Below, one piece after another: positions 1-55,447 of a DNA stretch of 55,447 bases (within the stretch, counting starts at the first letter, position 1; the number at the start of each line of letters is the position of its first letter). The notes below the pieces were generated by a model. The model was not told the origin of the DNA. It saw nothing but the letters and a program-made list of their open reading frames with translations, and searched no databases. The DNA comes from a virus (Duplodnaviria > Caudoviricetes): positions 1-55,447 of IMG/VR virus record IMGVR_UViG_3300042991_000477; one strand, given 5' to 3'. Position numbers and translations under genes: made by a program.

Positions 1-75
1 TTAATTTTAATTCATTTATCATAGTTAATTTGACATTACCTTTTGAATAATTATTTTCAAATGTTTTTAAATGTT

Positions 76-492
76 TCATATATTATATTTATTTTCATCT
101 AGTTTAATTTTAAATAATGCCAGGTCTTTTATAATTTCTTCTAATATTTTTTTATCTGGTGCTAATTTTTTTAAATCTTCAAGAATATTTAACAGATTTT
201 TTTCTTTTATTTTTAAAAAATATCCTATTTTATAATTAGTTGATGGATCTACTGTTGTATTGTTTACTCTTAATAATTTCCAAATTTGTTTTGTTATTTT
301 GAATATCTCTTCGTCTATATATGAATATTTTATCATACATGAGTATTCATTATCATGTTTATTCCAAAATTCAAAACTATAGAATTTTTTTCCGTAATTT
401 TTAAATAAAATATCTCCAATTGCAGCACCTATTGATCTTAATATTTCTTCTTCTTCTGCATAATAACTTTCAAATTTTTTTAAATGTTTCAC
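76..492 (-). CDS. KYNI-tail family protein with MKHLKKFE leader
   Basis: GTG start, N-term MKHLKKFES, C-term ENKYNI-stop. Confidence 0.85.
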   Translation of the reverse strand: MKHLKKFESYYAEEEEILRSIGAAIGDILFKNYGKKFYSFEFWNKHDNEYSCMIKYSYIDEEIFKITKQIWKLLRVNNTTVDPSTNYKIGYFLKIKEKNLLNILEDLKKLAPDKKILEEIIKDLALFKIKLDENKYNI

Positions 493-495
493 TTT

Positions 496-1458
496 TTATA
501 AATTATATTTTTTAACAGCACCATAAATAGTATATGATGATAAATAATCTAAAATTTCTTTATATCTATTTTTATCATTAAACATTTGCATTAATCTTTC
601 ATATACTTTAATATAATGTGAATTATCTTTAAATATCCATTTAATGTGATTTAAAATTTCATCTTCTTTATATAACCAAATATTAAAAAATAATTTATTA
701 ACATATAAAAGCATCATATCATCTGTAAAATATTTTCTAATTTTATCTATAAGTTCCATAGATACACCTTTATCATTATAACGAAGATTATCAACACAAT
801 CGACAAAAAAACGATTATCTATTATTTTTAATCCATTTTGAAATAATAAAATTAAAATATCTGTTATTTTTTGCCTGTGTTTTGGCCAATATTCGTATTT
901 ATGCAATAAATGAGAGAGATAATTGTTTTGTACTTTATCATTTTTATTTAAATTTATATTATTTTTAATAAAAAATAACACCATTTTTTTTACTTCAATA
1001 GAATATGTTAAGCAATCATAATTATTTACACTAATTAAATTTATATCTATTCCATCTCTCATTAATTTTTGATACGTGTCAACATCATATATTCTTTTTG
1101 ATGCCAGAGACATCATGACATTCATATTAAGATGATTAATTTGTTTAACATTAACTCCAAGATTATAAAATATGTTAAAAGCTGTTAAGCTTTTACAAAA
1201 GAATAAAACATTTTCTTTAAGAACAGTAATAGCATGTATATCTGGATTAAAAGTTAATATATAATTTATATGGTCAATATTATTTTTTTCTATTACTTTC
1301 ATTAAAAATGTTTTACCATCTTTTTCTTTTTTATTAATTATTTTATCTATTATGTGTTTATATTTTTTATAATCTAAAGACATTATAATATCAACTATTT
1401 CATCAAAAGATAAATTAACATTTTCGTTTATTCTAAATATTTCGTAATTATTAATCAT
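496..1458 (-). CDS. Ankyrin-repeat-like protein with KYNL tail
   Basis: Degenerate ankyrin units (DGKTFLMKVIEKNNIDHINYILTFNPDIH; LMRDGIDINL); ends VKKYNL. Confidence 0.7.
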   Translation of the reverse strand: MINNYEIFRINENVNLSFDEIVDIIMSLDYKKYKHIIDKIINKKEKDGKTFLMKVIEKNNIDHINYILTFNPDIHAITVLKENVLFFCKSLTAFNIFYNLGVNVKQINHLNMNVMMSLASKRIYDVDTYQKLMRDGIDINLISVNNYDCLTYSIEVKKMVLFFIKNNINLNKNDKVQNNYLSHLLHKYEYWPKHRQKITDILILLFQNGLKIIDNRFFVDCVDNLRYNDKGVSMELIDKIRKYFTDDMMLLYVNKLFFNIWLYKEDEILNHIKWIFKDNSHYIKVYERLMQMFNDKNRYKEILDYLSSYTIYGAVKKYNL

Positions 1459-1479
1459 TTTTACATGTTATGTTTTTTA

Positions 1480-1743
1480 TCATATGTTATATTTACTGGT
1501 GTCATACTTTTTTTCGTTTTCATAATTAATAATTTCTTCGGTTGTTGCGGTTCTATCAATAGCATCATGAAGTATATATTCTTTTCTACCACCTGATGAA
1601 AATGCTGCATACATAACAATTTCATCCATAACACCGATATAATTTTTTTCACCTGTTAGTTTATATATATTATTTTTATATAAAATATAATCACCTTCTC
1701 TATATTCTTGTCTATTTTCAAATATTTTAAATTGTGTTATCAT
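1480..1743 (-). CDS. KYNI-tail family small protein (SH3/KOW-like core)
   Basis: MITQFKIFEN...YREGDYIL...TSKYNI. Confidence 0.85.
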   Translation of the reverse strand: MITQFKIFENRQEYREGDYILYKNNIYKLTGEKNYIGVMDEIVMYAAFSSGGRKEYILHDAIDRTATTEEIINYENEKKYDTSKYNI

Positions 1744-2045
1744 ATGTTATATTTAATTGTTTCTGCTATAATCGGTAATATTTTTAAACATTCTTCTAAA
1801 TCATTTGATTCAAATAATATTTTTGGTTTAATATATTTAACTGAAAAAATATGTTTTTTATTATTATCTATTTTTGTTAATTTATCTTTATATAAATGAT
1901 AAATTTGAATCATTTCAAACTTATCATATGCATTATCATTATAAATTTTATTTATTTTTAAAATAGAATATGTTTTATTAACTATAATTATAATATATTT
2001 TTTAAAATTATTATCAATTTCCTCATATGTTTTTAAATATTTCAT
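1740..2045 (-). CDS. KYNI-tail family small protein
   Basis: MKYLKTYEE...TIKYNI; ATGA overlaps on both sides. Confidence 0.85.
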   Translation of the reverse strand: MKYLKTYEEIDNNFKKYIIIIVNKTYSILKINKIYNDNAYDKFEMIQIYHLYKDKLTKIDNNKKHIFSVKYIKPKILFESNDLEECLKILPIIAETIKYNI

Positions 2046-2317
2046 ATATTATATTTATTTGATGATGATTTTATTTTATATTCTTCAATTTCTTCTTCTG
2101 TTAAGTGTCTAATAACTTTATCTCTTTCTATGAATAATTGTCTGTCATCACTTAATACTACAAGATATGGAAAATATGACATATTAGTAATATAAACTAT
2201 AATTGCTAATCCGTCTGTTTCATAATCTTCATTGTGTAATGCATTAACATCTAATAACACATAATCATCCTCTTTAAAATCATGATTATTTTCAAATATC
2301 TTAAAATTTGTAATCAT
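2042..2317 (-). CDS. KYNI-tail family small protein (SH3/KOW-like core)
   Basis: MITNFKIFEN...FKEDDYVL...SNKYNI. Confidence 0.85.
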   Translation of the reverse strand: MITNFKIFENNHDFKEDDYVLLDVNALHNEDYETDGLAIIVYITNMSYFPYLVVLSDDRQLFIERDKVIRHLTEEEIEEYKIKSSSNKYNI

Positions 2318-2341
2318 TTAATATGACCTCAATTTTATTTA

Positions 2342-2350
2342 TATATATTA
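2342..2350 (-). promoter_or_regulatory. T(A/T)ATATATA motif, putative late promoter (one of about 15 copies)
   Basis: TAATATATA 25 bp before the start of the KYNI array; the same motif precedes many gene starts in the window. Confidence 0.5.
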
Positions 2351-2367
2351 AAAAACAAAATCAATAT

Positions 2368-2982
2368 ATGAAGAGTGAAACGCCAAAGGCATCTGATTTT
2401 AGGGAATTATTTCAAGAAAATATAGATAAGCTTAAAACAGAAATAGAAGAAACACAAGATGAATTGGATTTTGATCCATCAGATTTTTTTCCAGAAAAAC
2501 AAGATATAGATTTAAATATTCAAATAGAATTTCATGATTATGAAAGAGATTTAGAAATAATAAGAGATGAATCAAAAGAAACTCTTGAATGTTTAGCTAA
2601 TCTTTATTTGGATGAAGAAATCATGACAAATAAAAATATAAATAATATTATAACAAATGATGCATTGGCATTATCCGATTTAAAATTTTCAATATCATGT
2701 TCAAAAAGAGGTTTAATAAATTTAATGCGACAAATTGATAATGGTAGTGCGGATGCTGAACTATATCAAGCTGTATCATTATTTCAAAGAGAAATGAAAG
2801 AGGGTATAAATATGTTATATAAATTACAAAAAAGCATGAAAGATTTTTTTAAGGACCTTAAAAGTGAATTAAAAGAAATTAATGTGGGTAGTGCTGAAGT
2901 TAATGATAAAATGCATGGTTATAAAATTGCAGATAAAGATATTAATAAATCTATTGATAAAATAATGAAAGGTAAAAAATGA
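2368..2982 (+). CDS. Acidic helical hypothetical protein (weak resemblance to T4-like small terminase)
   Basis: Open frame; ATG 2368 preferred; LMRQIDNGSADAELYQAVSLFQ loosely recalls the gp16 core; function unproven. Confidence 0.55.
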   Translation: MKSETPKASDFRELFQENIDKLKTEIEETQDELDFDPSDFFPEKQDIDLNIQIEFHDYERDLEIIRDESKETLECLANLYLDEEIMTNKNINNIITNDALALSDLKFSISCSKRGLINLMRQIDNGSADAELYQAVSLFQREMKEGINMLYKLQKSMKDFFKDLKSELKEINVGSAEVNDKMHGYKIADKDINKSIDKIMKGKK

Positions 2983-2986
2983 TTAT

Positions 2987-3235
2987 TTATCTTTTTTTAA
3001 TTTCTTGAATAGCACCTATAAGCATTTTAATATATGTTTTCTTTTTTTCTTCTAAAAGATCACACATTTCTTTAGTATTATTTGCTAAATTTTTCAATTT
3101 TTCATATTGTTCATCAGTTAAATATACATATCTGATATTACCAAATTCATATTTAGCCTTTTTTAATTCACCTTGATCAGTTAATTCATAAGGATATTCC
3201 TTTTCTACTTCTTCATTATACTTTGTAACTTTCAT
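2987..3235 (-). CDS. Hypothetical protein
   Basis: Start at MKVTKYNEE minimises overlap with the upstream gene. Confidence 0.65.
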   Translation of the reverse strand: MKVTKYNEEVEKEYPYELTDQGELKKAKYEFGNIRYVYLTDEQYEKLKNLANNTKEMCDLLEEKKKTYIKMLIGAIQEIKKR

Positions 3236-3551
3236 TTTGAATTTTTTTGTTTTTATTAAAATATTTATCATAGATAATTTCTGCTGTATATTGATATCTT
3301 TTATCAGAATTTGTATCAATATCTAAAAGCACTTCTTGATTATTATCAAAAAACTTTTCAATATATGCTTTTGTATTATCTAATTGTTTAAAAGATTTTT
3401 CACTTATTCCATTAACTTGACAAATTATATTCATCAAATGATCAAATACATCATCTACATATGTTCTTTTTGGTATTTTCCAACCAAAAGAATTTGTTTC
3501 AAATTCTGTTGGTTTTTTATACATTTCGGTTATAAGTTTAACGTGTTTCAT
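3216..3551 (-). CDS. Hypothetical protein with leader-like MKHVKLITE
   Basis: ORF in the co-directional run. Confidence 0.75.
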   Translation of the reverse strand: MKHVKLITEMYKKPTEFETNSFGWKIPKRTYVDDVFDHLMNIICQVNGISEKSFKQLDNTKAYIEKFFDNNQEVLLDIDTNSDKRYQYTAEIIYDKYFNKNKKIQNESYKV

Positions 3552-3554
3552 TTT

Positions 3555-5432
3555 TTATTTCATATTTTTTAACCATTTTTCAGTTTTTAATTCTGATTCT
3601 TTAGTTATATATAAAAAATTTAACATGTTAAATATTATTCTCATTACACATTTTAATTCTTTTCTTTGTTCACCTCTAGATACATAAGCTTCATCAAGAT
3701 ATATATCAGTTAAATTGAATTTTTTAATAATTTTATTAAAAAGAATAGTTTTTTCAATTGACTTATTTTGTTTCCAATATAAGTTATTGATTTGGTCAGA
3801 TTTTAAAGTACCTGTTTTAATTTCTTCAAAATTAGTTTCTAACCATAATTCATATATATTTCTTAATCTTATATCTTTCAGATTTTTAATTATATCATCA
3901 TTATTAAAGCTACCTTGACTATTTACTATTAAATTATTAACAACTTCTCTTTCAACTTTTTCATTTATAGCTTCGTTTTCACTTCGAACATCTTCAATAT
4001 TAATTAATTTTTTATTTATTTCGTCTGGTTTTACTATTCTTTTTTTTTCTTCTTCTTCATTCCAAGCCATTTTAAGTTTCCAATTAACACCAGATAAATC
4101 ATTAATAATTTTATTTTTAAATAAATCTAAAAATTTAACACCTTCAAATGGTGCTTTATGACAAATACCAAATATATTTGATATTGTACCAATACCATCA
4201 TGTCCACCACTTGCTGTTCTACTATCTTTATAATTTAAATGTTCTTTAAAATTTGCTACTAATTGGTCTGCATACTTACCTAAATGTGAAATTGGATTAC
4301 CTTCTTTATCTTTAGGTAAATCATCAGCATTCATTTTTTTAATTTTATTATTTAAATCTGCAAATTGTATAGTATTGCCATATTGTAATATGGTGAAGTT
4401 TAATTTTGGATCATTAGGTACTTCACCATTTTGTAAATCAGTATGAAATATTGACTTTGCTCTTAATGCATTTGCCCATGTTCCTGATGGAACATACATC
4501 ACATTTCCTATTAGTTGATAAATACCTGGTTTTAATTGCCATCTAAAATGATCAGGATTATTTTTATCTATTTCAATAGGATATCCTTCTTCATCAAGCG
4601 GAGCATATGGTAAGTTATTAGCAAAATCTTTCCAAAAATCTTCTTGAGACATGTATCTTTTTTTGCTACCATCTTCGTTAAATCCTTTTTTAATGATGCT
4701 TTCACCTTTGGTTCTTTTTTGCATTTGAAGTATTCTATCTTTACCATCTTCAACAAATTCTGGCTCACTACCACTTATCCAATTTGGATTATTTTTTGGA
4801 TAAAAAAGTTTGAACAATCTATAAATATTATATATAGATGGCTCTTGTGATGAATGTACTACTTCTATTAATGTTTTATGATCACCTCTTTTTATTAATT
4901 GATTAAAAGATGCTGCAAATTTTAATTTTGAATTTTTACTTTTAACAATGTCTTTTAAATCAAATTCTAAAATACCTTTAATATCAATTTCATATTCTGA
5001 ATATTTTGCAGAATCTATCATATCAATCCAATCTTTGGTATCATTTGAAAATGATACACCTAATTGTAATGCTATACCTTCTGCTGCAGAATCTGTTTGA
5101 GTTTTTATTGCAAATTGTTTTTGTGTACGTGTAATGCTATTATCAAATTTACCGTGATGATCTATATAGATATCAACACCTTCTCTGTTTTCGGAAAAGT
5201 CAACAGCAACTATTATTAATTCTTTATTTATACTAAATGCATCCCAACTTTCTTGATAATTGATCACGCCGTATTTTTTAATTATAAAACCTTGACGTAA
5301 AAGGTAATTTTTAATTATGATAGCGCTAGTTGCGCCATCAAGATCATCATGAAATATTAAACATACATTTTTTCCAGATTTACCTTTTTTTAACCAATAA
5401 TTTATATCGTTTGGTATTCTTGGTGCGCTCAT
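3555..5432 (-). CDS. DHH-family phosphoesterase
   Basis: HDDLDG, VDFS and IDHH motifs, plus a DHHA1-like GGH. Confidence 0.8.
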   Translation of the reverse strand: MSAPRIPNDINYWLKKGKSGKNVCLIFHDDLDGATSAIIIKNYLLRQGFIIKKYGVINYQESWDAFSINKELIIVAVDFSENREGVDIYIDHHGKFDNSITRTQKQFAIKTQTDSAAEGIALQLGVSFSNDTKDWIDMIDSAKYSEYEIDIKGILEFDLKDIVKSKNSKLKFAASFNQLIKRGDHKTLIEVVHSSQEPSIYNIYRLFKLFYPKNNPNWISGSEPEFVEDGKDRILQMQKRTKGESIIKKGFNEDGSKKRYMSQEDFWKDFANNLPYAPLDEEGYPIEIDKNNPDHFRWQLKPGIYQLIGNVMYVPSGTWANALRAKSIFHTDLQNGEVPNDPKLNFTILQYGNTIQFADLNNKIKKMNADDLPKDKEGNPISHLGKYADQLVANFKEHLNYKDSRTASGGHDGIGTISNIFGICHKAPFEGVKFLDLFKNKIINDLSGVNWKLKMAWNEEEEKKRIVKPDEINKKLINIEDVRSENEAINEKVEREVVNNLIVNSQGSFNNDDIIKNLKDIRLRNIYELWLETNFEEIKTGTLKSDQINNLYWKQNKSIEKTILFNKIIKKFNLTDIYLDEAYVSRGEQRKELKCVMRIIFNMLNFLYITKESELKTEKWLKNMK

Positions 5433-5456
5433 ACTTATTTACTTTTAAATTTGAAA

Positions 5457-5464
5457 CAAATATA
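5457..5464 (-). promoter_or_regulatory. Bacteroidota-type -7 element TATATTTG
   Basis: Matches TAnnTTTG 25 bp upstream of the DHH gene; no clear -33 box. Confidence 0.4.
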
Positions 5465-5489
5465 AGATTTAATTATTAAAAAAAATTAT

Positions 5490-6257
5490 TTATTTATCAT
5501 TTTTTTTTGGAATCAAATATAAACTACCTTTTGATAGATTATTTATTCTTTTTGTTATACACAAATTAATTATATTTCCAATTATAGACGGATCAATATT
5601 ATTTATAAACCCATTTTTTATTGATATTTTATGATCTATATGAGGATACAAATCATTATTAAAATGTAATTTTTTATATTCTAAAATCATTTCATTATCA
5701 TAAAAATCTAATCCATTCCAATTTTTATATAACTCTTTAGTATATTTTCTCGTATAATTACGAACGGCTTTTTTATATAATTCAAATTCAGACAATTTTT
5801 CATCTGGTATTTGTTTACCACTCTTTATTCTTTTATTTTTTTCAATTTCTTTAATTTCATCATTTTGTCTAAAGTGCGCTACTCCATATTTTTCTATAAA
5901 AGTTTTTTTCATTTTATCTTTGACAAATTCTAATTGAAAAACATTATCAACATTATATTTTTTATTTAATGATTTTTTTCTATTTTCTTTTAATAATTTT
6001 AAAAATTTTTTATCATTACACTCTTTACAAATATATTTACCATTTTTATTAAAAACAATCATATAATCTTGATATTTAACATTTGTTTTATTTTCACACT
6101 CATCACAGGCACAATTTAACCTATAATGAGAACCAGATGATAATTCTTTTGGTTTGACTATAATTTTATTTTTACATTTAACATTATATCCTAATTTTTT
6201 ATAATGATTTATGTTATGATTAATAATTGTAACTTCAACAAATTTATCTAAAATCAT
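5490..6257 (-). CDS. Putative HNH homing endonuclease with Zn-ribbon and KYGV repeats
   Basis: CDEC/CKEC, KYNVDNVFQ and KYGVAHFRQ repeats, HIDHKISI...NLCITKRINNLSKG. Confidence 0.7.
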   Translation of the reverse strand: MILDKFVEVTIINHNINHYKKLGYNVKCKNKIIVKPKELSSGSHYRLNCACDECENKTNVKYQDYMIVFNKNGKYICKECNDKKFLKLLKENRKKSLNKKYNVDNVFQLEFVKDKMKKTFIEKYGVAHFRQNDEIKEIEKNKRIKSGKQIPDEKLSEFELYKKAVRNYTRKYTKELYKNWNGLDFYDNEMILEYKKLHFNNDLYPHIDHKISIKNGFINNIDPSIIGNIINLCITKRINNLSKGSLYLIPKKNDK

Positions 6258-6264
6258 TTTATTA

Positions 6265-6684
6265 TTAAATTTTCTTTGAAAGTAATTTAGTTAAATCGTC
6301 AATAAATTTATCTTTAAAGTTCATTTTCATGTTTTCAATTATAGAAAAATTTTGATTTCCTTTAATTTTTATACCTTCTGTTATTTTTCTAAGTTCAGGT
6401 TTTGCTGAATAGAATTTCAATAGTGAATTTACAAATTCATTAATATTTAATGATATTGTTTCATTATATTTAACAATGTGAAGTTCGTTATCTTTTTTTC
6501 TGAAAAAGAAATGAGTGTCAGAATATTTAGATTTTATAGTTTCTAATATATCTTTTATATGTCCAGAATTAAATTTTATTATCTTTTCATCTAATATTTC
6601 AATTCCTAAGTTATTGCCAGTTTTAGGTTGTAATAAAACATCTTCTTTAATATTTTCAAAATCAGTGTATTTTTTAATTGGCAT
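6265..6684 (-). CDS. Hypothetical protein, paralog of 30793-31176
   Basis: LHIVKYN..FVNSL..IKGNQNFSIIENM aligns with LQCIKYN..FVEQL..IEGNKHFSIIKNI. Confidence 0.8.
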   Translation of the reverse strand: MPIKKYTDFENIKEDVLLQPKTGNNLGIEILDEKIIKFNSGHIKDILETIKSKYSDTHFFFRKKDNELHIVKYNETISLNINEFVNSLLKFYSAKPELRKITEGIKIKGNQNFSIIENMKMNFKDKFIDDLTKLLSKKI

Positions 6685-6755
6685 AATATTTTTTGTTTTC
6701 TTTTATATATTAATATTTAAAATTAGTTTTTTAATTGATAGACATAATTTTAAAT

Positions 6756-6788
6756 AAAAAAACTCTCCTATAAAATAAGAGAGTTTTT
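6756..6788 (-). terminator. Intrinsic terminator
   Basis: AAAAACTCTC / GAGAGTTTTT inverted repeat with T-run downstream of 6811-7338. Confidence 0.6.
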
Positions 6789-6810
6789 AACCAGTATAAA
6801 TTAAATAATT

Positions 6811-7338
6811 TTAAATTTCTTGTGCAGGAATTTGTGCTGCTGCTGTTTGAGCTTGTCCTTGTCCTTGACCTTGAACTTGTACATTAGGTTTTTGAACTTG
6901 AGAATTTTGAATTGGTTGTACTTGAACTTGTGATTGTGCTTGAACAGGTTGTGTTTGTGCTTCTTCACCTTCTGGTGTTTCTTCAGATGGATCTTGTACT
7001 TGTCCTTGAACTTGTCCTTGAACTTGTGTTTGTGCTTGAACAGGAGATCTATCTGAACCAGTAACAATTTCAATTGGTAAATTTTCTATATTTAAATAGT
7101 TTTCATTAGCCCATTGAACTAATCTTTCTGCTAATCTTTTTTCACCCATGTCAGCTCTAAGATCTTTACCAGTGCTTTCTTTAACTTTTTTAATATAAGA
7201 ACTTATTAATCCTTTTGGTATGTCAACATCAACACTAACACGATAAACATCATCAATAGCGTCAACCATTTCATTTACTTTTGCTGGTACTGATTTCTTA
7301 CCTTTGAAATCATTTAAACTTAAAATATTTTTTGTCAT
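6811..7338 (-). CDS. Hypothetical protein with Gln-rich disordered C-terminus
   Basis: QVQGQVQGQ repeats; TTATATATA upstream. Confidence 0.8.
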   Translation of the reverse strand: MTKNILSLNDFKGKKSVPAKVNEMVDAIDDVYRVSVDVDIPKGLISSYIKKVKESTGKDLRADMGEKRLAERLVQWANENYLNIENLPIEIVTGSDRSPVQAQTQVQGQVQGQVQDPSEETPEGEEAQTQPVQAQSQVQVQPIQNSQVQKPNVQVQGQGQGQAQTAAAQIPAQEI

Positions 7339-7465
7339 TTTATCTAAATTATTTTTTTATTATACTATATATAAATTTTTTATTTTGATTTTTATATTTT
7401 TACCTAAAAAAATCATTTTTATTATATATTAAATAAAAAAAGCCGTTTTTTATTAAAAATATTAT

Positions 7466-7473
7466 TATCTTTG
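7466..7473 (+). promoter_or_regulatory. Bacteroidota-type -7 element TATCTTTG
   Basis: 14 bp before the first gene of the long plus-strand run. Confidence 0.5.
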
Positions 7474-7487
7474 CACAAAATATTTAT

Positions 7488-7943
7488 ATGAAAGTAATAA
7501 CATATTTTAAATCTAAAACAGGCACTACTAAATGTAATTATATCATTTACAATGATAATGTTTCGGTTAAGTCACAATCATCTTTAATACTTTTAAATGA
7601 GTATTTTAGAGAAAGGGATGTAGATTATTTAAAATCTATGATGGTATTACAAAATTATTTAAATAAAAGACATATTTTTTTATTAAAAACAAAAAAGACT
7701 GAAGGTGATTTAGTTTGTCATTATTGCAATAAAAAACATTTAGAAATAGGATTCAGATCTGTAATTTTATGTAATGCTAATAATGATAATAAAAATTTAG
7801 CAACAATAGATCATGTTGTTCCAGTTAGTTCAGGTATAGATCCATTAGATGAATCAAATTGGGTTATATCTTGTAAAAAATGCAATACTGAAAAAGGCGA
7901 TATGGATTATAATAAATTTAAAAATAAAAAAGAATTAGTATGA
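7488..7943 (+). CDS. HNH endonuclease
   Basis: CHYC...ATIDHVVPVSSG...NWVISCKKCNTEKG. Confidence 0.9.
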   Translation: MKVITYFKSKTGTTKCNYIIYNDNVSVKSQSSLILLNEYFRERDVDYLKSMMVLQNYLNKRHIFLLKTKKTEGDLVCHYCNKKHLEIGFRSVILCNANNDNKNLATIDHVVPVSSGIDPLDESNWVISCKKCNTEKGDMDYNKFKNKKELV

Positions 7944-8659
7944 AAGTAAGAATGTCAGGTGGTCCAGAATATGATTCCAAGTATGATTGGAATTGTTTTT
8001 GTCAAGGCGGAACATCAGGTATAGTATTACCAAAAGGTAGTTTTGATAAAATCTTTAGTGATGAACCATTAAAAGGTTTAGCAGAAGGTATGTCAAGTGA
8101 AGAAAGTTATACTACTGCATTTTTTGAAGCTTTTCCTAAAAATCCAAGCTGTTTTCTTAGGGGCGAAGGTGCAACAATTGAAGAAGCAGAAGAATCTTGT
8201 TGGAAAAAATACCAAAAGGTTCTTAATTGTAATCATGAAATGGAACGTAGAGATAGAACTGATGGTTATGCTTATTGTAAACACTGTTCTTATTCATCTA
8301 CTGTATTTGAACCACTTACAAAATGTTGCAAATGTGGTAAGCCAACTTCATATTCTAAAGATTATAAAGGTAAATACTATTGTAAAAAACATGCTCAAAC
8401 AAAGCCAAAAAATCCAAATCCTTCAAGATGGGAAATAACAGATAATAGATTATCTAGGAAAAGAAAAAAACTTTTGAAAAAATCAGCAGAATATGCTTTC
8501 CAAAAAAGTGAAATATTTGGTAAAGTTAAATTTACATACAAATTATTTATTAAATTTACATGTAATAATAAAGAAATTTCTTTATTGTTTGGTAAACAGG
8601 AAAAACAGCTTATTGAAAAATATAAAAATAAAAAATATGAAAAAAGGTCAAGTTTTTAA
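7940..8659 (+). CDS. Cys-rich (zinc-binding) hypothetical protein
   Basis: CNH, CKHC, CCKC and CKKH motifs. Confidence 0.75.
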   Translation: MKVRMSGGPEYDSKYDWNCFCQGGTSGIVLPKGSFDKIFSDEPLKGLAEGMSSEESYTTAFFEAFPKNPSCFLRGEGATIEEAEESCWKKYQKVLNCNHEMERRDRTDGYAYCKHCSYSSTVFEPLTKCCKCGKPTSYSKDYKGKYYCKKHAQTKPKNPNPSRWEITDNRLSRKRKKLLKKSAEYAFQKSEIFGKVKFTYKLFIKFTCNNKEISLLFGKQEKQLIEKYKNKKYEKRSSF

Positions 8660-9068
8660 AGCAAAAGAAATAAACAAAATAGTACATTTAATACTTATAG
8701 GATGTGCTATTTTAAGTTTTGTAGTTGTTAATCATATAGCTTATCCATCAACCACTGGAATGCTTATACTTGGAAATATGTCATTGCTTTTTATGTGTAT
8801 TGCTTTCTATGTTATGATATTTAAATTAATAATGTCTTTTACTTGGGATAGTTTAATAAAAAGAAAGTATGATATTAGAGATAAAAGACTTGTAAATAGT
8901 TATAATTTATGTCTAAAACATATTGAAAATAAGGATTTAGATAAAGCCACAATAATTTTTGTAAATGCCTTTAAAGGTAAAAATAATAAATATGAAGATA
9001 TATTAAGGGTTGCTATTAAAGCAGCAAATAATTATTCTTTAAATGATGAATATTTAAAATATGAATGA
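8637..9068 (+). CDS. Membrane protein with two predicted TM helices
   Basis: Two hydrophobic stretches; ATG 8637 preferred. Confidence 0.7.
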   Translation: MKKGQVFKAKEINKIVHLILIGCAILSFVVVNHIAYPSTTGMLILGNMSLLFMCIAFYVMIFKLIMSFTWDSLIKRKYDIRDKRLVNSYNLCLKHIENKDLDKATIIFVNAFKGKNNKYEDILRVAIKAANNYSLNDEYLKYE

Positions 9069-9318
9069 TATAGAATTACAATTAAAAGATTATCTTAATA
9101 AAAATCCTGAAATAATAAAAAAATCATTAGATGAAAATTATTTACATTATGACTTTATAAAAGTTAATAATGTAGAAATTGAAAATGATGGTTTTATGTT
9201 ATATTGTCAACTAACAGAAAATGTTGGTAATTCTATAACCTTTTTACCTATTCCTGAAAAATTTTTAAGAAAAATGAAATTAAATAAAATTAAATCTTAT
9301 CTTTGTAAAAAAAATTAA
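9061..9318 (+). CDS. RKxKL-tail family small protein
   Basis: Ends FLRKMKLNKIKSYLCKKN. Confidence 0.75.
   Translation: MNDIELQLKDYLNKNPEIIKKSLDENYLHYDFIKVNNVEIENDGFMLYCQLTENVGNSITFLPIPEKFLRKMKLNKIKSYLCKKN
9298..9305 (+). promoter_or_regulatory. Bacteroidota-type -7 element TATCTTTG
   Basis: 16 bp before the nadE start. Confidence 0.4.
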
Positions 9319-9321
9319 TAT

Positions 9322-11073
9322 ATGAAAATTTCACTTAATCAAATTAATACTATATCTGGTGATATCAAAGGAAATTATAAAAAAATATTAGAAAAAACTA
9401 ATATTGCATTAAATGAAGGCTCTGATATTATTGTTTTTCCTGAGGTTGCATTTACAGGATATTGTGTTGGAGCCTTATGGGACAATACAGATTTCATATT
9501 TGAACAAGAAAATTGTGTTCGTGACTTATTAAAAATTGTACCTTATAATAAATGTGTTATTGTGGGATATATTAGTTATCACGGTACAAAACCTGATGGT
9601 TTTCCATTATTAAAAAATAGTGTTGCTGTAATTAACAAAAATCGTATTCAACGGTATGATAAACAATTACTTGCAAATGCCGATCATCACGAAGATAAAA
9701 AATATTTTAAACCTGGTAAAAAAACAAAAGTTTTCAAATTACAAATCAATGATGAAGAAGTAAAAGTTGGAACTCCTATTTGTGAAGATATTTGGTACAC
9801 AAGTCACTCACGTAATATACCTAAAGAAATGGTTGATATGGGTGCAGAAATGTTAATTTCTGTTAATCAATCTTATTTCTATTATGGAAAACAAGATATC
9901 CGTAAAAATTTATTTAAAGGATTAGGACACTTAAAAGTTCCTATTATTTCTATAAATTCAGTTGGTGTTGGTGACATTGTTAAAAATATTATTGTATTTG
10001 ATGGTTCATCTTTAGTATATGATCCGTACAATAATAATTTTATTCAAATGAAAAGATTTGAAGAAGATACTTTAATGGTTATCTATGAAAAATCTTCAAC
10101 AAATAAATATTTATTAAAATCTAAATGCTCAAATTCAAATGATATTATTAACTATAAATATGATGAAATTATAGATGCAATTTCTTTTGAGCAAAAAGAA
10201 CTTTTCAAATTGATTGGAATAAAAAAAGCACAAGTACATATTAGTGGTGGTGTTGATAGTTCTATTGGTATGGCATTATCTATTTTATCAATGGGTAAAG
10301 AAAATTGCGTTTTTATCACTAATCCAACATCGTTAAATAGTGATAGTTTACCAATTGTACATCAATTAGCTGAAAATTTTGGAGTTGAAATTTATACAAA
10401 TGAATTAGAAGAAGTTTATCAAACACTTAATCGAAAAGACACTGAAAACTTTGGTTCAGAATTAAATAAGACTGGTCAAGCAACCATGCAAGCTGTATTA
10501 AGAACAGTTCAAGGTTTAGCTGCTTGTCATAGGTTTGGATCAGGTATTGTTGCTTGTGGTAATCACACTGAAATTGTATTAGGTTGGGCATCATTTCATG
10601 ATATTGGTTCTATTGGTGTACATTCACCAATTGGTGATTTAACAAAACTTGAATTGTTTGAACTTTGTGTTCAAATTAACAAAAAATTTCATAAATTAGG
10701 ATATATTGAGCATGTAATACCCGAAGGATTATATAATGGTAAAATTATTCCTGCAGCAGAATTACCTGATAGTAAATATGATCCAATTGATTATTATATT
10801 CAATCTGGTTTATGTGCAGAAGTTATTCGTTGTAAAAAAACAAAAACTCAATTAATTAGTGATTTTGAAAATAAAAGATTAACCGCTGATTTCTTTCCAA
10901 AAGATATTTATGAAAAATATATTATGGAACAATTTATAAAAGAGGTTGATTTTACTTTAACAAAAAGTAGAATTTCAGTATTTAAAGCTGCACAAGCAGC
11001 ACCTATTGTAATTCTATCACCAAGAAGTAGAGGTTTTTCAAATCGTGAAACAATTATTAACAAATATAGATAA
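9322..11073 (+). CDS. nadE: Glutamine-dependent NAD+ synthetase
   Basis: Nitrilase domain triad (FPE, YDKQLL, ICEDIW) plus SGGVDSS PP-loop, GNHTE, PIGDLTK, PAAEL. Confidence 0.92.
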   Translation: MKISLNQINTISGDIKGNYKKILEKTNIALNEGSDIIVFPEVAFTGYCVGALWDNTDFIFEQENCVRDLLKIVPYNKCVIVGYISYHGTKPDGFPLLKNSVAVINKNRIQRYDKQLLANADHHEDKKYFKPGKKTKVFKLQINDEEVKVGTPICEDIWYTSHSRNIPKEMVDMGAEMLISVNQSYFYYGKQDIRKNLFKGLGHLKVPIISINSVGVGDIVKNIIVFDGSSLVYDPYNNNFIQMKRFEEDTLMVIYEKSSTNKYLLKSKCSNSNDIINYKYDEIIDAISFEQKELFKLIGIKKAQVHISGGVDSSIGMALSILSMGKENCVFITNPTSLNSDSLPIVHQLAENFGVEIYTNELEEVYQTLNRKDTENFGSELNKTGQATMQAVLRTVQGLAACHRFGSGIVACGNHTEIVLGWASFHDIGSIGVHSPIGDLTKLELFELCVQINKKFHKLGYIEHVIPEGLYNGKIIPAAELPDSKYDPIDYYIQSGLCAEVIRCKKTKTQLISDFENKRLTADFFPKDIYEKYIMEQFIKEVDFTLTKSRISVFKAAQAAPIVILSPRSRGFSNRETIINKYR

Positions 11074-11291
11074 TGGAACTAATTGAATTAGCAAAAAATT
11101 GGTTAATAGCAAGAAGAAATGGTGATATTGCAGGAATTGAAATATTACCACAAAGAACTAGTGCTGGAATGGTTGTGTGGTTTTATTGGGAAGAAACATG
11201 GGAAGATTTACCATATTTTTTAACTGTACCTATGGTTGAAGAATTGTTAACTGGTAAAAATCCTAAAAACGTAAAAAATAAATACAGATGA
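11073..11291 (+). CDS. Hypothetical protein
   Basis: Coupled ORF in the operon. Confidence 0.65.
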   Translation: MELIELAKNWLIARRNGDIAGIEILPQRTSAGMVVWFYWEETWEDLPYFLTVPMVEELLTGKNPKNVKNKYR

Positions 11292-11554
11292 AATTAATTA
11301 AAGCTATAAAATTATACACAAAATTAAGAGTTAGACAAGAGTTATTATGCGATGATTGTGTTCTGTGGTCTCAAAAAATGTATATGTGTGAAGACTATAA
11401 AATATATCCAAAATTAAGTGAATTTAGTGCAATTAATCATGCTGTTAAAAAAGTAGAAAAAAAACTACCAAACATTTACTTTTTTTTAAGTGATTTATTA
11501 GGTGGAAGAAGAAGATTAAAACAAAGAATAATAAAACAAAAATTTAAAATATAA
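11288..11554 (+). CDS. Hypothetical basic protein
   Basis: ATGA overlap with the previous ORF. Confidence 0.65.
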   Translation: MKLIKAIKLYTKLRVRQELLCDDCVLWSQKMYMCEDYKIYPKLSEFSAINHAVKKVEKKLPNIYFFLSDLLGGRRRLKQRIIKQKFKI

Positions 11555-11558
11555 AATT

Positions 11559-11750
11559 ATGAACGATGAGCCTCCCGATGTTTATATGGGTTGGGATGAA
11601 GGAAAACCCATGAGACCACCAAACAAGAAAGAAATAGCATTAGATATATATAAACAACTCATTAATGATGATGAATTGTTATATGAGTTAAGTGTATTAT
11701 TAAGAAAAAACAAAATTATTAAATTAGAAAATAATTTAAAAAATGATTAA
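11559..11750 (+). CDS. RKxKL-tail family small protein
   Basis: Ends LLRKNKIIKLENNLKND. Confidence 0.7.
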   Translation: MNDEPPDVYMGWDEGKPMRPPNKKEIALDIYKQLINDDELLYELSVLLRKNKIIKLENNLKND

Positions 11751-12050
11751 AATCGTATATGTAGATAGTATTGAAAAGTTAGATTATAATTATTTACCAA
11801 CGTATAAAAAATGTGATAATGGTAAATATTTACAATTATGTACTCATCAATTAAGCATTGAACTTATTAACGAAAATGCTGACCAACACCTCTAATTTTA
11901 GCAATTGATGGTTTTTCAAAACCAGCCTTTAATGAATTAAGAAAAAAATTGAATGTAAATTTTATTGAACTTAATATTGAAGATGATGATGAAAAAAAAT
12001 TAATTATTACTAAATATAGAGAATTTCTAAAAAATACTACTAATGTTTAA
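11743..12050 (+). pseudogene. Frameshifted hypothetical gene (mutation or sequencing error)
   Basis: MIKIVYVDSIEKL... continues in another frame as PLILAIDGFSKPAFNELRKKL...; end approximate. Confidence 0.5.
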
Positions 12051-12062
12051 TAAAAAAATATT

Positions 12063-12320
12063 ATGAGAAAAATTATATTTTTGATGCTAATTGTACTAAT
12101 TAGTTGTGCTGGACCAAAAGATCCAAATTATATGGGATATGTTGAACGATTACCAAAAGGTGAATATGTTATTTGGAATACTGGTTCAAGACATATAGTT
12201 AGATGTGTGAATAAAGAAGGAAAATATTATAGTTTAAATGATTCTCACTTTGCCGAAAATGGTATTCCTGGATATGATGCACATCAATATAGAGAAAAAA
12301 CAAAAATTGTAATTAAATAA
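12063..12320 (+). CDS. Putative lipoprotein
   Basis: MRKIIFLMLIVLIS-C lipobox-like signal. Confidence 0.7.
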   Translation: MRKIIFLMLIVLISCAGPKDPNYMGYVERLPKGEYVIWNTGSRHIVRCVNKEGKYYSLNDSHFAENGIPGYDAHQYREKTKIVIK

Positions 12321-12330
12321 ACATTAAATT

Positions 12331-12633
12331 ATGAAAATTGAATTTGATTGGAAAATTTTTGAAACAGAAAAACCAATAGTGGGTTCTAAGGTTATTTTTC
12401 AATATCAAGGAAAATTGATTTTAGGTATTTATAACGGTGATACTTCAAATAATTATCCAAAAATTGGTATGTGGTCTGATAATAGACAATTTCCAATTTA
12501 TAATTTTGTAGGTAGCGAAATAACACCAAAATCTTTTAATAAAAAATCTCAATTATCATATCCTATTTATACACCTTTTGCTTATAGAGATGGATATAAT
12601 CCATATAATTTTAAATGGGGATTATTATACTGA
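12331..12633 (+). CDS. Hypothetical protein
   Basis: ORF in operon; PIVGSKVI strand motif. Confidence 0.7.
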   Translation: MKIEFDWKIFETEKPIVGSKVIFQYQGKLILGIYNGDTSNNYPKIGMWSDNRQFPIYNFVGSEITPKSFNKKSQLSYPIYTPFAYRDGYNPYNFKWGLLY

Positions 12634-12665
12634 AAATTGGTTATAACTTTTAATATAAAAAATAA

Positions 12666-12890
12666 ATGAAAATATCGGGAACTCTAATATTTCTAATTAT
12701 TTTAGTAGTATTCATAATAGTTTTTTTTGTAATACCTATTATTGTGGAAATTTTTAGTGAAAGTGAAGAAGAAGAAACTGAAAATGATGACTCAATGTAT
12801 TTATGTGCTAATGTTGATAGATATTGTATATTTTACGATAGGGGTAAATGTAATAGTAAAAGTAAATGTAGAGCTAAATATATAAAATAA
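12666..12890 (+). CDS. Small membrane protein with Cys-rich C-terminus
   Basis: N-terminal TM helix, acidic linker, four Cys. Confidence 0.7.
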   Translation: MKISGTLIFLIILVVFIIVFFVIPIIVEIFSESEEEETENDDSMYLCANVDRYCIFYDRGKCNSKSKCRAKYIK

Positions 12891-12896
12891 TATAAA

Positions 12897-13490
12897 ATGA
12901 ATATAGAATTAACAGATTTCGCATTAAGGCATTTTGATAAAACTTTTGGTGGTACAAAAATTTTAGATTGTACACCACAAAGATTTAATATGTTTTTAAA
13001 CCCAGTTGCACCGTTTGAAAATTTTAAATTATTAGACGGTTATGCTCCATTTTGTAAATTATTACCGATTAAAAATTTTACAGATGCTCGTATTGGTTCA
13101 CTACCAATAACATTAGAAAATTATCAATATCTTCGTTCAGGATATTCTGCTCGTAGAGAAGGTGAATTGCCTGTATTTTCAAGATGGTTTGAATTACCAA
13201 TTAGTAAACCAAAAGCTGAATGGTTGATGCTAGTTCTTTATAGCAACGAACAATTACATAAAGAACATTCAGAAGATAAAAAAAATGCTGGTGTGCCATT
13301 TTTATTTGGTGCTGATTGGGGAGTAGTTGCCATACTTGGTCAAAGTCATCCTAATGAAGAACCAATGAAACCCGAAACAATGTTAAGGAATGCACTTGGA
13401 ATTGAATATGGTGGCTCTGGTGTAGCTTTAGATAAAGAAAAATATTTAGAGTCCGTTGAATTTTGGGATAAAAATGCAACTCTTAAATAA
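12897..13490 (+). CDS. DUF3228 family protein
   Basis: DGYAPFCK, LRSGYSARREGELPVFSRWF, LYSNEQL, PMKPETMLRNALGIEYGGSGV motifs. Confidence 0.85.
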   Translation: MNIELTDFALRHFDKTFGGTKILDCTPQRFNMFLNPVAPFENFKLLDGYAPFCKLLPIKNFTDARIGSLPITLENYQYLRSGYSARREGELPVFSRWFELPISKPKAEWLMLVLYSNEQLHKEHSEDKKNAGVPFLFGADWGVVAILGQSHPNEEPMKPETMLRNALGIEYGGSGVALDKEKYLESVEFWDKNATLK

Positions 13491-13501
13491 TATTTTAATT
13501 A

Positions 13502-13768
13502 ATGAATTATAAAAAGGGAGATATAGTATATTGTAAAAGAAATTTTGTTTTTTTAGAAGATAAAATATTTGAAGAAGGTAAATCATATATCATTGATAGT
13601 GACTGGCCTAGTTTTTATGATGTATTAGGTGTTTCTTTCTATAAAAACAGTAATTCAATTATGATAGACAAAAAAGTTTTAACACTTGATAATTTTTTTC
13701 ATGATTATTTTTGTACATTAAAGGAATTAAGACAAATAAAATTAAAAAGATTAAAAAGCCTTGAATGA
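13502..13768 (+). CDS. RKxKL-tail family small protein (SH3/KOW-like core)
   Basis: YKKGDIVYC...ELRQIKLKRLKSLE. Confidence 0.8.
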   Translation: MNYKKGDIVYCKRNFVFLEDKIFEEGKSYIIDSDWPSFYDVLGVSFYKNSNSIMIDKKVLTLDNFFHDYFCTLKELRQIKLKRLKSLE

Positions 13769-13780
13769 AGCTTTTTTTAT

Positions 13781-13809
13781 TAAACTTTATTTATAAAATG
13801 TAATAAATA
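13781..13809 (+). promoter_or_regulatory. TAAACTT-N16-TAnA(T/A) phage promoter candidate
   Basis: Same spacing at 17289, 42477, 44174 and 48271. Confidence 0.55.
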
Positions 13810-13824
13810 TTAAAAACAACAAAT

Positions 13825-14334
13825 ATGGTTAAATTAAAGATAATAGTTTCAGTATCAGAAAATTGGGTAATCGGTAAGAACAATAAGTTATTATGGAGAT
13901 TAAGTAATGATTTAAAGAGATTTAAAGAATTAACAATTGGTAATACTGTTATAATGGGTCAAAAAACATTTGAATCTCTACCAAATGGTGCATTACCATA
14001 TAGAACAAATATAGTTTTAACTGATAATCCAAAATTTTCAGCACCTAATGTGATAGTTGCATATAATATGTTTGAGGCAATAGAAAAAGCTAAAATAGAG
14101 TGTGGTAAAGATTGTGATGTTTTTATAATTGGTGGAGGAATGATATATAAATTATTTTTAGAATATGCTGATTATATTTATCTAACAACTGTTCATACTA
14201 TAATTGATGGAGATACATATTTTCCAGAATTAAACTATAATGATTGGATATTAGAATCGGAAGAATTTAAAGAGAAAGATGATAATAATGAATATGATCA
14301 TACATACAAAGTGTATAAAAGGAGAATAATTTAA
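13825..14334 (+). CDS. folA: Dihydrofolate reductase
   Basis: VIGKNNKLLWRLSNDLKRFK, IMGQKTFESL, LPYRTNIVL, IIGGGMIY, GDTYFP. Confidence 0.95.
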   Translation: MVKLKIIVSVSENWVIGKNNKLLWRLSNDLKRFKELTIGNTVIMGQKTFESLPNGALPYRTNIVLTDNPKFSAPNVIVAYNMFEAIEKAKIECGKDCDVFIIGGGMIYKLFLEYADYIYLTTVHTIIDGDTYFPELNYNDWILESEEFKEKDDNNEYDHTYKVYKRRII

Positions 14335-14345
14335 AAAATGAAAAT

Positions 14346-14708
14346 ATGAAAGTAGATTATAACGAATTAATGCGTTTAAAAAAAGAAATGGAGGAATTAT
14401 ATATAAATTTTCAAAAAAGTCATAATGATATTTTAAAATTAATTGAAATTTCTGATTGTATTGATAATGAAAAAGTTGACGAATATTATTCTTATTTGAA
14501 GGAATATGAGTCTTCTTTAGATTTACTAAAATCTAATTTTTTATTATTAAGTTCTAATCATAAAAAATTAGAATCTTGTTTAAGCCAAACTAGACTGTTG
14601 AAGAAAAAAAGATTAATAAAAATTAAATCGGAAATGTCAAAACGTAAAAATGATGATGAGGAAGATGTTGAGGATGATACAGAATCATTTTTTGATTTAG
14701 ATGATTAA
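14346..14708 (+). CDS. Coiled-coil hypothetical protein with acidic tail
   Basis: ORF in operon. Confidence 0.7.
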   Translation: MKVDYNELMRLKKEMEELYINFQKSHNDILKLIEISDCIDNEKVDEYYSYLKEYESSLDLLKSNFLLLSSNHKKLESCLSQTRLLKKKRLIKIKSEMSKRKNDDEEDVEDDTESFFDLDD

Positions 14709-14762
14709 ATTAATTTAATCAACGATTGCTTAATATTAAGCAAATAAAAATAAATAAAATGA

Positions 14763-16088
14763 ATGTCAAAAAAAAGCAATAAAATTTTTGTAATAGATAC
14801 ATCTGTGATACTTTATGATCACAATGCAATTTATAATTTTGAGGATAATGATGTAGCAATTCCAATTACAGTATTTGAGGAGTTGGATAATTTTAAAAAG
14901 GGAAATGATACTATTAATTATGAAGCAAGAGAATTTATTAGAAATATAGATAAACTTGCCAATAAAAATAATTTAAATAATTGGATTCCAATAAATAAAA
15001 GTAAAGGTAAATTTAAAGTTATAATGACAGAAAATCCAATTGTTGATGCTATTAAAATTTTTCAAGATAATAAAGCAGACCATCATATATTAAATGCTGC
15101 ATTAACATTAATATCAGAAAATCCAAATAAAAAAGTAATATTAGTATCTAAAGATATTAATTTAAGGTTAAAAGCTAAATCTTTAAATTTAAATTCAGAA
15201 GATTATTTAACTGGTAAAATTCAAGACACAGAAAAATTAATTACAGGTAAGTCAATTATAGAAAATGTTGATGATACTATAATAAATAATATATATCAAA
15301 CTGGATATTGTTCACCAGAAGATATTGGATTAACAGATATTTACAATAATAAATATTTAATTATTAAAAACGATAAATCTTCTGTACTTTGTTATTTTAA
15401 TTCAAAGACTAAAAATGTTGAAAGAATAGAAAAACAAACTTGTTATAAAATAACACCAAGAAATTCTGAACAAGTATTTGCGTTACATGCTCTTTTAAAT
15501 CCAGATGTTAAATTAGTTTCATTACAAGGTGTGGCTGGTACAGGAAAAACATTGTTGGCATTAGCAGCAGCGTTACAACAAAAAAAAGTATTTAAACAAA
15601 TATATCTAACTAGGCCAACTATACCATTGAATGGTAAGGATTTGGGGTTTTTGCCTGGTGATTTAAATTCCAAACTAATAGTATATATGGACGGTTTCTT
15701 TGACAATATTAAATTTATCCAAAATCAATATAAAGAAACAGATAAAGAATATAAATTTATAGGGGATTGTATAAAAGAAGAAAAAGTTATTATTACACCG
15801 TTAACTTACATTCGTGGGCGTAGTATTTCTAATGTTCTTTTCATAATTGATGAATCACAAAATTTAACACCTCTGGAAATTAAAACTATAGTAACAAGAG
15901 CTGGAGAAGGCACAAAAATTATATTTACTGGTGATATTCATCAAATTGATACACCTTATCTAGATGCACAAAGTAATGGATTATCACATCTAATTGACAA
16001 AATGAAAAATCAATCAATTTATGCACATGTAACTTTGGAAAAAGGAGAAAGATCAGAATTGGCAACAATAGCAAGTGACTTACTTTAA
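14763..16088 (+). CDS. phoH: PhoH-family ATPase with N-terminal PIN domain
   Basis: VIDTSV...ELDNFK PIN domain; GVAGTGKT, LGFLPG, YIRGRS, IDESQN, GDIHQID. Confidence 0.92.
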   Translation: MSKKSNKIFVIDTSVILYDHNAIYNFEDNDVAIPITVFEELDNFKKGNDTINYEAREFIRNIDKLANKNNLNNWIPINKSKGKFKVIMTENPIVDAIKIFQDNKADHHILNAALTLISENPNKKVILVSKDINLRLKAKSLNLNSEDYLTGKIQDTEKLITGKSIIENVDDTIINNIYQTGYCSPEDIGLTDIYNNKYLIIKNDKSSVLCYFNSKTKNVERIEKQTCYKITPRNSEQVFALHALLNPDVKLVSLQGVAGTGKTLLALAAALQQKKVFKQIYLTRPTIPLNGKDLGFLPGDLNSKLIVYMDGFFDNIKFIQNQYKETDKEYKFIGDCIKEEKVIITPLTYIRGRSISNVLFIIDESQNLTPLEIKTIVTRAGEGTKIIFTGDIHQIDTPYLDAQSNGLSHLIDKMKNQSIYAHVTLEKGERSELATIASDLL

Positions 16089-17228
16089 TCTTTTTAATTT
16101 TTCTATTAAATTGTATAATTTGTTTTTTTTAACGTAAGAATAATGTTTAGGTGATTTTTCTCTAAAATCTTTCAAATTATCATATTTCTCCATTTCTGAT
16201 TTTATATCAGAAATAGAGAATTTTGATGTTCTATGTAAATTTTTAATCAAATGATTTAAATTATTTTTTTTAATATAAAGATAGCAACCTTTTGAATTTT
16301 TTATAAATTCTCCTAATTTATTATATTTTTTTATCTCCTCAATAACTTTTTCTTCTGTCCAATAAATTTTATTACGTTTCAATTTTGATGTATATTTATC
16401 TATCAATCCTCTATTAATCAATTTTTGATATAATGAGAATTCGTTAATTTTAAAATCATGATAATTATCATATTTGCTAATAATATTTATTATTTCTTTT
16501 TCATCTATTATTTTACTATTAATAAATTCATTAATATATTTATCATCAATATTTATAATATAATTAACATTAAAATTTTTATTACAAATATTATTAATAA
16601 TTTTAATATTTTTAATTAATTGTTTTTTTATATCTTGTATATAATTTCTATTATTTTCAGTTAATCTTATAAGTGTAATATTTTTATTTTTACATATCTC
16701 AGTTTTAATCATATCTATTTCTTTATTAACATGCCACAACTTACCATCATATTCAAATCCGAGTTTATATTTTTCAATATAAACATCTAATTCGTATGGC
16801 TTTATTATATTTTTTTCATTATAGGTAATTGTATCATTAAATAATTTTTTTATAATACTAAATAATATTAACTGTGGTATTGAATATGATCCAGTAACCA
16901 TATGACTACAAATATCATTTAAATAACCAGCAACTCTTGCTGTATAATATGCACTACCATCTAATCTTTGAAATTCACCTCTTGTTTTATATTTTTGTGC
17001 AATTATTTTTAAATTTTCATATGATAAATCTCTGCCAACAATTTTATTTCTATTAGCTATATTTTTACTCTTTTGTTTTTTAGATTTTTTCAATTTTAAT
17101 AAATATGCTTTTCTTTCAATTTGATCAATAGTTTTATTTAAAATTTTTGCAATATTAAAATTTATTTCATCAGAATAAATTTCTATTAATTTATTTGTTT
17201 CGTCTTTTGTCCATCTTATATATTTCAT
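16080..17228 (-). CDS. Putative PD-(D/E)XK (Vsr/DUF559-like) homing endonuclease with helical repeats
   Basis: YELDVYIEKYKLGFEYDGKLWH; repeated KY..L.EF....Y units. Confidence 0.7.
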   Translation of the reverse strand: MKYIRWTKDETNKLIEIYSDEINFNIAKILNKTIDQIERKAYLLKLKKSKKQKSKNIANRNKIVGRDLSYENLKIIAQKYKTRGEFQRLDGSAYYTARVAGYLNDICSHMVTGSYSIPQLILFSIIKKLFNDTITYNEKNIIKPYELDVYIEKYKLGFEYDGKLWHVNKEIDMIKTEICKNKNITLIRLTENNRNYIQDIKKQLIKNIKIINNICNKNFNVNYIINIDDKYINEFINSKIIDEKEIINIISKYDNYHDFKINEFSLYQKLINRGLIDKYTSKLKRNKIYWTEEKVIEEIKKYNKLGEFIKNSKGCYLYIKKNNLNHLIKNLHRTSKFSISDIKSEMEKYDNLKDFREKSPKHYSYVKKNKLYNLIEKLKRLK

Positions 17229-17288
17229 ATTTATGGTTATATTTTATACTATATATAAAAAATATGTATCCAAGTTTACTATTTGTTA

Positions 17289-17317
17289 TAAACTTTTTAT
17301 ATAATAATTCATATAAT
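17289..17317 (+). promoter_or_regulatory. TAAACTT-N16-TATAAT promoter candidate
   Basis: 5 bp before the ATG of 17323. Confidence 0.55.
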
Positions 17318-17322
17318 TAAAT

Positions 17323-17526
17323 ATGAAATATCATTGTATTGATTGTGATAAAGATTTTGATGAATCTTCTGATATACTTGAAATTAAAGGTAAACTTATT
17401 AGAATTTTGTTTGTTAGATGTCCAAATTGTAATAATAGCAATGTTTGTTTATCTGAAAATGGTAAAAAAATGGTAGAAAGAAAAGCAAAAATTAATAAAA
17501 TTGAAACTACAAATTCTTTTTTGTAG
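17323..17526 (+). CDS. Zinc-ribbon protein with RKxKI tail
   Basis: CIDC...CPNC; ERKAKINKI. Confidence 0.75.
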   Translation: MKYHCIDCDKDFDESSDILEIKGKLIRILFVRCPNCNNSNVCLSENGKKMVERKAKINKIETTNSFL

Positions 17527-18445
17527 TTTCAATTGGTGTTATTTTTATGTATCTTGATATAGCATGCACTTTTTTTGGATCTCTTTTTATTTTATAAACA
17601 CCATCTCCTTCTCTACTAAATCCAGAATTAGTATTTCCCTCAACTGTAATAAAATAACCACTTTTATCTACTTTTTCTAAAAATCCAACATGACCAACTC
17701 TACCAAGTTCTGGATAATAATATGTTATCACATCTCCTGGTAATAATTTGATGTTATTATTTTTTCTCTTTGATGACCATATAATATCTTTTTGTATTGC
17801 ATAACTAGGAGACCATGCAGTATTTGGATTTTCAACTCCTAACCAGGTGAGATTAGCGCCAACAAAAGCACCACACCATGGTTGCCTTAATTTTGATTTT
17901 ACTGTTATTAAATATTTATCTATCATTGGTCCTCTGTTTTCTGATGTTTCTCTAACATTTAATTGAGAGTTAATAGTGTCTATTAAATTTTCTCTAACAT
18001 CTATATTTTTATTTATACTTTTTGTTTGTGCTCCAGCACCAAATACCAAAGCGGCAGCAAGTATAAACACCAAAATAAACTTTATAGTATATTCTATTTT
18101 TTTATCTTCAGATATACTATCAAAATTGTGATATATCTTATCATGTAAATATTTATATATTTTAGGAAATGATATTCTAAGTGCGAAATGTGCTGACCAC
18201 AATGTAATAATGAATAATAAAATTTTAGATATTATTGTTTCTATTTGACTATAAAAATCAAAAAACGCACCTTGTGGAAACATTTTAATCATTAAGCTAT
18301 TGAAAAAATAAAAACCTATTAATAATAATGGTATAGCAATCATTTCTTCCTTATATGTTTTATAAAAGTCAGAATTTTTTATTTTTATAAATAAATTTTT
18401 TATTTTTAGAAATAAATTTTTAATATTTTTAATCATAGTTATCAT
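17507..18445 (-). CDS. CHAP/NlpC-type peptidoglycan hydrolase with three N-terminal TM helices
   Basis: PWCGAFV, GHVGFL, TVEGNT catalytic motifs; hydrophobic N-terminal half. Confidence 0.8.
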   Translation of the reverse strand: MITMIKNIKNLFLKIKNLFIKIKNSDFYKTYKEEMIAIPLLLIGFYFFNSLMIKMFPQGAFFDFYSQIETIISKILLFIITLWSAHFALRISFPKIYKYLHDKIYHNFDSISEDKKIEYTIKFILVFILAAALVFGAGAQTKSINKNIDVRENLIDTINSQLNVRETSENRGPMIDKYLITVKSKLRQPWCGAFVGANLTWLGVENPNTAWSPSYAIQKDIIWSSKRKNNNIKLLPGDVITYYYPELGRVGHVGFLEKVDKSGYFITVEGNTNSGFSREGDGVYKIKRDPKKVHAISRYIKITPIETTKKNL

Positions 18446-18485
18446 TATTTTAAACTATATATTATAATTTAAATATAATAATTTG

Positions 18486-18659
18486 ATGAATTTATATGAA
18501 AAAATATCAAAAGCTGCAGAATTAATACATAGAAAATCTTTAACAGGTGCTGGTAATTATATAATAATTAGTCCAAAAATTGCAGAAATTATTGAAAATT
18601 TAAATATCAAAAAGCATCGAAAGAAAAAGTTAGAACAAATATTTAGAACAAGAATCTGA
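18486..18659 (+). CDS. 57-aa protein resembling a gp23 major-capsid segment, with RKKKL tail (below the ORF-track cutoff)
   Basis: MNLYEKISKAAELIHRKSLTGAGNYIIISPKIAEIIENLNIKKHRKKKLEQIFRTRI fills the intergenic gap. Confidence 0.65.
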   Translation: MNLYEKISKAAELIHRKSLTGAGNYIIISPKIAEIIENLNIKKHRKKKLEQIFRTRI

Positions 18660-18668
18660 ATAGAATTT

Positions 18669-19388
18669 TTATTTTTCATGAAAAATTTTCATTTCTTTTA
18701 TTTGTTCAAATAAATTATCAGTAATATAATCACCGTTCATACAATTATTTTTAGATATTGAAGATTCTGTTGGAACAATTTTAATATCCTTATTAAATAT
18801 TTCTTTTATTTTAAGTAATATCTCATATTTTGATAAACAATCAGGATTTGATAATATTGTAACATGATTAAATTTATTCCAATTTAGCATTATCGTCTCT
18901 GACCATTTGGACCATTCTAATGTTGTATTTCCATTCCAATATTGATTAGTAAAACCATTAACTGTATCATCAGAATTTAAAAACCAATCTAAAAAGGAAA
19001 ATTTTGTATTCTTTTCAAATCCTAATATAGATGTTTTTATAATTTTAGTATTATGATATATTTTTTCTCTTGCTAATTTTTTAGATAATCCATATGGCGT
19101 TTCATCACCTTCGTCTGTGTCAGGATGAATTATCCTAACACCTAATTTATCTAGCCATTTTGGTAATTCATAATTAATTTTATTATATTGATCATCTGTT
19201 GGCTTTCTTTGAGGTATTATACCAATACAATTAATAATATAATCTACTTTTTGATCAGATACCAATAGTTTGAAATCATCATTAGGCCATCTTAAATTTG
19301 TTGTTATTATATCATATTTTTTTGAGATAAAATATTTATAAACCATATTTCCTAATAAACCATTGTGTCCTAATATTAATATTTTCAT
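18669..19388 (-). CDS. RmlD-like NDP-sugar reductase (SDR)
   Basis: KILILGHNGLLG, INCIG, YGLSK. Confidence 0.8.
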   Translation of the reverse strand: MKILILGHNGLLGNMVYKYFISKKYDIITTNLRWPNDDFKLLVSDQKVDYIINCIGIIPQRKPTDDQYNKINYELPKWLDKLGVRIIHPDTDEGDETPYGLSKKLAREKIYHNTKIIKTSILGFEKNTKFSFLDWFLNSDDTVNGFTNQYWNGNTTLEWSKWSETIMLNWNKFNHVTILSNPDCLSKYEILLKIKEIFNKDIKIVPTESSISKNNCMNGDYITDNLFEQIKEMKIFHEK

Positions 19389-20332
19389 TATTTATAATAA
19401 TTATTTTTTTCTAAAATTTCAATTAATTCATTTTTTGTGTATGTATAATCACCACTATTATATTCGTTGTTTATTAATTTTCCATACATATTATTTTCTT
19501 GTATATTTTTATAATGCATTAAATAAATATTATTTTCTTTTGAATAATATGTACGTGGTAATTCTTCTTTTGCTATCATTATTTCATGTATTTTTTCAGA
19601 TATTCTTGGTTCTCCAATTTCATATTTTAATCCAAATTTATCTTTATAAATATCAAACAAATCTTTTATTTTAAAACTTTTTACATTTGGTATAACATTA
19701 TATCCATTAAAATTTAATGCGTTTTCGATAACATCTATAGCGATTTGTACATCTAACATAAATCTTGTCATTTTATCTGAATATAAAGTTAGATGATAAT
19801 TTTTATTTATACTGTCCCATATAAGTGGAATAACACTACCTGTTGAATTTGAAACATTACCATATATAGCAGAAGATAATCTAGTTGAACTATTTTCAGC
19901 ATTAACAATAAAAAGTTCACCAGCAACAAATTTCATAGAACCATATAAAGTTGTTGCAGCTCTTGATTTGTCTGATGAAATAAAACACGCTGCTTCCATT
20001 TCATTTTCTTCTGCACATCTTCTAGAATTTATAGCACCATTAATAATCACCTTAACTGATTCTTCATAATTTTGATCAACTGCACCTATTTGTTTAAGAG
20101 ATGCAGCAAATATACCAATGTCATGATTTTTAGATGATCTTTTCATTAAATCAAAATTTCTAACATCTCCAATAATGCAATTTACATTCGGAAATTCTTT
20201 TTTGAGATAATAATGTTTTGCCTCATCTCTTGAATAAATAGTTATTTCGTTTTCGTTATAATAACTTTTTATGATATTTTTACCTAAAAAACCAGCACCG
20301 CCTGTTATAAATATTTTTTTGTTTTTTATCAT
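19388..20332 (-). CDS. UDP-GlcNAc 4,6-dehydratase (PseB/FlaA1/CapD-like)
   Basis: ITGGAGFLG, SRDEAK, GDVRN, AASLK, ISSDK, YGSMK, YGNV, MTRF, EKIHE. Confidence 0.88.
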   Translation of the reverse strand: MIKNKKIFITGGAGFLGKNIIKSYYNENEITIYSRDEAKHYYLKKEFPNVNCIIGDVRNFDLMKRSSKNHDIGIFAASLKQIGAVDQNYEESVKVIINGAINSRRCAEENEMEAACFISSDKSRAATTLYGSMKFVAGELFIVNAENSSTRLSSAIYGNVSNSTGSVIPLIWDSINKNYHLTLYSDKMTRFMLDVQIAIDVIENALNFNGYNVIPNVKSFKIKDLFDIYKDKFGLKYEIGEPRISEKIHEIMIAKEELPRTYYSKENNIYLMHYKNIQENNMYGKLINNEYNSGDYTYTKNELIEILEKNNYYK

Positions 20333-21275
20333 TAATTTTCAATTATTTTACAATATTTAATAATATCTTTATTAAATTCTATATCATTATCATTTACAAT
20401 AATATTTAAGTTATTAATATTTAATTTTTCAAACTTTATTTCAGTACTTATTAACTTATATTCATCTGTTATATTAGTGTAATATATTAACTCATTATAT
20501 AATATTTTAACTGATAAGTCTATTTTTATGTCATAAAATAATATATTTACATTGTTGTTTTTTTCAGCAATAAACATATTAAAATTTTCAAATTTCATTA
20601 AATCATAAGAAGAACCATGATTTGATAATACATTATCTTTAAATTTATCATTAGAATCAAAATTTATAACTGTATAAAAATCGTCTTTATATTCATCAAA
20701 TTTAAAAATATAAGAATTAGATTCAGAATATATATATATTTTGCAAAATCTTCAGCAAATCCATTTATTTCTTTATATTTTTCTTTTGAAATTTTATTAA
20801 AAAGTTCTGAACTAGATTTAATTGATGCTAATGGCATTATTACATTATCATTTTCATGTAAAAATGCACAACCCTCAAAATCAGATTTATTTTCAATTTC
20901 ATTTAATAATTTCTCTGTTATAATAGTATCATAATTTAATATAATTATATTATCATAAATATTTTTTAAAAAATCAAATCCTCTTTTCCATTGCTGTAAA
21001 ACAGCATAACCATAGTCTTCAGTATATATATGAAGTGTATATTGCTTATATTTAATCCACCAAGTAATATATTTTTCTGGATAATATAAAATTGGATTTG
21101 AACTGTCATATAAATAATAATTAACTCTTTTTTGAATATTATCATTTAACGGATAATGAGCATGTAAACAAATATCATATCCTGATATACTTTTTAAATT
21201 ATCTATACATTCATTTAATACTTCAATTTTTAAATCTGTATCACAATAACTAGTTATTAAAAAAACAGTTTTCAT
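20332..21275 (-). CDS. Glycosyltransferase-like protein, paralog of 24837-25919 (frameshift in (AT)n near 20735)
   Basis: MKTVFLITSYCDT..LHAHYPL..YYLYDSSNP..DYGYAV..LNYDT; the ORF pieces 20664-21401 and 20332-20598 join. Confidence 0.65.
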
Positions 21276-23585
21276 ATTAATTTTATTTTTTAAATCATTT
21301 ATAAAAAAATCACCATCAATAACATGATGATCGTCTGGTGATCTTAAATATTTTTTTCCATAAATCCTTTCTCGTCCAAATAATTTTTCATACAATTCCA
21401 ATATTTAATATTCTTACTATTAAAAAAAGAATTAAACTTTTTATATAAAAATAATCTTTCAATTTCTGTTCCAGATATTAAATCTTTGTTTTCAAAATTA
21501 TCTTTTAGTGCACCATTTGGAGTTAAAATAATAACTTCACAATTTGAATATAATTTTTTTAATATCTTCTATTGCATAATAATAATCATCTAATAATTTT
21601 TCAGTTATTTCAATTAAATTCTTATTTCTATCTTCACTATTATCTATATTTCTAATTTTCCAAAGAATGCCAATTCTTAAATCTATTTCTCCTAACAATA
21701 GAGATATTTTATCTCCTTCTTTAATTGGTATTGTTTTTAAAAAAGATTTCCAATCAGACCTTATAAAATTTTTAATTGATAATAAAAAATGTGAAACATG
21801 ATTTATTATAAAATTATCACAAATTAGATTAGATTCAATATTATTAAATATGTTCCCAACATGTGAATCTCCTATAACCCAAAAAGTTGGCAACAATTGA
21901 GGTCTTTCTATACATTTAATTCCAGGTAACTTTTTTTCATATATTAATTCATTATTATCATTATCATAAATAAAAACATCAATACCCATTGTAAAATGTG
22001 TATTACAATATGGATGTACATCATATGGATAAAAAGTGCTATAATAATTTATACCTTTTGTTACATTAACAATATGAAAAATTTCAACAGTTTTAAAAAT
22101 TAAATCTTTTAATGATATTTTTATATTTATATCATTATCACCAAAATATTCATAATATATTTTTATGCATTTATCATTGTCTAAATATTCAAAATTATTT
22201 ATGTTTATCAATTTATTATTTAATAAAATTTTATAATTTTTCGGTAAATTTTTATTATTTTCTATTTCAATATATTCTAATTTAACATTATCGAAAATAT
22301 ATTCACCATTTTTTATGCAATTATTAATATATTCATCATTAGTATAAATATCATTATTAAATTCTTGGTGTGAAAAATTTTTAATTTTATCAGATATATT
22401 TTTTGGACCAAAAAAATATGAAAAATGCCACCCACCATTTTTAACTATTTCTCCATCTACTAATATTCTAATGTCTTCTGGTGTTGAGCTTTTAAGTATT
22501 TTATATTTTACAACTTTTGGAAAAGTCCATATTTTAGGATATTTATAATTTAAATTATAAAAATAAAAATCTTGTTCTAGTGCTAATATATTAAAATCTT
22601 TATTTATATATTCTATTATCACATTTGGATTTATTATTTCATCAGCATCAGATATTATTATAATATCTTCATCATTTAAATCTAATTTATTTAAACCTTT
22701 TAAAATTGAATTTCTTTGATTCTCTTCTCTAATTCTAGCTGGAGTGTTTTTAAAATTGTCCAAATGTGTCACATTAGAAACTGATTCTAAATCATCATCT
22801 ATTATATGTATTATTTTATTTAAATATTTATCAAATAAATTTTTATTATTATCAAAATATAATTCCTTATTATTACCTGAATGTGCCTTTTTTGATTCTA
22901 CCAAAACAAAATAATCAACATATTCATCTAATTCTTTTAGTCTAAATTCTAATAATTCAAGTTCATTATAAAATATAAAGGTATCAATAACTAAATTTTT
23001 TATATCGCTTTTATTAACTAACCAAGATGTACCAAAAATTTGAATATTTTTATTTTTAAAAAATTCATTAACAGAATTATACACACCTGGACAGTCTAAT
23101 TTTAAATAATCATGACCAGCAATTATTCCATTCCTTTTTACTTTAGGAAACCAACACTGTAAATCATTTTTAACAGATTCATAATCATGTGCACCATCAA
23201 TAAATAAGAAATCTATTGAATTATCTTCATATTTGTCAAAAACTTGATATGAATATGCTTTAATTGGATTTATATAATCTTTAACTACATTTATATTTTT
23301 TAAAAATTCTTCGTATAATGTACTATCTTGTGTTTTTAAATCATTTATTTTTTTAGTATAAATTTCTTCATCAGTTGATCCAATTGAACCATCCCAACAA
23401 TCTATGCAATCAAATTTTATATTCTTTTTAGAATTAGCTATTTCAACTGCCATGTATGATGTAGATTTACCGAGCCAAGAGCCAATTTCAACAAAATATG
23501 ATCCTGATTCAAATTTATTAACCATATTTGAGTAAATTTCTTCAAAATCAAACCAACCTTCGATATTTTGATATATATGATTCAT
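21276..23585 (-). CDS. Multidomain protein: class I methyltransferase + GT17-like glycosyltransferase + SGNH-like domain (frameshifts near 21555 and 21355)
   Basis: VEIGSWLGKS/FIDGAH; FYNELELLEFRL..FVLVES..SDADEI..GGWHFS; IGDSH..LGEIDLR..DDHH; runs in frame into the next domain. Confidence 0.75.
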
Positions 23586-24148
23586 AAATATTTTGAAACT
23601 CTTCTATCTTTTTTTCTTTTAACCAAAGATAAACCCATATCACATATTGGTAAATTTATAATATCTAATTCTGGATGAATAGAATAAACATAATCAAAGA
23701 TATGATATGAATCTGAACAAAGATTAGTATGTATCATTACTTCATGTATAGGATCGGTGTCATGTAAAATTATAATACCAAACTCATTTAATACTTTTAA
23801 TGAATTTTCAAAATCTCTTCTAACATACCTCCAATCATGATTAGCATCAATAAAAATAATATCAAATGTTTCATTATTATTATTAAAAAAATTATCGGTG
23901 GTCATTAAATGATATTCTATATTATTTTTATCTTGTAATTTATCATAAACATCCACACCAACACATTTTTCTACATGATCTCTAATATATTTTATGTTAT
24001 AACCATTATCTACACCAAGTTCTAAATATTTTCTACAATTTGTGGTTTTTACTAAATCTTGTATAAAAACGGCATATGTTTCTACTGGTTTATAATCTCT
24101 AATTCCATCAATACTGTTTATTCTACCATATGCAAATTTATCTATCAT
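23582..24148 (-). CDS. Class I SAM methyltransferase (Methyltransf_24-like)
   Basis: YLELGV, FDIIFIDANH, ILHDT. Confidence 0.85.
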   Translation of the reverse strand: MIDKFAYGRINSIDGIRDYKPVETYAVFIQDLVKTTNCRKYLELGVDNGYNIKYIRDHVEKCVGVDVYDKLQDKNNIEYHLMTTDNFFNNNNETFDIIFIDANHDWRYVRRDFENSLKVLNEFGIIILHDTDPIHEVMIHTNLCSDSYHIFDYVYSIHPELDIINLPICDMGLSLVKRKKDRRVSKYL

Positions 24149-24157
24149 ATTATTATT

Positions 24158-24811
24158 TTAATTTCTATTATCTATATAAATAATTACTTGTTTATAGTAT
24201 TCCACAAAATGTTCATTAAATAAATCCCATTTAATATCAATGCCATCAATTGATAAAACATTATAATTAAATCTTATTAACATATTATCTCTAAAGTTTT
24301 TAAACATTTTATTATCCTCATCAAGACCTAAATGACATTCAAATGCTATTTTTTTAACATTATTTTTTAAGTAATCAAAATTTTCTTCAGTAAATATTAA
24401 ATATTCTCCTCCTTCACAATCAATTTTTAAAAAATCAATATTATCTATACAATTATCTGTTATAAATTCTTTAAATGTTATACCTTTAGCTTTACTTTCA
24501 AATCCTTGCCATTCTATATTTACTTCAAATTCATTGGAAATAGCTCTCCTTAAAAAAGATACTGGGTAACCTTTTAGGTTTTTATATAATGTTCTATAAT
24601 GAGCCTCAACAGGCTCCATAACCCAACAATGTTGTGGATTTTTATCTAATATTGAATATGTAAAGCTTCCAACGAATGCGCCAATATCAACAACGATATC
24701 GTTTTCTTCTACTTTAAATATTTTTTCATATTGACCTGCTAAAGTTTCGTCTCGTAAAAAAGTATAATGAGATTCTGGTACACCCCAATCAAAATTATCA
24801 AAATTTAACAT
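24158..24811 (-). CDS. FkbM-family methyltransferase
   Basis: VVDIGAFVGSF, MEP, IDFLKIDCEGGE, FECH. Confidence 0.88.
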   Translation of the reverse strand: MLNFDNFDWGVPESHYTFLRDETLAGQYEKIFKVEENDIVVDIGAFVGSFTYSILDKNPQHCWVMEPVEAHYRTLYKNLKGYPVSFLRRAISNEFEVNIEWQGFESKAKGITFKEFITDNCIDNIDFLKIDCEGGEYLIFTEENFDYLKNNVKKIAFECHLGLDEDNKMFKNFRDNMLIRFNYNVLSIDGIDIKWDLFNEHFVEYYKQVIIYIDNRN

Positions 24812-24836
24812 ATTTTTTTATTTATTTTTATAATAA

Positions 24837-25919
24837 TTATTCATATTTCATTTTTATACCTTGGTATTTCATTGCAACAATTATTTCTCTATCAATAACT
24901 TTATTATTTATAATTATTGATACTTTATCTTCATCTATTAATTTAATAATATCATTCATAGAATAATCAGTTAATAATGAATATTCTTTATTTTTAATAT
25001 TATATGCATTGGTTATATTACCATTAATATTTATAACAATATTATCAATTGGTTTATTAATTTCAAAAATAAATATCTCAAATTTATTATGTTCTTCATT
25101 AATTCCACCAAATACAAAGCAATAGCCAATATTAATTAAATCAAAACCATTTGCTTCTGATACTGTTGTATATACATCAAAATCTTCTTTTTTTGTATCA
25201 GTTGAATATTGTATAGAATCACCTAAATGGATTTTTATCTCTGATGTACCCAATTTTTTTATTTTAAAATTATCTACTCCATAATATTTTTCATGCTTAT
25301 ATTTATTTTCAATTTTATATAAAACTTCCATTAAATATGTTTCTAACATTGTATCTTTAGATTGTAAATATTTTTCTAATGTTAATTCATTTGTTAATGT
25401 TTCAATAAATGTATTTTTTATAGAAAAAAATACAACAAATATCATTTTATCATCATATTCATTTGCATCAAAATCTCTTTTATTTAAATCTGAATATTCA
25501 AAAACAGCATCATTATTTTGTAAATAATCTTGATGTTTTTTTAAAACGTAATCAGTTATAAAGGTATCATAATTAATAACATGTATATAATCATATTTTT
25601 TTTCTTTTAAAAAAATTAGAGAACTATTCCATTGATTCATAACAGCATAAGAATAATCTGGATTTGTTATGGTTAACAATTTATTTGCGGTTTTATACCA
25701 CTTCCATCTTATTATTGTTTTTGAACCATCTCTTATTACTGGATTGGTTGAATCATAAATATAATATTTTACACTTTGCTGAATTTCTAAATCAAGTGGA
25801 TAGTGTGCATGAATTAATATATCTATATTAAATCTATTTAGATTACTTATACATTTTTTTAATTCACTTACCCTATATGGTGTATTACAGTATGTCGTTA
25901 TTATGAAGCATTCTTTCAT
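24837..25919 (-). CDS. Glycosyltransferase-like hypothetical protein
   Basis: Paralog of 20332-21275; INYDT motif; lies within the sugar island. Confidence 0.65.
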   Translation of the reverse strand: MKECFIITTYCNTPYRVSELKKCISNLNRFNIDILIHAHYPLDLEIQQSVKYYIYDSTNPVIRDGSKTIIRWKWYKTANKLLTITNPDYSYAVMNQWNSSLIFLKEKKYDYIHVINYDTFITDYVLKKHQDYLQNNDAVFEYSDLNKRDFDANEYDDKMIFVVFFSIKNTFIETLTNELTLEKYLQSKDTMLETYLMEVLYKIENKYKHEKYYGVDNFKIKKLGTSEIKIHLGDSIQYSTDTKKEDFDVYTTVSEANGFDLINIGYCFVFGGINEEHNKFEIFIFEINKPIDNIVININGNITNAYNIKNKEYSLLTDYSMNDIIKLIDEDKVSIIINNKVIDREIIVAMKYQGIKMKYE

Positions 25920-25985
25920 TTAAATGTATATTAAAAAAAATGAGAAATGTTTTTTAATATATACATAAAAATAAATATTAATATA

Positions 25986-26744
25986 ATGCTACCATTAGAA
26001 ACTTCAGTTAGACAATTAAAAAAATTAAGGGCTGAAACAAAAGGTACTGATATAGGTGATTTAACAGCAGGTGATAGACTTAATCATAATGTACCAAATT
26101 TACAATATATTGGTAATCCTGTAGATACTGGAATTGAATCATGGCAAGAATTTTCACAAAAAGATAGTAAATTACAAACTATTGCTTTTAAATCAAAATT
26201 GGTTAATAAATCAATAGTAAAAGAAAATAAAAAAGAAAATATGAAAGAAAAATTAAATAATGTATTAAAATTTAATGATTTTGAGCAAAATTGGACACCA
26301 GAAGCAGCACCTAAAACAAAAAGAACTGATGTTGCTAAAGATGTTATTAAGGAAACTGTTGTAGAAAATGATAATTCAGACGAAGTTAAAAAATTTGAAT
26401 CTTTTAAATTAAAAGAAGTTACAGTAAAAAAAGAAAAACAACCTGAATATACTATATTAGGTGAAGAAAAAGAACTCAAATCAAATCCTAATTTTGGTGT
26501 AGCAGCAGTTAAAGATCAAGAAAATAAAAAAATTGCATTTTTTAATAATTTTGTAGTAGATCCGCCAACACCAAGAGAAAGACCAATAGGTGGATATGTT
26601 GGACAATATGTTGATAATGGTAAAGTTAGAGGTCATATCAATAAAATTGAGGGTAGTAAAGTTTTTGTTGAATCTTTAGATGAACCTATGAAAATGGTTG
26701 AATTAAAATTAAAAGATGTAATTAAATCAACAAAAAAAGATTAA
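25986..26744 (+). CDS. Hypothetical (possible virion) protein with internal leader-like motifs
   Basis: TAATATATA at 25955; internal VLKFNDFE and VKKFESF. Confidence 0.75.
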   Translation: MLPLETSVRQLKKLRAETKGTDIGDLTAGDRLNHNVPNLQYIGNPVDTGIESWQEFSQKDSKLQTIAFKSKLVNKSIVKENKKENMKEKLNNVLKFNDFEQNWTPEAAPKTKRTDVAKDVIKETVVENDNSDEVKKFESFKLKEVTVKKEKQPEYTILGEEKELKSNPNFGVAAVKDQENKKIAFFNNFVVDPPTPRERPIGGYVGQYVDNGKVRGHINKIEGSKVFVESLDEPMKMVELKLKDVIKSTKKD

Positions 26745-26750
26745 TAAAAT

Positions 26751-26781
26751 AAAAAAGCCTCAAAAAGTGAGGCTTTTTTTT
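26751..26781 (+). terminator. Intrinsic terminator
   Basis: AAAAAAGCCTCA-aaaag-TGAGGCTTTTTTT. Confidence 0.85.
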
Positions 26782-26939
26782 CTTAAATATTATTTTATTT
26801 TATATATTATAAACAAATATATATAAGTAAAATATAATAAAGTAATTAATATTATAACATTTTATAAATCAAAAAATTATTATATTAAAATGCAATTAAT
26901 ATTACCAAAATATTAAAAAATTAAAAAATTAAAAATAAA

Positions 26940-27941
26940 ATGATATTAACAAAAGAAGTGAATATACATATTAAAGGTGCTCTTATAAAAAGATATAAAG
27001 ATATAGGATATATTGTTAATACAAAAGATTTAAATGTAATAAAAGTTGAAGATCTACCTAAAAATAGTCAAATGAAGGTTAAAGTAAAATGTGATACTTG
27101 CAATATCGAAAAAGACTTAAAAATTCAAGATTATTATTCAAGTTTTAAAAATAACAAATACTCATGTAATAAATGTAAAATATCAACATACAAAAAAACA
27201 ATGTTAGAAAAATATGGAGTTGAAAATAGTTTTCAATTAGAAGAAATAAAAGAAAAATTAAAAGAAACAAAAATTAAAAAATATAAAGATAAAAATTATA
27301 ATAATAGGGCAAAAGCTTCTGAAACTTGTTTAAATAAATATGGTGTTAAAAATCCTCAGCAGAATATCAACATAAAAGAAAAAACCTCAACTACAAATTT
27401 AGAAAAATATGGATTTAGAGCAGTTTCTAAAAATGAAACGGTAAAGGAAAAAATTAAAAACACGAATTTAAAAAAATGGAATAGTGTGTGTACTCTACAC
27501 TCAAATTTACAAAAAGATAAAATAAAAGAAATATTTATTAATAAATATGGGTTTGATAATCCTATGAAAAACAAAGAAATAATGATTAAATCCCAAATAT
27601 CATCACTAAAAAGAAAAGTTTTTTTAAATACTAAGTTATTATATCAAAGTAGTTATGAATTAAATTTTTTAAATAATTATTATAATAAAATAATTATTGA
27701 AAATGGAAAATCAATAAGAATTACTTTTGATAATAAAAAAACTATGTATCATTCAGATTTTTTTATACCAGATATAAATTTAATTATTGAAATAAAATCA
27801 TCATATTGGTATAAAAAGTATTATAGTAAAAATATAGTAAAACAGCAAGAATGTGAAAAATTAGGATATAAATATATTATAATAATAGATAAAAATTATA
27901 ATGAATTTAATTCTATATTGCAGAATCTTCTAAATTTTTAA
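26940..27941 (+). CDS. Putative homing endonuclease (KYGV repeats + PD-(D/E)XK)
   Basis: CDTC/CNKC; repeated EKYGV.N; YQSSYE..YHSDFFI..IIEIKS. Confidence 0.75.
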   Translation: MILTKEVNIHIKGALIKRYKDIGYIVNTKDLNVIKVEDLPKNSQMKVKVKCDTCNIEKDLKIQDYYSSFKNNKYSCNKCKISTYKKTMLEKYGVENSFQLEEIKEKLKETKIKKYKDKNYNNRAKASETCLNKYGVKNPQQNINIKEKTSTTNLEKYGFRAVSKNETVKEKIKNTNLKKWNSVCTLHSNLQKDKIKEIFINKYGFDNPMKNKEIMIKSQISSLKRKVFLNTKLLYQSSYELNFLNNYYNKIIIENGKSIRITFDNKKTMYHSDFFIPDINLIIEIKSSYWYKKYYSKNIVKQQECEKLGYKYIIIIDKNYNEFNSILQNLLNF

Positions 27942-29391
27942 GTTCAGATTTTAATTTTTCAAGTTCTTCGTGTTTTTCCATCATTACTTTCTTCCATTTT
28001 TTTCTATCAGAATAAACATCACCCATTACAGAGGTTACTACGCCAAGTTCATTCTTAAAAACAGATCCATTTAGAGTTACAATATCAGTAGGATCTATCA
28101 TTAATTGATGACCATTAAATACAGAATAGCTTTTACCTTTAATTTGTTGACCTTTATATGAATCGGCAGAAATATTAAATTGTCTCATTGTTGTTGGATA
28201 CAAAGAACTAAAATCAAAACAAACTGTCCATGTTGCCATACCTCTAACTGGTTCTTTCACCCAACCACCTTTAATTGATGATGCCTCTGTATCACCATAT
28301 TCGTCAACGTGTTCATCTCTAACCAGCACAACATTTTTTTGATCTCTTAATTTTTCTCTTAATATTCCTTCAGTTAATGCTAATGTGGAAATAGCATCTT
28401 TTATTCTAATTTTACCTAAAACAGACATACCATAAAGTATATCAACATATTTCATTTTAATGTGTATTCTTTGAACGAGGCAACTATCTACAGCATTATA
28501 AAAAACGAATTTTTTAAAGTCTTCTCTGTGTAATCTTGTTAAGTCACCTTCATAATTAATTTTTTTAATACCTATAATTTTTTCAGAAGCAAAATCTAAT
28601 GATTGACTTTCTTTAACTTTAATAGATTGATCCCACTTTGTAAATATTTCCATATAGTCAATTATTACTCTGTGTGCTGGTATTTCAGCATAATCTTGTT
28701 GTCCTTTTGAATTGAAATTAAATGGTACATTCATTTTTTTTGTAAATGATGCTACCGATGGATCTATTCCAATTTTTCTTGCTCTTGCCACTAAAAATAC
28801 CCAGTCATAATTAGTGAAATTCCATCCAGTAATTACTGGCATTTTTGGTACTAATTTATTAAAAAAATTATTTAACAGATCATATTCGTTTTTATATTGA
28901 ACATATTTAAATACATAATTTGTTTCAAATTTTTTAAAGTGAATATTAATGTCTGATTCTATTGATTCTATTTGTTGAATAGTTAAAGGTTCTGTACCTA
29001 TAACTAATATTTTATTTTTATTTACTATAGATATAGTTTGAATTGCACTTTCTGCTAAATGTGGTTCTGGTTTTTTATCCAAAATTTCATTTTCAATATC
29101 AACAAAGAAAATATCAGGCTCATTATACTCATATATTTCATTTCTTTCATCTTCTGGTAAATTATCTATAAAATCATACACGGAATATTTATTTGGGTAC
29201 TTCGTGTATATCTCCTTGACACTCAAACCATTCCAGGTTACATATCTACCAGATTTCTCTGGATCATTATCACCAGTAGTTATAAATTTAGTGGGGCTAC
29301 TCCAATTTTTATACTTTAATTTTATAGAACCTTGTTTATCAATGTATGATATGATCAAATTCCCATTCCTAAACTCATAATCAACTATCAT
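27913..29391 (-). CDS. polB: Family B DNA polymerase, N-terminal subunit (exonuclease + motif A)
   Basis: VDIE, ITGWNFTNYDW, YNAVD, KGGWV, FDFSSLYP..FNIS; ends in the fingers, motifs B and C absent. Confidence 0.85.
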   Translation of the reverse strand: MIVDYEFRNGNLIISYIDKQGSIKLKYKNWSSPTKFITTGDNDPEKSGRYVTWNGLSVKEIYTKYPNKYSVYDFIDNLPEDERNEIYEYNEPDIFFVDIENEILDKKPEPHLAESAIQTISIVNKNKILVIGTEPLTIQQIESIESDINIHFKKFETNYVFKYVQYKNEYDLLNNFFNKLVPKMPVITGWNFTNYDWVFLVARARKIGIDPSVASFTKKMNVPFNFNSKGQQDYAEIPAHRVIIDYMEIFTKWDQSIKVKESQSLDFASEKIIGIKKINYEGDLTRLHREDFKKFVFYNAVDSCLVQRIHIKMKYVDILYGMSVLGKIRIKDAISTLALTEGILREKLRDQKNVVLVRDEHVDEYGDTEASSIKGGWVKEPVRGMATWTVCFDFSSLYPTTMRQFNISADSYKGQQIKGKSYSVFNGHQLMIDPTDIVTLNGSVFKNELGVVTSVMGDVYSDRKKWKKVMMEKHEELEKLKSELKNLEDSAI

Positions 29392-29483
29392 AGTGTATAT
29401 TATTATTTTTTTGATGCTATATTTATAGTCATTTAACATTTTTGACTTTGTTTATTTTATATATACATATAAAATAAAAGTTT

Positions 29484-30758
29484 ATGACAAATCAAGAAAA
29501 ATTCATTGAAAAAGCAATTGCTAAACATTTTAATAAATATAATTACTCATTAGTTATATATGAGGAATCCAGAAAAAAGATTAAAATAATTTGTAAAGAA
29601 CATGGAATTTTTGAACAAGAACCAGCCAATCATTTAAGAGGCCAAGGTTGTCCAATATGTGCAGGCGTTAAAAAATGCACACTATCTGATTTTATAGAAA
29701 AAGCAAATAGAATTCACAGTGATAATTATGATTATAGTTTAGTAAACTATAAAAATAATAAAACTAATATAAAAGTAATTTGTAAAAAACATGGCATTTT
29801 TGAAACAAGACCTGATAGACACATTAACTCTAAATCGGGTTGTCCAAAATGTGCAAATAATATTTTATATACCAAAAAAGAATTTATAGAGAAATCTAAT
29901 AAAATTCATAATAATAAATATAATTATTCTAAAGTTAATTATAAAACCGCACTAATAAAAGTAAAAATTATTTGTCCAGAACATGGTATTTTTGAACAGA
30001 GACCAACAAACCATTTAAGAGGAGAAGGATGTATAAAATGTGCAGGAAATTATCAATATACAAATGATGAATTCATTAAAAAAGCAAATAAAATTCATAA
30101 TAATTCATATGATTATTCATTAACAAATTATACTAAAGGTGGGGATAAAATAAAAATTATTTGTAAAGAACACGGTGTTTTTGAACAAAAAGCAAATTCA
30201 CATTTACAAGGATTTAAATGTCCAAATTGTTATAATGAAAAAAGAACATATACCACAGAAAAATTTATAGAATTAGCAAAATTGAAACACGGCAATTTTT
30301 ATAATTATAGTTTAGTTGAATATATACACAGTAGTAAAAAAGTTAAAATTATTTGTCCTATACATGGCGAATTTGAGCAAATTGCTGGTTCTCATATAAG
30401 AGGTGTTGGTTGTTTAGATTGCAATTCATCAAAAGGTGAAAAAGAAATAAGATTATATTTAGAAAATAATAATATTAATTTTAATACTCAACAAATTTTT
30501 GAAAATTGTAAAAATGAAAGATATTTACCTTTTGATTTTTATTTACCAGATATTAATACTTGTATAGAATATGATGGATTACAACATTTTAAAACAATTG
30601 AATATTTTGGTGGGGAATCTACATTAAAAAGAATAAAAATAACAGACCAAATCAAAACAGATTTTTGTAAAAATAATAATATAGAATTATTAAGAATAAG
30701 ATATAATGAAAATATATTAAATAAACTACAATTATTTTTAGAAAAAAGAGACCTTTGA
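29484..30758 (+). CDS. Homing-endonuclease-like protein: five Zn-finger repeats (DUF723-like) + Vsr-like nuclease
   Basis: 5x IIC..HG.FEQ...H..G.GC..C; LPFDFYL..IEYDGLQHF. Confidence 0.8.
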   Translation: MTNQEKFIEKAIAKHFNKYNYSLVIYEESRKKIKIICKEHGIFEQEPANHLRGQGCPICAGVKKCTLSDFIEKANRIHSDNYDYSLVNYKNNKTNIKVICKKHGIFETRPDRHINSKSGCPKCANNILYTKKEFIEKSNKIHNNKYNYSKVNYKTALIKVKIICPEHGIFEQRPTNHLRGEGCIKCAGNYQYTNDEFIKKANKIHNNSYDYSLTNYTKGGDKIKIICKEHGVFEQKANSHLQGFKCPNCYNEKRTYTTEKFIELAKLKHGNFYNYSLVEYIHSSKKVKIICPIHGEFEQIAGSHIRGVGCLDCNSSKGEKEIRLYLENNNINFNTQQIFENCKNERYLPFDFYLPDINTCIEYDGLQHFKTIEYFGGESTLKRIKITDQIKTDFCKNNNIELLRIRYNENILNKLQLFLEKRDL

Positions 30759-30792
30759 TAGTTAATATATAATATAAATTAAAATTAAATAA

Positions 30793-31176
30793 ATGTCTAA
30801 CGAGAGAGTTAATTTATACGGTAAAGTTGCTAAATTTCCAAAAAATGTAAAAGCTAAAAATGCATATACGTTTTTAGAAAATATAAAAGCATCAAAAAGT
30901 AAGTTGTGGTATATTCTTATTGAAAAAGATGACAATCAATTACAATGTATTAAATATAATAATAAAATGGGTGTCAATTTAAAAGTTTTTGTTGAACAAT
31001 TAAAAGAATATCACTCAAAAGATGAAGAATTACACGAAAATATATCAAAATTAACAATAGAAGGTAATAAACATTTTTCTATAATTAAAAATATACCTGA
31101 TGTAGAAGTTAAACCTGGTAAAAAAATGATATCATTTTTAACTGATGAACTAATTCAATTATTAAAAGATAAATAA
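30793..31176 (+). CDS. Hypothetical protein, paralog of 6265-6684
   Basis: See 6265; TAATATATA at 30763. Confidence 0.8.
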   Translation: MSNERVNLYGKVAKFPKNVKAKNAYTFLENIKASKSKLWYILIEKDDNQLQCIKYNNKMGVNLKVFVEQLKEYHSKDEELHENISKLTIEGNKHFSIIKNIPDVEVKPGKKMISFLTDELIQLLKDK

Positions 31177-31180
31177 AAAT

Positions 31181-31750
31181 TTATGTTTTTATAAATGACC
31201 CCCATATTAATGATTTAACTTCATTGTAATTAAAACCATTTAAATTAAAGTTAATTATAGAATTTTCTATTGCTTCATAGCTTGATTCAGCAGGATATTG
31301 CCAACCGCTTTCTATACAAATGTTACTATATTCTATATCTGATTCTTTATAATCATGTATCATAATAACATCATTTATTTTTAAATATTTTGAAAATAAA
31401 TTAAATTCATTATTTTTATCACCGCCATCGCATAATAGTAAAACTCTTATATTTTCTTCTTGTATTAAATTTATAATTTCATTTTTAATATTTTCTTCAA
31501 ATACATTACCAATTCTAAAGTCAATATTTATACTTTTATCTACTGTGTTAAAATTTGGATTAATATCATAAGATATTAATTCAGTACTATCTAGTTTGTT
31601 TCTATAAATCAACAATGCTAATCCACCAGCATAAGTGCCAATTTCTATTATCCTATCAAAATCTAAAATGATTTTTTTAAAATAGTCTTCTATTCCAGGA
31701 GTTTGTCCTAAATGCACTCCTTCAAATGTAAATGATGTTCCTTTTTTCAT
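31181..31750 (-). CDS. Class I methyltransferase-like protein (CmcI-like)
   Basis: IIEIGTYAGG, SYDI, LCDGG, MIHDY. Confidence 0.75.
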   Translation of the reverse strand: MKKGTSFTFEGVHLGQTPGIEDYFKKIILDFDRIIEIGTYAGGLALLIYRNKLDSTELISYDINPNFNTVDKSINIDFRIGNVFEENIKNEIINLIQEENIRVLLLCDGGDKNNEFNLFSKYLKINDVIMIHDYKESDIEYSNICIESGWQYPAESSYEAIENSIINFNLNGFNYNEVKSLIWGSFIKT

Positions 31751-31754
31751 ATAT

Positions 31755-32942
31755 TTAAAATATTTTTGTTAATTGTGGAAAATTTAATTCAGTATTTTTA
31801 ATTTCTTCTATATATTTATAAGATATACTATTAATTTCTCCTTTTGTTTCTTTATAAAACGGTGATGTTTGGTACGCAGTTTTTGCAAAATGTTTACCAT
31901 CATTTGCAACGACACCAGCATTATGATATATAGAATGTGTTAAATCTTTAATATCATGATTAGCCCAATGAAATTCTAATTCTGAAATGCATTTTGTCTG
32001 TATATTATTTTTCCATAATACCCAATTAGTTGTCCACATTTCAGATGTCCAAGCTTGTATAGAATATGGATCTCCTTTGGGTTTATATATTTCAGCAGTA
32101 TCTATCATGTGTTTATATAATGGTACTGATGTTTTTTCAACTTCATTCCAAAACTCAAAAGTATTATTTTTAGTTATATATTGAGCACCCCCACAATTTT
32201 TATCATTATTTAAAACTAATTCGGGTGATATTTTAACAATATCGCACATATCATAAAATAATTGTTCACCTTTACTTTTTATATATGTGGAATTTAAATA
32301 GCTACAAGTATCACTTTCATACCAAATATCATCATCTGCAAATTTTTCCCAATCTATTTTTTTTAAAAAAATAACATCAGGATCAAGATAAACATAGACA
32401 TTATCTTTTTCTTCTGGAAAATTTTTAAAATATTGAGCCATCAACCAAGGCTTCATACTTGCTGAATATGTCTTATCATCTCTATTATCGTAATAAATAT
32501 GAAATTTAGATTTTATATCTATATTATTTATTAATTCCTCTAGAATCTTAGTTTTAGTATTATTAAAACAACATACTGGATAATGTGTGTCAATATCATA
32601 ACCGTGTTTTTTAAAATTATTTATTTGAACTAATACTTGCCACAAATAATATGATGTGTCAGGTAAAGGTATTATAAATTTTATTTTTCTTATTTTACCA
32701 TTAAAATCAATTCTTAATTTATTATCAACAGGTAATTTACAATTATCACCTTCCCTTATTCTTATTTCTTTTTGTATATTATTTTCTTCATATAATATAT
32801 TAAGATATTTGACTCTATTTGGAGAAGGGTCACCAAAAATTAAATTAGATGGAATAAATTCTAATTTTTCATTATTTATTATATATTTTCTAACTATTTC
32901 TGTTACATCTTTATTTCCATATGTTGCATTTAATATTTCCAT
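31755..32942 (-). CDS. SUEL-lectin-like domain + HPAT/SERGT-like glycosyltransferase
   Basis: ATYG..DVT..FGDPSPN..KYL; YLWQ, YLDPD, GGAQY, QAWTSEMW, HNAG. Confidence 0.65.
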   Translation of the reverse strand: MEILNATYGNKDVTEIVRKYIINNEKLEFIPSNLIFGDPSPNRVKYLNILYEENNIQKEIRIREGDNCKLPVDNKLRIDFNGKIRKIKFIIPLPDTSYYLWQVLVQINNFKKHGYDIDTHYPVCCFNNTKTKILEELINNIDIKSKFHIYYDNRDDKTYSASMKPWLMAQYFKNFPEEKDNVYVYLDPDVIFLKKIDWEKFADDDIWYESDTCSYLNSTYIKSKGEQLFYDMCDIVKISPELVLNNDKNCGGAQYITKNNTFEFWNEVEKTSVPLYKHMIDTAEIYKPKGDPYSIQAWTSEMWTTNWVLWKNNIQTKCISELEFHWANHDIKDLTHSIYHNAGVVANDGKHFAKTAYQTSPFYKETKGEINSISYKYIEEIKNTELNFPQLTKIF

Positions 32943-32945
32943 TAT

Positions 32946-34664
32946 TTATTTTTTTATTTTATTACAATAATTTATAACGTTGTTAATTCTATTTTTATGA
33001 GAATGATAAGATCTTGCAAACCAAGTATGATATGCAAATTCTTTACCTTCATGATTTTTTAAAATTGTGGTTAAATCGTCTAAATCAGAATCATATGCAT
33101 CCAAATATAAATATTTGCAATTATTTCTCAACATTGAAAAAAATATTTTATAATATGGTTCGAAATTATCATATATAATACCATAAGGTTTATATCCTTC
33201 AGCTATAGTTCTTGAAAATTTTTCTTCTTGTTTTATATTAGTTTTTAATAAATTATTAGGTATAAATACATCCAAATCTTTATTATAGAATTGATTGATA
33301 TTAGGATTATAGAAAGTTCTAAGAAACTTTAAATTAATTATTGTAAAAAATGCATTGATTGAAATTGGATTATGAAATCTATGAGATATGACTCCACCAT
33401 CTGGCATTCCTGAAAAAGATATATTATTTTTAATTTGATAAAATAATAAATCTAGCATAGCATTTGTATCTGTTATAAAACAATCTTCGTCAATATAAAT
33501 CATCCAATCACAACTATCAATATTTTTAATTACATATTCAAAAAATGATAATCCATATAATCCGCCCGAACCATTAATTTTAATGTGTTCTATAAAATCT
33601 ACTTTTTCATAAAAAGATTTGGATTCTTTATATAATTCTTCATTAATATAATTAGAAACAATTTTTACTTTATCGAAATCAATTTTGACATTTTTAAAGA
33701 ATGAAAAATCTACAGCATCATTTAAAGTTGATTTTACAAATTTTTCATAAACTTTTTTATTATTATCATAATTTTCACGCATATTCTTATCAGGGTGATA
33801 TAAATGTAATAAGTCAGATTTTTGTCTAATTACATTATATTTATATGCTATTATTTTATTGTGAAATAAATCATCTTCAAATCCCCAACCTTTTATATCA
33901 TTAGAATGACCGCCTATTCTATAATACATTTCTGAACTTATTATACCTATACCACCTGTTGCTGATTGAATTTTATAATAATTTATATTTAAATTTTCAC
34001 CATCGTTATTAGTATCATTAGACATAAATAATTGAGACGTTTCAGAATTTAAATATTTTACATTTTCATATGGAATAATATAATTATTAGTATCTAATAA
34101 GTATCTAAAATCTTTTAATTTAATTAATATATTTTTATCTATAACACAATCTGCATCAGCAAGAATTAAGTATTTACCTTCACTAATATTAAAACCCTGA
34201 TTAAATAAATATGCTTTTCTAAAAAATGTATTTGTATTTAAAATATATAAATGTTTACTAACCAATTCTGAAACTTGTTCTAAATTTGTTTTAGTGTCCT
34301 GTTCTACAATAATAATATTTGCATTAGGTAAATATTTTTTATAATATTTAATAATAAATAGCAAATTTGTTTTCCTATATTCATCTGAATTTTTAAATGG
34401 AATAATTATATCTATATTATTATATATATCATCAGTTATATCATATTCTGTATTAATATTAAGCATTGTGCCTTCTTGTATTGATTTAGTATATTTTTTA
34501 TCATCAATTTCATACTCGACTGTTAAATATTTTACTATATTAGGTGATGGATCACCAAATAAATAATTTGACACATTTATATTGATACCATTTTCATTAA
34601 CATGTTTTAATAATATATCAGTTACATCGTACTCATTATATAAAGCTTTTAATATTTTTAGCAT
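32946..34664 (-). CDS. SUEL-lectin-like domain + GT2/GT7C galactosyltransferase-like + second GT-A domain
   Basis: FGDPSPNIVKYL; IIIPF..VEQ..FNQG..ADAD..GGHSNDIKGWGFEDD; YIDED. Confidence 0.75.
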   Translation of the reverse strand: MLKILKALYNEYDVTDILLKHVNENGININVSNYLFGDPSPNIVKYLTVEYEIDDKKYTKSIQEGTMLNINTEYDITDDIYNNIDIIIPFKNSDEYRKTNLLFIIKYYKKYLPNANIIIVEQDTKTNLEQVSELVSKHLYILNTNTFFRKAYLFNQGFNISEGKYLILADADCVIDKNILIKLKDFRYLLDTNNYIIPYENVKYLNSETSQLFMSNDTNNDGENLNINYYKIQSATGGIGIISSEMYYRIGGHSNDIKGWGFEDDLFHNKIIAYKYNVIRQKSDLLHLYHPDKNMRENYDNNKKVYEKFVKSTLNDAVDFSFFKNVKIDFDKVKIVSNYINEELYKESKSFYEKVDFIEHIKINGSGGLYGLSFFEYVIKNIDSCDWMIYIDEDCFITDTNAMLDLLFYQIKNNISFSGMPDGGVISHRFHNPISINAFFTIINLKFLRTFYNPNINQFYNKDLDVFIPNNLLKTNIKQEEKFSRTIAEGYKPYGIIYDNFEPYYKIFFSMLRNNCKYLYLDAYDSDLDDLTTILKNHEGKEFAYHTWFARSYHSHKNRINNVINYCNKIKK

Positions 34665-34667
34665 ATT

Positions 34668-37433
34668 TTAATTTATTTTAATATTATTACCTTCTATATA
34701 TTCTTTTTCAATAATATTGTTGTTTAGGTAATATTTAATTTTCAAAGTTTTATGTACACCTGGACAAGGATCACCAAACAATTGATTACCAGCAATGAAA
34801 GATATAGAATTGTTTGCTATTTTATCATTTAAAATGTTTGTAACATCTATTACACATTTATGTGAACCATAATTAGCTTTAATTATTCTAAATGTTGGTA
34901 ATTCTGAATAGTAATTTTTATTAAAATGCGGATTTAAATTTATAATACCATTTTCAGAATTATTATTTATTTTATTATCAACATAATTAAAAATATTATT
35001 ATTATTTGGTGTTTGACTATTTAAAGTAGATATATGATATGTATCAACATTCCATCTATATATCATAGTGTAGTGTCCATAATCACATTCTGATATATTT
35101 CCACCCATTTCAAAAGTTATTTTAACATCTTCTGTTACACTAATGTCTGGAAATTCTATATTATCTAAATATTTTTTTGTATATATATTTCCAGTATTAA
35201 TATTACCTGATATATATTTAAAATTGTCATTTATAAAAGTATAATTAAATGTAGATCTATATATATCATATAATGGATATTCATCTATTTGCTTTTTAAC
35301 AATTTTTAATGCATTTGGAGCAAGCAGGTCATCATCATCTAATCTATAAATATAATTATATTTACATTGTTTATAACCAAATTCTATTTTTTTAGATATT
35401 GATGAAAATCTTTCCTTACAATTTATTATTCTAACTCTAGGATTATCATAAACATATTCTACATCTGAAGAATCATTTATAATAACCATTTCTGATTCGT
35501 TTTCAAAATTTTGATTTAAAAAGGATTGAATTGCCTCTTCTAATATGTGATGTCTTTTATATGTTAAAGTTAATATTGATATATTTACTTTTTCTATATA
35601 ATTTTTATATATTTTGATATCTTCATCTGCTACATCAGAAAAATTTAAAGATGTTTTAGAAACTTCACCTTCAGCTTTTAAACCTCTAATTATATATGCA
35701 TTATCTTTTAATTTTTGAAGTAGGTAATCATCTCCACATGCTACTTTTAATTGTTCTGGTATATTTACCCATTTTTGTTTTTTAATAAAAAGTAAACATC
35801 CCCAACAACTTAGCCTTTCATTAATTTTTTCAATATATAGTGTTTTATTTATATCTTTTTCATATAATGAATTAATATCCATGCCTATTATTCCACAATC
35901 TGATAAATTACTCACAAATTCAAAAATTCTTGTTTCAAAATTAATATCATCATTACATATACATATATTATCATATTTAGAATTTAAGACACCTATATTC
36001 CAAGATGGATTAACATATTGATTATCTATATAAGATAGTACTTTTATTTTATTATAATTTTTATTTACTTTATCATTATACTTATTATTGTTATCTATTA
36101 TAATTATTTCTCCTACATAATTACAATTGTCTAATTCATCTAATAGTTTATAAATAAAATTAGATTTCCATAATGTTGGTATTATAACTGAAAATTTTTT
36201 ATTATTTTCATTTTTATATTCTTTTATTTTTTCTTTAATAAAATAATATATCCATGTGGTTAAAGAATATTTAGAATTTTCATTAATATCTATAAACCAT
36301 TCTTCTTCATTATCTTTTGAATGCATCCATAAATTAGAAATATAAGAATATCTTTCTAATATTAATTTATAAAAATCTTTAGCAACATTTATATCACATT
36401 TATAATTACCCCATGAATAATTATTTATATCAGGTAATGTATTATATATATCACACATTTCTCCACCGTATTCACATCTATCGTATAATGATGATACTGA
36501 TACATGACCTTCATATAAATATAATAAAGTCAATCCAAATATAAAATCTATATTTATTTTTTCAATATTATTTTTTATTGCATCTAATGATAATGATTGC
36601 CATGAAAAATTATCACATATTGATATAACATTATTAGAATTTAAAAATTTCTCATTATATAATAATTCTTTTAATATATAATGTTCAGATTCAAAGTTTT
36701 GCCAACAATCATTTCTAGGGAACATAGGAATATTATCATAACCTCTTATTTCTCTATATTTACCATCTATACAATCTTTACTTGTTAAATTATTATAAAA
36801 ACAAGTATGTGGATCATAAGACCTACATATTATATTTTTTTGTGTTGATAACTTATTAATACAAATATCATCAGTGTCTATATAACTACCACCATATTTA
36901 TGCATTAAAACCAATCTTAATAAATCTGAAAATTCTCTTGGTCCACATTTAAAATATTTTTCTTTTAATAATTCTTCAGGAATACCACTTTTATCAAAAA
37001 TATTAATATACCATTTTACAACATTAATGTTAAATATATTTTCGAGGTCATCTTGTTCTATAGTATTTGAAATTAAATATATTGGTCTGCTTTCATTAAA
37101 AATTCTAGTTGAATATAATACATCTTTTAATAATATCATTCTATTTTTTGATATACTACCATCCCAATAAAAAAAGATGTTATTAATATCTTTTTTTATT
37201 TCCTCAAAGTCTTCTTTAAATTCTATATCTATAATGTCTAATTCATTAAAATATTTTTCCTTTATTGTTATTCCATCTATGTATTTTAAATATAATTTTT
37301 TTTTAATACCTGGGGTTGGATCTGTAAAGATGTTATTTGATACTTGAATATATAATTTATTATTAATGATATATTTATTTAGTATATTTTTGACATCTAA
37401 CATTTCATAATAAGCTTCAATTATTTTAGACAT
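34668..37433 (-). CDS. Multidomain glycosyltransferase: SUEL + GT32 + two GT2 + SUEL
   Basis: FTDPTPG; SDLLRL..YGGSYIDTD; SVIIPT..NDDI; SILTLTY..LDDDD; ANYG..DVT..FGDPCPGVHKTLKIKY. Confidence 0.8.
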   Translation of the reverse strand: MSKIIEAYYEMLDVKNILNKYIINNKLYIQVSNNIFTDPTPGIKKKLYLKYIDGITIKEKYFNELDIIDIEFKEDFEEIKKDINNIFFYWDGSISKNRMILLKDVLYSTRIFNESRPIYLISNTIEQDDLENIFNINVVKWYINIFDKSGIPEELLKEKYFKCGPREFSDLLRLVLMHKYGGSYIDTDDICINKLSTQKNIICRSYDPHTCFYNNLTSKDCIDGKYREIRGYDNIPMFPRNDCWQNFESEHYILKELLYNEKFLNSNNVISICDNFSWQSLSLDAIKNNIEKINIDFIFGLTLLYLYEGHVSVSSLYDRCEYGGEMCDIYNTLPDINNYSWGNYKCDINVAKDFYKLILERYSYISNLWMHSKDNEEEWFIDINENSKYSLTTWIYYFIKEKIKEYKNENNKKFSVIIPTLWKSNFIYKLLDELDNCNYVGEIIIIDNNNKYNDKVNKNYNKIKVLSYIDNQYVNPSWNIGVLNSKYDNICICNDDINFETRIFEFVSNLSDCGIIGMDINSLYEKDINKTLYIEKINERLSCWGCLLFIKKQKWVNIPEQLKVACGDDYLLQKLKDNAYIIRGLKAEGEVSKTSLNFSDVADEDIKIYKNYIEKVNISILTLTYKRHHILEEAIQSFLNQNFENESEMVIINDSSDVEYVYDNPRVRIINCKERFSSISKKIEFGYKQCKYNYIYRLDDDDLLAPNALKIVKKQIDEYPLYDIYRSTFNYTFINDNFKYISGNINTGNIYTKKYLDNIEFPDISVTEDVKITFEMGGNISECDYGHYTMIYRWNVDTYHISTLNSQTPNNNNIFNYVDNKINNNSENGIINLNPHFNKNYYSELPTFRIIKANYGSHKCVIDVTNILNDKIANNSISFIAGNQLFGDPCPGVHKTLKIKYYLNNNIIEKEYIEGNNIKIN

Positions 37434-37450
37434 TATTTTTATTTTTATTT

Positions 37451-38266
37451 TTATATAACTTCAGTCGTATTTGAATTCCAATCATAATAATATAAAACCT
37501 CATTAATATTGAATTCGGTTTTTATTTTATTTTTTAATTGTTTAGCATATTCAGAATCCTCACCTAAATTTATAGGTAAATATTTAATATCCAAAGCTAT
37601 ATCTTTTTTAACACACATTAAATGATTTGGTAATCTATAATATTCGTTATCAGTATTATAATCATTATTATAATTAATAGAATAATAGCATATTTTTGGT
37701 GTAGAATTATTTAATGATACCATAACATTAAATGTTATTACATCAGAATTATTAAATGTTGCATTATATATTTTTATTATGTAGTCATTTGAAACTCTAT
37801 CATCATCATCAACAAATACTACATATTCACCTGATGAACAATTTAATAATTCGTTTCTTTTTTTACCAATTGTCATTTTTTTATTATCTATTATAGATAT
37901 AATTTCTATTTCTTGTTGTATTTTATTATTAAGACTATTATATTGTGAAAATAAGTTATTTAACATATTTATTAAAAAATTATTATATCTATTATGTGTA
38001 GAACAAATGCAGATACTTAATTTAGTTTTATGTAATTTGGCTAATGTGTTTTCATTAATTATTAAAAACTCATTTTCTTTAATATTATCTTCAAATATTT
38101 TATTATTATATTTATATTTAATATACAAATTTTTTATAATACCAGGAGATGGATCTCCAAAATAATTATTACTAACTTGCATGTTAATTTCATTATTAAT
38201 TATCTTATTCTCAATAATTTTTGTAACGTCTAAATAATTATAATTTGCTTTTAGTATTTCTAGCAT
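37451..38266 (-). CDS. SUEL-lectin-like domain + GT2 glycosyltransferase
   Basis: FGDPSPGIIKNL; LSICIC..IGKKRN..YVVFVDDDD..GEDSEY. Confidence 0.8.
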   Translation of the reverse strand: MLEILKANYNYLDVTKIIENKIINNEINMQVSNNYFGDPSPGIIKNLYIKYKYNNKIFEDNIKENEFLIINENTLAKLHKTKLSICICSTHNRYNNFLINMLNNLFSQYNSLNNKIQQEIEIISIIDNKKMTIGKKRNELLNCSSGEYVVFVDDDDRVSNDYIIKIYNATFNNSDVITFNVMVSLNNSTPKICYYSINYNNDYNTDNEYYRLPNHLMCVKKDIALDIKYLPINLGEDSEYAKQLKNKIKTEFNINEVLYYYDWNSNTTEVI

Positions 38267-38274
38267 AATATATA

Positions 38275-39186
38275 TTAAAAAAGAATATCTTTAAATGTTT
38301 CTTCTGTTTCTTTTATTTCTTTTATGTAATTATATGTACAATTATCATTATTGGCATATAATTCTTTATTAAATGGTGATACTTGATATGTAATTTTACT
38401 AAAATGTGTAGCACTATCTCCTGGTATACCAGCATTATGAAATATATTTGTTTCATTCCATCTACTAATATTATCAGTTGCCCAACAAAAATCTAATTCC
38501 TTATTTATTTTAATTTTATGATTAAAATAGATAGCATTCCATAATAAAGACCACATATCAGCGGTCCAAGATTGTATAGGTGATTGTGGACTATAGATTT
38601 TATCTGTTTCTTTCATCAATCTATATAATTTTTCACTATCATCTAATGATTTTTTAAAAAAATCAGCATTTATATTTTTCATAATGTATTGAGCACCTCC
38701 TGAATTTTCCTCATTATTTGATATAACTTCTGGCGACACGCCAACCACTTCACACATTTTTTCAAAAAGTTCTACACTTTTATTTTTTATATATTGACTA
38801 CCGATATAAGATATTGTGTTGCTTAAATGCCAATATTCATCTTTTTCCATTTCTGTGAAGTCAATTTTATTGGTAAAAATTGCATCTGGATCTATTAAAA
38901 AAACTGTATGTTTTTCAAAATCTGGATTTTCTCTATAAAATTTCTCTAAAATATAATGTCTTAAGGTTACAGGATATGTCATATTTGTTCTTTCATCCTT
39001 AGTAATAAAAAATTTAGATTTTATTTTAGGATGATTCATAATTGATTGAAGAACTGGAGATGGATTATGAGTTGAAATCATATAATATGCATCTATATCA
39101 TATCCATATTTCATAAAATTATTAATTTGTACTAAACATTGCCATAAATAATAATTGTGATCAAAAGTAGGTATTAAAAACTTCAT
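38275..39186 (-). CDS. HPAT/SERGT-like glycosyltransferase, paralog of the C-domain of 31755-32942
   Basis: YLWQCLVQINNF, LIDPD, GGAQY, QSWTADMW, HNAG. Confidence 0.65.
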   Translation of the reverse strand: MKFLIPTFDHNYYLWQCLVQINNFMKYGYDIDAYYMISTHNPSPVLQSIMNHPKIKSKFFITKDERTNMTYPVTLRHYILEKFYRENPDFEKHTVFLIDPDAIFTNKIDFTEMEKDEYWHLSNTISYIGSQYIKNKSVELFEKMCEVVGVSPEVISNNEENSGGAQYIMKNINADFFKKSLDDSEKLYRLMKETDKIYSPQSPIQSWTADMWSLLWNAIYFNHKIKINKELDFCWATDNISRWNETNIFHNAGIPGDSATHFSKITYQVSPFNKELYANNDNCTYNYIKEIKETEETFKDILF

Positions 39187-39240
39187 TAAATAATTTTTTC
39201 ATTTATATATAATATTTAGTTGGGCTTGTTTTAAATATTT

Positions 39241-41667
39241 TTAATATCTTTTAATGTAAATATCCATTATAGTAGTAGCAATATTTGTTGAATATTCTGA
39301 CCAGTTTGTTCCACCATCTGTTGTTTTTAAAATTTTACCCTCATCTGTTCCTACCCAGCCAATGCTTTCATTTATGAATACACTGCTTAATATACTATTA
39401 ACAGTTTCTGGTAAATTTGATGATAAATCAATCCAAGTTGAACCACTATCAGATGATGCCCAACATTTACCTGATACAGGAGATACGCTTCCATCGCTTG
39501 AACCAAAAATAAATATATTACCTGGAGTTGGAAATGATATTGAATTCATAGTATGAGAATGTGACACTCCTGAGTTGGCTTCATTAATGAATACTGATGC
39601 TGATACTTTTGACCAAGTTTCGCCACTATTAACACTTTTAAGTACTCTAGTTGTTTGATCATCACTTTGACTAGAAATAATAAATCCTGTATTACCATTA
39701 AAGATAACATCGTCTAATACTATATCATCAGTAAGACCACTCATAGTTGATATAGTCCAATTTATTCCACTATTTGTTGTTGATATAAGATTATTTATAA
39801 GAAGATCTGTTTCAGACCTAGTACCAACAATATTTTTATAATTTAATGCGTACAGACTATTAATCCATCCAGTTATACCTGATTTTGAAATACTCCATGT
39901 ATCATTAGAAGTTGTATATTTAAGTATAGTATCATCATTAGCACCTATATAAATATTAGTACCCAATTCTTTTGTTGCACATGCGAAATTTTTATCTGCT
40001 GCAATTGCAGGAAGATTTGATGCTTGATCTATCCAAGTAGTACCACTATCTATTGTTTTTAGTGCTCCACCTATTTTATTTGAATCTGCACTACCAAATA
40101 CAAATCCAGTACCAGGATTAATGAAGGAAATAGCTCTATAATTATCTGTTGTTGCACCTGTATGTACAATTGACCATGTGCTACCATCGTTAGTTGATTT
40201 CATTATATATTTTTGTGATACTGCAAATAATGTATTTGCTGAAAGTGTCGTTGTAGTGGTAGTTGTTGGAGCCAATGTTGTTGTTATTATAGGTGATGTT
40301 GTTGTAGTAGTGGTAGTTGGTGTTAATGTTGTTGTAGTGGTGGTTGTTGTTGGAGTCAATGTTGTAGTGGTAGTTGTATTACCAGTTGTACAAGATTGTG
40401 AAATTAATACTGTTCCACCACTTATATTTCCAGAATATATTGAATCATCATTATATGTAGTATTCCAACCATAATAACCAGTTATATTATATATGTTTAA
40501 TAGAGATGTATCAGTATAAAAGTTAGTAATACTTAAAGGATTTGATTCTACAGCATATCTAGGTGTGGTGTTAAGATATCTACCACAAGCATCACTTAAA
40601 GATATAAATAAGCCTGTAGTTAAATAATAAGTATAATAAGGATCTGATGTTGTGGTAGTAGTTGTTAAAGAACAAACTCCAAGTTGTGTATAAATACCAA
40701 CAGTACTAATAGCTCCATATGGATTTGATGGTCCGTGTGGATTAGCATAATAATATCCACCACCATTAAATAATCCACCATGCCAAAAATAGTAAATAGC
40801 TCCATTTCTTAAAGTGTCACCACTTATAAGTGAGTATGCTGTAAAAATTTTCACACCTTCACTATTACATAAATTTGAAGGAAATGATGCTCTATAAACA
40901 TCTTCAACCATATATAAAGGACCAATTAATATAATATCAACAATATTATTAACGTTTGGTAAAATTGTTGGTATTACAGTTTCTGTTGTATAACCTGTTG
41001 CTGAACATGTAACTATACTTTGACCTATAGGTACAGTTAAAATATAATAACCATTAATATCAGTATATGCTATTAAACCAGAAACTTCAATGGTTGCACC
41101 AGATAAAACTGTTGTCCCACTTTCAGTAACACCACTAACATGTCATGACATGGTTGAAAATTGAGATGAAAAAACATTACTATTATAAAAAACAGCACCA
41201 TCTGTAATATTATTATAAAAAATTCCACCATTACAAGAAACTTTACTTAAATATTGATGTTTTAATTTATAACCTGTTGTTATATCATTATAATATCTAT
41301 TTATTACAATTTCATTTTTATTTTTATCAACATATAAGATTTTATAACCAAAATTATAAGTGGAATATATTACATTAGAATTATCAAGTCTAAAAACATC
41401 AGGGTAATCATTTAATTCTAAATAAGTTATATAAATTGTATCTCCAATTTCGAAATTACTTTCAACTTCAGTATATAATTTAATATAACCATTCCAATTA
41501 CTATATGTTTCTAATATTTTAACTGCATTTTTAATATTTATATACTCTTTTTTAGTATTATTTGCTTGTATTAAAATTTTAGGATTAATAGTAGTTGTAT
41601 TACTTGTGTTAGGTTCAGGTAATGGTAATCTAGTTGTTTTCTTATTTGAAATTTTTAATCTTGACAT
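39241..41667 (-). CDS. Large putative virion surface protein (carboxypeptidase-regulatory-like domain, poly-Thr linker, BNR/YCF48 beta-propeller), interrupted by an in-frame TGA at 41143-41145
   Basis: ORFs 41143-41667 and 39241-40911 are in frame across 77 open codons (VLSGATI..YTDINGYY.L); repeated S/T-x-D/N-x-G-x-T/N-W boxes. Confidence 0.75.
40245..40378 (-). repeat. Poly-threonine coding low-complexity repeat
   Basis: TTTTTTLTPTTTTTTTTLTPTTTTTTTSPIITTTLAPTTTTTTT. Confidence 0.9.
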
Positions 41668-41718
41668 ACATAATGTGAAATTTTAACTATATATTAAAAT
41701 AGTTCTTTTCTTATTTTT

Positions 41719-42456
41719 TTATTGACTGTAAATCTTATCATATAATCTATTTGTTGTGTTAATAAGTTTTTCAATTTTACCTTCTTTTCTTAATTTTTTA
41801 AATACTAAATTCTCAATTGAAAATTCACCACTAGTTGATAAGCCATCTTTTCTAGCTTTCATTATTTTTTTTAATAACTCTTTACTATTATTATAATATT
41901 GTTCAGAATCATAAGAATCTGATTTTCTTTTTGATATTTTTTCTAATTCTTCAATATCATAAACTCTGGCCTCATATTTAATATTAACATCCTCTGTATT
42001 TACGTTTGGTGGATTATAAGAAGGTTTAATTATCCATTTACTATTTAATAATGAATATTGTCCAGATGCAACATGTGCTTCATTTTTATCTTGTACATAT
42101 AATTCAACATCATGTCCTTTTATTACTATATTGTGTTTTAAATTCCATATAAATCTTTGTCCATCAAAAGCTTTTTTTACTAGTGATACATCTTCATTAA
42201 CTTCTGAAAAATCTATAATTATATGAACGTCTAAATCTGAAGATGCTGTATAATTATAGTTGGAAATTGAACCAGTTAATATAATATCTGATATTTCTGT
42301 ATTAATATCTAAATCTTTATGAAAATCTCTAGCTATTCTCAATAATTTCTCTTTAATTCTTTCAATTACATTATTGTTTTCCCAAATATCTGGACATAAT
42401 TTATTTTTATAATTAACTTTTCTTTCAAATATTATAAATTCATTAAAATTTTTCAT
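41719..42456 (-). CDS. Pol-beta-type nucleotidyltransferase with MKNFNEFIIFE leader
   Basis: TGSISNYNY...SDLDVH...VELYVQD. Confidence 0.8.
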   Translation of the reverse strand: MKNFNEFIIFERKVNYKNKLCPDIWENNNVIERIKEKLLRIARDFHKDLDINTEISDIILTGSISNYNYTASSDLDVHIIIDFSEVNEDVSLVKKAFDGQRFIWNLKHNIVIKGHDVELYVQDKNEAHVASGQYSLLNSKWIIKPSYNPPNVNTEDVNIKYEARVYDIEELEKISKRKSDSYDSEQYYNNSKELLKKIMKARKDGLSTSGEFSIENLVFKKLRKEGKIEKLINTTNRLYDKIYSQ

Positions 42457-42476
42457 ATATTTATATATTAAAAAAA

Positions 42477-42505
42477 TAAACTTAATTTTTAATTTGATTT
42501 ATATT
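42477..42505 (+). promoter_or_regulatory. TAAACTT-N16-TATATT promoter candidate
   Basis: Upstream of 42523. Confidence 0.55.
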
Positions 42506-42522
42506 AAAGTTAAAGTAGTATT

Positions 42523-42999
42523 ATGATTATAGCATTATCAAATGAGAAAATAAATATCGGAGATATTGTAATAAATATTAAAGATATTAATGAAAAATAT
42601 TATATAATAACTGCTGGTCAGGAATTTTATGTTGTTGACTATGATAAAAAATATGATTTATACATTATTAAGTCTGAAGATTTAATAATAAGATTATCAA
42701 AATCTTTTTTAACTAAAAAAATAAATTTAAAAAACGCTAAAAATGAGTATATAGAAAGATGTGATAGACATGAATATAATAGTTATATTTTTAGTAAATG
42801 TCCAAATAAAGCATATGGTTATGGTGATAGGGAACAATATGATGCTTGTAAAATATTAGAACAAAAAGGTTATTATGGTGCGTATTGTAGACCAAGTTTA
42901 AAATGTGCAAAATATTTAACTAAAGAAGATAGAAATAATAATAAATTATTATTAAAATATTTAAGAATTAAAAAAATTAAAAAAATAAATGAAAATTGA
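42523..42999 (+). CDS. RKxKL-tail family protein (SH3/KOW-like N-terminus, Cys-rich C-terminus)
   Basis: INIGDIVI...YLRIKKIKKINEN. Confidence 0.75.
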   Translation: MIIALSNEKINIGDIVINIKDINEKYYIITAGQEFYVVDYDKKYDLYIIKSEDLIIRLSKSFLTKKINLKNAKNEYIERCDRHEYNSYIFSKCPNKAYGYGDREQYDACKILEQKGYYGAYCRPSLKCAKYLTKEDRNNNKLLLKYLRIKKIKKINEN

Positions 43000-43696
43000 T
43001 GAATTAAAAAATAAAGTTGTAGATAAAATATCAGATTATATTGAATTTGATGTTAATATGATTTTTGATGTTGGTGAATATATTGCAATATATGGTGGTG
43101 CTGTTCGTGATAGTTTAGCTGAAATGCCAATAAATGATATTGATATTTTATGTTTATCAAAATCTGCTTTTAAAATAAAAGAATTGATTATTAGTCTTGG
43201 ATATAAAGAATTAGATTTATATGATAAGGATGCTATAGCTATGTATAATGATATACATATAATTAATGAGCCGTGGACATTTATGAATAATAATTTTAAA
43301 ACAATTCAAATAATAAGACCAGCGTTTGGTACACCTGAACACTTTTATAAAATATTAAAAAATGTTGATATTTCCTGTTGTGGTGTATTTTTAGATAAGA
43401 TGAGAAATAACATCTCATTAAAAGAATCTTGTCAAAATTCTATTTATCAATGTTTATCAAAAACATTTATAATTAATAGTTGGGCAGAATTATATGCATC
43501 TAATAGAACATTGTATAGAGAAGAAAAATTAAAATGTAGAGGTTGGTCAATTGAAAATGAAGATACAGATACTCAAAAAAATAGATTTTATAAATTAATT
43601 AATTTGGAATCGGAAGCTAATTATGATTATAAAATATGGACTGAGTTTGAATATAGAGGTAGAAAAAAACAAAAATATTATATTACCATACAGTGA
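42989..43696 (+). CDS. CCA/poly(A)-polymerase-head-like nucleotidyltransferase
   Basis: IYGGAVRD...INDIDI...VDISCC; may be fused to 43623-44099 via an A7 frameshift. Confidence 0.75.
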   Translation: MKIDELKNKVVDKISDYIEFDVNMIFDVGEYIAIYGGAVRDSLAEMPINDIDILCLSKSAFKIKELIISLGYKELDLYDKDAIAMYNDIHIINEPWTFMNNNFKTIQIIRPAFGTPEHFYKILKNVDISCCGVFLDKMRNNISLKESCQNSIYQCLSKTFIINSWAELYASNRTLYREEKLKCRGWSIENEDTDTQKNRFYKLINLESEANYDYKIWTEFEYRGRKKQKYYITIQ

Positions 43697-44099
43697 CAAT
43701 GATAATTATACAATTAAAATAGACAGTAGTACAATACATATAACGCACATAACTAATAAAACTAAAAAAGAAATAGTGGGCATTATTTCAACACATAAAA
43801 AAGATAATTTTACTGGTAAATCAAAATTCGGTGTAAAAATATACAAAAAAATATTTACTATAAGTTTAACATGCAAATCAACAGAACCATACATAAATAT
43901 TATAATAAATTATATCGTTAATAATATTAAACTTAATAAAATAAAACCTATTATAACAAAAAGACCTGGTTATATGTTTAATGAAAGATATGAATTAATA
44001 TTTGATGATAGTAATTACAACCAAATAATTGATAATATTAATAAATTATCAACAGAAGATATAGAAACACATATAAACGCAGATAAATACAATATCTAA
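43623..44099 (+). CDS. KYNI-tail protein (true start uncertain)
   Basis: Ends ETHINADKYNI. Confidence 0.65.
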   Translation: MIIKYGLSLNIEVEKNKNIILPYSDNDNYTIKIDSSTIHITHITNKTKKEIVGIISTHKKDNFTGKSKFGVKIYKKIFTISLTCKSTEPYINIIINYIVNNIKLNKIKPIITKRPGYMFNERYELIFDDSNYNQIIDNINKLSTEDIETHINADKYNI

Positions 44100-44173
44100 C
44101 AACAATACTATTAAAGACGCATACCCAATTTAAATACCAATTTTTAATTTTTATATAAACCTCTTAAAATCCG

Positions 44174-44202
44174 TAAACTTTCTTAAAAATATAACATACA
44201 TA
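44174..44202 (+). promoter_or_regulatory. TAAACTT-N16-TACATA promoter candidate
   Basis: Upstream of the LRR gene. Confidence 0.5.
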
Positions 44203-44214
44203 AAATAAAAAATT

Positions 44215-45259
44215 ATGGAACTATTTATACAATATTATATTAAAAAAGATAAAAATAAAGATAAAAATAATATAAATCATGGTGACTATATAGGGTATGA
44301 TGTAGAAGAAGATAAAGTACTATTCAAAAATAATTATATGTATGGACCTAATAATGATGATCATGAAAATGACTATTATGACGATTATAAAAATGACTCA
44401 AAAGTCTGCTGGATAGTTGACAGAAAACATGTAGATTTAAGATCTTTTAAAAATACAAACTATAAAATTATACAAAATTTAGAAATGAAAAATTTCATTT
44501 TTGATAATGATACAGACATTCTAAATATAGAAGAATGTAGTGTATATGAACTACCTAAATTACCCGACAATTTAAAAATAATAAATATTATTTCAACAAC
44601 ATTAAAATCATTACCTGAGCTACCAAATTCATTAGAAAAATTAACTTTAGATCCAAATATATTCATTGATAATAATATTAAATTACCAAATAACCTAAAA
44701 AAATTATATATAAGACAAGGTGATTTAAAATCATTACCTGAACTACCAGATTCTTTAGAAATTTTAGACTGTAGTGAAAATAAAATTAAAAATATAAATA
44801 CATTACCAAAAAACCTAAAAAAATTAAATTGTGATTCTAATAAATTAAAATCACTACCAAATTTTAATGATAATTTAAAGAAAATTAAATTGTGATTCTA
44901 ATAAATTAAAATCACTACCAGATTTTAATAAAAAATTAAAACTAATAAATTGTACAAATAATAAAATTGATAAATTCCCAAATTTAAAAAATAATAAAAA
45001 ATCACCACGAATATCAATAGATAATAATGTTATATCTGAAAATGAATTTAGACTATTTGAATTATTTGAAAATATACCTAACCCTAATGATCCAAAATTT
45101 GAAGATTATCAATTAAAGTGCCAATTTATTTGTGGTGATAATAATCTACCTTTTATTAATGAATATTCATATATGGAATGGTATAAAGATAAAGTAAATG
45201 ATAAAGATTTTAATATAAAATATAGAAAAGAAAAATTAACTACAATAAATAACAAATAA
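44215..45259 (+). CDS. Leucine-rich repeat protein with RKEKL tail (frameshift near 44884)
   Basis: LKSLPELP.SLE.L bacterial-type LRRs; duplicated LNCDSNKLKSLP unit shows one extra A; continues to YRKEKLTTINNK-stop. Confidence 0.8.
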
Positions 45260-45261
45260 AT

Positions 45262-45388
45262 ATAAAATTTCAAAGAATTTCCAAAAATATATAGAAAATT
45301 CTTTGAAATTTACCATAAATAGTGTCATAAAATGTCATAAAATGTCATAAAATGTCAAAAATTGTACGGAAATTCTTTGAAATTTTAT
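45262..45388. repeat. 21-bp perfect inverted repeat enclosing a third copy and 3.5 tandem TGTCATAAAA units
   Basis: ATAAAATTTCAAAGAATTTCC 45262-82 / reverse complement 45368-88; partial copy 45296-311; 10-mers 45323-61. Confidence 0.9.
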
Positions 45389-45569
45389 TTGAATATACAA
45401 ATATACTAAAACAAAAACCCGTACCACCGAGAACTATCCCAGTTTTTAAAAATGATCCTAAAATGAGCACCTATATTTAAGGTTGATCCTCAATTAGTTA
45501 TAACAAATTGAAAATCAGCATATTATAAATATATAACTATCTGATAATCAGCAAATTGCAAAGACATCT

Positions 45570-45597
45570 CATTATCATAATTATAATTATGTTCAAT
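45570..45597 (+). other. dif/Xer-like site
   Basis: CATTATCATAA-TTATAA-TTATGTTCAAT. Confidence 0.55.
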
Positions 45598-45602
45598 AAA
45601 AA

Positions 45603-45646
45603 ACTTAACATAATTATTATATTATTAAGTAAAAAATTTAACATAA
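45603..45646 (-). other. Two reversed XerD-like arms
   Basis: TTATGTTAAGT (45603-13) and perfect TTATGTTAAAT (45636-46) on the minus strand. Confidence 0.45.
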
Positions 45647-45665
45647 TATTTAATATATATGTATT

Positions 45666-45986
45666 ATGAGATATTTAAAATTTTATGAGCATGATTTTGA
45701 AAATAGTTATTATGGTATAAAGAAAGGTGATATTGTTATATACTCTGATCCTTCTAAAAGTAGATTAAAATATGGTGAAAGATATATAGTACATCAAACT
45801 CTAAAAATTGGAAGTGATAAAAAAGATGATATTATTACAAATGAAGTTAATAATTCAAGTGATGTTATAAAACTAACAGATATGAGTGGAAACCCCATAA
45901 CAGATAAATATGGAGAAATAATGTTATTTTATGCTCATAGATTTTCTATAGAAATACCATTCATGGCAAACAAATACAATATATGA
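45666..45986 (+). CDS. KYNI-tail family small protein (SH3/KOW-like core)
   Basis: MRYLKFYEH..IKKGDIVI..ANKYNI. Confidence 0.85.
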   Translation: MRYLKFYEHDFENSYYGIKKGDIVIYSDPSKSRLKYGERYIVHQTLKIGSDKKDDIITNEVNNSSDVIKLTDMSGNPITDKYGEIMLFYAHRFSIEIPFMANKYNI

Positions 45987-46258
45987 AACACCTAAAAACA
46001 TATGAAAAATTAGTTGGTGAACTACGAAGAAGAACTCCAAATTTCAAAGAGGGCGACTTTGTTATTTGTATTGATCCATATAATGATCCAGATAATACTT
46101 ATAATAATTTAGAAAGAGATAAACAATATCAAATAACATATTTAGAACAAAATTTTGATGGTGTCTGGCGTTGTTCAGTAGATGATAGAGAACAAAAGTA
46201 TTATTGTTTTAGATTCTTATCAGAATTAGAATACAACGCAAATAAATATAATATCTAA
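45983..46258 (+). CDS. KYNI-tail family small protein (SH3/KOW-like core)
   Basis: MKHLKTYEK..FKEGDFVIC..ANKYNI. Confidence 0.85.
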   Translation: MKHLKTYEKLVGELRRRTPNFKEGDFVICIDPYNDPDNTYNNLERDKQYQITYLEQNFDGVWRCSVDDREQKYYCFRFLSELEYNANKYNI

Positions 46259-46286
46259 AATTAATATATAATAAGAAAAGATAAAT

Positions 46287-46565
46287 ATGAAAAGAATAAA
46301 AATGTTTGAAGAGGTATGGCAACCTAATACTGATGAAACTACTTTTCCACCAGGTGCAAAAAATAATCAACCTAATGTTACTACAAGACAACTTCATGAT
46401 AAATTAAAGTCAGGTGATTTAACTCCTAGGGAAATTACCAATATGTATTTTAATCCATTAATTGATAATATTCAAAAACTCGATAACGAAATTTCTAGTG
46501 AATTAATAGCTTATTATATACAAAAATTAGAAACATTATCACAAGCAAATACCTACAATATTTAA
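46287..46565 (+). CDS. KYNI-tail family small protein
   Basis: MKRIKMFEE..ANTYNI; TAATATATA at 46262. Confidence 0.85.
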   Translation: MKRIKMFEEVWQPNTDETTFPPGAKNNQPNVTTRQLHDKLKSGDLTPREITNMYFNPLIDNIQKLDNEISSELIAYYIQKLETLSQANTYNI

Positions 46566-46655
46566 AATATCAAAGATGCTCAATGTTAAATTAATGTTAT
46601 CGTGGCCTTATTTAGAATTAGACTAAATAAAAATTACACCTGACAGTCATAATGT

Positions 46656-46683
46656 CAGTTACGTAATAATAATTATGTTAAAT
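46656..46683 (+). other. dif/Xer-like site with a perfect XerD arm
   Basis: CAGTTACGTAA-TAATAA-TTATGTTAAAT. Confidence 0.65.
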
Positions 46684-46823
46684 ATCAAAGATGCTCATTA
46701 TCAATGCTTTGCAATTTTATGATTTTTTGTCAGGTTATTATGTTAAGTTGTAACTAATTGGTTATCAATGGTTTATTTCTGTTTATCATAAGACCTATTA
46801 TTGGACATTAGATATAAATACTT

Positions 46824-47462
46824 TTATTTCTTTTTTTGTCCACGCTCCAGTGCTTTGTTTTTAATTTTATTTTTTGTATCTTGCGAGATTTTTCTTTTTA
46901 CACCATTATTTTTTTCTAAATATTCTTGATATTGTCTTTTTTTAGTTTCACTAATTTTAATTTTAACTTCTTCACTTCTTGATTTTCCTATTTTAGGTAG
47001 TCCAATTTTTATTTTATGGTTATCTGTAAGTTTTCGTCCTTTATTATTTTTTTGTATATATCCATTATCTCTTTTATTTTTCCATGTTTCTTTTAACTTT
47101 GCTTTTGTTTCATCAGAATGTTTAGTATTTGTTCTATGATGTATATTAGCAAGTTTTGCTTCTTCTAAAGATCTAGATGATGGTATATAAAAATCATAAT
47201 CTTTTCTGGTGTTTCTACAATTTGTACCAAACGCTAATATATGAAAAGCTGCTGCTATTTGTTTATTATCAGGATATATTCTATGTAATAACCAATGTGA
47301 AAGAAAATGCTCTCTGTATGTCAATTTAACTATATTTTCAGCAATATTACTACCATTCATACATTTTGGTATAATATGATGTTTCTCAAAATATTGATTC
47401 TTATTAAATGTTCTAAACTTTGCTCTATTCATAATAGAGTCATATACTTTTAAATAATTCAT
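46824..47462 (-). CDS. HNH homing endonuclease with NUMOD3 repeats
   Basis: EKHHIIPKCMNG..NIVKLTYREHFLSHWLL; KHSDETKAKL, SEEVKIKIS. Confidence 0.88.
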   Translation of the reverse strand: MNYLKVYDSIMNRAKFRTFNKNQYFEKHHIIPKCMNGSNIAENIVKLTYREHFLSHWLLHRIYPDNKQIAAAFHILAFGTNCRNTRKDYDFYIPSSRSLEEAKLANIHHRTNTKHSDETKAKLKETWKNKRDNGYIQKNNKGRKLTDNHKIKIGLPKIGKSRSEEVKIKISETKKRQYQEYLEKNNGVKRKISQDTKNKIKNKALERGQKKK

Positions 47463-47556
47463 AAATTTTATATTTATATATAAATTTAAATAGGTTCTAA
47501 AGTGGTATTATGTTAACTAACTTTGCAACTTTGTTATTTAGAATGAATCTAAACTT

Positions 47557-47620
47557 AAAAAAAAGTCATGACCACTTAAAACTCCCCGAAGTTTTACCTT
47601 CGCCCTTCATCTTAGATGAC
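47557..47620 (-). ncRNA. Candidate small structured RNA or leader
   Basis: Follows a full promoter; GC-richer hairpins; ends in T8; only a 14-codon ORF. Confidence 0.35.
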
Positions 47621-47624
47621 AGTA

Positions 47625-47656
47625 CAAAGATAAATATTAATATTGTTATTACCAAA
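47625..47656 (-). promoter_or_regulatory. Bacteroidota sigma-A-type promoter
   Basis: TTTG-N20-TATCTTTG. Confidence 0.7.
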
Positions 47657-47727
47657 TTTATAGTATATTATTTATATAGTTTCACTTAGAAGTCACATCA
47701 TATTTTATATATAGAATAAAAAATAAT

Positions 47728-48261
47728 ATGCTAAAAGAATGTATATTGTGTAATATAAAAAAAGAAGAAGATGAATTTGTATTTAGAACAGATACTAATA
47801 AGTATAGAACTGTTTGTAAAGAATGTAATAAAATATTAAAAAGAAAATATAGAAATAATAAAGAAAGAAATAGAACAGATCAAAAAAAATATTATCTAAA
47901 CAACAAAGAAAAAGTATTAACAAGAGTTAAAAATTATAAATTAAAAATGAAAGATGATCCTAATTATAAATTAATTAGATCATTAAGAAGACGAATGTAT
48001 AATTTTTTTAAAGGTAATATTTTTAGTAAAAAAAGTACAATTGAATTAATAGGTTGTAATCAAACAGACTTAAAAAAACATATTGAATCATTATTTACGG
48101 AAGGAATGAATTGGAATAATTATGGTTATTACGGTTGGCATATTGATCATAAGATAGCATTATCTAATGCACAAACAAATGAGGAAATTTATAAATTATG
48201 TCATTATACAAATTTACAACCTTTATGGTGTAAAGATAACTTATCAAAAAATAAATATTAA
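47728..48261 (+). CDS. HNH-type endonuclease
   Basis: CILC/CKEC; LIGC..LKKHIE..GMNWNNYG..WHIDH..HYTNLQPLW..NLSK. Confidence 0.85.
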   Translation: MLKECILCNIKKEEDEFVFRTDTNKYRTVCKECNKILKRKYRNNKERNRTDQKKYYLNNKEKVLTRVKNYKLKMKDDPNYKLIRSLRRRMYNFFKGNIFSKKSTIELIGCNQTDLKKHIESLFTEGMNWNNYGYYGWHIDHKIALSNAQTNEEIYKLCHYTNLQPLWCKDNLSKNKY

Positions 48262-48270
48262 ATCATAATA

Positions 48271-48299
48271 TAAACTTCTTTGAAATTTTAAACTATATT
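48271..48299 (+). promoter_or_regulatory. TAAACTT-N16-TATATT promoter candidate
   Basis: Upstream of the GNAT gene. Confidence 0.55.
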
Positions 48300-48313
48300 A
48301 ATCATCATAAATA

Positions 48314-48709
48314 ATGCAGTGTATATTCAATTTTTTCACAGGGAACAGCAATGTTCCCTTTTTTATTATGAATAGAAATGAAGGTATAAAATTTAAAGAT
48401 GATATATTCAGAACTGAACACGGTTCAATAAGATATAGAATATATGAGGACAACATAGTTATCTTCATGGGTTCTTACGTTGATAAGATGTACAGAGGAC
48501 ATGGAATATTTAAAGAAATGTTAACCACGCTACTAAATCAAATAAGCATCTATGATATTTATGCACCAGTATCAAATAGTAATGTAATAAACTTATTTAA
48601 AAGGATGGGCTTTGAAATTTATAATGAACCAATAAGATACTGGAGACAATGCGAGAATACTACTAATATGTATAAAAAAAAGGAGAGTGGCCAGACTCTC
48701 CCTTGTTAA
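48314..48709 (+). CDS. GNAT acetyltransferase
   Basis: YVDKMYRGHGIF acetyl-CoA motif; N..VINLFKRMGF. Confidence 0.8.
   Translation: MQCIFNFFTGNSNVPFFIMNRNEGIKFKDDIFRTEHGSIRYRIYEDNIVIFMGSYVDKMYRGHGIFKEMLTTLLNQISIYDIYAPVSNSNVINLFKRMGFEIYNEPIRYWRQCENTTNMYKKKESGQTLPC
48674..48701 (-). terminator. Intrinsic terminator
   Basis: GGAGAGT-ctggcc-ACTCTCC followed by T8 on the minus strand. Confidence 0.75.
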
Positions 48710-48752
48710 ATAACCAAACTAATAACTATATGAAAATGAAAAATTGACAACA
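48674..48752 (-). ncRNA. Candidate ~80-nt small RNA antisense to the GNAT 3' end
   Basis: Bounded by a consensus promoter and a terminator; no ATG inside. Confidence 0.5.
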
Positions 48753-48755
48753 GTA

Positions 48756-48786
48756 CAAATATAATACTTTTATTTCATTCACCAAA
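48756..48786 (-). promoter_or_regulatory. Bacteroidota sigma-A-type promoter
   Basis: TTTG-N19-TATATTTG. Confidence 0.7.
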
Positions 48787-48807
48787 TTATTATATGCATT
48801 TTTAATA

Positions 48808-48861
48808 TTTATCGTGTTATTAGTCGATAAAGATAGTTTATCGTGTTAAGATACGATAAAT
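48808..48861. repeat. Two tandem dyads TTTATCGTGTTA..CGATAAA
   Basis: Operator-like palindromes just upstream of the promoter. Confidence 0.6.
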
Positions 48862-48940
48862 ATTAAAAAAGGTCTGGTGAAAAACAACTAAATCTTCTGT
48901 ACCGCTGATTATCGGGGCCACATTTCGGGGCCACACACGG

Positions 48941-49227
48941 TTATATGTTATATTTAGTTACTGCAATCTCTTCTTCTTTGATGTTAACATATCCACCAAA
49001 GGTTAACCCATATCTATCGTAACATTCGTCATAGTTATACTTATCAACAATATAATTATAACCCCAGCCATAATGAAAATATCCTACAAATATATACTTA
49101 ACATTAGTATGCTTTCTTATACCTAACATAAGATTAATACTATCAGTATCTACACCAATAGTTCTCATAGCACCTTTGAATCTATTATCAAGTGGTACTA
49201 ACCAATAATGCTTATACTTCTTATCAT
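48941..49227 (-). CDS. KYNI-tail protein, paralog of 49224-49541 (1-nt shift just after the overlapping ATG)
   Basis: KHYWLVPLDNRFKGAMRTIGVD vs KYWLIPVDDRMYKSMRDINVD; ends VTKYNI. Confidence 0.7.
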
Positions 49228-49541
49228 ATGTTATATCTCTTTATGTCAAGCCCTATCTCATCTATATTAACCTTACCCATATACTTATAGCCACAATCAT
49301 TATAGATATTATTACCATCATACTTATAATCTGTAGAAGTATATTCCCACACACCATTGTTTAACGCCATATAAATATACCCATCGTTATATATTATCTT
49401 AAGAAAGTTATGAGTCTTTAAAAGATTTAATGCTAACTCTATATCAACATTAATATCCCTCATAGACTTATACATCCTATCATCAACAGGTATCAACCAA
49501 TACTTACCACGCTTATCATTCATATCATTCATATCATTCAT
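49224..49541 (-). CDS. KYNI-tail (RYNI) protein with (MND)n start repeat
   Basis: Tandem ATGAATGAT at the start; ends IKRYNI. Confidence 0.8.
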   Translation of the reverse strand: MNDMNDMNDKRGKYWLIPVDDRMYKSMRDINVDIELALNLLKTHNFLKIIYNDGYIYMALNNGVWEYTSTDYKYDGNNIYNDCGYKYMGKVNIDEIGLDIKRYNI

Positions 49542-49619
49542 ATCATTCTATACTACACAGTACCCAGTATCTACACTACACCCACCGTATGAGCTTACAG
49601 AGCACACCGCAAGATACTA

Positions 49620-49651
49620 CAAAGTTAATTATAATATTTTAAATATCCAAA
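49620..49651 (-). promoter_or_regulatory. Bacteroidota sigma-A-type promoter
   Basis: TTTG-N20-TAACTTTG. Confidence 0.65.
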
Positions 49652-49728
49652 GATGCAACTCTTGTTATTTAACATGACACAGCATACTTATTATAATAAT
49701 CGTAATGAACTGATGCTCTATTGATTAC

Positions 49729-49756
49729 ATTGAACATAATTAAAATTACGTGAAAC
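49729..49756 (-). other. dif/Xer-like site
   Basis: Minus strand GTTTCACGTAA-TTTTAA-TTATGTTCAAT. Confidence 0.55.
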
Positions 49757-49774
49757 ATTTTTGGTGGTTGGGGT

Positions 49775-49802
49775 TCTATACTTAATAATAATTATGATAA
49801 AC
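49775..49802 (+). other. Degenerate dif/Xer-like site
   Basis: TCTATACTTAA-TAATAA-TTATGATAAAC. Confidence 0.35.
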
Positions 49803-49887
49803 ATTTTTAATATTTTGCAGATGAGGTAGTTAGGTGAATTGGTCGGGAAACTTTTTTAAAATTTTTGATTGATGTTAGTGTTGAGTG

Positions 49888-49915
49888 ATGAGTCATAATT
49901 ATTATTATGTAAACC
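49888..49915 (+). other. dif/Xer-like site
   Basis: ATGAGTCATAA-TTATTA-TTATGTAAACC. Confidence 0.5.
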
Positions 49916-50064
49916 TGGTGGAAAGGCTCGAAGAGCATGCGCGTGTATAGAGTGTAGATATGTGTATGGGGAGGCCATGGGCAAAAGATTGTTTTTTGGC
50001 ATTTTCTTTTGGGGTGTACTTGAAGAATTTCGATTCTACTATATTTTCTCAAAAGTTGTATTTT

Positions 50065-50146
50065 AAATTGGATTGAAAAATTTTTTTGGGGAAAAATCTT
50101 TGATATTTTCTGGGGGAATTTTTTTTTGGTTATATGGCGTGGCCAC
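50065..50146. repeat. ~81-bp direct repeat, copy 1
   Basis: Near-identical to 50539-50619. Confidence 0.95.
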
Positions 50147-50147
50147 A

Positions 50148-50408
50148 TTAGATATTATATTTATTAGCTGTCAACATCATTTTTAATTCGGTTTCGGTAT
50201 TTGCTACTATAAAAAACTGTTCAATTATATCTAATTTTAAAAATTTAATAATAAAGTACTTTTTATATTCTATTGAAAATGTTGGATTTTTTTCGCCTTC
50301 TGAAATATCGGTTATTTTACCGATATTATCAATAAAAAGTTCGGAATGTTTTCTATCCAATAAGTGTACTTTTTGTGGATCTACAATAATATAATTTCCA
50401 ACTTTCAT
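50148..50408 (-). CDS. KYNI-tail family small protein (SH3/KOW-like core, no leader)
   Basis: MKVGNYII..ANKYNI. Confidence 0.75.
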   Translation of the reverse strand: MKVGNYIIVDPQKVHLLDRKHSELFIDNIGKITDISEGEKNPTFSIEYKKYFIIKFLKLDIIEQFFIVANTETELKMMLTANKYNI

Positions 50409-50538
50409 ATTATAAATTTTTGACAAAAATAGCAAAAGCTTTTTATATTACAAAATTTTTTTGGGGAAATTTTAGAATTTTATATGTAAAAGCGTATAAA
50501 TAACAAGAGTTGACTATTTTATATGTAAAAGAGTATAA

Positions 50539-50619
50539 AAATTGGATTGAAAAATTTTTTTGGGGAAAAATCTTTGATATTTTCTGGGGGAATTTTTTTT
50601 GGTTATATGGCGTGGCCAC
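50539..50619. repeat. ~81-bp direct repeat, copy 2
   Basis: Near-identical to 50065-50146. Confidence 0.95.
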
Positions 50620-50626
50620 GAAAAGA

Positions 50627-50983
50627 TTAGATATTATATTTTTTTGAATTTTGTCTAATTTCAATTTCTTTTAAAATATCTACGATATTAGGTGATGCTT
50701 TTATTATATCATATGGGTATATAATTATTGAATCGTTTTCAAAAAATTGTTGTATAAAGAATTGTAAATAGATATTTTGATATTTAACTTTTACGTAGTT
50801 ATTAGTTGATATGTGTATAATTCTTCCTATATTATTTTCTAGAAAATCTTTTAAATTTTCTTTTGCACGATTTGAATTTGGTCGAGAGTCTATGTTATGT
50901 ATTTGGCAAAGAACATAATCGCCCACATTAAATTGTGTTGTACTTATATTTTTAGTATTTTCGTATGATTTAAGGTGTTTCAT
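50627..50983 (-). CDS. KYNI-tail family small protein
   Basis: MKHLKSYEN..FNVGDYVL..SKKYNI. Confidence 0.85.
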   Translation of the reverse strand: MKHLKSYENTKNISTTQFNVGDYVLCQIHNIDSRPNSNRAKENLKDFLENNIGRIIHISTNNYVKVKYQNIYLQFFIQQFFENDSIIIYPYDIIKASPNIVDILKEIEIRQNSKKYNI

Positions 50984-51237
50984 ATATTATATTTTTTTGT
51001 GTTAATATATAATTCTTTTTCTTCTGGTGTTAATCTTTTTAATTCGTTTGCTATATATACACTTAATGTACCTTTTATTTCAACCATATATGATTGTTGT
51101 ATTATACTAATACTAAATAATTTTTTATCCTTCATTATTGATACTATAATACCTATTTCATCTGAATCTTTTATTCTAACATAGTCACCTACATTAAATT
51201 GATAATCATTTTTTTCAAAATTTTTAATATGTTTCAT
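50980..51237 (-). CDS. KYNI-tail family small protein
   Basis: MKHIKNFEK..FNVGDYVR..TKKYNI. Confidence 0.85.
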   Translation of the reverse strand: MKHIKNFEKNDYQFNVGDYVRIKDSDEIGIIVSIMKDKKLFSISIIQQSYMVEIKGTLSVYIANELKRLTPEEKELYINTKKYNI

Positions 51238-51266
51238 ATATTAATTGATTTTTGTCAATATATCTT

Positions 51267-51584
51267 TCAGATATTATATTTATTAATTATTGAAAATAAT
51301 AATATTTTTTCTTTACATTCTTCTAAACTATCTGATACATATTTAATACAATTATATTCTTCTGATTCTAACAAATCTATGTTAGCAGAGTTTTCATTAT
51401 TATAATTTTGTAAATTATTATCTTTTATACAATATAAAGTAGTAACTGCTATAGATGGCCAATTATTTTTTACAATTTTACATATTTCCCATGAATCTTC
51501 GATTTCGTCATCATACCAAATAATATATCGACCAACTTTATATTGTGGAAGTTTATTTTTCTCATATGTTTTAATGTATTTCAT
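51267..51584 (-). CDS. KYNI-tail family small protein
   Basis: MKYIKTYEK..YKVGRYII..INKYNI. Confidence 0.85.
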   Translation of the reverse strand: MKYIKTYEKNKLPQYKVGRYIIWYDDEIEDSWEICKIVKNNWPSIAVTTLYCIKDNNLQNYNNENSANIDLLESEEYNCIKYVSDSLEECKEKILLFSIINKYNI

Positions 51585-51928
51585 ATATTGTATTTATCTG
51601 CTGATATATAGTGTTCTATATCTTCTTTATTTTGGGAGAAGTGTTTAATATCTATTATAGGTACGAGTATGGTATTTCCTACTTTGAGTACATCAGAGTA
51701 ATCAGAGTATTGGACTTTGTATAATAGGTTTTTTGGTATATTATATGGAAATAAAACAGTCATATCATCATTGTCCACAAAACCTGAAATGACACCTATA
51801 TTATCAGTTACGAAATTATTTAAATCTTTATAAAAGCTTAGGTTAGCATCATTTTCTTTTAATATAACGAAGTATCCTGCGTGAGGTTCGTCTTCAATAG
51901 TATTTTCGAATGTTTTTAGATGTTTCAT
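51581..51928 (-). CDS. KYNI-tail family small protein
   Basis: MKHLKTFEN..ADKYNI. Confidence 0.85.
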   Translation of the reverse strand: MKHLKTFENTIEDEPHAGYFVILKENDANLSFYKDLNNFVTDNIGVISGFVDNDDMTVLFPYNIPKNLLYKVQYSDYSDVLKVGNTILVPIIDIKHFSQNKEDIEHYISADKYNI

Positions 51929-52253
51929 ATATTATATTTTTTTGATGTTATTATGGCTTCTAATTTTTCTTTATTGGGTGAGAAGTGTATTATTTCTGAT
52001 TTTTCAAAATATCTTATACCGTTATTGTTGTTAGATTTATCTATATCAAAAAATGGTTCTAAGCTATTTGGCACGTTTTCGTATTTAACAATTAAAAGAA
52101 TTTTACCATTATCTTCTATATCTTTTATATAAACTTCAATGTTATTTTCAAGGTAATAATTAATTTGTCCCATGTATCATCAGATGTAATAACAAAATCT
52201 CCAATTTTGAGTACGTCTTCAATAATATTTTCGTATGTTTTTAAGTGTTTCAT
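51925..52253 (-). CDS. KYNI-tail family small protein (frameshift near 52170)
   Basis: MKHLKTYENIIEDVLKIGDFVITSDD from ATG 52253, continuing in ORF 51925-52173 to SKKYNI. Confidence 0.75.
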
Positions 52254-52573
52254 ATGTTATATTTATTTACATCATCATTTAGTATTTCTGTTTCTATTTC
52301 TTCTGGTGTTGCGAATCTTATTATTCTTGACGAAGCAAAATTATTCAGTATCCATTTACCTTTGTATTGTTTACCTGATAAATCGGTTTTTGGGTTGCTT
52401 AAATATTCTAAATCATACTCATAATCATAAGAGTGTCCTATTATTTTAGCTGGGTGTGTATCAATAAAATTTCTAAGGTGTTGTCCAGCCCAATAATTTT
52501 TTAAAAATACCCAATCTCCTATTTTATATGTATTTTCGGTTATTATATTTTCATATGTTTTTAAATATTTCAT
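52250..52573 (-). CDS. KYNI-tail family small protein
   Basis: MKYLKTYEN..YKIGDWVF..VNKYNI. Confidence 0.85.
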   Translation of the reverse strand: MKYLKTYENIITENTYKIGDWVFLKNYWAGQHLRNFIDTHPAKIIGHSYDYEYDLEYLSNPKTDLSGKQYKGKWILNNFASSRIIRFATPEEIETEILNDDVNKYNI

Positions 52574-52921
52574 ATGTTATATTTTTTTATATTATTATCA
52601 AATTGTCATTTTAAATATTTTTCGTTATTTAATAAATCTATGCCAGTTTTTTGTTTTATTCTTTCTAATTGTTCTTTGGAATTTTCGAATGCCATATAAA
52701 CAAGATTTTTATCATTTTTACTTAATGAGCAAATAATATCAAATCTAATTCCTTTTACATTTTCTATTTTATATAGGAATCTGCAAGTATCATTATTTAT
52801 ATAACCAATTTCTACAACTTTTAAATATTTATCATTAGCAGTTTTATAAGGTATATTATCTATAACTAAGTATGAATTTTTCGTAATCACTTTGGTTTTT
52901 AATACTATCAAAAATGTTCAT
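52570..52921 (-). pseudogene. KYNI-tail gene with an in-frame TGA at 52606-52608 and an apparent 5' frameshift
   Basis: EKYLK-TGA-QFDNNIKKYNI-TGA overlapping the next ATG; ATG at 52921 is out of frame. Confidence 0.6.
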
Positions 52922-52994
52922 TTATTAAATTTTTGTAAAGGTACAAAAATTTTTTGTTATTTAAAAAATTTGTCTTTAATAATATTGTGAATGA

Positions 52995-53460
52995 TTATTT
53001 TAGTATGTTGTTTAATTTTTTGAGTTTAAATTTTCTGATATATTTTTCTGGTTTATTATAGTACAAGAGTTTTAATGTATTATAAAAATCTATATCAATT
53101 AGGTACTCTTGTATTTTTATGTGTTTAATTTGGTTGGTGGTTAGGAATTGGTTATTATATTTATAATATATTTCACCTGTCATTGGATTAATATAGGTTT
53201 TTGTTTTTATGAATGAATTTGGAATAGTATCAATTATGTATTTTTTAATATTTTGTATATATGGATTTAAATTAGGTTGAGTAAATATTGAATCTGTTTT
53301 ATTAATTTCATTAATTTCGTTTTCTATTCGGTAATAAAATTCTAGATAATAGGCTAAATCATCTTCAATATAAGGTAGGGGGGTATTTTATATCATTAAA
53401 TTTATCTACTAGGATATATTTACATTTTTGGAGTGCGTAATTTTTATCTATTTTTGACAT
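52995..53460 (-). pseudogene. RKxKL-tail gene with two apparent frameshifts
   Basis: MSKIDKNYALQKC from 53460, middle segment in another frame, ends YIRKFKLKKLNNILK. Confidence 0.55.
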
Positions 53461-53690
53461 AATTTTTTAAGTTTTATTTTTCTAACATATTTTATAGATT
53501 TCCAATTTTCATCGAACATTTCTTCTTCTGTAAAATAGACATCTTGGTTTTTATCATCTTTTATCCAACCGCAACGTTGTCCTGAAACAATATTATCTAT
53601 TTTAAAAATAACGTATTGTTTACCTACTGTATAAGATTGGTTGTCATAATCAGCGCCATTAATATATATTAGAATATCACCTACTTTCAT
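53448..53690 (-). CDS. RKxKL-tail family small protein (SH3/KOW-like core)
   Basis: MKVGDILI..YVRKIKLKKLCQK. Confidence 0.8.
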   Translation of the reverse strand: MKVGDILIYINGADYDNQSYTVGKQYVIFKIDNIVSGQRCGWIKDDKNQDVYFTEEEMFDENWKSIKYVRKIKLKKLCQK

Positions 53691-53990
53691 TTAATTTTTG
53701 AAGTTTTTCTTTTCTTTCTCTAATTTTATTAAATTCTCCTTGGTATTTATATCCATTTTTTTAAGCCATCTAATAGATTCTTGTTTATCTTTTCCTTCTG
53801 GCATAAATCCAACTGTTGATAATGGATAAGGTACACCAAATCTTCTTGTAATAAAAACAAAATCATCATTATTATCTTCCATTACCATTTTCCATGTCCT
53901 TACTTGTATATATGTAATATCTTCGATTAATGAAAGTTCTTCTTTATGTACTCTCCAATATGAATTAGTTGGGACTTTTATTTTAGACAT
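53691..53990 (-). CDS. RKxKL-tail family protein (likely 3' frameshift in an A-run near 53760)
   Basis: Alternative frame reads NGYKYQGEFNKIRERKEKLQKLNESR. Confidence 0.7.
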   Translation of the reverse strand: MSKIKVPTNSYWRVHKEELSLIEDITYIQVRTWKMVMEDNNDDFVFITRRFGVPYPLSTVGFMPEGKDKQESIRWLKKMDINTKENLIKLEKEKKNFKN

Positions 53991-54244
53991 AAATTTTTGA
54001 GTTTAAGGTTTCTCATTTGTTTTTGTGTTAAAAAAAAGTTTTGGAATTTATATCTATGAAATTTATAATAGTGTATTGAATAATCTGATATTGTGTCGAA
54101 TGTTGATACTTTATCTCTTTCGTCTTTTATATTAATTTCATGAGTTGATATTGATATTATTTCATACCATTTATTTTCTATGTAAAAATTTACATTAAGG
54201 TGTGTTAAAGTTTTAAAGCAATATAATTTATCTCCTTGTCTCAT
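53978..54244 (-). CDS. RKxKL-tail family small protein (SH3/KOW-like core)
   Basis: MRQGDKLYC..QMRNLKLKNLCLK; resembles 13502-13768. Confidence 0.8.
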   Translation of the reverse strand: MRQGDKLYCFKTLTHLNVNFYIENKWYEIISISTHEINIKDERDKVSTFDTISDYSIHYYKFHRYKFQNFFLTQKQMRNLKLKNLCLK

Positions 54245-54261
54245 TTAAATTTTTAATTATA

Positions 54262-54292
54262 CGAATATAATAAAAAATTTTTAAAATTCAAA
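54262..54292 (-). promoter_or_regulatory. Bacteroidota-type promoter variant
   Basis: TTTG-N19-TATATTCG, 17 bp before the ATG at 54244. Confidence 0.55.
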
Positions 54293-54300
54293 AATGATTT

Positions 54301-54591
54301 TTAATATTTTCGTATAATTTTTGATAGTTTTTCTTTTCTTATAGTTGATAACATATAATCTTTGGCGGATGTCATTTTTATGTTTTTGCCTATTTGTGTT
54401 TGTGTTTGCCATATAAATTTATAAATTTCACTTTCAGCATTTGTTATAAATAATGGATATTGTTCTCTTGAAAAGAATATATTTTTTTTACTATCTAACC
54501 ATTCGTAATTTAATTTGAATAGGTACAATTGTACTTCTCTAAATTCTTTTTTGTTATTACATTTAATACAAAAAAATTGATTATTTTTCAT
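54301..54591 (-). CDS. RKxKL-tail family small protein
   Basis: Ends TIRKEKLSKIIRKY. Confidence 0.8.
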   Translation of the reverse strand: MKNNQFFCIKCNNKKEFREVQLYLFKLNYEWLDSKKNIFFSREQYPLFITNAESEIYKFIWQTQTQIGKNIKMTSAKDYMLSTIRKEKLSKIIRKY

Positions 54592-54889
54592 CTTTTATTT
54601 TTTTAAGTTTAAGTTTTCTTTCTTCTGATTTTTCTAAAATTATAAAATTTTTTTTAATTAATGAATCAATTTCAAATCCATATTCACCATCTGTCATGCT
54701 ACAAAAAATATTACCATAACTGTCTTCATGATATATCATTTCTTTAATTTTACAATGATATGGATAACTTATTCTTGATGGACAATTCTCATTTAGTCCA
54801 CTTGACCAAGCATCTGGATAGTCTAATATAATAACTTTCATTCCTATTTTGAAATTCTTATATTCATCAATTTTAATTTGCCTTTTCAT
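54581..54889 (-). CDS. RKxKL-tail family small protein (SH3/KOW-like core)
   Basis: FKIGMKVI..EERKLKLKKIKDEK. Confidence 0.8.
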   Translation of the reverse strand: MKRQIKIDEYKNFKIGMKVIILDYPDAWSSGLNENCPSRISYPYHCKIKEMIYHEDSYGNIFCSMTDGEYGFEIDSLIKKNFIILEKSEERKLKLKKIKDEK

Positions 54890-55262
54890 TTAATTTTTGT
54901 AATTTAAGGTTTCTAAAAAATTTTATTGATATTTCTTCTGCTATATCGTTCATATATGGTTTTGAAGTTTGCCATTTTACATCTATTTTATATTCTGGTG
55001 TTTTTATTTCGCAAAATGTTATACCACCCCTATTTGTCCATGTTGATTTTGTATTAAAATTAACTGTTATATAAATATAAGTTGGTTTTGTCATATTATG
55101 AAATGATGATCCCACTTTTGTATTATCTATTATTATAGATGGTGAATATTTTATTTCTAAAACTTCGTATTTAGATATTAAAAATTCAGTAAATAATTTT
55201 AATGTTTCGTCGAAAGAATTATTTATTGCAGGGAATAGTTTATATGTTTTAGAATTTAGCAT
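54873..55262 (-). CDS. RKxKL-tail family small protein
   Basis: Ends FFRNLKLQKLNEKAN. Confidence 0.8.
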   Translation of the reverse strand: MLNSKTYKLFPAINNSFDETLKLFTEFLISKYEVLEIKYSPSIIIDNTKVGSSFHNMTKPTYIYITVNFNTKSTWTNRGGITFCEIKTPEYKIDVKWQTSKPYMNDIAEEISIKFFRNLKLQKLNEKAN

Positions 55263-55447
55263 TTAATTTTTTACTTTTAAATCCGTTATTTATATGATTT
55301 TTAAATAATTCATTTATAAGTCCATTTTTTCTAGCTTTACCATATGCTCCAGGATCTTTTTTTTGAAATTCTGTTCTTGTTTTATAATTATTAGCTTCTT
55401 CTTGTAGTTCTTCGTTTGATAGATATCTATGTTCTCTATATTTAAAT
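55249..55447 (-). CDS. 3' end of a gene truncated by the window edge; helical repeat like that in 16080-17228
   Basis: EELQEEANNYKTRTEFQKKDPGAY vs AQKYKTRGEFQRLDGSAY; apparent frameshift near 55325. Confidence 0.5.
   Translation of the reverse strand, partial: FKYREHRYLSNEELQEEANNYKTRTEFQKKDPGAYGKARKNGLINELFKNHINNGFKSKKLNAKF

Follow-up and report, generated by a model that had tools for sequence, protein, structure and literature searches.

Dif-like imperfect palindromes clustered in the variable accessory region of a giant phage

The stretch of DNA analysed here, referred to as the window, is 55,447 bases long at 22% G+C, and is a fragment (~8%) of the genome of a ~0.7 Mb phage that has a T4-like DNA polymerase. 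Four or five full sites of 11-6-11 layout and five half-sites, in both orientations, lie within 4.4 kb of it, together with the following genes and hairpins.

45570..45597, plus strand: site A, full (CATTATCATAA TTATAA TTATGTTCAAT), first unit of a 33-base triplet; its core is a perfect 16-base palindrome
45603..45635, minus strand: second unit of the triplet, half-site ACTTAACATAA, 10/11 to the XerD arm, 76% to unit 1, partner arm decayed
45636..45646, minus strand: third unit of the triplet, half-site ATTTAACATAA, XerD-like at 11/11, no partner arm, ending 19 bases upstream of the ATG at 45666
45666..46565, plus strand: three small genes (106, 91 and 92 aa), products ending KYNI or TYNI, no family match
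46640..46658, no strand assigned: hairpin with a 6-bp stem, adjoining site B
46656..46683, plus strand: site B, full (CAGTTACGTAA TAATAA TTATGTTAAAT), right arm 11/11 to the dif XerD arm
46738..46748, plus strand: half-site TTATGTTAAGT, left copy of a ~20-base direct repeat around the homing-endonuclease gene
46824..47462, minus strand: free-standing HNH homing endonuclease (phrog_655), with a DNA match to T4 mobD
47508..47518, plus strand: half-site TTATGTTAACT, right-hand partner in the ~20-base direct repeat that flanks the homing-endonuclease gene
47728..48261, plus strand: HNH / endonuclease VII-like gene
48368..48709, plus strand: GNAT acetyltransferase, likely start 48368, past a terminator-like hairpin at 48340-48359
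48941..49541, minus strand: two small genes (75 and 105 aa), products ending KYNI and RYNI
49667..49677, minus strand: half-site TCATGTTAAAT, 10/11
49729..49756, minus strand: site C, full (GTTTCACGTAA TTTTAA TTATGTTCAAT), inverted relative to A and B
49775..49802, no strand assigned: site D, a weak tandem copy of C at a distance of 46 bases
49888..49915, no strand assigned: site E (ATGAGTCATAA TTATTA TTATGTAAACC), orientation ambiguous, higher score on the minus strand

All of the sites listed in the earlier note on this DNA are present in the sequence where that note had placed them. Its description of them as entirely intergenic holds for every site except 49888, which falls within a 113-aa ORF on the minus strand (49807-50148) that has no family match and that we take to be spurious. 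The arms that it had called lone XerD arms are likewise present, but those at 45603 and 45636 are the second and third units of the 33-base tandem triplet. The cluster sits in a variable accessory region of the phage, the contents of which are free-standing homing endonucleases and genes without known family; near-identical DNA is collinear with the window, and other relatives show no synteny across the site region.

The core pattern CRTAA-N6-TTATGT has exactly four matches in the 55,447 bases (45576+, 46662+, 49734- and 49894+), each forming the core of a 28-mer (45570+, 46656+, 49729- and 49888+); together they span 45576-49910, with none elsewhere in the window. Dinucleotide shuffles of the window hold a mean of 0.39 core matches and none of 100 reaches four, while Markov models of order 1 and order 3, built on the 6,768 intergenic bases in the window, give an expectation of 0.04, none of 1000 runs of each model reaching four. 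With leave-one-out weight matrices the sites at 45570+, 46656+ and 49729- each take first place among 110,837 positions; the site at 49888 ranks 31 on the plus strand and first on the minus strand, so that its orientation is ambiguous, and the weak site at 49775 scores 13 to 14 versus 25 to 31. The weight-matrix scan and background check bear out the clustering described in the earlier note. An origin by chance in AT-rich, low-complexity intergenic DNA would be in keeping with the 22% G+C of the window and with the behaviour of the XerD arm TTATGTTAAAT, which, with up to one mismatch allowed, is no commoner across the window as a whole than expected (20 versus 22.9, 8 of the 20 falling in 45587-49739). 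Chance is refuted by the shuffles, the intergenic models and the leave-one-out ranks, by a search of ~1.19 Mb of equally AT-rich related huge-phage DNA that returned no match to the core pattern versus three in the window, and by the recurrence in a related contig (L268) of identical stretches of 17 to 20 bases and of one 26-base stretch at 96%; we give it almost no credence. The sites are a real, non-random family of imperfect palindromes of 24 to 28 bases with the half-site AYTTAACATAA(T).

The likeness of these sites to bacterial dif, which the earlier note had pointed out, is upheld in half-site, spacing and pattern of conservation. The consensus of 31 half-sites, AYTTAACATAAT, reads in reverse as TTATGTTAAAT, which is the XerD arm of E. 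coli dif, and the full sites have the 28-base layout of two 11-base arms, a 6-base centre and inner inverted CATAA / TTATG, exactly 6 bases separating ATAA from TTAT. Conservation is uneven, like that of Xer sites: A, B and C have closely similar right arms, matching TTATGTTAAAT at 10 to 11 of 11 letters (B 11/11, A and C 10/11; D has 9 and E has 8), and the left arms keep the inner five letters only. Among the half-sites, 45636- matches the XerD arm at 11/11 and 45603-, 46738+, 47508+ and 49667- at 10/11. A pattern derived from the phage sites, THWCRTAA-N6-TTATGTTMAAT, has at least 120 matches in bacterial genomes, bacterial dif-type sites among them, and of the 120 matches listed 42 are one recurring form with a TTWAYA centre plus TTATGTTAAAT, and all record titles examined for this form are of Bacteroidota taxa. 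Loci of this form led to five genomes (four of them complete chromosomes by title), in each of which the closest match lies at a single place, as expected of dif. Site B and one bacterial site (L062) agree at 21/22 arm letters, a count that, like all such identical-letter counts with bacterial sites, is inflated because the search pattern fixed most arm positions; the three free outer letters show no additional likeness between phage and bacterial sites. The same arms also make up the ends of a recombinase element: the metagenome contig L237, which a second contig (L165) resembles, carries three tandem tyrosine-recombinase genes between inverted ends of ~62 bases built of phage-type arms, and clusters of such arms therefore serve as recombinase-element ends.

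The tandem layout of the sites is compatible with operator or iteron arrays as well as with recombination sites. Units in the window stand at 45572/45605/45638, in 33-base steps, and at 49729/49775, 46 bases apart, several of them being half-sites only, and the related contig L268 holds nine units in ~290 bases, 23 to 43 bases apart, its full sites keeping the 6-base centre. The main rival to the explanation preferred below, in our view rather unlikely, is that a sequence-specific dimeric DNA-binding protein without recombining activity binds the sites as arrays, the likeness to dif being coincidence; such a protein might be a phage or host regulator whose operators precede small operons, or else an initiator of replication or a partition protein, with the units as iterons. 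Several observations suit this reading. Tandem spacing recurs, with steps of 33, 33 and 46 bases here and of 23 to 43 bases in L268, where the 28-base footprints of neighbouring units would overlap and the 18-base cores would not, and arrays are located upstream of the gene starts at 45666 and 49541 and of the first ORF of L268. Single-stranded folding of the sites is weak (-1.2 to -2.7 kcal/mol), so that a protein would bind them as duplex DNA. Dif-type loci of bacteria, moreover, are solitary, none of 80 having two extra half-sites within 400 bases. Against arrays of this kind, no candidate DNA-binding protein was found nearby, the motif is missing from the window's other operon starts and from the relatives, the orientation of the L268 units (five one way, four the other) is independent of the genes, and the exact match to dif in an 11-base half-site and in spacing would have to be chance.

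The setting of the cluster also brings to mind the PeSLs of T4-type phages, short promoter/terminator units between small novel genes, as set out in PMC4122927 and PMC2839356. Were the sites regulatory cassettes of this type, the modules would be shuffled by homologous recombination with no site-specific enzyme. The variable region, its small family-less genes and homing endonucleases and the T4-like DNA polymerase of the phage would all be at home in such an account, as would the hairpin that adjoins site B and the ~20-base direct repeat, containing a half-site, that brackets the endonuclease gene at 46824-47462. We nevertheless regard it as improbable: an adjacent hairpin occurs at site B only, no promoter was identified within the sites (a sigma-70 scan, with 63 found versus 55.6 expected, is uninformative at 22% G+C), and the shared core of ~22 bases is short for homologous exchange. 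Promoters for a phage-encoded RNA polymerase are a still weaker candidate, and a very improbable one. The early promoters of jumbo phages are conserved, phage-specific AT-rich motifs of ~10 bases, according to PMC7598289, and the half-site, at 10 to 12 bases and containing TATG, is of that kind. The sites, however, are palindromic, occur in both orientations and are confined to 4.4 kb, the window's other operon starts being without them, and no phage RNA polymerase gene was found among the 65 window ORFs scanned. A separate motif between site C and the gene at 49541, of the Bacteroidota host-promoter type, argues in the same direction.

Our preferred explanation, which we hold tentatively, is that the sites may be targets of a tyrosine recombinase of the Xer family supplied in trans and may bound accessory modules; binding by an Xer-type enzyme, and any recombination whatever, we infer. 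The enzyme would be the host XerC/XerD or a recombinase encoded elsewhere. Sites A+ and B+ are direct and B+ and C- inverted, E being ambiguous, and in the inverted pair of A (45570+) and C (49729-) 20/22 core letters are identical and the flanks unrelated. This pair brackets 4.2 kb in which lie the five small genes of KYNI type, the two HNH homing endonucleases, the acetyltransferase and site B. With inverted sites as partners, recombination would flip a module, and with direct sites it would excise one, and the tandem half-sites might be additional binding arms or relics of past events. Since the central six bases differ (TTATAA in A, TAATAA in B, TTTTAA in C and TTATTA in E), complete strand exchange between these sites would be hindered.

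The earlier note had stated that no recombinase is encoded in the window, and this is confirmed: the window yields no match to PF00589 or PF02899, and a Pfam scan of 65 ORFs likewise turned up no recombinase. A tyrosine recombinase was found neither in the window, at ~8% of the genome, nor in four related records, of which one is 70% complete. Contigs from four runs pass straight through every site with no rearrangement, a result that neither shows nor excludes recombination because contigs drop rare forms. The density of half-sites in the relatives is that of the controls, and the sites are local rather than ancestral. No relatives of the KYNI trio or of the GNAT gene were found in viral contigs, nor was a second cluster with KYNI or GNAT genes present among the matches listed (119 metagenome loci). 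Activity of any kind at the sites gained no backing, with no module found in another context and no recombinase in the window or the four relatives, and dimer resolution is unlikely because there are several sites in both orientations and none in ~1.19 Mb of related phage DNA. A larger proposal, that the ~0.7 Mb phage, probably of Bacteroidota, runs a plasmid-style dif-module system in which small accessory-gene modules bounded by dif mimics would be inverted, excised and exchanged, seems doubtful to us.

A literature search found no paper linking dif or Xer to huge, jumbo or mega phages, except for a filamentous-phage review containing both kinds of term. To our knowledge, Xer-dependent module exchange has so far been described in small plasmids and in small single-stranded-DNA phages; should Xer-type enzymes use the sites, it would be extended to a giant double-stranded-DNA phage and would offer a concrete mechanism for the turnover of variable regions in huge phages, and if the dif-module system is true, a giant phage would shuffle its variable region site-specifically. 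If a regulator or initiator binds instead, the sites would represent a control region common to at least two uncultured huge phages, and the exact copy of the XerD arm would be a caution for motif-based dif calls in AT-rich DNA. On either reading the sites are short, defined and open to direct binding and recombination assays.

Among known systems, dif itself, in E. coli and in the recurring Bacteroidota form, shares with the phage sites the 28-base 11-6-11 imperfect palindrome with inner CATAA...TTATG and the right arm TTATGTTAAAT, common to site B (11/11) and to A and C (10/11) and in both the better kept arm. A dif site is, however, single per replicon and conserved, whereas the phage has at least four full sites plus half-sites in 4.4 kb, in both orientations, with centres that differ from the bacterial forms and among themselves, and related phages are without them. 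PeSLs, too, are short repeats in the intergenic DNA that separates small novel genes, and occur in variable regions of phages with a T4-like replication gene, but they consist of a promoter plus stem-loop and act through homologous recombination, and the units here are dif-shaped palindromes with weak hairpins. Bacteroidetes microvirus proviruses are flanked by dif-like sites and exploit Xer, and as reported in PMC3091885 they likewise are phage DNA with dif-like sequences and no recombinase of their own, some carrying an additional dif-like site near one end. They are, by the same source, single-stranded-DNA phages of 5 to 6 kb inserting at host dif, whereas the sites here lie inside a ~0.7 Mb genome with no integration junction seen. 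The pdif modules of Acinetobacter plasmids (PMC6449649, PMC13141974 and PMC11705084) likewise have several dif-like sites per replicon, spaced at 0.2 to 3 kb with accessory genes between, some inverted pairs, and no recombinase on the element. The replicon is a small plasmid there and a huge phage here, and the orientations here (A+, B+, C-, with E ambiguous) do not seem to follow a strict alternation. Tandem half-site arrays do not fit the pdif picture. Recombinase-in-trio (RIT) elements, described in PMC3414803 and PMC10214605, are the last comparison: the RIT-like contig L237 has three recombinase genes versus none in the window and a repeat of ~62 bases versus ~22 for A and C, and its inverted ends, each carrying several arms, are built from TTATGTTAAAT and the reverse of it, sites A and C forming a comparable inverted pair.

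Judged by their sequence, the intergenic sites of this region are a real, dif-shaped family in a giant phage, and not an ordinary one. Each full site consists of two inverted half-site arms in which ATAA and TTAT are always exactly 6 bases apart, with similarity among the window sites confined to about 22-28 bases, and the half-site consensus is AYTTAACATAAT when 31 half-sites from the window and one related contig are pooled. In sites A, B and C the right arm is near-invariant and the left arm is conserved only at its inner five letters, and the 6-base centres of A, B, C and E are mutually different. The lone arms, XerD-arm-like 11-mers that have no intact partner, were located where the earlier note had placed them. 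The features concerned are as follows.

45570 (+), full site A
45603 (-), lone arm
45636 (-), lone arm
46656 (+), full site B
46738 (+), lone arm
46824-47462, HNH homing-endonuclease gene, between direct copies of about 20 bases containing the half-site
47508 (+), lone arm
49667 (-), lone arm
49729 (-), full site C
49775, weak full site D
49888 (strand ambiguous), full site E
76-2317, 43623-44099, 45666-46565, 48941-49541 and 50148-52573, genes with products ending in (K/R/T)YN(I/L/V)

Site A heads a 33-base tandem triplet (45572, 45605 and 45638; direct-repeat entry D11) whose last unit stops just short of the gene start (ATG) at 45666. D repeats C in tandem at a spacing of 46 bases (entry D15), and A and C form an inverted pair that agrees at 20 of 22 core letters. 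The 4.2 kb between A and C hold five small genes with (K/T/R)YNI ends, two HNH endonuclease genes and a GNAT gene. It looks as if a homing-endonuclease cassette had entered an array and separated two of its units; the direct copies on its flanks, GGT(T)ATTATGTTA...ACTAA at 46715-46775 and 47485-47545, are distinguished by a 7-base indel. The surroundings have features of their own. A gene-free stretch of 770 bases upstream of site A contains a perfect 21-base inverted repeat (45262-45388; ssDNA folding z = -4.5) whose 85-base loop carries three 10-base tandem repeats, and in the leucine-rich-repeat gene region at 44215-44998 the 61-base DNA repeats (entry D1) continue beyond the stop codon at 44895, the 3' end of this gene being probably truncated or decaying. 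The 600-base 'non-coding' stretch with sites C-E includes a hydrophobic 29-aa ORF at 49978-50067 (+), preceded by GGGGAGG and overlapping a doubtful 113-aa ORF on the opposite strand.

Chance does not account for the motif itself. CRTAA-N6-TTATGT has four matches in the window, every one inside 45576-49910, against 0.39 expected from dinucleotide shuffles and 0.04 under Markov models of the 6,768 intergenic bases, in which none of 1000 runs reaches four. When the window was scanned with leave-one-out weight matrices, each trained on the other sites, the sites at 45570 (+), 46656 (+) and 49729 (-) each ranked first of 110,837 positions and 49888 came first on the minus strand only. Chance or composition is ruled out by the shuffles, the intergenic models, these ranks and the absence of the motif from relatives. 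The clustering by itself is moderately surprising at most, because 44896-50150 takes in about 30% of all intergenic bases of the window.

Single strands of the sites fold weakly (-1.2 to -2.7 kcal/mol, z -2.4 to +0.4), and they should therefore act as duplex binding sites; an RNA or DNA hairpin or terminator was rejected on the same folding energies and for want of a T-run after the sites. Cassettes like the PeSLs of T4-type phages, which combine a promoter with a stem-loop, are an unlikely reading, behind both recognition by a Xer-family enzyme and binding by a regulator. Promoters for a phage polymerase likewise stand behind those two and are highly improbable. A general promoter motif was rejected, there being no more strong matches in the window or the relatives. 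A sigma-70 scan of the window was uninformative (63 found, 55.6 expected), and a Bacteroidota-type promoter pattern gave six matches where 3.39 were expected, which is not significant (11 of 100 shuffles reach six); four of the six lie in the site region, where the pattern is found upstream of two genes.

The window, which is an entire IMG/VR virus record (55,447 bases, 22% G+C, completeness rated at 8%), we take for a piece of a huge-phage genome, of about 0.7 Mb since the largest related record measures 501 kb and is rated 70% complete. Translated in code 11 it reads well, and its products include a family B DNA polymerase of the T4 kind (phrog_2062, 1.6e-74), sugar-modifying enzymes, PhoH, a CHAP domain and numerous HNH or homing endonucleases; known RNA families and tRNAs are absent from it. 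The polymerase gene is split within 26940-30758 and flanked on both sides by homing-endonuclease genes (26940-27941 and 29484-30758); 27913-29439 (-) spans only residues 1-485 of relatives of 973-1018 aa, and the window lacks the C-terminal half altogether. Related records linked through the gene at 41719-42456 (about 70% protein identity) have two or three neighbouring genes in common, almost no shared gene order past 43.7 kb, and no synteny at 43.6-50 kb. The pattern RTAA-N6-TTATGTWMAAY has no match in four relatives totalling about 1.19 Mb versus three in the window, and the 10-base half-site is unclustered there and at control density, all five window copies lying within 45605-47516; the site family is thus local to this phage lineage rather than part of a conserved core function.

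Among the roles proposed earlier for the sites, dimer resolution is the worst fit, given several sites in both orientations and none in the relatives, and integration found no support. Inversion, excision or exchange of modules would fit best. Contigs are collinear at every site: no rearrangement was seen at the sites in the Logan contigs of sequencing runs X2, X3, X4 and X6, a collinearity that gives no support for or against recombination, and the joints listed in run contigs have sides of 20-24 letters at 85% likeness and resemble unrelated AT-rich DNA. The lone structural variant is away from the sites, in one X3 contig that skips 474 bases between perfect 62-base direct repeats, through either a true deletion or a collapse of the assembly. 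These repeats (50065-50126 and 50539-50600) lie downstream of two KYNI genes, and an exact 29-base probe taken from them matched no further fragments of the phage. As the earlier note stated, the window has no recombinase; neither a tyrosine recombinase nor its N-terminal domain was found in it or in the four relatives. A candidate DNA-binding protein was likewise not found in the site region, Pfam returning nothing at E values up to 1 for six window ORFs there (four of them 30-59 aa) or for the start of an ORF beside the array of contig L268.

That a regulator binds the sites, or that they are iterons, is possible and stands only a little behind recognition by a Xer-family enzyme; the tandem arrays, the half-sites and the location upstream of gene starts all favour it. 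A strict 22-base pattern found at least 119 metagenome loci, and among the matches listed a single locus, L268, shows clear homology. It belongs to a 4,497-base contig (25% G+C) and packs nine units into about 290 bases, five in one orientation and four in the other. It shares with the window sites identical stretches of 17-20 bases, plus 26 bases at 96%; the coding sequence visible comprises a 49-residue piece of one ORF plus the end of a second, and the array adjoins an ORF ending ANKYNL. In the window, 18 of 88 ORFs of at least 60 aa have a (K/R/T)YN(I/L/V) C-terminus, mostly KYNI, and many have a MKHLKTYE-like start; their middles are unrelated, and no family matches them. Because its codons vary, the tail is a motif at the protein level, possibly serving these products as a common tag for address or interaction; such tails occur in 6 of 37 ORFs of the related locus L025, in none at seven other related loci, and at one ORF end of L268. 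In viral contigs the strict pattern gave 11 loci, each a single match and none clustered, and a tandem half-site pattern gave 75. Four among the densest of these (L342, L310, L349 and L296) were rejected as relatives, being unrelated simple tandem repeats, as was L304, a distinct array at 49% G+C. At 5850-6650, L304 has at least 10 copies of YTTAACATAAT in arrays next to two TGTGGATAA 9-mers, which resemble DnaA boxes; the locus may belong to an unrelated phage that employs the same 10-mer, as its origin or a control region.

Recognition by a Xer-family enzyme would be the single most likely reading, held tentatively: XerD arm and spacing are both matched exactly, the two arms are unevenly conserved, a pattern taken from the phage sites retrieves real dif sites, and the same arms are found at recombinase-element ends. 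Among the papers listed by a limited literature search, the only one with terms both for huge, mega or jumbo phages and for dif or Xer was a review of Ralstonia filamentous phages. The XerD arm of E. coli dif, as quoted in the earlier note, is the phage half-site. A pattern built solely from sites A-C matched at least 120 places in bacterial genomes; 42 of the 120 among the matches listed are one recurring form, with a TTWAYA centre, the right arm TTATGTTAAAT and outer left letters commonly TTG, from Bacteroidota genera in the record titles examined. Five genomes were reached by way of these loci (four titled complete chromosomes), and in them the closest match is a single place. When 301 Bacteroidota genomes were searched using just the dif core, YATAA-TTTAYA-TTATGTTAAAT recurred in about 35 of them, counted by eye. 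Site B and one bacterial site have 21 of their 22 arm letters in common, which is not independent evidence because the search pattern fixes most of them. A second dif-like form also recurs, between flanks that are conserved; it reads TAATATCRTAA-AAATGY-TTATGTTCAAT and accounts for 14 of the 120 among the matches listed (genome contigs L048, L069, L070, L073, L079, L090, L112 and others), under titles of Bacilli, Clostridia, Tenericutes and similar. Unlike the phage sites, bacterial dif-type loci are solitary, with one extra half-site within 400 bases in 9 of 80 and two in none of 80. In the metagenome contig L237 (1-3894; 45% G+C), three tandem tyrosine-recombinase genes (PF00589 at 1e-35, 1e-22 and 5e-25) are flanked by inverted ends of about 62 bases that combine a full dif-like core with extra copies of the same XerD-like arm, and a second contig, L165, is similar. 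Closely spaced copies of these arms thus occur at the ends of recombinase elements, so that tandem spacing in the phage does not alone exclude a recombinase; the layout of L237 is that of recombinase-in-trio elements (PMC3414803; PMC10214605).
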